From positions 122,946,001 through 123,010,000 of the forward strand of contig OX597817.1 of assembly GCA_951406725.2 (NCBI GenBank): a stretch of DNA of 64,000 bases. Reading direction: 5' to 3'. The DNA is from Octopus vulgaris (lineage: Eukaryota). The notes beneath the pieces are model-generated. The model saw nothing but the letters and a program-made list of their open reading frames with translations, made no database searches and was not told the origin of the DNA. Positions 1-64,000 of the stretch are shown here, in pieces. How positions within the stretch are numbered: position 1 is the stretch's first letter; each line of letters begins with the position of its first letter. The translations under genes were made by a program, and so were the position numbers.

Positions 1-328
1 CTGTCTGTCTGTCTGTCTGCCTATCTATCTATATCCATTTATACAAATGTACCTATGCAATGTGTATTCATACCTATGTCTTTATCGCTGCATTGAAAGA
101 AATTATCGAAGGGAAGAGAAATGTTTTTAAAACGTTCTGTAAAACACTTCAAAATTATAACCTCACATGACCACTTGCAAAATATGTTTGTAAACACAAT
201 CACAAAAATCTCCTAGATATTCACTTGACACTGTCGTTCCAATATTGCAACTTGTCTTTCAGCAAACTCCTTCACGACAATAAATCGAAGACCACACTTA
301 ACATGTCCTCAGCAATAGGACAAATAAA

Positions 329-765
329 GGCGGTAAGCTGGCAGAATCGTTAGCACGCGGGCGAAATGCTTAGTGGTTTTTCGTCTGCCGCTATGTTCTG
401 AGTTCAAATTCCGCCGAGGTCGACTTTGCCTTTCATCCTTTCGGGGTCAATAAAAATTAAGTATCAGTTATGCACTGGGGTTGATGTAATCGACTTAATC
501 CGTTTGTCTGTCCTTGTTTGTCCCCTCTATGATTTGCCCCTTGTGGGCAATCAAGAAACAAGTATCATTCGCACGCCGAAAAAAATGTTTAACCACGTTT
601 CGTCTGCATTTATGTTATCTGTTCAAATTCCACCGAGGTCGACTTTGCTTATCATCCTTTCGAGATCAATAAAATAAATACCAGCTAGTTAAACACTGGC
701 GTCAATGTGATCGACTTATACATTCCCCGAACTTGCTGAACTTGAGCCAAAATTTGAACCAATAA
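329..765 (+). mobile_element. tRNA-derived SINE family A, one full unit plus a decayed partial second unit
   Basis: Head GGCGGTAAGCTGGCAGAATCGTTAGC, B-box-like GAGTTCAAATTCC and central GCCTTTCATCCTTTCGGGGTC..AAGTA.CAG (resembles the MetaSINE Meta domain); many copies in the window. Confidence 0.85.
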
Positions 766-1479
766 TAGGTCAATTAGCTATAGAATAAATGTATAGAATC
801 CTTATCTAAAAATTCAGTCAAGATAATTTTTACTGTTCTTCGATATTCAGCCATTCTTAGACTTTTGTCTAGAAAATCCGTTTTAGCAAAATCAAGTTTG
901 ATATTCCGTAATAACAAAAGCAACTATTTCAAGCTGTGGGCACTGTTATGAGACTAAACAGCTATTATGAACCTTGACCATTTCACGAGCTTTAATGACT
1001 ATAATGAATCTCAGTCTAGCCACACGAGTTGCAAGAAATTACATCCAAATATTGCTTGAAGTGTACATAACTGTCTTAAAGAAGCCTCAGAAAATGTGTG
1101 ATTGTTAATGTAGTGCTAGATGTCTGAAAAGGCTGGATGGTCACAGCTGAAGTACTTGAGATTATGGGCCTACTCGATCGGAATTAATATCAGGTTACAC
1201 GGCAACAAAAGCGTGCCAAAGAAAGAGTCTCACAGTGACTATTCTACCTGTTAGCTGAAAATAGCCAAAGGTACCTGAAGTTAAAGAAAGAGTGAAACAA
1301 TATTTAAAAATAATATATAAGGGTGAAGACTGATATTACTTTGAACATAGGTCTTCAAGAACATAGCTAATACACGGTCTACTACTACTACTAGTACATA
1401 TGCGGTTGAAGAATTCTGTATATTCGATAAAAATTTTCTTAATTAACAAATGCATTTAGGAATCACTTTTAAAATATAG

Positions 1480-1693
1480 ATTCGAAAGTTTGATACAAGT
1501 CCAGAAAGTTCGAAGAAGAGGAGGTAATACGAATACATTGACCCCAGTGCTCGACTAGTACTTATTTTATCGACCCAAAAGGATTAAAAGGCAAAGTCGA
1601 CCTCGGAAGAATTTGAACTCAGAACGTAAAGACGGGTGAAATGCCGCCAAGCATTATGCCTGGCTTGCTAACGATTATGCCAGCTCATCGCCT
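1480..1693 (-). mobile_element. SINE family A (decayed)
   Basis: Reverse complement of the family A body and head (GGCAAAGTCGACCTCGGAAGAATTTGAACTCAGAACG..TGCCAGCTC). Confidence 0.8.
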
Positions 1694-2726
1694 ACGATCA
1701 TTTTCAAAATGTTAGTAGAATCATTCGAGAGTTAGGAGGAATTAAATATGCACTTACATGTCCCGACATTTTACGATCTGAGTTCAAATTCCATTAAAGT
1801 TATCCTAGCCATCTTTCCTTTTGAGGTCGATGAAATAAAATGCGGTGAAGTAAGAAGAAAGTTATTAAAAAAAAAAAAAAAATAATAAAAAAAATAACGG
1901 TGTTTCTTTTAGTTCAACCGCAGATCAATCTCAATCGTTGAGCATACCTGTGGTCAACCCTGATCAATGAATATTCCAAACATAGTCATTCGGTATTATT
2001 TCCTAATCTCATTATCTCCTATATCCTTCCTGCTTTTATCTTATTTTATTTTTTTAAGAAGGTAAAATGTGATTTATGGGAGATTAGACTATTACTTTTA
2101 GTAGGTCCCGATCGACCATCTAGAAGTTCCCTGGTTTTTGCGGTATAAGGTTTTGAAATGATAAAAAAAAACAGAAACTAAAAAATTTCCATTTGATTCG
2201 ATACAATTCTGTTAAAGCGTAAAAAGGCTATAGATTTCTGTACATTAGAAATCAATGTTTTTAGAGTCAACGAACGCCCGAGAACTCCTTCTGTGGTTGT
2301 CTGGTTTCGACAATGTTTATTGTTCAAAACATTATCGAAATACTTGGAAACAGGAGAAATCTGCAGCGGAGATCAATCAAAATATATAGAATAAGTATGA
2401 AAAATAGAAAACGAAGACGAAAAAAATAATAATAATAAAAGGGAAATTGGCATACACATGAAATACATTTGTACTAGGATACACATGTCTCTGTATATTT
2501 CCATATGTTACACACACATTCACTTATACAGAAACTTACACAAGCATACAAACACGTAAGTATGTACGTACATATATATATATATACAGTTTTCGTTATG
2601 TAGCTGAAATTTCACAAATTACTGCTAATAGTTTCAGAACCTCGGGTAAAATCTCCACTTCTGGTATTGAGTGCTTTTCCATTTACTTGCAAAACGAAAG
2701 CATTTGCCTACTTATACAAATGCACG

Positions 2727-2763
<37 letters not shown>

Positions 2764-3099
2764 TCCTGCATACACACGCACATGGGTATGTCTACATTTG
2801 CTTATTTCAATTATTTGTCATCCACGGCCTACAGTACATACATACATACATACATACATACATACATACATACATACATACATACATAATAAATACATAC
2901 ATACATACATACATACACAAGTACACACACACAAATATATACAAAATAAATATGTATACATAGATATAATAAATGTATGCTCACATGCAGACACATACAC
3001 GCTCACATATGTGTATATGCTTATACATTGTATATACATTTGTATGCATATATATATATATATATATACGCTGGCGCGGGTATTGGCGTAGGTATGGCA

Positions 3100-3268
3100 G
3101 TAGGTATATGCGCGGTGGTTGAAAAACTGTTTCTCCAACATGAGATTGCGAGTTCAGTCTCGTTGCACTGCATCTTGAGCAAGTGTCTTCTGTTGTAGCT
3201 CTGGATCACCCAAAGCTTTTTGAGTGGATTTAGTAGACAGAAACTCAAAGATGTCCGTTGTGTATATC
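3100..3268 (+). mobile_element. SINE family B 5' half (decayed)
   Basis: GTTCAGTCTCGTTGCACTGCATCTTGAGCAAGTGTCTTCT..GAGTGGATTTAGTAGACAGAAACT matches the family B head and core. Confidence 0.7.
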
Positions 3269-3270
3269 TA

Positions 3271-3634
3271 CAACAGTAGCATTGTCCTCTATGGGACTGC
3301 CACATTTAGTTGGCAAATATGCTTCACGTTTCCGTATTGCTACTGTTTACTTCTCGCTCAGAGACTTGATATTGCCATGTGTGTGTGTGTTTGTGTGAGT
3401 GTGTACCCAAAAACCCGGGTCTGTGTGCATCACAGATGGGAACGATGATTTCCCTTCAGAAATACTAATCAGACAAGGCATAATGTCGCTAGCCAGCTGG
3501 AGGAGATGTCCTGCTTCGGATAAAAGCAACAGTAGCATCGTCCTCTATGGGACCGCCGCATTTAGTTGGCAAATATACTTCACGATTCTGTGCTGCATCT
3601 GTTTACTTTTCGCTCAGAGATTTAATATTGCAAT
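3271..3634. repeat. ~108-bp direct repeat pair, 256 bp apart
   Basis: CAACAGTAGCAT.GTCCTCTATGGGAC.GCC.CATTTAGTTGGCAAATAT.CTTCACG at 3271 and 3527. Confidence 0.85.
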
Positions 3635-3819
3635 ACACCCCCCCACACACACACATAAATATAATGGTCGTGACTTCTGGAACTTGACCGAGGAAAAAAA
3701 TTCATGAACGACCCGTCTTTTTTAACCTGCCCATCTAATTATTGTTTCTCTTATCCGTCTTTGTATCGGCTATCTGTCCGAATATTTAAATGTTCTCTAT
3801 TGCGTATTTGTTCCATTTA

Positions 3820-3876
<57 letters not shown>

Positions 3877-3904
3877 GCATATAGGCGCACACACTCACAC
3901 ACAT

Positions 3905-4315
3905 ATATCTTTTATCTTTGACTTCTTTCAGTTATTTCACTGCACCCACACTGGCATAACAACTTTAAGGGTTGTAGTCGAACAAATCGACCCCAGGACT
4001 TATTCTTTAAAGCGTGGTATTTATTCTATCGGTTTATTTTGCAAAATCACTGAGTTGAAGGAACGCAAACACACCAACGTCGGTTGTCAATCGGTGGTGA
4101 GAGTACAAAGACAGACAGAAAGAAACACACACATAGTTATATACAATTACATATACGACAGTCTTCTTTCAGTTTCCGTCTACCAAATCCACTCTTAAGA
4201 CTTTGGTCGGCCAAAGGCTATAATAGAAGACACTTGCCCAAGGTGCTACGCAGTGGGATTGAACCCGGAACCATGTGGTTGGGAAGCAAGCTTCTTACCA
4301 TACAGTCACATTATA
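3905..4315 (-). mobile_element. SINE family B (tRNA head, CORE-like centre, CR1-like tail)
   Basis: Matches the full copies at 8195, 37810 and 38728; the head end abuts a family A dimer insertion. Confidence 0.85.
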
Positions 4316-4730
4316 TATTTTTTATTGCCCACAGGGGGCTAAACATAGAGGGGACAAACAAGGACAGACAAAAGGATTAAGTCGATTACATCGACCCCAG
4401 TGCGTAACTGGTACTTATTTAATCGACCCCGAAAGGATGAAAGGCAAAGTCGACCTCGGCGGAATTTGAACTCAGAACGTAGCGGCAGGCGAAATACCTA
4501 TTTCCTTACTACCCACAAGGGGCTAAACACAGAGAGGACAAACAAGGACAAACAGATTAAGTCGATTACATCGACCCCAGTTCGTAACTGGTACTTAATT
4601 TATCGACCCCGAAAGGATGAAAGGCAAAGTCGACCTCAGCGGAATTTGAACTCAGAACGTAACGGCAGACGAAATACGGCTACGCATTTCGCCCAGCGTG
4701 CTAACGATACTGCCAGCTCGCCACCCTTAG
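4316..4730 (-). mobile_element. SINE family A dimer with 14-bp TSD
   Basis: Two ~180-bp units; ACAGTCACATTATA at 4302-4315 and 4731-4744. Confidence 0.9.
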
Positions 4731-5365
4731 ACAGTCACATTATAACTGAAAGGCTCTCATTTCCCGTACTCAGAGTTTATCGTTTCCAATAATCAGCCGG
4801 TAATCTGAGCGTGCTTTTCTTTTGAAATATGGAATGGAAGTTTGTAGTAAATTCTTAAAACGCTTTCGTGTGCGAAACGTGCTAAAACAGCTGCTTCAAG
4901 CTCACGTTTTTTATTTTATTTCTTGTTCTGGAAATATTCTAAACGTGGAAATATTCTAAATTTCATACGAGCGAAGTCCCTTTAATAGCATTCCTCATGA
5001 AATTGCTTTGTTATTTAAGTGATGTAGTAAAGTAATACTTTTAATTAATTGAAAAAGAAATTAATATTACAAACAATGAATGTGTGTGCGCATGTGTACT
5101 TGTGCATTTTGTGTGCGCCCATGCAGAGACATATATATCCACATGCACACTTTTATGTACACACACCTGTATATACATATATAAGTGCACACTTGTATGT
5201 AAATTTATATATGCATGCATTTATACATGTGCATATATGCGCAAACGCATACATTGTCACATACGCACACATATTAAACGTACATTTATAAAGCATATAT
5301 TGGTAAAACACTTCGAAGCTAGTGCTTTTATTTTTTTTATCTCCGCTCCAGGACGAAGTTCAAGA

Positions 5366-5950
5366 AGGTCGGCGAGCTGGCAAAATCGTTAGCACGCCGG
5401 GCGAAATGCGTAGCCGTGTTTCGTCTGCCGTTACGTTCTGAGTTCAAATTCCGCCGAGGTCGACTTTGCCTTTCATCCTTTCGGGGTCGATAAATTAAAT
5501 ACTAGTTACGCACTGGGGTCGATATAATAAACTTAATCCGTTTGTCTATCCTTGTTTGTCCTCTCTGTGCTTAGCCCCTTGTGGATAGTAAAGAAATAGG
5601 TATTTCGTCTGCTGCTACGTTCTGAGTTCAAATTCCGCCGAGGTCGACTTTACCTTTCATCCTTTCGGGGTCGCTAAATTAAGTACCAGTTACGCAGTGA
5701 GGTCGATATACTTGACTTAATCCGTTTGTCTGTCCTTGTTTGTCCTCTCTGTGTTTAGCTCCTTGTGGGTAGTAAATAAATAGGTATTTCTTCTGTCTTT
5801 ACGTTCTGTGTTCAAATTCTGCTGGGGTCGACTTTGCCTTTCATCTTTTCGGGATCGATAAATTAAGTACCAGTTGCGTACTGGGGTCGATCTAATCCCC
5901 TGGCCTCTCCTCCCCCCAAATTTCGGGCCTTATGCCTAGTGTAGAAAAGA
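5366..5950 (+). mobile_element. SINE family A trimer
   Basis: One tRNA head followed by three bodies; units 1-2 end in tail type 1, unit 3 in tail type 2 (CCCCAAATTTCGGGCCTT.TGCCTAG). Confidence 0.9.
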
Positions 5951-6029
5951 AAAGAAGGTAGGTATTTACGCAAAAGATTCTTAGCCCCGGGTATATAAGG
6001 CCGTAGAAATTCCTTTCGTTTGCTTCGGT

Positions 6030-6650
6030 CATTGGAACAATAGAAAAAGTAACAGGCTTTAGAAAAAAGGAACCATTCAAGAGTTTCATCGAACAAATCA
6101 CTCCCTGTACTTATTTGTTAAAGCCTGGTGCTTATTCTATCGCTTTCTTTTGCTGAACCGCTACATTATGTGAACGTAAACAAGCCGGTACTGGTTGTCA
6201 AACGTTAGTGGAAGACAAACACAATGCAAACACGCACGTTTACACACACACACACACACACATTTATACACGAGAGGCTTCTTTAAGATTCTCATTGTTG
6301 TCTGTGGAAATTTTAGAGACAACACTAAACTTCATAGCAAGTAACAAATGCTTGGCTAAATATCTTCATATAGCATTCTCATTTCCTTCATATTTAGTAG
6401 CAATTCTCTTAATTTTCAACTCTTGTGAAAATATGTTTCTCGTTTATTTATCTTTTTAAAGATTGCTTTAGCATTAGGCTGCGGCCATGCTGAGGCACCG
6501 CCTTGAAGGGTTTCGTCCAACACAATGACCCCAGTACTTATATTCTCAGTCCTTTCTTTGCCGAGCCGCTAAGTTTCGAGGATGTAAACAAACAACCATC
6601 GGTTGTCAAGCAGTGTTAGGGGACAAACAAAAGCATAAAGACACATCATG
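6030..6650 (-). mobile_element. Two decayed SINE family B 3' fragments
   Basis: CTTATTCTATCG..GAACCGCTA..GGTTGTCAA at ~6130-6200; GCGGCCATGCTGAGGCACCGCC..GGTTGTCAAG at ~6480-6610. Confidence 0.7.
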
Positions 6651-6881
6651 CGTACACCTATGTATGTAAGTATGTGTGTATTATGTATAAATATATGTAT
6701 GTACGTACGTATATATATATATACATACAAACACACATATATATATATATATATATACATACATATATATATGTGTGTGTGTATATATATATATACATAT
6801 GTGTGTGTGAGTGTGTGTGCGTGTGTGTGAGTGTGTGTGCGTGTGTGTGTGTGTAGTGTGTGTGTGTGGTGTATAAATATT

Positions 6882-6990
6882 GTATATTGAGAAAAAAGGA
6901 GGCCGCCAGAATTATGGGAAAAAATGATTTATTAATTGATCATTATTAGCGCGTTCGTTGGTTTTTCGAACTTGTTAAATAAAATTGTGA
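6882..6990 (-). repeat. Inverted copy of a Penelope-type terminal repeat (pairs with 9544-9650)
   Basis: Reverse complement aligns, with scattered mismatches, to 9544-9650 (AGAAAAAAGGAGG.CGCCAGAATT..CATTATTAGCGC.TTC.TT.GTTTTTCGAACTTGT). Confidence 0.8.
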
Positions 6991-6994
6991 TGTG

Positions 6995-7692
6995 GAAACA
7001 GGTTGTTCATTTATATAAAACAATCTACTGAACACACTTCACCCATCAATCAAATTTACGACAGAATCCACTTGCAATGAATTACCATTCCTGGATAGCC
7101 ACATAAAAATACAGAATTCCACAGTCGCAACAGACATATTTTAAAAAAAACCTGACACACCAATGTTTAAATTTCTACTCTTGCCATCCATCACACATCA
7201 AAAGGAACATCCCATACAGCATGGCTAGACGCATCTCTGCTATAGTGACTGACCCCAAAATACGTGAAGTCCGACTCAACTAACTCAAAGGCTTCCTATC
7301 AATGCAGAAATGGGGGAATTTAAAAGGCGATGGAACTGAGCATCATCCAACTACGGACACTTAAGGAAAAATTCAAGAGCGGATTTTCGTTCAAAATAAA
7401 TGCAGATATGAACTGCAAAACGCAGATCCTCATATCCTGCTTTACCTGCCTCAACTGCAAAGAAAATTACATTGGCGAAACAAATAATTCTCTCTGCCAA
7501 CGTGCAAGAATCCACAGGCAGCATATCTGACAAGAATAATTACGTAAGATTCCGTTAAGCAAGCACCTGGAAATATGCAGCGACTGAAAATTCAAAATCT
7601 TTCCCTTTTACAAATGTTCACGGGATGATCCACAAATCCCGAAAAACAATGGAGCTAAACTTTATCAAAAAATTCTCTCCAATATTTGAATG
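6995..7692 (+). pseudogene. Penelope-like element RT-thumb and GIY-YIG endonuclease remnant
   Basis: Frameshifted LPFLD..TDIF..FYSCHPSHIKRNIPYSMARRI, then CKTQILISCFTCLNCKENYIGETNNSLCQRARIHRQHI..KHLEIC..MELNFIKKF; stops and deletions present. Confidence 0.85.
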
Positions 7693-7790
7693 TTTGAAAG
7701 AAAAGCAGAAAATTTGCATTTTTGATACTGAATGTAGCTCCAATATTAGAAACATGATACGCATCTCTATAAATATTCAGGTATATTTAT

Positions 7791-8029
7791 ATAACATTGG
7801 GATATTCAAACTTTACGTATTTTTCTAATTTGTAAATAATGTTTGTTCATGCAAAAATATGAAATTGAAAGACATCTTAAGGAAAGAAAAAATATATATT
7901 ATTACCGTTGTTTCTGCTTCAACATTTATAACATCATAGTCATCCCTATAACATTGGGTTTTATTTTTCTAATTTGTAAATATTATAGTAATGTTTATTC
8001 ATGCAGAAACATGAAATTAAAAGAAACCT
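7791..8029. repeat. ~85-bp imperfect direct repeat
   Basis: ATAACATTGGG..TTTTTCTAATTTGTAAATA..ATGTTT.TTCATGCA.AAA.ATGAAATT.AAAGA at 7791 and 7948. Confidence 0.75.
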
Positions 8030-8194
8030 GACTTTGTTTTTCAATGCAAAACATCGAAATTACAGTGTCGATATAGACATATTTCCAAACACAGGAACTC
8101 ACGGGTACACACACGCATGCGCGCACACACACACAACGCACACACGCACACACAAATATACATATTTTTTCTCTTTTATTTATTTATTTATTTT

Positions 8195-8597
8195 TCTCTT
8201 TTACTTGTTTCAGTCATTTGACTGCGGCCATGCTGGAGCACCGCCTTTAATCGAGCAACTCGACACCGGGACTTATTCTTGTTGTAAGCCCAGTACTTAT
8301 TCTATCGGTCTCTTTTGCCGAACCGCTAGGTAACGGGGACGTAAACACACCAGCATCTGTTGTCAAGCAATGCTAGGGGGACAAACACAGACACACAAAC
8401 AAACACACATACATATATATATACATATATACGACAGGCTTCTTTCAGTTTCCGTCTACCAAATCCACTCACAAGGCATTGGTCGGCCCGGGGCTATAGC
8501 AGAAGACACTTGCCCAAGATACCACGCAGTGGGACTGAACCCGGAACCATGTGGTTGGTTAGCAAGCTACTTACCACACAGCCACTCCTGCGCCTAT
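8195..8597 (-). mobile_element. SINE family B, full length
   Basis: Minus strand reads GGCGCAGGAGTGGCTGTGTGGTAAG..GGTTCAGTCCC..TTGGGCAAGTGTCTTCT..GGCGGTGCTCCAGCATGGCCGCAGTCAAATGACTGAAACAAGTAAAAGAG. Confidence 0.92.
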
Positions 8598-8860
8598 ATA
8601 TATACATATATATATATATATATTTAAAATTTCATAGAACCTCTTATCTTCCTTCTGGTACCTTAAGAAAGAAACAAAAATGCTTTCAGTGATGACTGCA
8701 CCCACATCCTTTTTTCACTATTTCCCCCATCCTAAATCTGACATCCTGGAGTGGTCACTATCCTTGAACTCCTGTTAATACAATAGTAAATAACTAACTA
8801 AATAAATGGTAAATACATGTCAAATTGAAAATAATCCCTCCCTCCACCCTATCTTTATTG

Positions 8861-8940
<80 letters not shown>

Positions 8941-8988
8941 GCTAGCTAGCTAGCTAGCTAGCTATCTAGCTATCTAGCTAGCTATCTC
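8861..8988. repeat. (TCTA)n/(GCTA)n microsatellite
   Basis: Direct observation. Confidence 0.95.
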
Positions 8989-8990
8989 CA

Positions 8991-9503
8991 TTGTCCTGGA
9001 ACCTACCCCCTCCTCCATCCCCCTTCCCCCATGCACCCTCCACGGACCCACACACACCCCACCCTGACTTCCCTACGTCTACCCCATCTTCACCCAACCA
9101 TTCCAACTCTCCTCCCCACACCTCTGCACTCCCTCTTCCTGACCCCCACTCATCCCACCACCCTGCTCTCTCGCACTGTTGTCACTATACCCCCCAATCT
9201 CCCCCTCTCCGCTGCCGAGCGCTCTCTCCTTAGTAAGGGTCTCCGCTTCACGCCTCTCACGCGCCACTGCGACGAATTTGAGTATTTTCCATTCAAAATG
9301 TGACCGCGTGTGTACCGTTGGCGATTTTTTTCCTCTGTCTTTCTTCCTTTTCTGGATCTTTCCTTCTCCTATGTTTCCGACGAAGAGCTCGGCTCAAAAC
9401 GTTAAACCCTCCTTCTTTCCTGAGCGTCCAATAATACTATATTTGTTCCACGTCCTCGCGTTGTTGTGTTTTTCCGTGCTTTCATGTTTGGATTAACTTT
9501 ATA
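8991..9503 (+). mobile_element. Internally deleted Penelope-like element
   Basis: TVVTIPPNLPLSAAERSLLSKGLRFTP resembles the Penelope ORF N-terminal LS..E..LL.KGL.F.P motif; joined directly to a terminal segment with a decayed hammerhead. Confidence 0.7.
9373..9407 (+). ncRNA. Decayed minimal type I hammerhead ribozyme motif
   Basis: GTTT-CCGACGA-A-GAGC-TCG-GCTC-AAAA-CG-TT-AAAC: stem I GTTT/AAAC, stem II GAGC/GCTC, palindromic ACGT stem III; two core deviations (U4 to C, G12 to A). Confidence 0.5.
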
Positions 9504-9543
9504 TAAAATCTGTTTTATATAAATAAGTAACCTGTGCGCATAC

Positions 9544-9650
9544 TCACAATTTTATGTGACAAGTTCGAAAAACGAATGAAAGCGCTAATAATGAATAAAT
9601 GAAATTTGTTTTCCAAAATTCTGGCGACCTCCTTTTTTCTGAATATATAC
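9544..9650 (+). repeat. Penelope-type terminal repeat with decayed minimal hammerhead
   Basis: TTAT-GTGACAA-GTTC..GAAT-GAAA-GCGC-TA-ATAA; inverted partner at 6882-6990. Confidence 0.65.
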
Positions 9651-9937
9651 GACACTCCTTGTTTGTTTTCGTCGGTTTCCTTCTATGTCTCCACTGTCAT
9701 ATCTTTGTTTTCAAATTTGATCCTTCATAAATCCTAAATTTTAGTTTGGAACTTATGGGAACAACTGTCTTTGAAGACTCATATTGTTGTTGAAGCCTCG
9801 AAATGAATATTTTTGATAAAATGAAAATTCCTTAACGGATTAATTCCGGTATAATTTTTATTTTTAAATGAAGAAGTGATGTTGTTGGTATGGCTACTTG
9901 GAACGCTATAAGCCTTACACTAAAAACTCTGTGATTA

Positions 9938-10516
9938 AGGCAGCGAGCTGGCAGAAACGTTAGCACGTCGGGCTAAATGCTTAGCAGTATTTCGTCTGTC
10001 GCTATGTTCTGAGTTTAAATTCCGCCGAGGTCGACTTTGCCTTTCATCCTTTCAGGGTCGATTAAATAAGTACCAGTTACACACTGGGTCGATATAATCG
10101 ACTTAATCCGTTTGTCTGTCCTTGTTTGTCCTCTCTGTGTGTAGCCCCTTGTGGGCAGTAAAGAAATAGGTATTTCGTCTGCCGCTACGTTCTGAGTTCA
10201 AATTCCGCCAAGGTCGACTTTGCCTTTCATCCTTTTGGAATCGATTAATTAAGTACCAGTTACGCACTGGGGTCGATATAATCGACTTAATCCGTTTGTC
10301 TGTCCTTGTTTGTCTCATCTGTGTTTAGCCCCTTCTGGGTAGTAAATAAATAGGTATTTCGTCTGCTTTTACGTTCTGTGTTCAAATTCCGCCGATGCCA
10401 ACTTTACCTTTCATCCTTTTGGAGTCGATAAATTAAGTACCAGGTGCGTACTGGTGTCTATCTAATCAACTGGCCCCACCCCAAATTTTTGACCTTGTCC
10501 CTGAAGTAGAAAGGAA
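9938..10516 (+). mobile_element. SINE family A trimer
   Basis: Same head + tail1 + tail1 + tail2 architecture as 5366-5950. Confidence 0.9.
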
Positions 10517-10524
10517 TAATAACT

Positions 10525-12199
10525 ATGCGATCGCTGCTATTTTTAGCACGCTAAACAAGATAGTTTTTAACTGAAAAAGAACATCTAGCAGCAAAGGCAC
10601 ACCGGCAGAATCAGATAAAACCAGGGCAAAGCGACTGTAACAGATGCCTGAATATGCACGGAGACGTAGACATGATTCTGTTTCCGCTACAAATGACCGA
10701 CTGGTTACGGTATCTCGAGAGAATATTCTACTTCAAAATAACGGTGTCAGATCACAAATTGTGTATTGTTGATGCAACACTAAAGAGATCTTTTCTTTGC
10801 GATCATGTGGAAGTAGTGAAATTGACAAGCAATCTATGACTTTTTACAGAACGTCATTCTGATGAAAGAGAGTTTGCTAATTACCTTCTTGATGAAGGAA
10901 ATGGTAACATTTCTACTGAAAAAAACCTGGGTGAATTCAAAATCAAACTACCCAATGACCCTTGCCTTGAAAGAGGTACTCTTTCTGATCTATGTGATTT
11001 TGTATATGCTGACCTCAAAAATAACTTCACAAACCTTGTCTGGCTTGCAAATAGAAGTATCGTGACTCCAACAAATGAAGCAGCACAATATATTAATGAT
11101 TTTTCTGTTGACCACGAGTCCTGGTGAGCTAAGCATATACAGAAACTCTGATACCGTTGGTAATGAAACTCTGTACCCAGTCGAGTTCATCAACAAACCT
11201 ACACCATCAGGGTTTCCACCACACGTTGTCAAACTGAAAATATAAAAATATAAAAAATAGAAAATAGAAAACGATGCATAATGCTTCTGAGTGGACATGA
11301 TAATGTTATTGAGGCTAAGCTTGCTTCTGGTCCTTATGCAGGATCAACTCTGCTAATCCAAAGAATATTACATTTATCTCAAGAAATGGAATTTCCATTT
11401 CTATTTACACGCAAAAAATTTGCCGTCAAGCCAGCTTTTGCCTTAACGTACAACAAGGCACAGGGACAGACTTTTGAACAAAGTGGAATATATAATATCT
11501 TTCGACACAATTTTTCTCACATGGTCAGCTGTATGCCGCATTATCTAGAGTTCAAAGGCTAATGTAAAAATATTGGCTGAGAGAAATGAAAACAGCATGA
11601 TTACTGACAACTGTGTCTACAATGAGATACAATTTTAAAGCAAAATATGTTTTTTTTAACAAGTTTCAGTAAATAGAATTAACGCATAAATTATATGTAA
11701 AACAGCATATATTTGTGTGGAATTAAATTGTTTTTACATATTTCAACATATGCCGAATGAATGATATCGTTATATTAGATCATTTTAAATTTGGGTATAT
11801 TTGAAAAAGTAAGGAAATGTCATTCCCATGAATTTTCACAGCACCAGTCTTTTTTGTGTGAGTGTTTGTGTATGTATGTATGTATGTATGTATGTATGTA
11901 TGTATGTATGTATGTATGTATGTATGTATGTATGTATCTATCTATCTATCTATCTATGCATAACTATGTAAGTTCTACCAATTATTAATGATAAATATAT
12001 ATAACAGATTGACTCTTTAAAAAAGAGAGGTTATGACTGATAAAATAATGAAAGCAATATTTACTAAGCGAGTGAGCGCTATTATACAAAGAAATAATAG
12101 AACGTAAAATATCATAAAAATGATTAGATTTAGGCATCAATGTGGAAATATTATTGAGTGGCCAGCAGAAAACCACCCGGAGGGCGGTCTTTCTGCTAG
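10525..12199 (+). mobile_element. Helitron remnant with intact 3' terminus
   Basis: Pif1 helicase remnants inside; ends AGCAGAAAACCACCCGGAGGGCGGTCTTTCTGCTAG|T (hairpin plus CTAG followed by T). Confidence 0.85.
10760..11636 (+). pseudogene. Helitron Rep/Hel Pif1-family helicase C-terminal fragment
   Basis: VDATLKRSFL.DHVEVVKLTSN, FANYLLDEGNG, RSIVTPTNE, YPVEFIN..PSGFPPH, FPFLFTRKKFAVKPAFALTYNKAQGQT and FSHGQLYAALSRV across frameshifts. Confidence 0.92.
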
Positions 12200-12221
12200 T
12201 ATATTTATATATATTTTTCTC

Positions 12222-12263
12222 TTTCTAGTTTCAGCTCAGAGCTGCGGCCTTGCTGATGCATCA
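12222..12263 (-). mobile_element. Isolated 3' tail of the CR1-like LINE
   Basis: CTAGTTTCAGCTCAGAGCTGCGGCCTTGCTGATGCA is near-identical to 35013-35048. Confidence 0.7.
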
Positions 12264-12601
<338 letters not shown>

Positions 12602-12635
12602 TACATACATATATATATATGTATATATGTACATA

Positions 12636-12666
<31 letters not shown>

Positions 12667-12705
12667 TCCATCTTTCATCTTTCATTTGCCATATATATAT
12701 ATATG

Positions 12706-12747
<42 letters not shown>

Positions 12748-12795
12748 TATGTACATACATAGATACAGACATTCAGACGCACACACGCTGGCCAG

Positions 12796-12913
12796 TTTCC
12801 TTCAGTTTCCGTCTACCAAATCCACTCACAAGCTTTTAGTCGGCGCGTGGCTATAGTAGAATACACTTGCCAAAGGTGCCACGCATTGGGACTGGACTCG
12901 ACCCATGTGGTTA
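12796..12913 (-). mobile_element. SINE family B 5' half
   Basis: TTCAGTTTCCGTCTACCAAATCCACTCACAAG..CACTTGCC.AAGGTGCCACGCA.TGGGACT. Confidence 0.8.
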
Positions 12914-13322
12914 CTATTATTTATCTTTCTGTTACCACATAACAATGTGGATTAACGCTTAGAATTTCATTCTGCCAAAAAAGCAGCAATTATTTACATT
13001 CGGATTATAAATATCATCATGAGGAAATCAATAATATTTCTTTTCAATCGAATAAATCCTGCACTTTGGGACAGCATGCATTATAAAAATGGCTACGGTT
13101 AATGTATGAATCAAAGACTTCTTTGAATGCCAGACTACATGACATAGATCGCCGATAAGAACGACTGGGCTATTTCACAGCAACAATAATAGTTCTATTA
13201 TTACTATTAATATTACAAATAACAATCAGGGCAACAAATACTAAAGCTTTTTGTAAAGCTTACAGGTTTACGTTTATTGAAATGACTCGTTTATATATGT
13301 ATATATATATATATACACATAC

Positions 13323-13523
13323 ATAAGGTAAAAATAAAACGTATAATAAATGCACAAACAAACGAAAAGCAGATACAGGAGGTCACCAACGTCCCATCAG
13401 TTATCGGACACAGGGTCAAACGCAATTTTGCGCCTGACTCTTTGGCCGATAAATGATGAGGAGTTGGTGACCTTCTGTGTCTGTTTTCCGTTTTTCTGTG
13501 CATTTATTATGTTTTTACCTTAT
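13323..13523. mobile_element. ~200-bp fold-back element in (TA)n
   Basis: Imperfect ~90-bp inverted arms (ATAATAAATGCACA..GGTCACCAAC..CATCA.TTATCGG / CCGATAAATGATG..GTTGGTGACC..TGTGCATTTATTAT). Confidence 0.8.
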
Positions 13524-13572
13524 CAATTAATGGAACGCTACGTGCCCTTGACTTATATGTATGTATGAATGT

Positions 13573-13855
<283 letters not shown>

Positions 13856-14466
13856 AGAGAGATGCAATACCTACCTACCTACCTACGTGTCTACCTACCT
13901 ATCACTCTCCCCTTCTCCTCGCACACGCATATATTTGTGTGATTTTTGTTAAAGAAAATGAAATGTGTTATCAAAAACAAATTACTCAGGTTCTTTGTCC
14001 TTTGGGCGTTTAGGTGGTAGGAATAATACAAGGGAACCACATTTTTTGGGATACATTTAATGGAGTTATAAGCATTCCAATCTTGCAGGCTCTGAAATAA
14101 TAATGGGTTCATAGTTTTTGATTTTTCCAACCTTTCTGATCCGTAAAAGTACATAACACCCTCCACACACAAACATGCACCAGAAACACATTTAACATGT
14201 GTACATACATGCACGCTCTTGCAAGTAACAGAAACATACGTAACCTGAAGAGAACACCATAGATATGAATGGTCATCTTAAATGCTGGAAATATGAATGG
14301 ACTCTGTTTCTTATATTACTGCCGTCCAGGCGACATTATAGACGATATGGTGGTAGAACGCAATCTATCTGTAACCGGTTGATTTGTGGCTGAGTAACAA
14401 CAGTAGCAAAAGACTTAATGCTGGCGCTTAAAAAAATTCATAAGGGAACGTATTTGCCGCTGTTTG

Positions 14467-15077
<611 letters not shown>

Positions 15078-16032
15078 GTCGTTGTTTGCCGTGCTAGAAA
15101 TAGGAAATATCCATCAAATTACGTCTCTCAATATGAATAGAAGAAGGGAAACACTGGACTATGCAGTCGTGGATGTATACAAATGATGGCTGGTACACCT
15201 TTGATGATAAGTCTGCTCGATGAAGGTTGATCTTGGGGGCGAGCAACAGCAATGACATGGAGCCATTGAGAGAGCATTTACATTTTGGCTCGACTTAAGA
15301 GAAATAGAGGTATAATCTTACTCAAATAGCATCTAACAGTCTTAGAAAAGCTACATAAAGCGTAGAAAACACTTGTTACAAATATTCTTTGCCTTTTAGC
15401 TATTTTTGAGAGCCCTGCGCATCGTCAACCGCTATGTTGCTGCTTGCTTAGCTTATATCTAAATCGGGCACTGCTTGCACATAATGAAAAAAATAAGCTA
15501 GATGGGGCTGTAACAGCTTTGATCATAGGCTTGCTCGATTAGAGCTGACATGGATCTAAACAACATCAGTAACAGCAACAACAACATTAAATAAACGAAA
15601 CATAAAAGGAGGCATTATTTGTATGTACATTTTTCTTCCTCACAAATAAAATTTGATAATAATCCTCGTAAACTGTAAGAAACAAAGAAGATAAGAATGA
15701 GAAATGTAGAATATTTTATTTTTAAAAGGAGAAAAATTGGAGTTATTTTCAATAAAACATGATCTCTAGTTATTATCAATCAAATCTTGACAAAGCTTAA
15801 AAAAGCTCAGAAAGATAAAAAAAAATAAAGAAAAATAAAAATCAGGTTGAAAAGAATACCGAGAGGGCATAGCTAAAAGGATTTGTTAAGATATAAATAC
15901 AATCTGTTGCACGGATATTTCTTAAGTCAAAGTCAAGATATACGTAGCATGATAGAGATCAAGGAAAATATAAAAGAAAATAGAATGATAAAAAAGACGA
16001 GACCACACATAAGATATTGGCATGCTGGTGCT

Positions 16033-16110
<78 letters not shown>

Positions 16111-16170
16111 CAGATATAGATATAGATATACACATATATACATAAATACATATACACAAATACACACATG

Positions 16171-16204
<34 letters not shown>

Positions 16205-17679
16205 CATATATATGTGTATATGTCTCTATATATAAATATACATGTATATATATATATATATACATACACCTACATACATACACCTACATACATATACATA
16301 TATGTTCTCATACATTACACACACATACACACACTCTCTCTCTCTCCCATATACGTGAATACACACAGATACACATACATAAACACTCATGCATATATAC
16401 ACACACAAAGTGCTGCTGAAAAAATTTTCAGGATAGTATAAGACACTTCAGCGTGTAAAGCATTTAACATAAAAAGAAACAAAACAAAATACTCAGTAGA
16501 TATAAGAAGTGAGAAAAAATATCCAAAAAATATTTGAATCCCGAGTATTGATATATTGAATATTATAGATTGAATTCAAGTTGACACTCGAGGTATGGAC
16601 ATAGTTACATATCTAAAAAATATATATGCAAGCATTATTGAAAATAGACATGCAAACATATGTGTATGTTCACATGTAAGTATGCATATATTAGAAACAT
16701 GATTTATTTCTTTGATACTTGTACTGAAGAAATGACAGCGTTTGAAGTTAATTTTTTTTATTAAAAACGTTTCACACTTTTTTTTTTCATAGAGTAAGTG
16801 AAACAAAATCAGGTACATTGAAATAGTAACGCACTTATTCTAATAACTTTTCCAGACCTTTTCGGTCTCGCCATCTTAGAAAAATAATATTATTTTATTC
16901 AAATATATTAATTAATATAATGATATATATATATACATATATGCGTGTGTGTGTTTGAATGCGTATATGATTTTGAAGTGAGAGAGAGCTGCACCAACAC
17001 TTGGCCGTATTCGTTTCCAACTAGTATAGAAGGACAACATAAAATAAAGTGCCATGCTTAAGGCATACACATAGACGCAACATGCATCTGTACGTATGCA
17101 TCTATGTATGTATTTACACACTTATAATATACAAACATATACTATCGTAAATATGGGGGTAAGAAATTAAAATAATTTATTACCAGTGGTTAGCATGCAT
17201 AAAGTCATGAGACTTTTTTCGTGGTTTGGGGTTTAACTGCCCTTTCTAGCATGTAAGGAGTACTGTCAAAGATCTCCTCACTATGTAAATAAAAAGAAAT
17301 TATACATTTTATATTTTTGTACAAACATACATTTAGATAAATGTCAGACAACGAGAATGAGTGCTTAATACCGCATTGGTGGATAGAATTTTTTATTTGT
17401 GTATTTAGGCCACCATCGGTTTCGTATTTAGAAAAATATCTTAATACCTAAACAATTTTTCAAACACCATTCCTCCATGTGATCGGCTTGAAAGAAATGT
17501 TAAGACATTTTTCTTAACATGAAACCAATGATAGCCTTGTTACACATACAAGGATATACAAACATATCTTTTTTTCTCTCGCCCTTCTCTCTCTCTCTAT
17601 ATATATATATATTTGTATATTATGTATACATATATATGTTTGTATTCATATGTCTATACACGTGATCATGTAATACAGG

Positions 17680-17710
<31 letters not shown>

Positions 17711-17715
17711 CTATA

Positions 17716-18005
17716 TCACGTGATCACGTGATCGACCAGACAATCAGATGCTGTTATACATCACTGGTCACAATGCGTTTTAGCTCCTGAATGACGCCAT
17801 CCCGATGGCTAGGTGCGCAGGTCAACATTCTCCATGGTCGAAAGACTATTCCGTTACAGAGTTACTCATTTACAACTGAATGGACCGAAGCAATGTGATG
17901 TGGAGAGTTTTGCGCAAGAACAGAACACGCCTGCCGGTCCAGGACTGAACCCGCTGTCCCTAGATCGTGAGTACATCACCCGAACCACCAAGCCACGCGC
18001 CTTCA
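17716..18005 (-). mobile_element. SINE with a family C-like head and a different tail
   Basis: Minus strand TGAAGGCGCGTGGCTTGGTGGTTCGGG..TGTTCTTGCGCAAAAC..CAGTTGTAAATGAGTAAC. Confidence 0.7.
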
Positions 18006-18009
18006 CATA

Positions 18010-18728
18010 TACCTTTCTCTTCTCTTTCCTCTGATTCTTTGGTCTAATCTTCCACAACCCTCCTATTTCTTTGTCTCGCTCTGCACTCACAGGTCGCTCT
18101 TCGACACCCATCCCTTCTCCTCTCTGATTCCTTCTTTCTCTCTCTTCTCGCTCTTTGTCGCGTTTGTCCCTCCTCTCTCTCTCTCCTCTCTCTCTCTCTT
18201 CCGTTGCTTCTCTTTCTTTTCTTTTCTCTCTTCTCTGTCACGTGACTGCTGGCCGAAATCTGCCTTTCAGCTTCTGACCAGCGTCGTGTTAACATCGTTG
18301 TTTTTCGTCCGCCGCTATAGGCATCGCCGATAAGGCTCCTTTCCTTGCGCCAGAGAAAAAATTTGTTTGCTTGTTATCAGTCGTAAGACACTTGTTGTTG
18401 TTTTCACCGTTAATGCTTCTGTATTTCATGTTTCTGTATTCCATTATTTTTTTGTTTTTTTTATATTCGTCCCTTTTGCTGTCCTGGTGTCCGTATGCAT
18501 TCGATCCTTCTTCCAGGAAATCTACGCTCCCAGCTTAGTTTTTCTAATGCTCGTTGCTTAGTTTTTCTTGGAGGGCTGGCCGTGATCTAGTAATCTCAAG
18601 ATTAATCAGCCGAAATTACTACGATGATCCGGTTCTTGACTGAAGACTGAGGGTTTCGAATGTCCTGTCCGTGTTTATTGTATCGTCTTCTAAGAGTTAT
18701 AGTTCTTGTCCATGTTGTATTTTTCTAC

Positions 18729-18736
<8 letters not shown>
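18010..18736 (+). mobile_element. Pyrimidine-rich element ending in (TA)n, probable Penelope-type terminal repeat
   Basis: T-rich body ending at (TA)n and containing a permuted hammerhead motif; family assignment is inferred. Confidence 0.5.
18588..18650 (+). ncRNA. Candidate non-circularly permuted hammerhead ribozyme
   Basis: TAGTAA-TC-TCAAGA / TTAA / TCAG-CC-GAAA-TTACTA / 12 nt / TCTTGA-CTGAAGA-CTGA; stems I and III 6 bp each, stem II 4 bp with a CC bulge. Confidence 0.55.
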
Positions 18737-18795
<59 letters not shown>

Positions 18796-18822
18796 ATACC
18801 TACAAACATACATACATACATA

Positions 18823-19714
18823 CACGTGGTCTGATCAATGCGTATGACAACCCAAAGTAACGAAGCTAAAGCATGTAGAGTGATAACGCTGGGCACAAAT
18901 TGACCTTGAATTATACTGTGCATGCGCACTAAGTGTTAACGCTCTAGCTTACTTCCGCTGTTTACATCAGTATTTGGAAGGAAGATGTGTAGCGTGCGAT
19001 CGTCGCGTTGACCATGACAGAAAGTTGGGCAAAATGTCTTTTTTCCAAAAGCTTGGCGACACCTACTCAGAGGCCTACACACTGTTTTCAAAAGGTTTTC
19101 ATCGTTCTCGACATAAGGAGATCTTGTGCAACTGAAACCCGGGTGTCTTTTTGGTCAGCTGAATGCAGTTTTAGCACAAACTTGCCAGACACGCGTCTCA
19201 TACCCAGATCTTCAGTGAAAATGGTCTGAACTGAACCGTAACTAATCTGCATATCCTTTGATAACTCAAGGAAAGTGATTCGACGATTTCCCGTCACAAC
19301 TGCCCGCATATCTGCGATATTTTTCTCAGTTCTGCTGGTTGCGATGTTTTTCTTAGTGCTGCAGAGCATTCATCAATATCGAAACTTTTTCGGCCATCGT
19401 GGAAACATCTGACTCACTCGTACACTTTTGATGCGGCTCATACACTTTTCTCCATACACATTCTGCAATTTTGCGTAAGCCTCTGAGCAGGTATCGCCAC
19501 GATAACTTTCTCTGTCATGGTCAATGCGACAATCATACGCTACACTCGTTGCTTCCACGCACTGCTGTAAACAGTGGAAGGGAGCTAGGACGTTAAAACT
19601 TAGTGTGATTGCACAATAGAGTTCAAAGTCAATCTGTGCAAAGCGGCTTCCCTCTGTGTGCTTTAGCTTCGTTACTATGGAAACAGTTCTGATAGTTATT
19701 TATTAGACCTCGTA
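18823..19714 (-). mobile_element. Mariner derivative with ~250-bp inverted arms
   Basis: Ends C.CGTGGTCTGATCAA and TTATTAGACCTCGTA; arms ~18823-19080 and ~19474-19714. Confidence 0.85.
19081..19518 (-). pseudogene. Mariner transposase N-terminal HTH remnant
   Basis: GDTCSEAYAKLQNVYGEKCMSR..SRTEKNIADMRAVVTGNRRITFLELSKDMQISYGSVQTIFTEDLGMRRVSGKFVLKL (WVP-linker region). Confidence 0.88.
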
Positions 19715-19989
19715 TATATATATAGTTATGGTATATTCCATTAAGAACGTACAGTATAAAGTATAGTATAAAGCTCGTCCACTTTCAGATTTTACCCTGT
19801 GCTATCCAGTAGTAGTATCATACGTACTTCCAAGTTTGCATTGGGTTTTCTGCCGTGTGTGAATTGATAACTGAAAAAAAATTAGAGTCAACAAGGAATA
19901 CGATTGAACACATATTTCCAATCACTACAAGTGTTTCTACACAACGCAGTTCTCCAAGCGTGCGGTTACTTGGGAGACAATGTTTACAT

Positions 19990-20095
19990 ATCGCCTGAGG
20001 AAACACAACTAGATCTCATAATGCAAGGAAACGGTTGCATAATCAAGTACCTGCACGCCTGGAAAACGAAGTTATGTCGAAACAATTGTAATGAT
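19990..20095 (+). ncRNA. Decayed type I hammerhead with a long loop II insert
   Basis: ATCGC-CTGAGGA-AACACAACT..~59 nt..AGTTATGTC-GAAA-CAATTG-TA-ATGAT; stem II 7/9 paired, palindromic ACAATTGT stem III. Confidence 0.55.
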
Positions 20096-20539
20096 TGAAA
20101 ATAAATGTCCAATTGTACCCCCTTGTTTCTGGATGTTATCAGTACTCAATGTGAGACAACTACCAGCTAGTGTCTCGCAAATACTATATATTCTTTAAGG
20201 GACACTCTGTCGCTGATCTCGTATCGAGAAAAACAACAAGTTTTAAAATCTCTTAGTGCGAGAAATACAGTAACAGTACCGAATAGTAATGTTTATTTGC
20301 CAACATAACGTGGCAGTCCTGTAAAGGATGATGTTATTGTTGTTCTAGCCCCAGGAAAATGTCTTTTCTGGCTGGCTAGCGGCACACAGTTTGTGTCCGT
20401 TTATAGTATTTGCAAGGGTGGTCATCGCTCCAATTTGTAGTCTTACGTGATACTCACAGACCTAGGTTCCTGAATGTTATCCGCCCCCTCAGTATGAGAC
20501 GACCACCAGCTAGTGACGAATATATATATATATATACAT

Positions 20540-20576
<37 letters not shown>

Positions 20577-21094
20577 GTGTATGTGAGAGAATGAGGGGGA
20601 GGGAGAGAGAGAAAGAGACAGATATATATATATATACATGTTAGTATGAATGAGTGGATAGAAATCGGAGCGCATATCTTTGAGAGAAGATTCTGTGTTG
20701 AAAATTGCTTGTAGTAGTCAGTATTTGCGCTTTTCTTTTGTTCATAAGTTTCTTTAGAATACTTTGAATCGAGGACCAGCTGAACACTACAACACTGTGA
20801 CAATTGGGATACTTAGAGAATTGCGACCCAGCTGAGCGCATACTTGCTGTAACAATAGGGAAATACAGTGTTCTAATTGGGTGACAAAGATGTAATGATA
20901 AGAAACTAAAAGAAAATACGTTATGAATTCTTAGTGAATATTTTAGAAAAGAACAATTTGGATATAAAATCTGTTATTGCTAAGTTGTTTGTAGATATTC
21001 TCGGTTTAGCATTTAATCGTTGTATTTACTATACATATTTATATTTCCCTAATAATAAATTTTAATTAAAATAATTATAAATTGTATATTATAT

Positions 21095-21265
21095 TAATAA
21101 TCCTTCAATTATAGGCACAAAGTCTGAAATCTTGGAGGAGGGGCCTAGTCGATTACATCGACTCTCGTACTCAACTGCTACTAGTTTTATCGACCCCGAA
21201 GGGGTGAAAGGCAAATTCAATCTCAGCAGAATTTGAACTCAGAATGTGAAGACGGACAAAATACC
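21095..21265 (-). mobile_element. SINE family A fragment
   Basis: GTCGATTACATCGAC..TTTTATCGACCCCGAAGGGGTGAAAGGCAAA..ATTTGAACTCAGAA. Confidence 0.8.
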
Positions 21266-21453
21266 AGTCTGTATTATCTTACATCATTATCATTATTTAG
21301 ATAGTATGTGTTTGATGAATGATATGATGTGAGACTCATTACAATTTTGTAATATTATTTAGACAGATTTCCCGCTTAATAGCATACCAGATCATCAACA
21401 AATTCTATTAATTGTATAGCTTTTCAAGACATCAATTCATTTAGCAATTCATC

Positions 21454-22222
21454 AACTAGAATTTAAAAATGCGCACGCTCAAAGGGGTTACAGAATGTCA
21501 TAATAAGCCTTAAAAAGTATTGGACTAGATTTGTTGCTAAAAAATATTGGAATCACTATATGCTGTACATTCTGTGGCATCTTAAAACGCAAAGAGCATC
21601 GTGTGTGAATTACGATGTCACGATAATTATTAAACCGAGTTCTTAATATAAAAATCTGAAAATGTACAAAATATGATCTTTAACTCCGAATAAGTAAATT
21701 CGTTATAATACTCTTCATACCAAAGTATAGAAAAAAACAACATATTTTACACTGAATGCAAATTGCCATGATAATAAAATAAAAAATATCTGGATTAACG
21801 ATGAAGTCGAATCTATATCACAGCGAAAGTACGAAACCGAAATAATTATAGGCAAAGATAATTTGCATTATGCTACACATATTAATGAAATAATTATGCG
21901 AATTAAACAAATTATTACTAAATTATTTTTGATTGATTACTTGTAAAATTATAAAAATTATCATTCATATATTGAATTATTGCGTAAAGATGACATTAGT
22001 ATTTGTACACAATTCTTTTGTTAAAACTGAGCACACGATAATTTAACTTAATTAATTCTTAATATAACTTAATTTCGCTGAAACAAATTTCTTGAGATAA
22101 AAGGATGCCACAGAATGTTCAACATATAATGATTTTGAGCAACAATGCTAATCCCGTATTCTTTAAAGTTTATTATGACATTCTGTAACCCCTTTGAACG
22201 GGCGCATTTTTCAATTCTAGTT
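21454..22222. mobile_element. MITE-like element with ~125-bp inverted termini
   Basis: AACTAGAATT.AAAAATGCGC.CG.TCAAAGGGGTTACAGAATGTCATAATAA and its reverse complement ending at 22222. Confidence 0.85.
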
Positions 22223-22547
22223 TCGTACTTTTTAAGGCAACGCTTGTAATATTTTATATATGTACCGTATTTCTCCTAATGGTGTGGCAGCTAATGTGTA
22301 TACGTCTGTGTGTGTGTGAGTATATGTGCATGTGTGTGTGTCCGCGCGTGATTATTCTTGTGTGTGAGAGTGTGTGTGCGTGTGTGTGTGTGTGCGTGTG
22401 TGTTAGCGTGTTCTTGTATAGTCTCGAAGATCTTGTTTAATTTAGTTTTAAAATTAATAGAAATCAATGTCATTTATATTTCTTTCTTTCTCATTTCCTT
22501 TAATCAATAGTAAGTGTTAATTTACATTTCTTCCTTTTCTCCATGCA

Positions 22548-22654
22548 TGTTGCAATATTTCGGCGCTTTGATGCCTGTTGCAATATTTCGGCGCTTTGAT
22601 GTCTATTGCAATATTTCGGCGCTTTGATGCATGTTGCAATATTTCGGCTCTTTG
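22548..22654. repeat. 28-bp minisatellite, ~4 copies
   Basis: T(G/A)TTGCAATATTTCGGCGCTTTGATG.. at 22548, 22576, 22604 and 22632. Confidence 0.95.
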
Positions 22655-22841
22655 GTGGTTAAAAAAAAAACATGGACTATTATAACTAATGCGGCTTCTT
22701 CGACGCTGATCTCGTTTTCGAATCTTACATACACAAATTATTCGGTTAAATTCACAAATGAAGCAGGTAAGAATAAATATGCAAGGATTTTCTCAAGTTT
22801 AAAATGCAACATCGTTTTCGTTATGTCTACATTCCACACAC

Positions 22842-23129
22842 ATAAATAGGTAAAAAGCAGAACATGCACGCATGCACACACACACACAGACACAAATACA
22901 CAAACACACATACACATACACAAACGCACATACACACACGTACACCTAGTAGCTTCCTCTACAGGCATAAATACATAAAAACAGAATACGCTCGCATACA
23001 CACACACACACACTCTTACACACGCACACTCACAAAAGGACAAGTATGCATACACACACATACACTTAGTAACTTCCTCCACACACATAAATGCTTAAAA
23101 ATGGAACACGCTCGCACACACACGCACAC

Positions 23130-23171
<42 letters not shown>

Positions 23172-23237
23172 ACACACACAAGAACAAGCACGTGCGCACA
23201 CACACACAGACGTACACCCATTAGCTTCCTCTTCCAC
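22842..23237. repeat. ~120-bp CA-rich tandem repeat, 3 copies
   Basis: CATAAAT..AAAA..GAA.A.GC.CGCA..(CA)n..TACAC...T(A/T)(G/A)CTTCCTC recurs three times. Confidence 0.75.
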
Positions 23238-24128
23238 TTCGACACGTCAAACAAAACAAGCATGGATGAAGACAGCTCCATTCCAAACTATCGCTCATTG
23301 GTTCATGATGATTGAAAAGTAGCCAATAAAACGCAATCACCACGCAAACGGCCACGGTCCCCTTTCACTTTTATTCGTAAGCTAGGCATATATCGTCAGA
23401 CACACTGTAGACTCAAATATAACATTCTTTTTCGGTCAGTGCGTTCTTAACAGATATAAAATTATTCGGTTAAATTCACATGAATATAATGCAAATTTCG
23501 TTTATCTGCATAGAATTCTTTTATTTTTGAATAATAAAACAGCAAAACGCATAACAATCTAAGTGCGTCTTTTTGCTTTTCCCTTTACCATCTGACAACA
23601 GGTGTTGGTGTGCTTATGCTTGTAACTTAGCGGTTGATAAAAAGCTAGTAAAACAGTTTGTGTGTATGTGTGTGTGCGTATGCGCGTGCGCGTATGTTCC
23701 TTATGGATTCGGAAACTGAGTTGCCGATTTTGTCGTATGAGGTATCAAAAGTTTCAGTAAATTTTTGGCTACCAAATAAAGTATGTTTTTGCACAACAGC
23801 TCTTTTTTACTACAAAAATAGCCTCGAAAACGAGATTGGGTCGCACAATTTTGAGGTCTTTAGCTAAGGGAGGCAACTCTGCTTGACCAATCTTCAAATA
23901 CATAAGGGAATGAAACTTCCAAGGTATACCGTCACGTTTATTCATATTATTTAGTAGATAATCTTACAATGTGAAGTATGTTTGTGTTTTGTTCAGCAGA
24001 TCCATCGCATAGTTTTTTCTTCCTCAAATACTGTAAATCTATGTCTTCCTTTTGATGAAAGGGTGTGTTTTAAGAGAGAGTTGGCTGTCATATGTAGTAG
24101 CTCAAGTTACCACAGAGATACCCCTCTC

Positions 24129-24159
<31 letters not shown>

Positions 24160-24616
24160 TTCTCTCTGTGCATGTTTTGTTGTGGTGAAAAAAATTTTTT
24201 CCAGAATACTTTGCACGTAAGTTTTTAAGAAATCTGGACGTCTTTCTGACCTAACCTATCCTTAATCGTTCAACTTCAAATTACAATTGTTAATTGTTGG
24301 AAGTCAAGCAGACTGAGATGTACATATAGTGTTATCGTATAGAGTGGAAATTTTGAACTCGTATCTTGTAGTTAGTAATCCATTGCCTTAAATTCGAAGC
24401 CATTAAGTCTTTAAACATTATTTTATTGGGTATAGTCTTTCGACTGTCGCCATGATGGGGTATCACCTTCAAAAATTTAATTGATCATACTCACCTCAGT
24501 GCGTATTTCAATATGGTATTTATTTTATAGATAGCTACTTGATGAACTGCAAACTTTGAGAAATAGTGGGATGCAATACTCAATTTAACAACAAATGTAA
24601 ACACACACACATTAGG

Positions 24617-24765
24617 TGCAAGAATGATTGTGTGGTTGAGAAGTTTGCTTCCCAACCACATGGTTCCACGTTCAGTCCCTCTGCATGGTACCTTGGGCAA
24701 GTATTTTCTACTAGAGCCCCAGGCCAACCATTGACTTGTAACTGAATTTGGTAGACGGAAACTTC
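24617..24765 (+). mobile_element. SINE family B 5' half
   Basis: CCAACCACATGGTTCC..GTTCAGTCCC..CCTTGGGCAAGT..TTTGGTAGACGGAAACT. Confidence 0.8.
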
Positions 24766-24891
24766 AGCGTTATTTATAAGAAAATGACCGAAAAACATGT
24801 TTAGAAAGGAGAGTTATTTTCTTCATACTCCTCGTGTGTCGATTCTGCCCATAAGAAATAATACAAGATTGCTCGATTTGTTCGACTAAGC

Positions 24892-25167
24892 CAGTGGTTC
24901 TCCACCGGAATCCATATGGCCCTTGAGGGTCCATATGTCCCTTGGGGGTCCATATAAGATTTTGTTATTAAAAATTATGTGTGATAAATAGGTTATACTT
25001 CTACAGTATACGAAGTATTTGAACAATTCTTTTTATTCAATTCTTAATGATATTTAATTATAAAAGTGTAATAGGATTTTTAGACATCAAATACTTATGG
25101 GGTCCATCAGATTAAAGTTGGAATCAAAGGGCCCCTTAGCCAAAAAAAAAAAGCTTGAGAACCACCA
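24892..25167. mobile_element. hAT/Charlie-like MITE nested in a SINE B tail
   Basis: Termini CAGTGGTTCTC..GAGAACCAC; 8-bp TSD-like GACTAAGC/GGCTAAAC. Confidence 0.75.
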
Positions 25168-25542
25168 GGCTAAACCATTCAAAGCAGTGTCTCAGGATGG
25201 CTGCAGTTACGATTGACACACGTAAAAGAATATAAGACGCAATAGCAAACATTTCAATTTAAATCCTTTGACGAAACCAGTATTTCTGATTCCATGTATA
25301 TTCCTGTGCATTCAAAAGGAAGCTATGTGAAGGACTTGACTTATAATCCAAGTTTCATTTGGTTGTAATCCACAGTTGTGTAGGTCAAAGTGTCTTTATA
25401 TCATTGATATGAATTTTTAATGAAACACACCTTAGAACGATATAACTGAGATGTTATACAAGTGTACTCAGGCCGAGAATAATGACGCCAAATATTCTTA
25501 GACTTACAGAATCGGATAATAAAATAAAGTTAAAATAGTGTA

Positions 25543-25592
<50 letters not shown>

Positions 25593-25639
25593 CGTATATA
25601 TGTATGCATTTATATTTCTGTTAAGCTTGTCTTCTATTA

Positions 25640-25805
25640 CCATATGATCCCGTAACTTAGTGGTTTAGCATAAGAGACCGACAGAATTAGTAGCTGGCTT
25701 TAAAGAATAAGTACTAGATTTGATGCGTTCGATAAAAAAAAAATCCTCTTCAAGGCTGTGTCACAACATGGCTGCAGTCTAGTGGCTGAAACAAGTAAAA
25801 GATAA
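25640..25805 (+). mobile_element. SINE family B 3' half
   Basis: CCCGTAACTTAG..AGAGACCGA.AGAAT..CATGGCTGCAGTC..CTGAAACAAGTAAAAGA. Confidence 0.75.
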
Positions 25806-26009
25806 CAGAAATAATATTAGATATAATAATTTACTACTGACAATATGTTGATATAGCGTACTTCATGGCCAGCTATGCGGATTTGAGTAATTGCATACTT
25901 CTGTTAAGTGTTTAAGAATTTCAGCCACCGATTTTATGCATTCAAGTGGAATCCTCTTTATGTTATCCGATCATCAACATTACAGTGAAGTAGACTATCT
26001 GTGGCCTGG

Positions 26010-26062
<53 letters not shown>

Positions 26063-26198
26063 AGGAAAGACTTTGAAATCTAAGTAATATATTACTACAA
26101 AGTATGAAGAAAGCAAACTGTGATATAATAAACTATGTATGTATATAATAATGACAGCAGCAATTTAAGCTTGATGATAATATATTATTATTACATAA

Positions 26199-26585
26199 GG
26201 CGGTAAGTCGGCGAGCTGGCAGAATTGTTAGCATACCGGGTAAAATGTTAAGCGGCATTTCGTCTGACTTTGCGTTTTGAGTTCAAATGCCACCGAGGTC
26301 AACTTTGCTACGATAAAATAAGTAACAGTTGTGAACTGGAGGTCTGTCTAATCGACTTACTCTATCCGCGAGATGGTTGATCTTGTGCCAAAATTCGAAA
26401 GCAATATATTATAATATTATAACATAACTAGTGTAGTCAAGCCGAGAATAATCCTTTCTACTAAACGCTAAAGACCTGAAATTTTGGGGTGGGGTCAAGT
26501 CGATTACATCGACCCCAGTCTTTTCACTGGTACTTAATTTATCGACACCGAAAGACTGCTAAGCATTTTGCCAGCTCGCCGCCTT
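26199..26585. mobile_element. Two decayed SINE family A copies in opposite orientation
   Basis: Plus copy 26199-26405; minus copy 26450-26585. Confidence 0.75.
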
Positions 26586-29500
26586 TCGGGCCGATAATAA
26601 TGGGGGCGAATATGTTTAGTTTACTAAAATTTATTGCATCACAGAGAATAAAATAAAGTTTTAAAATGCTGTACTTTCCACATAGTCTTTTGAACTGTTG
26701 CCAAGTGGCTCTCGACATAAATGCGGTAACGAAATTTGCCGAGGTGGTGCACACCCAGTTTATTAGGAGGATATTGAAAGCGTAATCATTGCCCACAATA
26801 ACAATCAGTTCTAGCTGTCCTAGTTGTAATCTCAAACTATCCATTACTACTCTAGATTCCATATCTTTTATTTATTCTGATAGTTGTAGTTTGTTCAAGT
26901 TTATGCGCAACCAATCTTTTAATAGATAGTATATCTGGTTTCTTATGCTCCTCTCTTTTTCCTCTTTACCATCCTTTCTATCCTCTTCTTGCTCTGGTTC
27001 TACCTTGTTTTCTTAAACACGTTCCTCATTTGAGATATAGGAAGGTACTATATCTATGTTTATATATTCTTGTATTTCTTGTTTTTACGTGTACATGTTT
27101 GTGTGACTGTGTAATTTTTTATTGATTATAATTCCCCATACAATCATTCCCAGGTGATTATTACTCTTGCTGCAATTACGGTTGCTGGTGTGGTCTTTAT
27201 TGTGGCTCTAATTTAAGCGTTGATAGCGGCAAGATGCGTCACTCAATCTTCTCTTCTTGCATATTGGGTAGCAAGCCATGGGATGGTCGGCTCTGCTGCA
27301 TGTGTAGCATTTAGGTTTCCTGCTATCGACTACGTCTTGAATTGTTGTAAACAGAATCAACTTCATTGGGCAGCACTGTTGCAGGATGAACCTGAGTCCT
27401 CAGTAACCTAATTTCTTCGACTACTCTGATTTGGTCGCAACGCCGTGGTATATTAGCCACTTCAACATTTGTACAGTGATATCAACACGAGCAGCAGTAA
27501 GGTGTAAGTTGCAGGTAAAATTGTCTATGTCAACACTAAAACAAACTATCACTTGCACACAACAGCCATTTTACATCTCTAAGTTGTCACGTTTGTACCA
27601 TCAAATTTGGCGGTACGAGACACCTACACGGAACGACGACCGTGCTCTGCGTAGTTACGGTCTGCTCTTTGGCAAGGCATAGCACTCATTCCGCCAGCTT
27701 GCCAGGGATACGGCGAAGTCACGGGGCTGCAGCATGACGGATTGTAAAGAGGCATCGGAAGAACTCAACTCAGCCAACGGTGCTTCGTACAGTGATGCTG
27801 AGTGGAGGAACCCGAGAAGAACAATAGTCAGAATCACTAAGCTCTGTCAAGAGAGTAACTGCAACGCATCTATTGAGGCGGCGTAATCAGCTAATGAAAT
27901 ATTCACTGACTCAAACTCCCAACTCTAATTCATAATAATGGAATTATATGGTGGCAGAGAGTCGTGGGAATCTACGAAAGCAGCGAGAAGAAAAAACCCC
28001 ATCACACTATACATTTTAGCAGCCAATTAACATCCTTTATTTTGGAGAATGATTTCAATCACATTGTTATGAAAATAAAGATTTTCAAGAGAATATCCAG
28101 GGTTGAGCAGTTGCCGGGAGAATATCTGCAATTTGGTTTGTAACTCGCGTAAACACTACGTAGAGACTGTGACGTCTTGTACTTGACACATGGATGCATG
28201 TCACGCTTCACAAAAGAAATTATGTTAGAGGTCTATAAACGTTTCATGAACTGTTACTGATATACCACAAATTCTTCACATTATGTTATTTGATCGTATA
28301 TCAAAACAATTCTTATGCTGTGTCTAATAGACGCTGATTAAACACTGTGAACTATATATTATGGTGTAAATTATTGGACAATTTTCCTTTAATCATATTT
28401 CTGGTAAGTCTGATAATGTGTATTCTTTATTTCAGTTTTGATTTTCCGTTTAACTGCGTCATTTTCTTATGCTGATCTTATTAATTGAACTTGTGTTCTG
28501 TGGATCCGTTGTGAGCCAGAATGTTTCTTCTTTTAGTATAATCAAATTATTTTTATATTGAAGATTTTCTTCTTCATTTTCTAATTCTTATTTCTCTTAA
28601 TAGTCTTATCTTCCTTCTCTCTTCTCATTTTTCTTCATTATCTCATACGAACAATTATGCTAAAGGTTCACGTGTTGCTTCAGTTAGCAAAGAATAAATC
28701 TTCAGCATTACACTGATGGTGGTGTTATTGATGCTGCTGTTGGTTTTCTGGCTTTTGTTAAAAGCGCTATTGTTGTCGTTCCTTGTTATTGTTCATAGTA
28801 ATAATAGTGGTGACGATAATGATAATAGATAACAGTAATAATAATTATCAATTCTATTATAATTTCTTTTTCTGGTGACAAACCTGAAGGTGTTGGGAAG
28901 GACAAAAAAAAGCAAAAACGAAATCAGTGTTGTATTTCTATCGTATAAAAAGGCAAAATTAACAATAGCAATGCAGAAGGGTTAATACATAAATATCAAG
29001 AAATAAAAATAGCAATTAAGAAGAAAATCAGAGAAAAAGGGATCCCAAATGGAATCACGGTACGATTCAGCGCGCACTCCATAAAAAATGTAGAATTACT
29101 GTGACACACCAGAAAAAAAAAAGAAAGAAAATCCTTCACCCAGGTTTTACTGCCAGGCTACAGCCGCATAGTTAGACAGAGAAAATTAAATTCGCTTAGC
29201 CATGGAAGTTTATTGGAGGGCACCACTTTATTCTTTCTCTACTCTGATCTTTTCACATTGATGAGATCTTGGTCTGAGTGGAAAGAATCTACCCTCAAAC
29301 CTTACAATCACGTACACCGTAACACGTTCCTAGCTATTATGGCAAACCTAGATCTGTAAGTTTCGTTCATTAACTCTAATGACTATTATCCTACCATGGG
29401 ATGCCACGTTTCATCTGTTCTGTATACAGCTGTTTTCTATTCCTGTTTCTGATTTTGTAAGATACCCTAGGTTTTGTAATTTGTCCTTATGTTCTACCAT

Positions 29501-29738
29501 ATGTAAAATCAGAATTGATTGCCAGGCATTTGGATTGCTGCGAGGTGCACACTTTTCTAGTAGACGGGCAACATAGTGGTACATAGAATTAATGCTGAGT
29601 AAGAGTGACAATATTTTTGGGAAGATTCATGGCATCGATAAATATAAATTCGACCACATATTTTCAAACTATAGACATTTTCCAGAAACCTTTAATCTCA
29701 TTGCACAAAAGATGCGAGGAAATAAACTCTATAGATTA

Positions 29739-29960
29739 GGAGTTCTCAACCATTTTTTTAACATATGGAACCCTTTGATTACTATTTTATTCCGGTGGAT
29801 CTCCATAGTTATTCGGTTTTTAAAAACTAATTTTATAGAAACTTCTTTCAAAATTCCTGTTTTGTTTTTCACACATTAACTTGTGTAAGGGTGAAGTATG
29901 TAAAATGTTAGTGAAAGAAACCTAGCGGTTTTTTGCAATAAATACTAATACATACATCTA
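29739..29960. mobile_element. Fragment related to the hAT MITE at 24892-25167
   Basis: AGGAGTTCTCAACCATTTTTT..CCCTTTGATT.C.A.TTTA.TC.G.TGGA.C.CCATA matches the reverse complement of that MITE's right end. Confidence 0.6.
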
Positions 29961-30017
29961 AAACAAATGTAAACTATCCGACACCGGTTGTTTTTCTGTC
30001 TGTTTGTCTGTATGTCT

Positions 30018-30652
30018 GTCTGTGAACAAAATGGTGAAACCATATAGCATATTACTAGCCAATGTACGTCACTAGCCCAGAAGGAATATAAGAGACGCCA
30101 CGATAATATAGCCAGGCTTATCCATTGGACACTTTGCAACAAGTATGAACTTGACAGCAAAATATTGGTAAGAACACAAACCCAAAGGCATCGTCGAAAA
30201 TAAAAGTGCAAAGATCCTGTGGGATTTTATGATTCAGTGCGACCATGAGATAGAGAATAGAAAGCCTGACATATACTTAATTGAGAAAGAAACAAAGTAT
30301 GCTGGATCATAGATATAGCATGCCTAGCTGACAACAAGGTATGCGATAAGGAAGAAAGAAAAGTCGATAGGTATGACAGATTAGCTTAGGAGGTTAAGTA
30401 GTTGCGGTTGCCGAAAAAAGTGGTAGTAGTACCAATAATTGTCACAACCCAGCGAACACTGATTAAAAATCTTGAGAAGTACATGGAAGAAAAAGGGGCT
30501 CCAATAAAGGTGGAGCACTTGCAGAAAACAGCACTGCTTGGAACCCCTCAAATACTCCGGAAGGTGCTCGAAAAATCAGGAGTGTTACCTTAGTTCCCTG
30601 GTAGTGAATAGCTGGTACCGTAGTACATCTCCAGCATTAAAACCTGTGCAAA
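30018..30652 (+). pseudogene. Dong/R4-clade non-LTR retrotransposon 3' fragment (CCHC knuckle + RLE endonuclease)
   Basis: ETI.HITSQC..LAQKEYKRRHDNIARLIHW, IQCDHEIENRKPDI..CWIIDIAC, VVVVPIIV..LQKTALLGT..ILRKVL; followed by (CAA)n. Confidence 0.88.
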
Positions 30653-30653
30653 G

Positions 30654-30704
<51 letters not shown>

Positions 30705-30744
30705 GCAACAACAACACAACAACAACAACAACAATAATAATGAT

Positions 30745-30990
30745 AATTGTTTGGAATACAAAAATTGTAAAGGTTGTGCCTATAATTGGTGCACTGGGAA
30801 CTACAAGCAAAGATATAGACAATTGGTTGAAGGAGATTGGAATAGAAGCCCTGTAGGGTATCTACAGTAAATTTGCCACTTAGGGACAGGAAGGATTATC
30901 AGCAGGGTGTTAAGCACTTGAAATACTATTGAAAGATCGTGGATACCTAAGGTTACAGACAGTAACTAGTTACCCACATAAATTCTACCA
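30745..30990 (+). mobile_element. Second Dong/R4-type 3' stub
   Basis: VKVVPIIGALGT..WLKEIGI..LGTGRIISRVLST, stop. Confidence 0.75.
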
Positions 30991-31019
30991 AGAATAAGAA
31001 TGAACAGACATAACCACTA

Positions 31020-31256
31020 CCCCAAAATTTCAGGCCTTGTGCCTATAGTAGAAAATATTATTAACGTTAGCACGCTGGGCGAAATGCTTAGCGGTGTTTC
31101 GTCTGTCGCTACGTTCTGAGTTCAAACTCCGCCGAGGTAAACTTTGCCTTTCATCCTTTCGGGATCGATAAATTAAGTACCAGTTACGTACTGGGGCCGA
31201 TCTAATCGACTGTCCCCTCTCCAAAAATTTCGGGCCTTGTGCCTAGAGTAGAAAAA
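31020..31256 (+). mobile_element. SINE family A (tail stub plus near-full copy)
   Basis: Tail type 2 at 31020-31055, then a body with tail type 2. Confidence 0.85.
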
Positions 31257-31286
31257 ATTATCATCATCATCATCATCATCCTCATC

Positions 31287-31334
<48 letters not shown>

Positions 31335-31804
31335 TGCTTTGGAAAATTCTCTCAAGAGATTCCTTAGAGCAAGAATTATCGGTACATCTTGGAAAATTTG
31401 CATTGAATTGTTCAGTATAACAAAAATATTCCATGTTAAATATGCATTCAGATATTTAGAGTTAACAGAAATATTCAAGGTTAAGGAGTATATTCAGGAT
31501 TAACATGTATATTTAAGTGTAACAACATGTAACAAGATGATGCGTGAGAATGACCCAATAATGTTTACTGATCTTTCTGTTATGTTCCTGCATCTTTCTT
31601 TATGGTGTGTTTGTGAATGTTCTTTCAGAAATAATGGTATACTGTTCCAGTTGTACCAGTTACAAATGGGATGATGGACATACATATTCGTTAACAATTA
31701 CAATATATTTTTAGTTCAACATTTAGGTCAGTGTAACTTTTTAAATTTACAGCCCTGTTCTGCACACGGTTATTGTTATTTAGTGATACTATGTTGATAA
31801 TTGG

Positions 31805-32340
31805 TTTCAATATTTGGCACAACGCCAGCAACTTCGGGGGAAAGGTATGCCGGTTGCATCATCCCCCGGGCTCAGCTGGTAATTATTTTATCGACCTCGA
31901 AAAGATGAAGGTTAAGTTGACGACGGCGGAATTTGAACTCAGAACGTAAGGACAGAAGAAATGCCGCCAAGCATTTTACCCGGCGTGCTAACGATTCTGC
32001 CAGTTCACCGTCTTATTGCTATGTTGATAATTAATACATCATGGTTATTTTCGAAAAGGAGAATGTCTTATGGTATATATATTTACTGTCAGTATGCTAA
32101 CGTTTTATATTATTTTCACATTGTAGGTGACCAGCTGGCAGAATAGTTAGCACACCGGACAAAATTTCTTAGTAACATTTTGTCCGTCTTAATTTTCTGA
32201 GTTCAAATTCTGCCGAGGTCGACTTTGCCGTTCATCATTTCGTTGTTGATAAAATAAGTACTAATCAGGTACTGCGGTCGATATAATCGACTTCCCTTTC
32301 CCTCAAAAAAATACTGACTCTGTGTTCAAATTTGAAACTA
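31805..32340. mobile_element. Two divergently oriented SINE family A copies
   Basis: Minus copy 31805-32010; plus copy 32125-32340. Confidence 0.75.
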
Positions 32341-33127
32341 TAATTATCACATCGTCATATTCTGAGACAGATGGGGGTGTATTTGCGAAATAGAGAGCTA
32401 TTACCTGCAGACAATGGTCACTCGGTGTACATAGAGCAATGTGCAGTGTCTAAGAATATTTTGTCAGTGATCGTGTTGACATTCTGATGTTATGTAGTGA
32501 TTTGTTTTAGGAAATTCTCCTCATAGATGACATAATCTATATTGTAGAAATTCTGATTATTTATTTCACTATACACAGTACTAGTGGCCTACTCTTGTAT
32601 TGCAAATGTTATACTTGATTTATTCATCCAGATCAAAGATATATCTTTTTTATTAATTTATGGGAACATCCAAATTGTGAAAATATTTGGCATGTAAAGG
32701 CATGTTTTTTACGGTTGTTCACCACAGCTGAGGTTTGCACCTTCAGTATGGCCCTTTTACTGCTACTTTAGATACAACCTGTTCGAGATTTAAACCAATT
32801 CCTCGAGAGAGTTTTGATGCTGCTCTTGTAATTGATTTGCGAAGTTTTAAAATCATAATCAACAATCGTACGAAGTAGTACCTGCTCCCTAGTGCTAAAA
32901 ACAGTCCACCAACTCCCTAGCTTCTATAGATGTATACTGTTTGAGTGTCAGACATATTGTGTAGTAAGCGAGTTTTTTTCAAATAGATTTCTTGTATATA
33001 CAGTCTACGGAATTTAGTTTTGTCACGTTCCAGTTCAATACCACAGATATGTGCTATTGGGCTGGAACGTGACATATACTATAGCATGGCAGTGCAAATG
33101 TGTTGACGGCACAGGTCATGTTGTCGC

Positions 33128-33191
<64 letters not shown>

Positions 33192-33194
<3 letters not shown>

Positions 33195-34330
33195 TTGATT
33201 TTTGCTTTGCATTTGTACAAGTTGGCTCTAAATCTCACCCGAGACCTCAAGAAAAAACAAGTTAGAAGTTTATGTTAGTGTTATGCCTAGGGTGCCATAT
33301 ATTTGATTTTGTACATAGTGTTGTTCTAGAGAATGTTTAAGAAACCATAAAAAAATTATGTTTGTTTTAAAATTTGAGATTACATAGAAAGTATTTTGCG
33401 TAAGATATTGACAGTTCCCAAGAGTATTATCTTTTAATTCCTGCCAGTTTGGGGTTTCCTGGTATCTGAGCTAGGTAGCAATCAGCTCCTTTTGCTATCA
33501 TTCCCAGAACACCTATGACAACAGGTATTGTTTTAGTCTTCAGGTACAACATTTTGCTAATTTCTATTTCAAGATCTTTAAACTTGTTCAGTTATTGGTA
33601 GGTCTTGACAGATACGTTTATATCGATTGAGACAATCATATCAACGAGGAGGCATAATTTTTGCCTGAAGTCTTTCAATATAATGTCTGGCCTATTTGCA
33701 TCTATCTTTCTGTCAGTTTGAATGGTGAAGTTCCAGAGGAGTGAGATGTAATCAGTTTCAAGCACTGGAGGTGGTTTGTGTTCCCACCAGTTTTTATCAT
33801 GGGGCAAGTCCAGGTTTTTGTAAATTACCCAGTGAATATATTGTGCAGCTCTATCATGCCTGTTGAGATACTATGTAGGCGCAAGGAGACTGCACATTGA
33901 GACAACACGATCAAGGGTTTTATTTTGTTGTTGACATACATGACATGTTGGAAAGCTGCCGTTCTTTAATTTGTTAGCCTGCTGGTTTCTTGAAGGTAGG
34001 CATTGATCTCGGGGTGCTATGCTTAAATCTTCTATTTCAGATTTTAAGCCAGAAGCCATTAGCCATTGATGGGTAAGGGATTTGTCAACATCGGCATTAT
34101 TAAATCATCCATGTAAATGAGATGATTTGTATTTTTATCAAACATTTTATAACCATACTGTACATCATTGAGCAATTTTGAGAGTTATTAAGGCCAGACA
34201 AAAGAGGAGTAATGATAGTGAGTCACCCTGGAAAATGCCACATGAAATTCTTACATCTCCAGCATTTAGAGATCCATTGTCACTATTCAAAATCAGTGTG
34301 GTTCTCTATGATCTCATATTTACAGAATTT
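33192..34330 (-). pseudogene. Dong/R4-clade LINE remnant (RT piece, zinc knuckle, RLE, 3' UTR) between (ATT)n and (CTT)n/(ATT)n tracts
   Basis: GIFQGDSLSLLLFCLAL (34170-34330); LKSEIE..DQCL..CHVC..YLNRHD..IHW, LWNFTIQTDRKIDANRPDII..LVDM, TIPVVIGVLG. Confidence 0.9.
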
Positions 34331-34375
34331 CTTCTTCTTCTTCTTCTTCTTCTTCTTCTTCTTCTTCTTCTTCTT

Positions 34376-34452
<77 letters not shown>

Positions 34453-35010
34453 CATTATTATTATACATAAAATATCAAATGGTTAAACTCTCAACACTTT
34501 TCAAAGGATGCATTCCCTTTTGTCTTTCTATCACTCTTCGCTGTTCGTTGCATTCAGAAATACATCTACTAATCAATAAACCACTCTTCCTTATCATTAT
34601 AACTTCTAAATCTCTATGATATATGAACGCTATTCAGTTTACGTTGTACGATCATGATCATTTTGAATACCAAGTCGAACGTTACAGATCCATGTCTTTC
34701 TAGCCTATCTCTATTTATATCATTCATATTTGTACCGAAAATACTATACGGATGTGACCAAAACAATGTAAATTAACGTGACTAACCGGCAGTCTTCTGC
34801 AATCTTTATTCTTAATTAAGATTTCGAAGTTTACTACAAGTAACAAACATCTCTCACATGTACCTTTTAATACTTTGTTTTATTGTTCATATTTTCAGCG
34901 GTGTGTGGTGTTTCTCATCGCTTGATGTTCTTTTGTAGTGAGCCTATTATGCTAGTATAAATATTACTAAGGAAGAAGCAATTAAAATTTAAGCTATTTC
35001 TTTTTTTTTC

Positions 35011-35432
35011 CTCTAGTTTCAGCTCAGAGCTGTGGCCATGCTGATGCACCACCGTTTTGCTACGCTGTTATTACTAAAAGCCTCCTCTAGTATGTGGCAC
35101 TTGGTGAAGCATGGAGTTTGATATAGCTACCCTCATTTTCACCTCTTGCCGTGAGGTAGGTTCATCTGGGACTCTCGACAGGAAGAGGTCCAGCTTTGAT
35201 TTTAAAATCCCTACATCTGGTTTGTGCAAGTTCCTCAGACTCTTTGGGAGAATATTAAAAAGCTGTGGGCTCTTTAAACCCAGGCTGTTGCAGTAACTGG
35301 TCCTGAAGCCTGATGGCATTGCTGGGACCTTTGGCACTATGCAGTGTTGTCCCGTTCTGGCATTGGTGTAGCTTTCAATGTCAAAATTTGGCACAATTCC
35401 TTCCAGGATCTTCCAGATGTATATTACCGCAT
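35011..35432 (-). mobile_element. CR1-group LINE 3' end (ORF2 C-terminus plus tail)
   Basis: AVIYIWKILEGIVPN..GLKSPQLFNILPKSLRNL..KSKLDLFLSRVPDEP..SNS; the tail is shared with SINE B. Confidence 0.85.
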
Positions 35433-35744
35433 TTAAAGACGAAATAAAACGAAATAACACTTACGACAATATAAACACAAATACACCAAAAAACCTAACA
35501 TGTATAAAATCATCATTAAAAATTAAACTAAAATCAAATTAAAATATATATATAATACGCTTTCAACTTAATCCTTGTTTCTTAGTATAGATATATTATA
35601 AAATTTAAAACAAATTATAACGAAATTAGACCACTATAATGACAGAACATAATCATGATAAAGACAATTTTAAATCGTTTGTGGTTGGGCAGCGCTCATC
35701 CAGTACATTCATAATGTACGCTCCAAGGTTATTGTTATGTATAT

Positions 35745-36070
35745 CTTTTATCTATCTTTTATTTGCCTCAGTCATCAGAATGCGGCCATGCTGGGGTGCA
35801 GCACTGGAAAAGTTTCTGCCGAATGAATCGGTTGCAGTACTTGTATTTTTAAAGCTTGCTTCTTATTCTATCAGTCTCTTTTGATGAACTTCCAAATCTC
35901 AGGGACATAAACACACCAACACCAGTTGTCGAATGGTGGTGGGAGAGAAACACACACACACACACACACAAGGAGCGCCTTTCAATGTCCATCTACCAAA
36001 TCCACTCACAAGGGTTTTGGTCAGCCCGAGGCTATAGTAGAAGACGCTTGCTTAAGTTGCCACGCTGTGG
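35745..36070 (-). mobile_element. SINE family B (decayed)
   Basis: GCGGCCATGCTGGG..ACATAAACACACCA..CTACCAAATCCACTCACAAGG. Confidence 0.8.
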
Positions 36071-36702
36071 TTTAACATTCTGATAAAGTACTTCGCTTCT
36101 TTCCTTTTCGTGCGTTTTCTATTGCTTCATCTAACAAAATCATCGAATTATGACACAGTTTCGTATTTAGTATTTAGAATATAAATCTTCATTTCTATGA
36201 CGTCAGTCAGAAACAATACATTTTCACATATTAAGCCAGGCTGTAGAAGAAGCTTCTACGTGGTCACTCGGCTTACTAAAACTGGGAGCCAAAACTCCTC
36301 TAAATACCATTCTACTGTCTTAAAAAAAAGAAATAAATTAAATACTATAGAAATGAATTAAATACACAGGTCTAAAAAGATAGAATTATTACAACTAGAA
36401 TACCTCTAAATATGAGTTTAATCGATTACAGTTGTTCTAGGGTTAATCAACAGCAAAAGCAACATCGTAAGACAACATCTTGTAGTTACTGCTATAGTCT
36501 AACTCTAAATCAGTTTAAATTGAAAGGAACTACAATAAAAGGCATTTCACCACTGATCGTCCTGTGTTTTTTAGGCATAGTGTATCTAAGATTAATTATA
36601 TTAAAGTATTTGTGGCCACTTAAGCTATGTTTTATCATTACTTGGTGTTAAGCTAATACTGATAATATTAGATTATCCATAATGAAGACTATGTTTAACA
36701 TA

Positions 36703-36930
36703 AATAAAATAACTGGGCCCAGTTTCCCGGTTTCTATGGCGTATGTGTTCCCCAACTGGACGGGACGCCCGTCCATCACTGCGTTACTCATTTTTGCCAG
36801 TTGAGTGGACTGGAGCAACGTGAGATGAAGTGTTTTGCTCAAGAACACAACGCATCGCCCGGTCCAGGAATCGAAACCACAATCTTACGATCATGGTGCT
36901 GGCACCCTAACCACTAAGCCACGCGCCTCC
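36703..36930 (-). mobile_element. SINE family C with 15-bp TSD
   Basis: ACTATGTTTAACATA at 36688-36702 and 36931-36945. Confidence 0.9.
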
Positions 36931-37293
36931 ACTATGTTTAACATATTTGCGTTTAAATGTTGCTTTGCTTACTTTTATAACGCGATTAGTTATACGTCAC
37001 TTTAGTGTCGTGCACTAATACTGTGTGATATATAGTAGCACGGAACGGGGGTAGAGACCAACTGTCTCTACTTGATGTATTCCCAAATACTCTGCCAACA
37101 AGTGTAACCAATCCCAAACAACTCTCAACGAACTATAACAACATCTCAACACTTTCCTGCGACTCCATGAACTCACGAACGGCACCTTTCAACTTCCTGC
37201 GATTTCTCGCTCTCAGTCAAACATGCTGCTACTTATACGAATTCGGCTAGTTCATTCTCACGGGGGGTGGGTGGGTGTCATAATTCTTGCCAT

Positions 37294-37610
37294 GGATGGA
37301 AGCACTCTGTCGGTTACGACGACGAGGGTTCCGGTTGATCCGATCAACGGAACAGCCTGCTCGTGAAATTAACGTGTAAGTGGCTGAGCACTCCACAGAC
37401 ACGTGTAGCCTTAACGTAGTTCTCGGGGATATTCAGCGTGACACATAGAGTGACAAGGCCGGCCCTTTGAAATACAGGTACAACAGAAACAGGAAGTAAG
37501 AGTGAGAGAAAGTTGTGGTAAAAGAGTACAGCAGGGATCACCACCATCCCCTGCCGGAGCCTCGTGGAACTTTTAGGTGTTTTCGCTCAATAAACACTCA
37601 CAACGCCCGG
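37294..37610 (-). mobile_element. 5'-truncated SINE-like element (family E) with 12-bp TSD
   Basis: AATTCTTG(C/T)CAT at 37282-37293 and 37611-37622; internal hairpin GTTGATCCGATCAAC. Confidence 0.75.
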
Positions 37611-37809
37611 AATTCTTGTCATAACACTTACTGGATGCTCAATATTTCTAACAACAATCGTATCTTTTCAATTCTATTTCTTCTCCATTTATAGCTTTAC
37701 ATTATAATTTCCTGGTTCCAAATGATTCAGGTATAGCAGGAAAAAGAAATACAAGTAAAGAAGTTATAATTGACTGCCACGCTTTATTCAAAAGCCAAAT
37801 CGAAGATAC

Positions 37810-38026
37810 TCTCTCTCTCTTTTATTTGTTTCTGTCATTTGACTGCGGCCATGCTGGAGCACCGCCTTTAGTCGAGCAACTCGACCCCAGGACTTATTCT
37901 TTGTAAGCCCAGTACTTATTCTATCTGTCTCTTTTGCCGAACCGCTAAATGATGGGGACATAAACACACCAGCATCGGTTGTCAAGCAATGCTAGGGGGA
38001 CAAACACAGACACACAGACATACACG

Positions 38027-38064
<38 letters not shown>

Positions 38065-38232
38065 TACGACGGGCTTCTTTCAGTTTCCGTCTACCAAATC
38101 CACTCACAAGGCATTGGTCGGCCCGAGGCTATAGTAGAAGACACTTGCCCAAGGTGCCATGCAGTGGGACTTAACCCGGTACCATGTGGCTGGTAAACAA
38201 GCTACTTACCACACAGCCATTCCTGCGCCTAT
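37810..38232 (-). mobile_element. SINE family B, full length
   Basis: Near-identical to 8195-8597. Confidence 0.92.
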
Positions 38233-38727
38233 ATAGCAAAAGTTGGCACAATATGAATGATACTGTCAGAAAATATACATATTGGTTTCTCATGCAGTTG
38301 GTACTTGATGTGTGTTTGACGGAACACAACAGCGCGTCAAAGCTCTCTGCTGAATAACTCTCCTCCCTTCATACCGAGTTCTGAACTCAATCGTGCTTTC
38401 CCATCTCACTGGAGAAAAGCGGGAAAGATTCTCCCTTTTAAAGCTGATGGTATGCTCCAGTGAACAAACCTAATTTGCCCACGCTCGGCTGGTCTGTCAC
38501 GTGATGGGATAAGACCCCCACGTAAAGGCAGGACACGACCATTATGTGACCAGGTCATGTAACCACTTGTAGAAAACAATATTTGAGCATTTAAGCCTAA
38601 TCGGGCGAATGATAATCATATTTCTGCTACATGTTGTAAGTTTACATTGTTTCAATCTACGTCCATTACTTTTGACCCTTCTTTCTCTTGAAGCTTATTA
38701 ACTGGTTATTTTTATATTTAGCGAATA

Positions 38728-38923
38728 CTCTTTTACTCTTTTACTTGTTTCAGTCATTTGACTGCGGCCATGCTGGAGCACCGCCTTTAGTCGAGCAAAT
38801 CGACCCCGGGACTTATTCTTTGTAAGCCCAGTACTTATTCTATCGGTCTCTTTTTGCCGAACCGCTAAGTGACGGGGACGTAAACACACCAGCATCGGTT
38901 GTCAAGCAATGCTAGGGGGACAA

Positions 38924-38970
<47 letters not shown>

Positions 38971-39137
38971 CATATATACGACAGGTTTCTTTCAGTTTCC
39001 GTCTACCAAATCCACTCACAAGGCATTGGTCGGCCCGGAGCTATAGCAGAAGACACTTGCCCAAGATGCCACGCAGTGGGACTGAACCCGGAACCATGTG
39101 GTTGGTTAGCAAGCTACTTACCACACAGCCACTCCTG
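38728..39137 (-). mobile_element. SINE family B, near full length
   Basis: Near-identical to 8195-8597. Confidence 0.92.
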
Positions 39138-39265
39138 AATATTTTGTCGAAGGCAAGTAAAGTGAATACTATTATATAATAGGGATGATTGTGCTCAATC
39201 AATATCTAATTTGAATCTGGATTTAAAACAAAAGAAAAAGTGATTTCATCTAGAAAGAGATGTAC

Positions 39266-39388
39266 CTATGGTTTCCACAGGCTCTCTGGAACCAGTGGGA
39301 TCTACGCAGTTTATGTTACTGTTGATGTAAATTGATAGGGCTATAGAAAAAGCAAAAAGCAGGCCCGAATTCCGAGAAGCATTATGTT
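39266..39388 (-). other. Candidate 123-bp exon
   Basis: TTTCTTTCTTCGCAG acceptor, one open phase-1/phase-1 frame, weak AG|GTACAT donor; no recognisable protein. Confidence 0.25.
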
Positions 39389-39412
39389 CTGCGAAGAAAG
39401 AAATACACACAC

Positions 39413-39456
<44 letters not shown>

Positions 39457-40972
39457 CACACACGCACACACACACATACACACACACACATACACACACA
39501 CAAACAAACAAACACACAAACCCCAGAAATAAGCGATAAAAGAAACATCATGAGTGTCAGTATTCCTATTCCCCACACTCGGAAGTCAATTAATTACATT
39601 GATGAATACCTTTAACTATTAAATATTAATAAATTGACCGTGTTTATTCCACATTAGGGCTTTGAGATAAATAAATATTCATCATTATCCAGGATTCTAT
39701 TCTGATTACTTCCTGTCATCTTCCTGTTATGCAATACCATGCAGCCTGGTTTTATTTTTAAGTTTTACACGTAATGAGAGAGAAAGACACATAGAAAAGG
39801 CATCTTCGTTAATTCATTCTTTTTCTACTTCATACCTTCTTCTCACTTCTTTTCTTTTCCTCTACTTCCCCCTCTTTTCTTCGCTCCCTTCGTCCTTAGG
39901 AACGAAGCCAACTTGATCGTTGTATTTAATTTCTTCTGTGTCATTGACTCGCTGCAGCTATAGCAAGTCTTTGCCTTACCGCATCGTCACAGAAGTGTGT
40001 AGACTTGAGATAAGAGCTTATAACTACTCTGAGCTTATGCGAGAAATTTCATAAAGCTGAAGGGCTGATTCACTATCAGAACGCTCATAACGACACGGTC
40101 ATGCATTGCTTCTACGCAATGAATTGACAGTTACAATGTTTGAAGGAAGTGAATAGAGACATAGAGAGAAGGGAGAGGACGTAGCATTGTTGTTGGCTAG
40201 CCCTGGGTCAACTCTGAGGGGACCTTTGGTTTAAAGCCTCCGTGTCGTAACTGTCATATAGTTTTAAAGGTGTTTATGATAACATCATCCTAAATTTAAC
40301 ATCAAGAATAATCTGAGGTTGTTTCGCAAAAGATTTAAATTGTTTGTGATTTGAGTCGTATCTGGCAATTAGTTTCTACACGTTGTGCGACTGCATAGAG
40401 ACTTCTTTCGTTGACTCGAGAGAGTGGGTGAGTCGGCGGGAAAGGAATGAAAGAGATAGAGAGCAACGAAGTTAAATATGTGAATGTATTTGACTTGCCA
40501 TGTTTGAATAATTCAATGTTAAGTGTTTCCATTATGTGACGTAACGAGAACAGGTCAATGACCCCATCCATCCCCTAGCCAATCCAAAGAGCAGAAAAAC
40601 AGAAAAGAGAAAGAAGGATAAACTTCCCACTTTCGTTTTAAGTGTTGCAGTCAAATATTATTTCTAAATAATCATTGAATAATACCTTTCTCAAATATTA
40701 GTGTATCAAAGTAAATATGTTACAGCAATATTAAAAGTGATATACGACAAAATATTTACATACTGTTAGGATAAACAGAGGAAAATGCTTCATATTTCAG
40801 AATCAAAAGTCTGACAAAAATAGCTACATTCGATAAACAGAATTTTACCATTCTCTCATATAACTAGAAGAACTAAAAACAAATTAACGTTTTGTTTAAC
40901 ATTGGGTCAATTCAATATTAACAAAAAGCTTAACGAAGGGAAAAGAATAATAAAGTACCTCTAGTAGAAAGG

Positions 40973-41022
<50 letters not shown>

Positions 41023-41029
41023 CATTATT

Positions 41030-41125
<96 letters not shown>

Positions 41126-43220
41126 GGTGTGTGTAATATTCTTCAGATCAACATTTACTCACTCGCGACTACTTCTATGCTTTGTCACTAACTCAGTTTT
41201 TAACCAAATTAGATGATGTTTACGTTTTTAGATTCGTCACATCCGAAGCTATATTTTCAGCTACAAAATTTGAAAATTGCTTTTGTAGAAAAAGTTTCAG
41301 TAAATTATGTGATGTCAAAAACGGGAGGATGAAGCATGAAATCGACTTTGACTTTAAAGCATGAAATCGACTTTAAAGAAACCAATATTTTAGTTTAGTT
41401 TATATGATAGATCTCGACGGGAGGAAGCTATCCATTTTATTTATATGCAACAAAATTCAGTAGAAAAAGTTCTCAGGTAAAAACCCGCGATAAACAAAAG
41501 GAGATTAACGCTTGAAATCGACTTTGACTACAAACATTTTTCTTATTTCAAAAGAAAACTATATTTAAATTCAAGCCACTAGATGAATCCGACGATGCCA
41601 ATTATATAACAAAAAATTGGAATAGAAAACTACTGAAGCCAATTGTGCCGAAAAAAATTCAAAACCTAATATTTTTACATCATAAGATAGAACTCATCAA
41701 GACGAGTGTCGCGGTGCTAATCTTTCCAAAAAATATCATTCACACACGGTAGTGTGTGAATAATATTCTTTAGGTCAACATTTCCTCACTCACGACCACA
41801 TCTAGGCTTTGTCACCAACTTACTTTTTAACCAGATTAGATGATGCTTACATTTTACGATTATTCACATCATAAGCTACATTTCAAGCTAAATCGTTTGA
41901 AAATTAGTTCCGTAGAAAAATAGTTTGAGTCATATATATGAGGCCACAGACGAGAGAGTAACGCCTGAAATCAACTTTCAGAAATATTTTTTGAAAAATA
42001 AATGTATATTTTATTTTGGCTTAGATGATAGATCTCGACGATAGGAATCTATCCATGTTAGTTATATGCAAAAATATTCAATAAGAAAAAAGTACTGAGG
42101 TAAAAACTGGCAAAAAAAAAAAGAAGATTTACGCCTCAGATCGACTTTGATTCCAAATATTATTCTTCTTTCAAAAGAAAACTATAGTTAAATTTAACTT
42201 TTCTCATAGATCTCCACTACAGGAACTCCATGATGCTAATTACATCAAAAACAAATTTAAAAAGAAAAAAAACTACCGGGGCCAAATATGCCGAAAACAG
42301 TGGTAACGTCTAAAAGCAAATTCTAAACCTAAACATTTTGTTTTTGTGTAAAAATTTTGTTTTTGTTTAGCTCATATGATAGAGCTCATCAAGATGAGTG
42401 TCTTGGGGGCTAATCTTCTCAAAAACATATTCAAAACGAAAAAGTTATTTTATAAGCTAAATGTACCAAAAGTAAGTAAAACAATTTTCAAGTAATATTA
42501 TTACTTATTCTTTTCTACTCTAGGCACAAGGCCCAAAATTTTTGGGGAGGCGGGAGACAATTAGACCGACCCCAGTACGCGACTGGTACTTAATTTACGG
42601 ACCCGAAAAAGATCAAAGGCAAAGTCGACCTCGGCGGAATTTGAATTCAGAACGTAAAAACAGACGAAATACCTATTTCTTTACTAACCACAAGGGGCTT
42701 AAACACAGAGGGGACAAACGGATTAAGTCGATTACATTGACCCCCCAGTCCGTAACTGGTACTTAATTTATCGACCCCGAAAGGAGGAAAGGTATTACAG
42801 TTCTAAGACGACGAGCTGCAGAGCCGTTAACAGGCAGGGTGAAAGCTTGACGGCATTTCGTTTGTCTCTACATTCTGAGTTCAAATCCCAACAAAGTCGT
42901 CTTCGCCTTTTATCTTTTGTGTACTCCATAAAATGAGTATCAGCTGTGCACTGAGGTTGATATAATCCGTTTAGATTTGATGGCCTTCTGCTAAAATCGG
43001 AGATCAATATTGCAAAATGCTTGATCCAATTCAGTATTTAGATATCTTGCAAAGATCTACCTCATATTCATAGAATACACAATATTATAATAAATATCAT
43101 TCGCACATGGCAGTGTGTGAATAATATTCTTAAGGTCAACCTTTACTCGCGACCACTTCTACGCTTTGTCACTAATTCAGGTTTTTACCAAGTTTGATGA
43201 TGTTTATACATTTTTAGATT
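41126..43220. repeat. ~625-bp unclassified repeat: two tandem units plus a partial third
   Basis: GTGTG..TAATATTCTT.AG.TCAAC.TTT.CTC..GAC.AC.TCTA.GCTTTGTCAC at ~41126, ~41751 and ~43112; junction hairpin at 41738-41761. Confidence 0.8.
42508..42793 (-). mobile_element. SINE family A dimer (5' truncated)
   Basis: A tail 2 unit plus a tail 1 unit. Confidence 0.85.
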
Positions 43221-43361
43221 GGTTGAGTTGGCAGAATCGTTAGCACAGCGGGCGAAATGCTTTACATTCTGAGTTCGAATTCCGCCGAAGTCGACTTTGC
43301 CTTTCATCCTTTCGGAGTCGATAAATTAAGTACCAGTTACCTTCTGGGATCTTTTAAATGT

Positions 43362-43699
43362 GAAGGCGCATGGCTCAGTGGTTAGAGCGTCGAGCTTACG
43401 ATCGTGAGGTTGTGAGCTCGAATCCCGGACCGGGCTGCGTGTTGTGTTCTTGAGCAAAACACTTTATTTCACATTGCTCCAGTTCACTCAGCTGTAGAAA
43501 TGAGTTGCGACGTCACTGGTGCCAAGCTGTATCGACCTTTGTCTTTCCCTTGGATAACACTGGTGGCGTGGAGAGGGGAGGCTGGCATGCATGGGCGACT
43601 GCTGGTCTTCCATAAACAACCTTGCCCGGACTTGTGTCTAGGAGGGTAACTTTCTAGGTGCAATCCCATGGTCATTCATGACCGAAGGGGGTCTTTACC
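43362..43699 (+). mobile_element. SINE family D (tRNA head similar to family C, distinct body)
   Basis: GAAGGCGCATGGCTCAGTGGTTAGAGCG..GCTCGAATCCC (A/B boxes); nested after a SINE A fragment at 43222-43350. Confidence 0.8.
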
Positions 43700-45662
43700 A
43701 CATAAGTAACGTTTTGAGTTACAAAATTTTAAATTTGGTTCAGTGGCAAAAAAGGTTGAGATTTCAAATATGTGAAGTCAAAAAAGTATGACTGGATTTT
43801 CAAAGTATCAGGATTCAGAATTTTTAAATTTTAAGGCAAGTTGACAAGAACAGTAACTGAACTGCAGGCTTTATTTTGCATGAATTTCGACTAACAAACT
43901 ATCTTTGCCCTGACAAGGGTAGGTGGCTCCTCCTGCTTGACGGTGGATGCATTGGCTATTTTTGCTTTTTTAAAACCATTTTTATATTATCCAATGCAAT
44001 GAAACCCCGTACAGTTCTTCCTTTTAGAATGTTCAATAGACTATTGAAAAGGTTGCAAGACGCAACGAAAATTTAATAAGAAATTTTACCGGTGTGTGTG
44101 TTAAGTTATAAGGCACAAAAAGAAAATGACTCTCCCCAGACACAACAGAATATACTTCAACACACGAACTCATATAAAGAATCTTGCAAACCAAATCCAA
44201 AAACGAAAAATAATGTGTCTATTAATAATTTACGATTTTGCCTTATACTATACTGGAAGATAATATTTAAATTTTTCCATGTAAGTGATGATAATATTTC
44301 ATGTTTTTTATGTTTAATTGAAATATTTGTTGTTATTGAATTATTTGATATTACCCATCCACATCAAATTAATGTTGTTGGTTGCACCATGGCTCACCAA
44401 AAGTTACAAACAACAAGACCCCCAAAATATCAGTTATCAGGCTCACCTTAAGTAACCTAATTTTGCAATATTAGGAGGTCACAGGAATCCATTCAACGAA
44501 AAAAATTCCAATGATTCCAGAATTGTGGAGGGCCTCCACCTCATTTTTTCGAACCAAAACAAGGGATTTGCAGCATATTAGGAGGTCAGGGTACTTGATT
44601 CCACGCAAAAAATCAAATTTTTTGGTTATTTTTTTCTTAGTGAAAATCGTGCGGGTGATAATGTAGTGTTGTTATTTAGCCTCAAATCAACCCTGATACT
44701 GCAAACCTATCATTAAAGACATTCAATCCGTCAGCAAGCCGTCTTTTTAGGGATAATCTAAGATATTACATACAATGGGCGTGTGATTTAGGTAGTGGGA
44801 TACATTGGCTGCTACTTTTAGCGTGCCACGCGACCAGGTAGAAGCTCTTTCATTGGTTCGATTGCGTGATGAGATTTTTTTTATACACATATGTAATATG
44901 TATATATCTCCTCGGCAGAAATTAGGGAGTAAGTAAAAAATTGAGAGCTTTGTGTATTGGCATTTATCAAACAGGAATTTGTCCATTGTCAGTATATAAC
45001 TTTTGACGAAATAACTTCTAAAATACAAAATTTTGTCAAAAACCTTAAGAAGAAACACCGTTCTATGTGATAAATTCTACCAGTATCGGAAGTTTGAAAG
45101 TGTTTAGTTAAAACAAAAATTAAATAATCTGTACGTGAAAGTCGACCTCGGCGAAATTTGAACTCAAGACTTAGAGAAGCACGAAATACCGATAAACAGC
45201 TCACCCGGCGTGCTAACGTTTCCGCCAGCTATCCGCGTTTAAAAGTGCAACTTCATTTTAGTATTATATTCTTTCTTCTCATTGCTTGGGCGTTATTCAC
45301 TTACTGACATGAAATTTTGTAACATTTCACCTCATAACTTTTCTCTACTAATTTTTGTTCAATGCGACTAACGATTCTGAATAACATGCATTTTTCTGTC
45401 ATTTAAGCCTAAGAAAAGTATACTTTTATTTTAAAGATGAAGATGAATATTTGCCTTACTGCTCCCCTCGAGGTCGCAGATATTTTGATGTAACTTTTAT
45501 TCTACTGAACCAAATTTCAAATTATTTAAGCCAAAGTGTAGCTGAGGATGTGTCCTCTTTAAAACTATTATCAATGTGCAATTTAGTTGAGAATTGAATT
45601 AGTAGTGAAGCTTGGAAGCTGCTGCGATTGACGAAATGGCGGACTTTAGAATATATTCAACC

Positions 45663-46336
45663 AGTACCGTGGTCGAATGATTACATCTCGAAAAGTACAG
45701 AACAAGATTTCTACATTAGGATTTGCCTAATTCGTCACCTCTTTAGAGGTAACTAAAATGTACTTCTTCTGTATTTAAAATATTGCAGCTGATAATAACA
45801 TTTCAAAAATTAAAATACATTATATGAGGTAAATTTGAGAAAATTTATTTTATTTATTATGAAAATCTAAAAAACAAGTAAATCTTCAAAAACATGGTAC
45901 AAAAATCGTCACTTTCAATTTTCTCCTGGAGATGACTAATAAGGCGAAATCCACAATATCTTTAAAAAAATTAAGTTTATTTTATTTCATTTTTTAAAAT
46001 ACTGCTTTTTCCAAAAATAAGCCCATAGGCTTAAATACAGACTGAAATAATTTTGCTTAAATAATTTTTTTCCTATGCGTAATAAAAATTACTGGGGCTA
46101 TAAAGGAAAAGAGTTGGGCATAAAATAAAATAGGATGGGCTTATTTCTGAAAAATCCCATGAATTTTTGTTTTAATAAAATATAGTAAATTTTTTAAATG
46201 TTATTCTCGATTGCAATACTGTAGTAGAATTTTAATTTTAAGTACTTTTTAGTTTCTTCAGAGGTGACAAATTAGGAAAATTCTACTGTAGAAATCTTGT
46301 TCTGTACTTTTTCAGGTGTAATAACTTCAGAGTACT
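45663..46336. mobile_element. MITE-like element with ~90-bp inverted termini
   Basis: ATTACA.CT.GAAAAGTACAGAACAAGATTTCTACA.TAG.ATTT.CCTAATT.GTCACCTCT and its reverse complement at 46240-46322; inner inverted pair at 46006-46026/46135-46154. Confidence 0.85.
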
Positions 46337-46365
46337 AACATGCATGCGCGTGCATTCTTTATTGT

Positions 46366-46550
<185 letters not shown>

Positions 46551-46792
46551 ACATATCTGTCTGTCTCTCTCTATATATATGTAGATATATATATATATAT
46601 GTAGATATATATATGTATATGACCTTGTCGACACCTGACGCGTAGTACACCGTGTGCCTATTCAAGCAACATCGATTTGATGGAGAGAGTGAGCTAATGT
46701 ACAGGACATTCATTTGATCACTATAAACAAATCATTTGCGCAGGTCTTTCGGCAAGAGCTGAATACCCATGCGTTGTCTTCGATTGGAGAGT

Positions 46793-46834
<42 letters not shown>

Positions 46835-48035
46835 CACCCACCCACACACACATACAAAAATGCATAGCTTGATGCACACACGCACACACACATACATGTC
46901 TTGTTAGTGCTGTTTTGGAACTTCGAGCCGTAGTTTATTCAACATCTATTCGATAAAAGCTCTGAGGTGATAGTCGAAGAACCAATCAACTGGCACACAA
47001 GTAATTAATTTGGTTCCCCGATCGGTATAAAGTCCCAGAATCAGTAAATATTTTATCCTGTATAACTTATTTTGAGTAACAACTATAACTATTACGCACA
47101 CACACACACACAAGCGTACGCACACACAAGCGTACGCACACATAAGCGTACGCACACAAGCGTACGCACATGCACGTTTACAGAAAGTGAAAGTAGAAGT
47201 CTGAAAGAAAGTGACAACTAGAAAGAGACAACATAGATAGAGAGAGATGAGTTATTCCTAATATTTTGTGTTATCCAATCGTTGTTGTTTATGTTACAAT
47301 TTCTGCGTTATATTTTATGGACTGAATATTCAGAGATTCTGCTATTTGCCTTCAGTGCTAGAACTAAACAGTGCTATAAATTGCAATTCGGACGATGGCA
47401 TCACTTTAATAACCTACCGAAAAATCATAAGAAATCTGCATGGAATACATGCTAACATTTTCAAATGACACTTGGAAATTATATAACATAAAGTCCCAAA
47501 TGACCATATATCATTGCGAGAAATGCAAATTCAAGATCAGCCGTGAATTTCCTCATTCACCAAACACCAAGAAATAAGTTAAAGGCTGTTACAGGATTGA
47601 TGGAGATTCCACAATATGGATACAACCTCAGTAGATGGAACAAGTGAGAAAGTATATTCTTAGACTGCCTAGAGATTCTCTAATTTTTCATTCATGTATG
47701 CACACGCGCACACATACGTACATCCTGAATTCGATATTCAATATGTTACATAATCCCTATGGATAAATCCAGAAAACTGAAAACTTCTACAACACATATT
47801 TCTCAATAATTGTTCTCCCTTTATGTACATGTGTGTGTGCATGTGTGTGCGTCTGTGTGTATGCGTCTGTGTGTGTGTGTTGGTTTATAATTCATGCATA
47901 TTGATGAATGCAGATATATCTCTATATGATTATAAAGTTTAGTGTATATGCACACACGTATATGAATATAAATATAAATATGTATGTACACATATGAATA
48001 CTACATATATGTATATACACCTATACATATGTATA

Positions 48036-48083
<48 letters not shown>

Positions 48084-48192
48084 CATACATACATACATAC
48101 ATACATACACATATGCATACCTATATATGCATGTGTGCGAGTCTGCGTATGTGTGTGTGAGTGTATACATGTGTACGGGTCTGTATTATCTG

Positions 48193-48405
48193 TGTAGTAA
48201 GAAGCTTGCTTTCCAACCACATGGTCCCGGGTTCAGTCCCACTGCATGACATCTTGAGAAAGTGTCTTCTACTATAGCCTCGGGCCGACCGCAGCCTTTT
48301 GAGTGGATTAAGTAGACAGAAACTGAAAAAAGCCCGTCGTATATATATGTATGTACTTGTGTGTCCAACATGGCCGCAGTCAAATGACTGAAACAAGTAA
48401 AAGAA
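48193..48405 (+). mobile_element. SINE family B, internally deleted
   Basis: Head and core joined to CATGGCCGCAGTCAAATGACTGAAACAAGTAAAAGA. Confidence 0.85.
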
Positions 48406-48418
48406 TATCTATCTATCA

Positions 48419-48482
<64 letters not shown>

Positions 48483-48496
48483 CTCTCTCTCTCTCT

Positions 48497-48558
<62 letters not shown>

Positions 48559-49024
48559 CATACATATGTATGTATACATATATATATATATATATGTATA
48601 TGTGTGTGTATGTGTGTGTATGTGTGTATGTATGTGTGTGAGTGTGTAGAAAAGAATTTTTCCTGTCAAACATGCTTGGCTGAGAACAGTGCCATGTTTT
48701 CTGTAAAATTTATCACTTCTTGAATTAGTGATAGAAACTATTTATTATTCTCACCGTTATGCTTTAAGCGGCAAGACATCAGGAAAATGATGTTGCAACT
48801 GATAAAATCATCATCGAATTAAAGATTTGCTTTGCTGTCAATGTCAAGTTATTTTCCGTGATAAGTAACTGACCTTAGATTATTTAATAGGTATTGTATC
48901 TATTGGGAGAAAAAGTCGAGAACACTCTATTGACTTACAAATATTTTCGTATCCAACTGAACGCAAAGCACAAATGTGAATATATGAAAATGTAAGGCCT
49001 TGTGTCTAGAGTAGAAAAGAATAT

Positions 49025-49244
49025 ATCTCTTTATCTCTTTACTTGCTTCAGTCTTTTGACTGCGGCCACGCTGGAGCACCACCTTTAGTCGAGCAAATGG
49101 ACCCCAGGACTTATTCTTTGGAAGCCTAGTACTTATTCTATCAGCTCCTTTTACCGAACCGCTAATTTACGGGGACGTAAACACACCCTCATTGGTTGTC
49201 AAACGATGTTGGGGGGACAAACACAGACACACAAACATACATGC

Positions 49245-49295
<51 letters not shown>

Positions 49296-49460
49296 TACGA
49301 TGTTTCTTTCAGTGTCCGTCTACCAAACCCACTCACAAGGCTTTGGTCAGCCCGAGGCTATGATAGAAGGTACTTGCCCAAGTTACCAAGTAATGGGAAT
49401 GAACCCGGAACCACGTAGTTGGTAAGCAAGCTGCTTACCACACAGCCACTCCTGCATCTA
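49025..49460 (-). mobile_element. SINE family B, full length
   Basis: Family match throughout. Confidence 0.9.
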
Positions 49461-50260
49461 TATGAAAATGTATTTATAAAATTATAAAGCTCGTGCATAA
49501 TTGAGTCTTTGTTCTAACATACAGATACAAGCACTGATATATGTGTATACCTACTTAAATATATATGTAAGAATGCACAATGTAAGAGCGCACCTTAGAA
49601 GCAAGTCTGATGAAGTGTCACTCTAATGCTAGAAACTACGAATATTACGTAAGTTTTCATTTCGAAATTTTTGCGTAGTATGGCCTTGGAAGCAGAGTTG
49701 TTACAGAAATAATTGTGGATTTACTCTTCCTTAAATCCACACAACGATTTTACCGTCGTGAAATCAGTATTTTCTGCATCTGAAGAAGTTCGGTATTGGC
49801 CTGGAGTCCGACAGCATTGATAGCTCAAAACACGGGTTGAGTGCTGCTACCAGGACCTACCAGGTCCTGGTAAAGGTAGAGTAATGAACACTGGTGAAAT
49901 ATTGTCTTTGACAAGAGAAAAGATAGAAGAGAGGATAGATAGGAATACAGGAAGGGCGGCTAAGGCTTCTATTCGTTTTCACTGTCCTACCAGGACCTCA
50001 AGGAAAATTCTTTAACGGGTCTTTAAATATGAATTACAAATGTTTCCGTAACATCTCCATTTGCAACATTGGATTATTTACTCTTCGCGAAAAACATGTC
50101 ACAATATAATCGCTGTGAAACATGGATTTCCTACACCCGTAGCATTCTGGGTTTGACTTGGATCCCGACAGTGTTGTTAACTCAGTGTTAGGCTCGAGTG
50201 CTTCTCTGGAAATGCCCCAACTTCACACCCAGCCTGGCCTTAGCCATTTGCTTTCTCTCT

Positions 50261-50403
<143 letters not shown>

Positions 50404-50469
50404 AATAAATAAAACATATGCATATATACATACATATATGTACGTACCTACCGCTACATGTATATATAC

Positions 50470-50850
50470 ATGCATATATGGGTACAGGACACCAAAAAAA
50501 AAAACGTCGAACACAATGAGAAACAAAACCATAAATACAAAACCAAGGAAATGGACATTTTTCTTAAACAACGAAAAAATAGAGTACCGGACATACAAAA
50601 CAAGGAAAATTCCCCTTCTTCAGTCGCCTTTGTTTCATCTACTCCACGCATACATACATATATATATATGTATATAGATATGCATATGTAGGTACGGGAC
50701 GTCACAAAACGTGAACAACATCAAATACGAAAACAGAGTTGGGTACGCAGACAACGAGAGAAACAAATGGAAAACAAGACAAGCAACATAAAGAAAGACC
50801 CTTCATCAGTTGTCGGCTGTCCTTCTACCACTGATTTTGAGCATTCCCAA
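50470..50850 (-). mobile_element. Two truncated relatives of the 51.1-51.8 kb element in (TA)n
   Basis: Minus strand carries GGCGA-CTGAAGA-AGGGG (~50612-50628) and CCGACAA-CTGATGA-AGGGTC (~50797-50816). Confidence 0.7.
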
Positions 50851-50893
50851 GTAAGTTTATTTTCACACCGAACCTGTCCTTAGCTATTTGCTC

Positions 50894-50930
<37 letters not shown>

Positions 50931-50954
50931 GCATATGCCTATAAATATATATAC

Positions 50955-50986
<32 letters not shown>

Positions 50987-51259
50987 GTGTGTGTGTGTAT
51001 ATATATATGTGTGTATGTATATATATGTGTATGTGTATATATATATATATATATATACATATATATACATACACACACATATATATATACATACATGTAT
51101 GTACATACATATATATGTATACATATATGCATATATGGGTATAGGACGTCACAAAATATAAGCATGAAATACGAAAACAACAGGAAATACAAAGGTAAAC
51201 TTGGGTATGCGAACAACAAAAGACACAAATGGAAAACAAGACAAGTAACATAAAGAAAG

Positions 51260-51323
51260 ACCCTTCATCAGTTGTCGGTTGTTCATCTATTCCCCATTTC
51301 GAGCAGTTAACGACAATACGAGG
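51260..51323 (-). ncRNA. Candidate non-circularly permuted hammerhead ribozyme
   Basis: CCTCG-TA-TTGTCG / TTAACT / GCTC-GAAA-TGGGG / 14 nt / CGACAA-CTGATGA-A-GGGT. Confidence 0.65.
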
Positions 51324-51643
51324 CTTCGAAAAACAGTTGCTTCCGCGAGATTTGCGGAGGGTCAAATTTGGTAACAAAAACAGGACAGCGGTGACATACA
51401 AGGAAACTGGACGAAAACAAACATGGAGAGTTGATAAACCAGACAAGGTAGATTAATGAACGCTGGAAAAATATTGTCTTTGACAACAGAAAAGATAGAA
51501 GAGAAGATAGATAGGAATACAGGAAGGAATGCTAAGGCTTCTGTTTGTTTTCACTGTCCTGTTTGTGTTACCTATTTTGACCCTCCACAAAACTCCCAAA
51601 TTTTATTTAATTTGCTTTGCGGGAGCAACTGTTTTATCGAAAG

Positions 51644-51708
51644 CGTATATTGTTGTTAAATGCTCGAAATACGAGACTAGAAAAACAGCCAACAACTGAG
51701 GAAGGGTC
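51644..51708 (+). ncRNA. Candidate non-circularly permuted hammerhead ribozyme
   Basis: CGTA-TA-TTGTTG / TTAAAT / GCTC-GAAA-TACG / 16 nt / CAACAA-CTGAGGA-A-GGGT. Confidence 0.65.
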
Positions 51709-52505
51709 TTTCTTTATGATGTTTGTATTGTTTTCTATTTGTGTCTTTCGTTGTTCCATGTACTCGTGCTTTGTATTTTTTGTTGTACGCGTTTCATGAC
51801 GTTCTGTGCCCACATATGCTTAAATATATATATATATATATATATCTTTATATATACGTATAGATGTAAGTATGTACATATATGTATGTATATATGCATA
51901 TAAATAATACATATTATTTATATTATTTGATTGAACGCCACGCCTTCATTTCCAGGTAAGTTTAATTATGTGTGTGTGTGTATGTGTGTGTGTGTGCATA
52001 TATATACATGTTCGTTTGAAGGTAAGACGGAGTCTTATACGTATGCCTGTATGTATACGTATAGCATTAGAGCAATGACATAGACTAATATTCATACTGA
52101 TTCATGTACGTGTGATTATTTCTTCTTTTCAGCTTTTCTAAATGAATTACAGGTCCAAACTATTCCAGTGGATGCGGCAGTTTACTTTCTGAACTTGCAA
52201 GTGTGCCAAGTTATAGGAGTCCAGTTTTTCTTGTTTGGACAACTTCTGTTGTGTAGAAATCACGATATTTGCAGTTTGTGTAAACACGGAGTAAAGAAGA
52301 AAATTGTGAATAATACGTAGACAAGTTAGTGAAATGATACAAGAGTTGTCAATTATTGACGCAGAATATATCTGTTTCAGTAGAAAACTTTATAATTGCT
52401 GTTTATGCACAGGTTTTCCATGATCGAATGGACTTCAGTTGAATGCTTTCCAGCTCTTAATAGATACATATCTGAAAGCCTGCATCATTTACCGTTGACC
52501 ATGTT

Positions 52506-52573
<68 letters not shown>

Positions 52574-53207
52574 GCGTATATATATATTTTATGATTACCC
52601 GTCATTCAAAGATGAGGATTCAGTTGTTCGTTCAAGCGAAACACCAAGCAAGTTTCATACAGATGCGCATCCTTATCCTAATTAAAAGTTAGAATCTGCG
52701 ACACAAAGTAACAAGACTGTCTCCATTAACTATGTAAGTCCTAATAATTAAATAAATAAATAAATAAATAACGAAATATGGTGCCTCTACGTGGTCACTC
52801 AGCCTGCTAGTAGTAGTTGTCAAATCTTTCGCAAGTCATAGTTTACCATCTTAAAAAAGGATTAGCATGTAAGATAATGTAGTCCTGAGTGGAGTGCTTG
52901 AAGAAAAAGAAAGGATAGCCATAGAATGCCTTAGCACTTTAACATTTAAACTGGTCATATCCGGTCCAGATATTCTACCTGTTTTATGTTCAACCAACCA
53001 GATCCAGCTTCTCACACCTATCCTTCAATGTCATTCTACAAATAAGCAACAACATCCTCAAAATCTCAAAGCTATGATTTAAATGTATAATTAATTGAAA
53101 ACTGTGTGATTAAATATGCATTACATTTGTAGAATAATCTGACTACTGAAGGGTTAAATTAACGATATAATCGATACTTCTGGTCGTGCTGATATTGCTG
53201 GCAAGCA

Positions 53208-53996
53208 TACCTATTTCTTTACTACCCATAAGGGGCTAAACACAGAGAAGACAAACGAGAGCGGACAAACGGATTAAGTCGATTATATCGACCCTAGTGC
53301 GTAACTGGTGCTTATTTAATCGACCCCGAAAGGATGAAAGCCAAAGTCGACCTCGGCGGAATTTGAACTCAGAACGTAGCGGCAGACAAAATACCTATTT
53401 CTTTACTACCCACAAGGGGCTAAACACAGAGAGGACAAACAAGGACGGACAAACAGATTAAGTCGATTATATCGACCCTAGTGCGTAACTGGTACTTATT
53501 TAATCGACCCCGAAAGGATGAAAGCCAAAGTCGACCTCGGCGGAATTTGAACTCAGAACGTAGCGGCAGACAAAATACCTATTTCTTTACTACCCACAAG
53601 GGGCTAAACACAGAGAGGACAAACAAGGACGGACAAACGGATTAAGTCGATTATATCGACCCCAGTGCGTAACTGGTACTTATTTAATCGACCCCGAAAG
53701 GATGAAAGCCAAAGTCGACCTCGGCGGAATTTGAACTCAGAACGTAGCGGCAGACAAAATACCTATTTCTTTACTAGCCACAAGGGGCTAAACACAGAGA
53801 GGACAAACAAGGACGGACAAACGGATTAAGTCGATTATATCGACCCCAGTGCGTAACTAGTACTTATTTAATCGACCCCGAAAGGATGAAAGCCAAAGTC
53901 GACCTCGGCGGAATTTGAACTCAGAATGTAACGTCAGACAAAATACCGCTAAGCATTTCGCCCGGCGTGCTAACGTTTCTGCCAGCACGCTGCCTT
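53208..53996 (-). mobile_element. SINE family A tetramer (184-bp period) with ~18-bp TSD
   Basis: Units start at 53208, 53392, 53576 and 53760; TTGC(T/C)GGCAAGCATACCT at 53195-53212 and 53998-54015. Confidence 0.93.
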
Positions 53997-54676
53997 GTTG
54001 CCGGCAAGCATACCTTCAATATATCCTGTGCTTGTTTAACTACTCTAAATCCATTACTTGTGGCCTAGCTAAGAGCAGATATGACGTCAAAGCTTTCAGC
54101 TTATGATAATAGTTTTAATGATAACACGGCTAATTCTATCGAAACCGTCAGAGAAATTGGACAAAATGAAAAAAAAAACAACAACAAAAATCTCTGTGTC
54201 TAATGCTAAACTGAAATGGGTACTGAACAACAAGGATAGGTATAAAAGTTAAACAGAAACAACGAGAATATGAACAAGAACAATACAAAGAATCCTAGTA
54301 AAAGCACTGCCTCTAAAGCAAAGAGTTTAAAATTTAGAAGTCTGAAATAACAAAAGAAACATCATGCGAAAATAGTGTTAAGAGCAAAACTGTTAATAAA
54401 GCTTTAAATTGTATATTGGATTATATCAGGTTTTTGGTTTAACAATGGATAGCAACAACATGAAAATTAATCATGAATGTTATAGTTCTTACAACCTGCA
54501 TAATAATGCGATTTACGAATTACTGAAACAGCTTTAGGAATGAAAATATTTAGGTATCATTGGTGTTGTTTCCAGATATTCTTTTTTAAGATACACGCGT
54601 ATGTACATACATACATACATACATACATACATACATACATACATACACACACATACATAATACACATAGATACATA

Positions 54677-55010
54677 GGTGGTAAGTAGCTTGTTTACCAA
54701 CCACATGGTTCCGGGTTCAGTCCCACTGCGTGGCACCGTGGGCAAGTGTCTTCTACTATAGCCTTGTGAGTGGATTTGGTAGACGGAAACTGTGTGTGTT
54801 TGTGTGTCTGTATTTGTCCCCCTAGCATTGCTTGACAACCGATGCTGGTGTGTTTATGTCCCCGTTACTTAGCGGTTCGGCAAAAGAGACCGATAGAATA
54901 AGTACTGAGCTTACAAAAGAATAAGTACCGGGGTCGAGTTGCTCGATTAAAGACAGCGCTCCAGCATGGCCGCAGTCAAATGACTGAAACAAGTAAAAGA
55001 GTAAAAGAGT
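54677..55010 (+). mobile_element. SINE family B
   Basis: Family match with small internal deletions. Confidence 0.9.
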
Positions 55011-55842
55011 ATACATACATACATACGTACGTACATACATGCATACATACATATACGTGTGTGTGTATAAATTTTATCGTCCTGTTATAGTGCCAGTTGT
55101 CATCTCCCTTGAACAACTTCTTGTCATCCATTCCTCATTCGCAAAATCACACTTTATTTTTCTTCTGAACTCCACCTCTTCTGTACTATCAAATGTCTCT
55201 CTCCCTTTTCCCGTAGCTACATCTTACGACTGCCATACCAAAATTCTTAACACACACTCACGCTTACCATAAACTGTACACCATCATTGTTGCTCTACAC
55301 TCACTCTACCCGTACTTCCATCTCTGCCACTATACCTTTCTTTCTCATTCTGTACCCTCAAACTCCTTCTTACCCACCGACCCTCACTCATCACCTCCCT
55401 ATTTCTCATTTACCTATATATTATTCACCTGCTCTCCTCCTCCTTTTGTAATACCACATATTACCTCCCCACTGAACCGCTTCTATTTCGTATCCCTTTC
55501 TTCCAAAACTTATGTTTACCATCAACCACGCCTTCACTCTTGTTCCCCATTCACCATATTCACATCTACCTCTAACTCTAAACATCTGTTACTATCCTTT
55601 CACAATCTTACGTACTTAACTACCTACAATCGGTTACCGTCTGACGCCTCATCACTACTAACATATCTCTCTTCCCGGCTCCTACTACTCACCATTTACA
55701 GTGCAATGTAGCTATATTTATTCTCTACACTATGACATTTGTTCTTGTTCTATCATAATTTATTTTTTCCTCATTGAGCATAGAAGCCACTTCAACCTCA
55801 ACTTCACTCATACTCAGTTGTGGGGGCTATTTCGTCTTGCGA

Positions 55843-56010
55843 ATTATTTGGTAACCTCACTTGTGCTGGTGCCAGGAGAAAAAAGTGCACAATAAACCCT
55901 GCCAAAGCAGACATCGGATCTCAAGAGAGTTCTCAGGCTTATAGGATCCTGTCGAACCATTCTGACTAGGCCAGTAAGGATAGCCGACTTTAATAAGTGA
56001 TAACGATGGT
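55843..56010 (+). mobile_element. Decayed SINE/LINE 3' end with (GAT)n-type tail
   Basis: GTGCTGGTGCCA..GGATCCTGTCGAACC..GAC.TTAA..GAT repeats; family assignment uncertain. Confidence 0.45.
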
Positions 56011-56749
56011 GATGTTGATGACGGTGATGGTGGTGGTAGATATTTAGATAAATAGAACGATACATAAATATACAACCTCCCTCACACACAGACATATATG
56101 CTTTCGCTCATGAGTTTAACTGAAATTGTGAATCCTCCTAGGGAAAAGGATGATGATGCTATCGATGATGGTGGTTGATGATGATGATGATGTTATACAT
56201 GTATATATAAATAGATACATTTATATTTCATCACCTGAATATTGCTCAGACATATTATTTAAATATGTATGTAAGAATCCGAGACTGAGAGGAAAGATCA
56301 AGAGAAAAAGAGAGATAGAAGAGGGTAAGAGAGTAAAAAAGTATTTATCATAATGGTAATATATTAAAACACATAGCTACAGGCCTTTCACAATCGATTT
56401 TTGTATCTTTAAAAGTCATAAGAGACAACAATATTGTTCTTTATATTTTTGTCTGCTTGTCTTAAATATATTTTAAGGCTGTTCATGTTGTACTTGTTTA
56501 TTGATTTTAAAAGTACATTCATTTAAACCTATTTCGCGTTATATATTTTCTGTTTTCTTAGGTTTTTCAGTTTTAATTTTTACAAAAATTACTATTATTA
56601 TTTTTTGTTTCGTTATTGGATTTTTAAAAAATACTATAACTTTTTCACCGATAAAACTACCCAAAGTAATTGATTTTCCAAGCTTAATATACATGCACGC
56701 ACACATGTTTGTACGCAGGTATGTGTGTATATAAGTATATAGAAATATA

Positions 56750-56801
<52 letters not shown>

Positions 56802-56986
56802 CATACGTGCATGCATACATACATACATGCGTACAAGCACATATGTATATATATATGAAACCACATAAATTTTATTTTGGGTGGAATTAATAAAATCTGA
56901 TGCTAAATGATGATTTCAGAAAAATATTGTTTTTTATTCTAGCCAATCACTTGTTGTTGTTGTAGTTGTTATTATTATTATTATTA

Positions 56987-57018
<32 letters not shown>

Positions 57019-57466
57019 GTTATTGTTATTAATATTATTTTAATTATTATTATTATTATTATTATTATTATTGGTTTGCGTAATTTATGTAGAAATCATA
57101 CAATATTTTCTTTGTTAGTAATTGACCCGTATAAAATATTTAAATTTATTTTGCAACTCTAACGAGACTGAGACGGCGAAATAGAAGCAGAGACGAAAGG
57201 AAAATTTGAGAAAACCAAAGAAATAACACACACACACACACACACACGCGCGCACATATACATACATAGTACGTGCGCACGTACATACATACATGCATCC
57301 ACACATACATACATATCTTATGACTTCAGGTAGCTGCAGACAGCGAACGTGCTTTAATCGGGTTACTACCTGATCTATACCCAAGTTTAAAATAATTAGT
57401 TACATGTCTACACACACACACACACCTACACACACACACACACACCTACACACACACACAAATACA

Positions 57467-57515
<49 letters not shown>

Positions 57516-57563
57516 GTGCATATACATTCAGGTATACATACACATATATATGTGTGTGTATAA

Positions 57564-57594
<31 letters not shown>

Positions 57595-57794
57595 CGTGTG
57601 TGTATATATATGTGTGTGTGTGTATGTGTACGTACATGTGTACCCTAGAAATTGTGAATGCTGTTGGTTAAGAAATATAACTTTGAGTTCACTTTTGTAA
57701 CTTTTGGTGACGATCTTGCCAATAAAACACACGCAGTGGTTGCATTTCATCGTCGTCGTCATCATCATCATCATCATCATCATCATCACCATCC

Positions 57795-58790
<996 letters not shown>

Positions 58791-58902
58791 ATAGTTTTAT
58801 TTTAACCACGTGCGTTCACTGCACTGCCGAGCACAGCTCTGTGCGCTTTGGGTATGAACTGTGGGTATTATTATTGTTTATCATCTTCATCGTCGTCATC
58901 AT

Positions 58903-58934
<32 letters not shown>

Positions 58935-59095
58935 GCAACAGCAACGATATTACTAACCAGCTGACTTAATCAATTGCTTGATCAATCAAACAATTAGTCT
59001 GTCAAACCAACTCGGTTCGACAGATACTGGCTATAAATCCATAATCACAGTTTTCAAAAAATGGAAATGTAATCGGGACATCTACAGCTAGGAGG

Positions 59096-59148
<53 letters not shown>

Positions 59149-59405
59149 AACAACAGAAATATCAATGACAATGTTTGCTGCGCCATAATAATTTGTTGTT
59201 TTAGCAACAGCAAGAAGAATGATAGCTTTCATAGTTGCTGCAACTGTTTCTACTGTTGTTGTCGTTTCCTTATTACAACTATTTAACCACAGATAAATTT
59301 CGTTCAAGTATACCTATGATGAAAACACTCCCTCTACGACCATTCCATCTTACTTTTAGTTAATAGAACCAAGTTCTTTTCTCAAATTCTATTCTTAGTT
59401 AAGTT

Positions 59406-59784
59406 GTTAATGCAATTTGAGAGAAATTTTTTTTTTCAGGTTGCAGCAATGGTGACGGTGGTAGGTCTCTTGATAATAGATCGTTATTGCTATAGAAGTA
59501 TACAAATTTTTCAACAAAGAGTCAAAGTAATACTGAAACAATTAATCGAAAAGTGCCTAAATCAAACTCAATGAATCCTCATAGAAAATGTAATGTGATT
59601 TTTGCGTAACTTAAATTTGCATAACTCCGAAACTTGACGCAGCAGATTTTACAAAATCCTTATACTGTGGGATTTTGTTGAAAAATTTGTATACTTCTAT
59701 AGCAATAACGATCTATTATCAAGAGATCTACCACCGTCACTATTGCTGCAACCTGAAAAAAAATTTCTCTCAAATTGTATTAAC
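59406..59784. repeat. High-identity inverted repeat, ~112-bp arms, 155-bp spacer
   Basis: 59406-59518 versus 59674-59784. Confidence 0.92.
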
Positions 59785-60969
59785 CATTTCTTTCGTTTCT
59801 GTTTAGAGCTTCTGCTCCCTGAGAAGCATTTTTGTTTTGCGAATCATTTGCACCTGTCCTTCTGTTCTACTTTATATTTACGAAGATTTTCCAGCTGTTG
59901 ATATATTCAGTATTATTGTTAAACCATTTCCCCCGACTATATTGGCTTGCTTCTAGTAAATTTATACACTTTTCTTATGTCTGATGGTATAATTTGATTT
60001 GTTCTTCCTCTCTTATTATTTGGGTGGGTTTTATGGTAGTTTAGTTTTTGTTATGAATTATTGAATTTCTGTCCATTTAAAAAATTATTTTTGCATTTGG
60101 CAGGGTATGGGTCGTCACCTTGTGATCATTTCTTGATCTGCCTTGTAAATTATTACGGAAGGAGTTATGGTCTTTTCTGTTATTAAGTTGTCCATTTTAA
60201 AGATTTTTATGTTTTTCTTTTAATTTTCTCTAATTTTGTTCATAATTAGCTTCATACTCTGGTAAACACAGATTTTTTGATTCTAGTATTTTATTTTATT
60301 TTGTATCTTCTCTTTCTATATCTCTTTTTTCCTTTAGATCTAATAATTTTTTATGTGTTTTTCCATTCGTTCTTTTGTGATTTCCTTCATCGTTATGGCG
60401 TCTCATTTTTCGAATTTGGTTTTGAATTTATGTACTCGAAATTGCAGAAGGGTGATTTCTGCTCCGAATTTTTTAAGTGTGATATTTATTCTGGCTTTAG
60501 TTTCCACATTTCGTTGAAACTTACGTGGGGAAACGAATTATTCGCTGTCCATTTTGTTTTTCTATATCTGCCGGCTTTTCGTTTCTGAGTGCCTTCCAGT
60601 ACGCTTGTTTTCTTTGATTTAATAATCTATTCAATATTTTAATCATATGGTTCCTCTTTTTGTACGCTTCTTTTTCCGCATGAATTTCATTCTATTCCTT
60701 AAACATCTTCTGTGCATTGGAGTGTTTTGTTGTTACTGCTATCGCAGTTGTATTCAGGGTTTCTATAGAACATGCCATGGTGTGTGCTTAAATGTCAATA
60801 AAGTTTCTACTTTGTACGTGCAAATATGGGTTTGTTCTTTCATTTCTCGAAATACTGATGTAAGGCGTATTTGTAAGAATCGTCAATTCACTGATATTTC
60901 TTCCAAAGGTCTTTCATTTACGCGCAGTTATGCTATTGATTTTGGTATTTTCTGTGCTATTCCGACCTT

Positions 60970-61305
60970 TATTAAGTACCAGTTAGCACTGGGGTCGATG
61001 TAATCGACTATTCCCCTCCCACAAAATCTCAGGCCTTGTGCCTTATAGTAGAAAATATTATTATTATTCTTACGGTGATCTAGAAGAATCGTTAGCATGC
61101 CGTACAATATGCTTTGCGGCATTTCGTCTGTCATTACGTTCTGAGTTTAAATTTCACCGAAGTCGACTATGCCTTTCGTCCTTTCGGGGTCGATAAAATA
61201 AGTACCAGTTGCGTACTGGAGTCGATTAAAGTATTAGTTAAGCACGTGGGGCAATGTAATCGACTTACTTCCCGAAATTACTGGCCATGTCCCCAAATAT
61301 GAACC

Positions 61306-61365
<60 letters not shown>

Positions 61366-61500
61366 AGCAGCGAGCTGGCAGAGTCGTTAGCACGCTAGGC
61401 GAAAGGCTTAACGGTATTTCGCCTGTCGCTATGTTCTGAGTTCAGATTCCGCTGAGGTCGACTTTGCCTTTCATCCTTTTGGGGTCGATAAATTAAGTAC
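60970..61500 (+). mobile_element. Cluster of three SINE family A pieces
   Basis: 60970-61055, 61080-61290 and 61365-61500. Confidence 0.8.
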
Positions 61501-61811
61501 CCTCCCCCACAATAGCCCTGCTATCATAATCACTGCTTGAGATAGAAACAACTCAACACAAAAGAAGATTATTATTATTATTCTAAATTTCATCTAAATC
61601 GAAAATATTCAACACCGCTTCTAAAAACAATTATCTCTATACAGGTTACTTTATCACTCGTGTTTGAAAAGTTGAAATGAGCAAAAAGCTCCTAACACAA
61701 CTGGAAAATTTCCTTCCAAAAGGTTTGTGTTATTGGGGTGATGGCGAGACTAAGGTATTGAAACATCCAAGCACCCTGACACTTCGTTAAGGCGAGCCAT
61801 CAGTAGAAAAG

Positions 61812-61865
<54 letters not shown>

Positions 61866-63404
61866 TGATAGAAGGATTTAAATAGTAGAAAACGTAAGTT
61901 GTGCGATAATGGGGGCAGAGAGAGATTGGGAAGTGTGTCTAATCGAAATTGTTTTCGCTCTCTCGGTGTCATTAAATTAAATACCAGTGTTGATTGTCAT
62001 GATTGTAGTTGATTGTCATGATTGTTGAAGCGTCGGAAGACTTGCGCTACGATATTTCCCCCGTTCTTTGCATTCTGATTTCTTATATGATTTACTTAAT
62101 TCAATGCTCAGTTTTAAACCACCACCTGGGTTTCAGATGTCTTAATGAAACTTAACCTGTTCTGAGCAGTCGAGTAAGGGCTTCAGTTTGAAAATAACTT
62201 CATACCTTCCTCCCACTTGGCTTTGAGGCCGTGAAAAAGAAACAAAGAGATATGGGTACCATTTTTACCCTCATTGATGAAGTTAAAAAAACAAACCCAC
62301 AGGGTTCCATGTTTGTATAATATGAAAATCTAAAACAATATGACGTTGTAGTATTATTCCCTGACATAAATGAAATATTTAAATTTGATTGATCATTCGT
62401 ACAAATATAAATAGTAAAACAGGTGTAATTTGGGAAACGTAAATATTAGCTTCCGTAAATAATGTAAAACAAAAATTGTAAATATTTCTTTAGTTTTGAT
62501 GACACTCAAAGCCTTAAAATATAGAATGAAGTTGAATAGTAAAAGATTATTCCTTGGAGAATAACCTGTGTTAGTGAACTGAAGTGAGATGAAATAACTC
62601 CAACAACGAATAGAGACTACATTAAAATATCAGTTAGTGCCAAGAACTTACCTTTGATTCTGAACCAGGCAAAGTGCCAAGTTTCATAGAGGAAGGTGGT
62701 ATAGATGATTAAATAAATAAATAAGCGAACACTCACAGACTCTTACACGCACTCAAATACAAACTAAACCACGTGCTGAAATCATAGGAAAACATTCATT
62801 TTAATAAAGCGTACCTTAAAACCATTTTCTTTTTTATTTTCATTTCGAACGTTTCATTCTCCGTCTCTCTCCATCACACCTTCGCATCGCTTTCCCTCCC
62901 AATCTATGTCTGTCTCTCTTCATACACCAACACATAGATTCACATACACACATATCCTATATATGAGAATAAAGTGTGCATAAGCAAAGTAGTAAAACAA
63001 ATCGTTAAAGTACGCATCGATAAAAAAATTGTCACAGGATGAACCAAAAACAGGGAATATGGAATGCTCCTCGGCAAATAGTTACACAGAATAAGGGGAA
63101 AAAAATGGTAAAAACAAATGTAAATTAACTAATTATCACCACAGAAAAAACTATCAAATAAAATGTACACAAAATGTTTCGTTAGGCGTCAATCAAAGTT
63201 CACTGAGGTTGCGAGCACTTTTGGGCAATATTACTTTTCTCGTGGTGTCGATAGTTCTATCTATTGCACGACAAAGGGAGGAAATAAACATTACAGGGAC
63301 AGAGAGTAAACAAGGAAAATACCTGGTCTTTACTCATCACAGTTGAGATAGATGCGTGCATAAGTAACTCAAAAAGTATGTGTGCGTGGTGTAAAACGAA
63401 TATT

Positions 63405-63929
63405 CAGGGTGTCCATAAAGTCATGGTGCAATGCTCCAAAATTTTTTCATTCCGAAGCTTGAAAAATTAGAACTGATAGAGGATACAGTTTTTTAACAAG
63501 ATGGTTCCCCTTGTCACTTTGCTCTGCAAGTTAGGCAGTTTCTAACTGAGAAATTCCCTAACAGATGGATTGGAAGAGGTGAACCATTATTTTGACCTCC
63601 ACGTTCACCAGATTTGACTGCATTGGATTTACTTTTATGGGGACATGTGAGAAGTATTGTTTATTCAACTAATCCTAGATCTTTAGCAGAATTGAAAGCA
63701 AGGATAACTGATATGATTGCAAGGTGTCACTGAGTATCAGCTGGAAAATGTTTTCCGAGAATTACAGAAACCTATATCTCTTCGTATTAGTAATGGACAT
63801 GTTGAAAATTAATAAGATAAATAAAAACATTAGGTAATTCTTTTTTCTTATCCTCCTTACTGATTAATTCTACCATGTATAGATACGAAGATACATGTTG
63901 AATTGCACCATGAGTTTATGAACACCCTG
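63405..63929 (+). mobile_element. Internally deleted Tc1/mariner element
   Basis: 28-bp TIRs CAGGGTGT.CATAAA.TCATGGTGCAAT; internal QDGSPCHFALQVRQFLTEKFPNRWIGRG..PPRSPDLTALDLLLWGHV. Confidence 0.92.
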
Positions 63930-63987
<58 letters not shown>

Positions 63988-64000
63988 ATATGCGAATGTG

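Follow-up and report, generated by a model that had tools for sequence, protein, structure and literature searches.

Natural hammerhead ribozymes have been dissected into three sequence blocks, S, G, and C, with cleavage demonstrated for the block orders SGC and CSG (Eckert et al. 2023, PMC10085705; statements about this and most other cited papers refer to their accessible sections). Because the blocks were assumed to be uninterruptible, six permutations were counted. In the SGC and CSG hammerheads, a helix joins the far ends of stems I and II, and type CSG was published from two metagenome sequences only. According to the same sections, no insertion longer than 1–2 nt is known beside CUGAnGA. 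A separate body of work concerns the Naiads (Craig et al. 2021, PMC8557442), which are Penelope-like elements (PLEs) often inserted in (TA)n, their listed target; the accessible passages report no canonical hammerhead and give no structure. Eight Naiads were flagged there as having, in the 3′ UTR, core halves “on either side” with 35–50 nt between them. The corresponding entries are labeled “HHR_core” and “HHR_half_core”, and the octopus and squid Naiads are half-core.

We analyzed a window of 64 kb (the whole stretch of Octopus vulgaris DNA) in which a permuted hammerhead had initially been annotated at 18588..18650. Judging from its sequence, the motif at 18.6 kb is most likely the 3′ ribozyme of a truncated PLE; we consider it quite probable that it is a split-C hammerhead module, that is, one in which block C is split, near the 3′ end (pseudo-LTR) of such an element in (TA)n (Table 1). 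The hammerhead core is complete, with C3–A9 at 18640–46, G12–A15.1 (GAAA) at 18612–15, and U16.1–H17 at 18594–95. Stem III (18588–93/18616–21) and stem I (18596–601/18634–39) are each 6-bp Watson–Crick helices closed at the core, and the triplet is A18593-U18594-C18595; in these points the initial annotation was entirely accurate, because its strands, its two stems in hammerhead register, and its AUC triplet were all found in place. The cut site that it placed after C18595 is retained as a prediction. The S-G-C order holds for S, G, and the stem I–CUGAnGA half of C.

The body of the element is a remnant without an open reading frame, whose 5′ limit is uncertain, with a dispersed repeat ending near 18011. 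Self-BLAST found no second copy in the window, and none of the 10 frames tested matched a GIY-YIG or RT Pfam family, the domains found at the N- and C-terminal ends, respectively, of a Naiad ORF. The (TA)n tract, at which the element had correctly been said to end, starts at 18735, 89 nt past A9, and the predicted cut lies ~140 nt before the (TA)n end; the tract is likely the insertion target. Insertion in (TA)n is a feature of Naiads that is also found in other PLE clades. Rfam returned 0 matches at E ≤ 10 for 18400–18730, so no hammerhead model fits this region. The Rfam scan of the whole window, which is rich in microsatellites, gave 246 matches, and among the matches listed, those of microsatellites to miRNA models dominate. 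An exact 22-base search of prokaryotic genomes gave 0 matches. A hairpin of ~8 bp at 18244–18285 has a loop that opens with a stem II–GAAA-like motif and closes in CUGA; 12 of 14 bases match 18575–88, and no stem I or III was seen by eye.

When both strands of the window were scanned with a descriptor covering all six block orders, two strict matches emerged (18640 and 51696), each of the order S-G-C, in agreement with the strand order that had been noted as common to the 18.6-kb and 51-kb elements. In window shuffles made in 1-kb blocks, stems I and III reached 6 bp or more, whatever the block order, in 1 of 3,742 locally shuffled windows, and a match as good as the 51696 copy occurred in 6 of 3,742.

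Stem II departs from every listed permutation. Its partner strand lies upstream of stem III, not 3′ of CUGAAGA: the pairing 18574–79/18606–11 comprises five Watson–Crick pairs and one G–U pair and has no CC bulge. The pair G10.1–C11.1, the loss of which had been named as the weak point of the motif, is present as G18574–C18611 by way of this upstream strand. The weak stem II is no longer a problem, because its partner strand sits upstream of stem III. G10.1 thus lies 72 nt upstream of A9, direct (or 1–2-base) continuity between A9 and G10.1 is absent, and A9 runs into a further helix, stem IV. Two more helices, hairpin V and helix X, accompany it, and all three were overlooked initially, so that the limits of the motif were drawn too narrowly; its real span is ~18497–18663. 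The chain order is IVa, hairpin V, IIa, Xa, IIIb, UC, Ib, linker, IIb, GAAA, IIIa, Xb, Ia, CUGAAGA, and IVb, and all helices and conserved core bases of the motif were computed from the sequence. The joints IV/V and V/II have zero unpaired bases, and the joint from A9 to IV has two. Helix X continues stem III and connects the 3′ end of the stem II strand with the 5′ end of the stem I strand; we model it as the stem I–II interaction helix, stacked on stem III. With helices IV, V, and X, the topology is different from plain S-G-C.

Unconstrained folding of 18490–18670 picked stem II, hairpin V, stem IV, and the IV extension unaided, with a z-score of −2.47 equaled by 4 of 200 shuffles. When the core was kept fixed and the flanks were shuffled, II, X, V, and IV occurred together in 1,508 of 490,366 shuffles at loose thresholds, and II ≥ 6, X ≥ 3, V ≥ 6, and IV ≥ 5 with flush joints in 33 of 310,508, the latter thresholds having been set after the structure was seen. 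A relaxed scan of the whole window for the split layout found exactly two sites, at 18.6 and 51.7 kb. In the longer nested fold, the probability was only 0.12–0.13 for helix X and 0.40 for stem III, and a competing fold exists; the ensemble holds nested pairs only, and stem I, a pseudoknot, falls outside the scoring.

Four other assignments were discarded: (i) an interaction helix of 18622–30 with 18651–58, whose 3′ bases pair in IV, and X fits the published geometry; (ii) a deletion of two or three bases 3′ of the core and (iii) a change of G10.1 to U in a 2-bp stem II, both given up after the upstream stem II partner turned up; and (iv) a degenerate type I motif starting from the second CUGA (18647), which has no stem I. 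The hairpin V loop contains a 23-nt tandem duplication (18526–18568), and the length of this loop also differs among the 51-kb copies. The stem IV/V strand 18505–18516 is also complementary to the CUGAAGA core region 18640–18653, a pairing that could serve as a core-hiding off state.

Table 1. Features of the split hammerhead motif at 18.6 kb, of the related copies elsewhere in the window, and of the Naiad consensus sequences (helix lengths in bp; Naiad rows read by eye from the accessible part of the Craig et al. 2021 supplement).
Feature	Position	Strand	Helices and pairing	Basis
18.6-kb repeat remnant, body (approximate, single-copy, ORF-less)	18010..18734	+		self-BLAST, ORF list, Pfam
Outer extension of stem IV, 5′ strand	18497..18504	+	pairs 18656–18663, 8 bp	unconstrained MFE; pair probabilities 0.88–1.0
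Stem IV, 5′ strand	18506..18510	+	pairs 18649–18653, 5 bp	MFE; probabilities 0.63–0.77
Hairpin V	18511..18573	+	10-bp base 18511–20/18564–73	MFE; probabilities 0.72–1.0; shuffle null
Stem II strand with G10.1 (G18574)	18574..18579	+	pairs 18606–18611, 6 bp	fold, scan
Helix X, 5′ strand	18580..18587	+	pairs 18626–18632, 3+4 bp, one bulge	MFE of 18580–18680
Block S: stem III strand, U16.1–C17, stem I strand	18588..18601	+		descriptor and fold
4-nt linker, stem I to stem II	18602..18605	+		letters read in place
Block G: GAAA between the stem II strand (last base C11.1, C18611) and the stem III strand	18606..18621	+		
4-nt bulge, helix X 3′ strand (18626–32), one unpaired U	18622..18633	+		fold
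CUGAAGA (C3–A9) with the preceding stem I strand, half of block C	18634..18646	+		letters and descriptor
Stem IV 3′ strand (18649–53) and that of its extension (18656–63), preceded by two unpaired bases	18647..18663	+		fold
(TA)n tract at the 3′ end of the 18.6-kb element	18735..18781	.		letters
Second family, best copy	51579..51708	+	IV 6, V 6 of 7 pairs, II 5, X 7, III 4, I 6	
Second family, inverted copy	51259..51363	−	IV 6, V 4, I 6, III 5; A at 10.1 (mismatch)	
Second family, 5′-truncated copy	50790..50845	−	CUGAUGA kept, GAAA gone	
Second family, 3′-truncated decayed copy	9719..9805	+	V 6 with other letters, stem II broken	
Naiad Anas (Acropora coral)			IV 7, V 6, II 6, X 10, III 10, I 6	
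Naiads Amil, Aacu (Acropora)			split layout; context too short to display IV and V	
Naiad, probably Naiad-2_Movir by position (box jellyfish)			IV 5, V 6, II 6, X 9, III 5, I 5	
Naiad, crustacean, Ppla or EuTe by position			IV 4, V 8, II 6, X 5, III 9, I 5	
Naiads Obim, Ovul (octopus)			IV 3, V 4+4, II 6, X 5, III 4, I 6	
Naiad Esco (squid), degenerate			II 4 of 5, three extra bases at V/II	

The layout recurs in a second repeat family at 51 kb, the copies of which also carry (TA)n at their ends. In the 51696 copy, stem IV follows directly after A9 and stem II has the G10.1–C11.1 pair. This copy fails the loose test of V ≥ 5, with an A–C mismatch leaving 2 contiguous pairs; at their observed sizes, its helices were found in 33 of 290,933 shuffles. 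One stem I pair differs between the 51-kb copies (U–A vs C–G, swapped in the inverted copy at 51271), which is one two-sided change. The inverted pair 51177–51388/51554–51786 has an identity of 73% by self-BLAST, and there is no such pair for the 18.6-kb element. The linker likeness that had been pointed out is real, with a spacer from cleavage site to GAAA of 16 nt in both families and a second linker of 12 vs 16 nt. That the helix sequences of the two families share nothing is true of stems I and III; in stem IV, by contrast, the strands are almost identical. The scores of aligning the 18.6-kb element with two of the second-family copies were matched by 0 of 300 and 8 of 300 shuffles, and those with the other two copies by 201 and 236 of 300, which is not significant; the profile of the 51-kb family had no match at 18.6 kb at E ≤ 10. 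The alignment is weak, and the two families are therefore probably distant relatives, not independent inventions. Rfam gave three weak matches in 51150–51815, none of them to a ribozyme. A third short remnant flanked by (TA)n lies at 50470–50650 on the minus strand, with CUGAAGA at 50623; it is truncated upstream of the core and is weakly matched by the 51-kb profile (E 0.009).

The published Naiad consensus sequences (Craig et al. 2021 supplement) were parsed by eye, without alignment or score. The supplement holds 62 CUGAUGA places, of which 51 are among those listed, and 19 are in the file of 54 Naiad elements. Eight of these 19 show the split layout near the 3′ end, two are clean type CSG, and nine were assigned to neither layout, most of them being coding sequence and two of doubtful reading. 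These counts are a floor, because other position-7 bases and line-broken matches fall outside the survey. To the eye, the joints A9/IV, IV/V, and V/II are flush in Anas, the probable Movir, the crustacean, and both octopus Naiads; the 18.6-kb motif has two unpaired bases between A9 and IV vs none in the other families. The fully parsed Naiads have a 6-bp stem II with G10.1–C11.1 and a hairpin V of 6–8 bp, their helix sequences differ across phyla, and the helix letters are fully exchanged across families. Clean type-CSG motifs are carried by two nematode Naiads (3_Nbra; Hcon or Hpol), whose stem II is of the ordinary kind and whose interaction helices measure 9–12 bp. No core was seen by eye near the 3′ ends of Naiad_Omin, Naiad_Adux, and Naiad-1_Skow in the accessible supplement. 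In the 3′ UTRs of Naiad-2_Dst and Naiad-3_Dst (Darwinula), S, G, and C stand in order, with S ~500 nt upstream and nested helices between. Like the window elements, Naiads have a (TA)n target and core halves far apart, and the inverted pair at 51 kb may correspond to their inverted 5′-truncated copies; the octopus consensus has no evident likeness to the window elements by eye.

On this evidence, we hold a split-C structure at 18.6 kb to be likely, and we model the class as a non-circular (SGC/CSG/GCS) cyclic hammerhead in which the chain opens between A9 and G10.1 and a four-way junction closes it. Folding would begin with the nested helices IV, V, X, and III, which would expose the loop of III; pairing of this loop with both flanks would then create two pseudoknots, stems I and II. 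In the four-way junction, the core stack (A9·G12) would meet IV, V, and II. Stem II would stack on the core, as it does in hammerheads generally, and IV would be stacked on V; such an arrangement would account for the flush joints. The RNA would be cut after C18595, leaving, according to hammerhead chemistry, a 2′,3′-cyclic phosphate and a 5′-OH. By analogy with the role proposed for PLE ribozymes (PMC4209133), cutting would free the element RNA from tandem or read-through transcripts. Across the cut, ~30 bp (II, III, X, and IV with its extension) are spanned vs 4–6 bp in canonical PLE type I ribozymes; therefore, the products should stay paired, favoring re-ligation. Paired products would favor circle ligation or end-to-end template presentation. 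We expect that members of the class probably cleave. For the 18.6-kb copy itself, the balance tips slightly toward inactivity, and it is possibly dead.

We regard as unlikely a reading in which the architecture is real and conserved and does not cut, serving instead as an RT-binding site or as a fold whose cleavage depends on a helper or a partner RNA. Such a reading agrees with the impaired in vitro cleavage caused by core insertions near C3 (PMC3088659), with the poor in vitro cleavage of metazoan PLE hammerheads (PMC4209133), and with the 1–2-nt limit on insertions next to CUGAnGA given above (PMC10085705). By contrast, the core bases and the U–H site are in register in every parsed family, and nematode Naiads hold type CSG, a cleaving form, at the same element position. 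Less probable still is a plain type SGC in which stem II follows CUGAAGA and the copy was damaged by a loss of two or three bases. Four consecutive Watson–Crick pairs are indeed present after the core, and the order, the short linker, and the spacing resemble published SGC alignments. However, the post-core helix, which had been annotated as a 4-bp stem II with a CC bulge, has a probability of 0.00 and a duplex energy of −2.0 kcal/mol, vs 0.47–0.58 and −8.3 kcal/mol for the upstream helix, and that annotation has to be given up. Moreover, the 51-kb family and the Naiads of coral, jellyfish, crustacean, and squid lack a good post-core stem II and all have the upstream partner. Chance arrangement in a repeat-rich, U-rich region can be dismissed almost completely: the rate for stems I and III alone would give ~10 chance matches per 2.5-Gb genome, and G–U pairs form readily in U-rich sequence, but the four further helices multiply this rate by 0.003 or less, and the recurrence of the layout at 51 kb and in published consensus sequences largely refutes it, as the initial annotation had held in calling the permuted layout common to repeat families.

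Several other features of the window were recorded. Tandem arrays of 180–184 bp at 4328–4677, 5419–5896, 9987–10471, and 53207–53947 belong to one SINE-like repeat, which we take to resemble an octopus repeat. A C-rich stretch at 8994–9830 contains a peptide at 9160–9288 that breaks off and is followed by a partial copy of the 51-kb family; the stretch is perhaps an internally deleted element. The peptide, which presumably resembles the start of canonical PLE ORFs more than that of Naiad ORFs, had no match in Pfam (longer frame), in the ESM Atlas, or in a protein search (68 candidates, 0 at E ≤ 0.01). At 12390–12480, a long perfect inverted repeat next to a (TA)n tract has CUGAUGA on both strands and one weak type I descriptor match. 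The minus strand at 59400–60960 contains an ORF-like, A-rich stretch, full of stops and with a terminal segment that is repeated, which is probably a decayed transposon; one frame on the opposite strand had no Pfam match. Fragments at 19050–19560 (−), 10840–11560 (+), 33500–33870 (−), and 35074–35460 (−), which look to us like a mariner transposase, a Helitron helicase, and two LINE RT ends, likewise had no Pfam match on their short frames.

In the literature covered (subscription journals and repeat databases excepted), only Eckert et al. 2023 was found for type SGC or type CSG, and no insertion “between A9 and G10.1” was found. For Naiads together with ribozymes, only Craig et al. 2021, a 2026 retrozyme preprint, and a fungal genome paper were found, in so far as their accessible sections go; the accessible main text of the preprint, its supplement aside, mentions neither SGC nor octopus nor cephalopod. 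The accessible sections of three reviews and of Forgia 2023 (PMC10162972, PMC6765202, PMC6155905, PMC6154101) contain no extra-helix variants. Weinberg et al. 2015 and Lunse 2017 may bear on novelty.

For the split form as a whole, we narrowly favor the broadest reading, namely, that it is a seventh natural topology: an active monomeric ribozyme with the CUGAnGA block split by a four-way junction at A9–G10.1, which would be the missing ribozyme of many Naiads (perhaps of other PLEs) from cnidarians to arthropods and cephalopods, would have arisen from CSG by re-permutation in tandem copies, and would circularize RNA through its clamped ends. If this is true, non-circular hammerheads are common in animal genomes and not a rarity of environmental RNA, and the hitherto unexplained “half-core” entries are explained by the split layout. 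The split motif, which is expected to be monomeric, would make the long-open role of PLE ribozymes testable, and A9–G10.1 would offer a new attachment point for ribozyme engineering.

The split form stands beside several known systems. The Weinberg 2015 form is reportedly a bacterial or metagenomic type I hammerhead with a hairpin on the GAAA side. Hammerhead variants “containing additional helices” are mentioned in the accessible text of PMC13725137 (2026), with Weinberg et al. 2015 among its sources, and those variants share with the 18.6-kb motif an extra helix in or next to the core. The non-LTR retrozyme consists of tandem 170–400-nt repeats with a type I hammerhead (PMC7229834); this assignment was ruled out at 18.6 kb, where there is no tandem array and the motif is not type I. 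The minimal type I hammerheads in the pseudo-LTRs of canonical PLEs (Cervera and de la Pena 2014, PMC4209133) resemble the 18.6-kb motif in lying near the element end, in the conserved G10.1–C11.1 pair, and in helix sequences that are highly variable between families. They belong to the circular class, have a vestigial stem III, and work as dimers, whereas the 18.6-kb motif has a full stem III and could act as a monomer. The joint A9–G10.1 is a known permissive one, because PLE hammerheads (PMC4209133) and SGC ribozymes (PMC10085705) both conserve an extra base between positions 9 and 10.1.

The closest relatives are the types SGC and CSG themselves. Type SGC (HRIMA-1 and the SGC variant, PMC10085705) agrees with the 18.6-kb motif in (i) the order of S, G, and the stem I strand with CUGAnGA; (ii) the short linker between stems I and II, which is alike rich in U and A in the alignment of the SGC variant; (iii) the helix that bridges stems I and II at their far ends, next to stem III, represented by helix X in both the 18.6-kb motif (3+4 bp) and the 51696 copy (7 bp); and (iv) two core pseudoknots. 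It differs in that, at 18.6 kb, block C is split, the G10.1 strand lies 5′ of all other hammerhead strands, and helices IV and V are added. Read against the published pattern, the motif fails the SGC RNAMotif descriptor, and both window families would escape the Eckert patterns because these need U at position 7 and G10.1 directly after the core. Because the continuity of block C, which is defining in every listed permutation, fails, the motif is not filed as type SGC, and the split form is outside the six permutations of Eckert et al. 2023. Type CSG shares with it the cyclic order and a stem II strand that passes via the interaction helix into block S. The CSG chain opens between stem III and the interaction helix and is continuous from A9 to G10.1, and the 18.6-kb motif is reversed on both counts. 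Because, apart from IV and V, the split-C form is a circular permutation of CSG, the tandem pseudo-LTR offers a route between the two forms, and the split form could have been derived from CSG via tandem duplication of the CSG unit.

Follow-up and report, generated by a model that had tools for sequence, protein, structure and literature searches.

The window, that is, the whole 64,000-nt stretch of Octopus vulgaris DNA analysed here, contains two 5'-truncated repeat copies that meet head to head, one of family A on the plus strand and one of family B on the minus strand, together with further copies of these and related families (Table 1). The two arms are 73% identical to each other; identity to the respective family is 96.7% for the plus arm (A) and 93.9% for the minus arm (B). 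A first look at their relatives gave 3326 and 2869 candidates, 40 of which were scored for each arm. According to a preliminary description of this DNA, both arms belong to one fold-back element and each of them holds all core strands of a hammerhead ribozyme. A check of the sequence confirmed the strands in both arms, but the single element did not hold up, as the arms represent subfamilies A and B, joined at this locus only. Among 41 matches the junction occurred only here and in a local duplicate at 49873-49988, and it is therefore best described as a local join of two subfamilies; a fold-back or TIR family was rejected. The head-to-head join is of a kind that Penelope-like elements make, and an inverted copy lies upstream in 4 of 30 family C loci and in 4 of 30 A/B/D loci.

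Table 1. Coordinates of the repeat copies in the window and of the predicted ribozyme parts in the plus copy
Feature	Positions	Strand	Remarks
Family A repeat, 5'-truncated	51541..51968	+	Comprises the motif, the 3' part, a (TA)n tract within the unit and, from about 51910 to 51968, the beginning of the following unit
Whole predicted ribozyme, plus copy (family A)	51579..51708	+	Almost undamaged; N7 = G and a single mismatch in helix Y
X', 5' strand of closing helix X	51579..51584	+	Pairs with 51703-51708, directly after A9
Hairpin Y	51585..51622	+	Abuts X' and Z' without spacer; mismatch at 51587 in the plus copy
Z', 5' strand predicted for the actual stem II	51623..51627	+	Pairs with 51661-51665; G51623 = G10.1, C51665 = C11.1
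W	51629..51635	+	Partner strand 51682-51688; positioned like the helix between stems I and II in type SGC
Block S	51644..51655	+	Stem III 5' strand (51644-51648), U16.1 (51648), H17 A51649 followed by the predicted cut, 5' strand of stem I (51650-51655)
Block G	51661..51673	+	Stem II 3' strand (Z), GAAA (51666-51669), stem III 3' strand
Block C	51690..51708	+	Stem I 3' strand (51690-51695), core CUGANGA (51696-51702), strand X
Family B repeat, 5'-truncated	51137..51540	-	Head to head with the family A copy
Minus copy of the motif (family B)	51259..51363	-	Same layout, damaged; U16.1 51318, H17 51317 followed by the predicted cut, stem I formed by 51316-51311 and 51277-51272, GAAA 51300-51297, core 51271-51265
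Third copy (B/D-like)	50690..50845	-	Core 50809-50803, G12 mutated
Family C copy	50395..50650	-	Young, top matches 94-98% identical; core 50623-50617
Duplicate of the head-to-head junction 51445-51560	49873..49988	+	Local, 91%
Family E copy, distant, same wiring	18497..18663	+	Core 18640-18646; predicted cut after 18595; direct stem II impossible
Family D copy, 5' half	9652..9805	+	Retains X', Y, Z' and W as well as blocks S and G; no longer has block C

The repeat element and its hammerhead strands

The element is a non-coding, Penelope-like tandem repeat of 820-850 nt with subfamilies A and B. Its copies are 5'-truncated and run into (TA)n, which is also found internally, where the unit continues into the head of the next one; the tandem period is 852 nt in family B, 821 nt in family C and 720-779 nt in family E. 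RT motifs were absent from the monomers, and their longest ATG ORFs measured 67-197 aa. The hammerhead-like RNA in a non-coding, Penelope-like repeat that had been described earlier is thus recovered, while the dependence on Penelope proposed with it is inferred, as an RT-coding partner of the family was not found: in the loci fetched, neither an RT ORF nor RT motifs were present upstream of any motif. GIY-YIG-like remnants in three loci (L054, L055 and L067) and at 6900-7700 (+) of the window were considered as traces of such a partner and rejected as separate insertions. The 8-kb Naiad-type loci had no shared stretch longer than 500 nt, and one 57-aa piece had no Pfam match above the cut-off. 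No start or end sites were seen in contigs from four runs presumed to be RNA, which, being contigs only, are uninformative on this point.

A 5'-splice-site-like motif lies in the unit head just past the (TA)n tract, at 51947-51967 (+) and 50842-50862 (+) of the window; the 5' regions of Penelope elements hold a motif of this kind. At another locus (L403, C1:79497500-79504500), five near-identical family E units stand in tandem with a period of 720-726 nt and (TA)n flanks, and this array is a good candidate for an active one. A repeat with units of 180-184 nt, which seems to be common and interspersed in the genome, stands in tandem at 4328-4677, 5419-5896, 9987-10471 and 53207-53947 of the window.

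All core letters of the hammerhead are present, namely CUGANGA, GAAA and UH with A15.1-U16.1. In the naming of Eckert the blocks follow the order S-G-C, and not the circularly permuted orders CGS, GSC or SCG (types I, II and III). This agrees with the preliminary description, which had assigned the order to none of the three types and had pointed to earlier reports of non-circular hammerheads: the order is that of type SGC (PMC10085705). The linker from stem I to stem II measures 1-6 nt in the parsed representatives. A permuted descriptor had been proposed for comparison with shuffled controls, and such a strict descriptor (UH, GAAA and CUGANGA in that order, a stem I of at least 5 bp and a stem III of at least 3+1 bp) matched the window three times, at 51696 (+), 51271 (-) and 18640 (+), against one match in 150 dinucleotide-shuffled windows. 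Among the 150 of 185 Rfam matches listed, a hammerhead was absent and only spurious miRNA matches on microsatellites were seen. Since standard descriptors and Rfam miss the motif, it is probably undercounted.

The change of stem I between the arms is as described earlier, and we agree with the cuts after A51649 and after 51317 as predicted positions. The accompanying comparison of stem III and N7 could not be maintained, because most relatives differ from the plus copy at N7 (G) and from the minus copy in part of stem III, both being private mutations. Across families H17 is A, C or U, while every stem changes. As a separate observation, three further loci (L409, L410 and L215) belong to a repeat family in which CUGAUGA is followed by a hairpin stem II and then by GAAA, which is the conventional hammerhead order.

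Stem II and the upstream scaffold

The preliminary description formed stem II directly, from GGGU next to the core and GCUC next to GAAA. In the plus copy this pairing contains two G.U pairs and amounts to -1.5 kcal/mol with a pairing probability of 0.0, since both strands have better partners upstream: helix X reaches -8.7 kcal/mol with a pair probability of about 1.0, and helix Z -5.4 kcal/mol. Stem II is most likely formed by 51661-51665 with the upstream strand 51623-51627. The upstream scaffold (51579-51635) comprises a strand of the closing helix, a hairpin, the stem II 5' strand with G10.1-C11.1 and a strand of the I-II helix, and because it would supply the 5' strand of stem II, the core appears to be opened between A9 and G10.1. 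As this strand lies upstream, the predicted motif starts near 51579, and for that reason the construct proposed earlier for transcription (51630-51720) would miss three helices. Helices X, W and III are part of the minimum-energy structure of both arms, and Y of that of the minus arm as well; folding without pseudoknots is unable to display Z or I together with X, W and III. Folding z-scores ranged from -2.2 to +0.15. The minus copy has an A at the G10.1 position (51342), a mismatch in W (51279) and a 23-nt deletion in the loop of Y, and its scaffold parse fails; having lost G10.1, it is probably impaired.

The layout was followed through the repeat families in 19 representatives, of which 13 were fully parsed and six decayed ones, the minus copy included, failed; for L117, the 18640 copy and the plus copy, three of the 13, the parser picked a poor X/Y, and the pairing within families is in this parse partly a matter of construction. 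No spacer separates X', Y and Z' from one another in families A, C1-C3, D, F1 and G. Helix Z starts with G10.1-C11.1 in every parsed family, and its remaining pairs vary. A direct stem II of four pairs is possible in A, C1-C3 and D, and of 0-2 bp in E, F, G and N. An uninterrupted block C, with stem II at most 1-2 nt after CUGANGA, was not found, the four weak pairs of A-D being outcompeted by X. Hairpin Y has two-sided changes in family D. The score of the upstream scaffold exceeded all 200 mononucleotide shuffles of the upstream 90 nt in 9 of 11 representatives and 199 of the 200 in the plus copy; that of the minus copy was always reached by shuffles.

In an alignment of 42 copies of families A-D (A1), 92% of the cells of helices X, Y, W, III and I were paired, versus 81% in shuffled (0/500) and 44-49% in slid versions, and two-sided cells numbered 149 versus 55, measures that are inflated by the relatedness of the copies. 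Helix Z, which MAFFT misregistered, was left out of these counts; for helix X, 98.6% of the cells were paired. The stems had been proposed for testing on aligned copies, and two-sided changes were indeed present in four of the six pairs of stem I and four of the five of stem III, but the number of pairs with such changes showed no excess over shuffles (157/500). A second alignment (A2), fitted to the structure, has two-sided changes in 16 of 19 pairs. A covariance model built from A1, and thus covering A-D only, found 7 of 20 distant-family loci at E values of 0.001-0.5 and missed the other 13. When an out-of-sample query was used from which blocks S and G had been omitted, the relatives supplied both, with stems I, III, Z and W compensated. 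Exact patterns matched the genome 2806 times for A/B/D, 1102 and 2048 times for family C and 394 times for the Naiad type, each against zero matches of the reversed control, and a generic pattern of GAAA followed by CUGAUGA (3028 matches versus 347 reversed) revealed families E, F and G. From these comparisons, we conclude that the same predicted wiring is present with different sequences in several repeat families of the genome.

Copy 5' ends and Naiad tails

The 5' ends of copies were sampled as the first matches along contigs C1-C2, with 52-70 per pattern. In family C, 22 of 70 copies start 6-37 nt after the predicted cut, five start in the preceding 100 nt and 43 extend further; about 60% thus run past the cut, as do 40 of 70 A/B/D copies. 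The rate ratio just 3' of the predicted cut was 6.9 in family C (p 1.5e-5, duplicates collapsed) and 2.9 in A/B/D (p 0.006, three ends at the anchor dropped); the Naiad type had no such step, with a ratio of 1.1 (p 0.47; 52 loci, in which some ten likely subfamily breakpoints were scored as ends). The pooled change point lies at +5, with -4 to +6 within 2 log units. A 3'-anchored family C sample, which overlaps partly with the first and comprises 70 loci (67 after collapsing), gave 0.0026 ends per nt at +140..+40, 0.011 at +39..0, 0.0003 at -1..-100 and 0.0041 at -101..-300, and the rate at +39..0 exceeded the 0.0026-0.0041 outside the motif (p 5e-5). Four copies (L158, L192, L221 and L413) begin at the cut within microhomology, and several have their start in the 5' strand of stem I. 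In the window, the two neighbouring copies that begin at 50845 and 50650, both on the minus strand, set in some 9 and 18 nt past the respective predicted cut. The clustering of 5' ends immediately 3' of the predicted cut, seen in two of the three family groups, is a hint of in vivo cleavage. Over the whole motif there was no excess of ends (21 versus 16 expected, p 0.14), so RT stalling or cDNA fold-back could redistribute them. The 100 nt upstream of the predicted cut show a deficit of 5' ends in family C (1 observed versus 10 expected, p 0.0004), which is not predicted by cleavage alone.

Naiads have been reported to lack a canonical hammerhead, and in the accessible part of that report eight of them, Naiad_Ovul and Naiad_Esco included, are marked as having a half core ('HHR_half_core'; Craig 2021, PMC8557442). 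Within its supplement, we considered the last 300-600 nt of 32 of the 54 consensus sequences and recognised by eye the split-core layout in five: Obim, Ovul, Esco (with imperfect Z and X), an Acropora entry and the entry before Naiad_Plae, which is probably Naiad-2_Movir. Octopus, squid, coral and box-jelly are thereby represented. By eye, the helices of the Acropora entry measure 8 (X), 6 (Y), 6 (Z), 10 (W), 13 (III) and 6 bp (I), and two cnidarian Naiads, from a coral and a box-jelly, keep all core letters where a direct stem II is impossible. Neither the split-core nor the CSG design was seen by eye in 26 of the 32 3' ends. The entry before Naiad_Lpol, probably Naiad_Asuum, appears to be a complete type CSG with an intact stem II and an 8-bp I-II helix, and in the 3' end of Naiad_Smim the blocks stand in S-G-C order, stems I and III are long and a long insert is present; both were read by eye from the supplement. 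Nematode entries there contain hammerhead cores with a long stem II. Several bivalve, Clytia and Morbakka entries share a conserved 3' motif of twister-like appearance. Naiads thus seem to carry several kinds of ribozyme.

Proposed ribozyme and relation to known systems

We consider it likely that the motif is a hammerhead whose core is split between A9 and G10.1 and clamped together again by two extra helices, and that it cuts the RNA of the 820-850 nt Penelope-like repeat. From 5' to 3', the strands would follow one another as X', hairpin Y, Z', W, III'-UH-I, Z-GAAA-III, W', I'-CUGANGA and X. With X stacked on Y and Z lying under the G12/A9 pairs, a four-way junction would rebuild the core, and W would do the job of the SGC stem I-II helix. 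Cleavage after H17 would convert tandem transcripts into unit-length and perhaps circular RNAs, as in retrozymes, and a Penelope-like RT/endonuclease, probably that of a Naiad, may copy the unit RNAs into (TA)n in trans. We also lean, with more reserve, towards a broader proposal: that this is an active permutation beyond the six considered possible, whose core is interrupted at A9/G10.1 and kept together by a four-way junction, and that it is the missing ribozyme of many cnidarian and mollusc Naiads and drives a class of retrozyme-like repeats that number thousands of copies in the genomes of animals.

In families A-D, the active form could instead be a plain type-SGC hammerhead with a weak direct stem II, X and Z being an inactive off-switch fold. 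The four direct pairs of A, C1-C3 and D would allow this, as type SGC has been validated experimentally (accessible text of PMC10085705), and X and Z' are alike in A-D, so both pairings exist. We nevertheless regard it as unlikely, given the energies of X and Z relative to the direct stem, the 0-2 bp left for the latter in E, F, G and N and the coral and box-jelly Naiads, in which it is impossible despite a full core; moreover, W fills the place of the stem I-II helix and follows Z', not X. Distinctly unlikely is a conserved fold that is non-catalytic, now or always, and acts as a recognition or template-end signal for the RT, with RT stalling or cDNA fold-back clustering the ends. Such a fold would be compatible with the missing whole-motif excess, the unexplained 5'-half deficit, the absent Naiad-type step and the majority of sampled copies that run past the cut, yet the core letters and H17 stay while the stems all change, the edge of the pile-up is at the predicted cut and several copies start within the stem I 5' strand.

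Assembly of the strands between tandem units or molecules, as in the dimeric minimal hammerheads of Penelope elements, would make a knotted monomer unnecessary. The repeat does occur in tandem (periods of 720-726, 779, 821 and 852 nt), and dimeric cleavage has been described for Penelope hammerheads in the accessible text of PMC4209133. However, stem III is full and non-palindromic (5-7 bp), each of the six helices is complete within some 130 nt, with constant spacing, X, W and III nest to form the minimum-energy fold of a single strand, and the canonical order would take three units, which makes this explanation highly improbable. If short motifs had come together by chance in a decaying repeat, the decay of single copies and their modest folding z-scores would be accounted for, but this has a negligible probability in view of the shuffle controls, the genome counts, the pairing in A1 and the recurrence of the same layout in unrelated sequences across phyla.

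If the split-core hammerhead is real, a core block of a ribozyme can itself be split, and RNA permutation reaches beyond the scheme of six orders. Non-circular hammerheads would move from anonymous metatranscriptome contigs to animal chromosomes, in thousands of copies. The published view of Naiads as proliferating without a canonical hammerhead would be revised, and a role of self-cleavage in Penelope-type transposition would become testable by one short transcription assay.

Octopus Naiad and window repeats can be compared directly. The 3' end of the octopus Naiad carries the split-core wiring and accounts for the 394 genome matches mentioned above. The window families encode no RT and have the wiring in common with the Naiad tail, but not the sequence, and a partner at the sequence level was not found in the loci fetched. 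The (TA)n targets and the tandem and inverted arrangements, including inverted upstream copies, are also shared (accessible part of PMC8557442).

In the accessible text of PMC10085705 (Eckert 2023), type SGC comprises 583 sequences, with validated cleavage, from metatranscriptomes only and none from the genomes of known organisms, and type CSG two metagenomic sequences only. The window motif resembles type SGC (HRIMA-1 and a variant) in the S-G-C order, the short I-II linker and the complete set of core letters, and in both an extra helix beside stem I', here W, joins stems I and II. In SGC, CUGANGA is directly followed by stem II, whereas here A9 is followed by the closing helix X beside hairpin Y, and the strands of stem II (5') and of the I-II helix lie 5' of block S. 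Type CSG has the same cyclic strand order, and opening it between A9 and G10.1 gives exactly the window order, but its block C is intact and has no X/Y clamp. In its predicted topology the motif thus corresponds to the SGC/CSG class after circular permutation at A9/G10.1, and Eckert's six orders do not include it. According to the accessible text of PMC4209133, Penelope hammerheads conserve G10.1-C11.1 and an extra base between positions 9 and 10.1, and the opening proposed here is at the very site that tolerates this base. Our literature search, mostly of sources other than subscription journals, returned no split-core and no non-circular hammerhead in animal retroelements, and PMC13725137 and bioRxiv 10.64898/2026.07.22.740005 treat the metazoan motifs as type I in their accessible parts. 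Non-LTR retrozymes and the minimal hammerheads of Penelope pLTRs (PMC4209133 and the bioRxiv preprint) are similar to the window repeats in the non-coding tandem and dispersed units, the single ribozyme per unit, the tie to Penelope-like elements, the 5'-truncated and inverted copies and G10.1-C11.1. As far as these sources go, retrozymes and pLTRs carry type I hammerheads with a mostly tiny, palindromic stem III that act as dimers, in contrast to the full stem III and the non-circular, split-core wiring predicted here.
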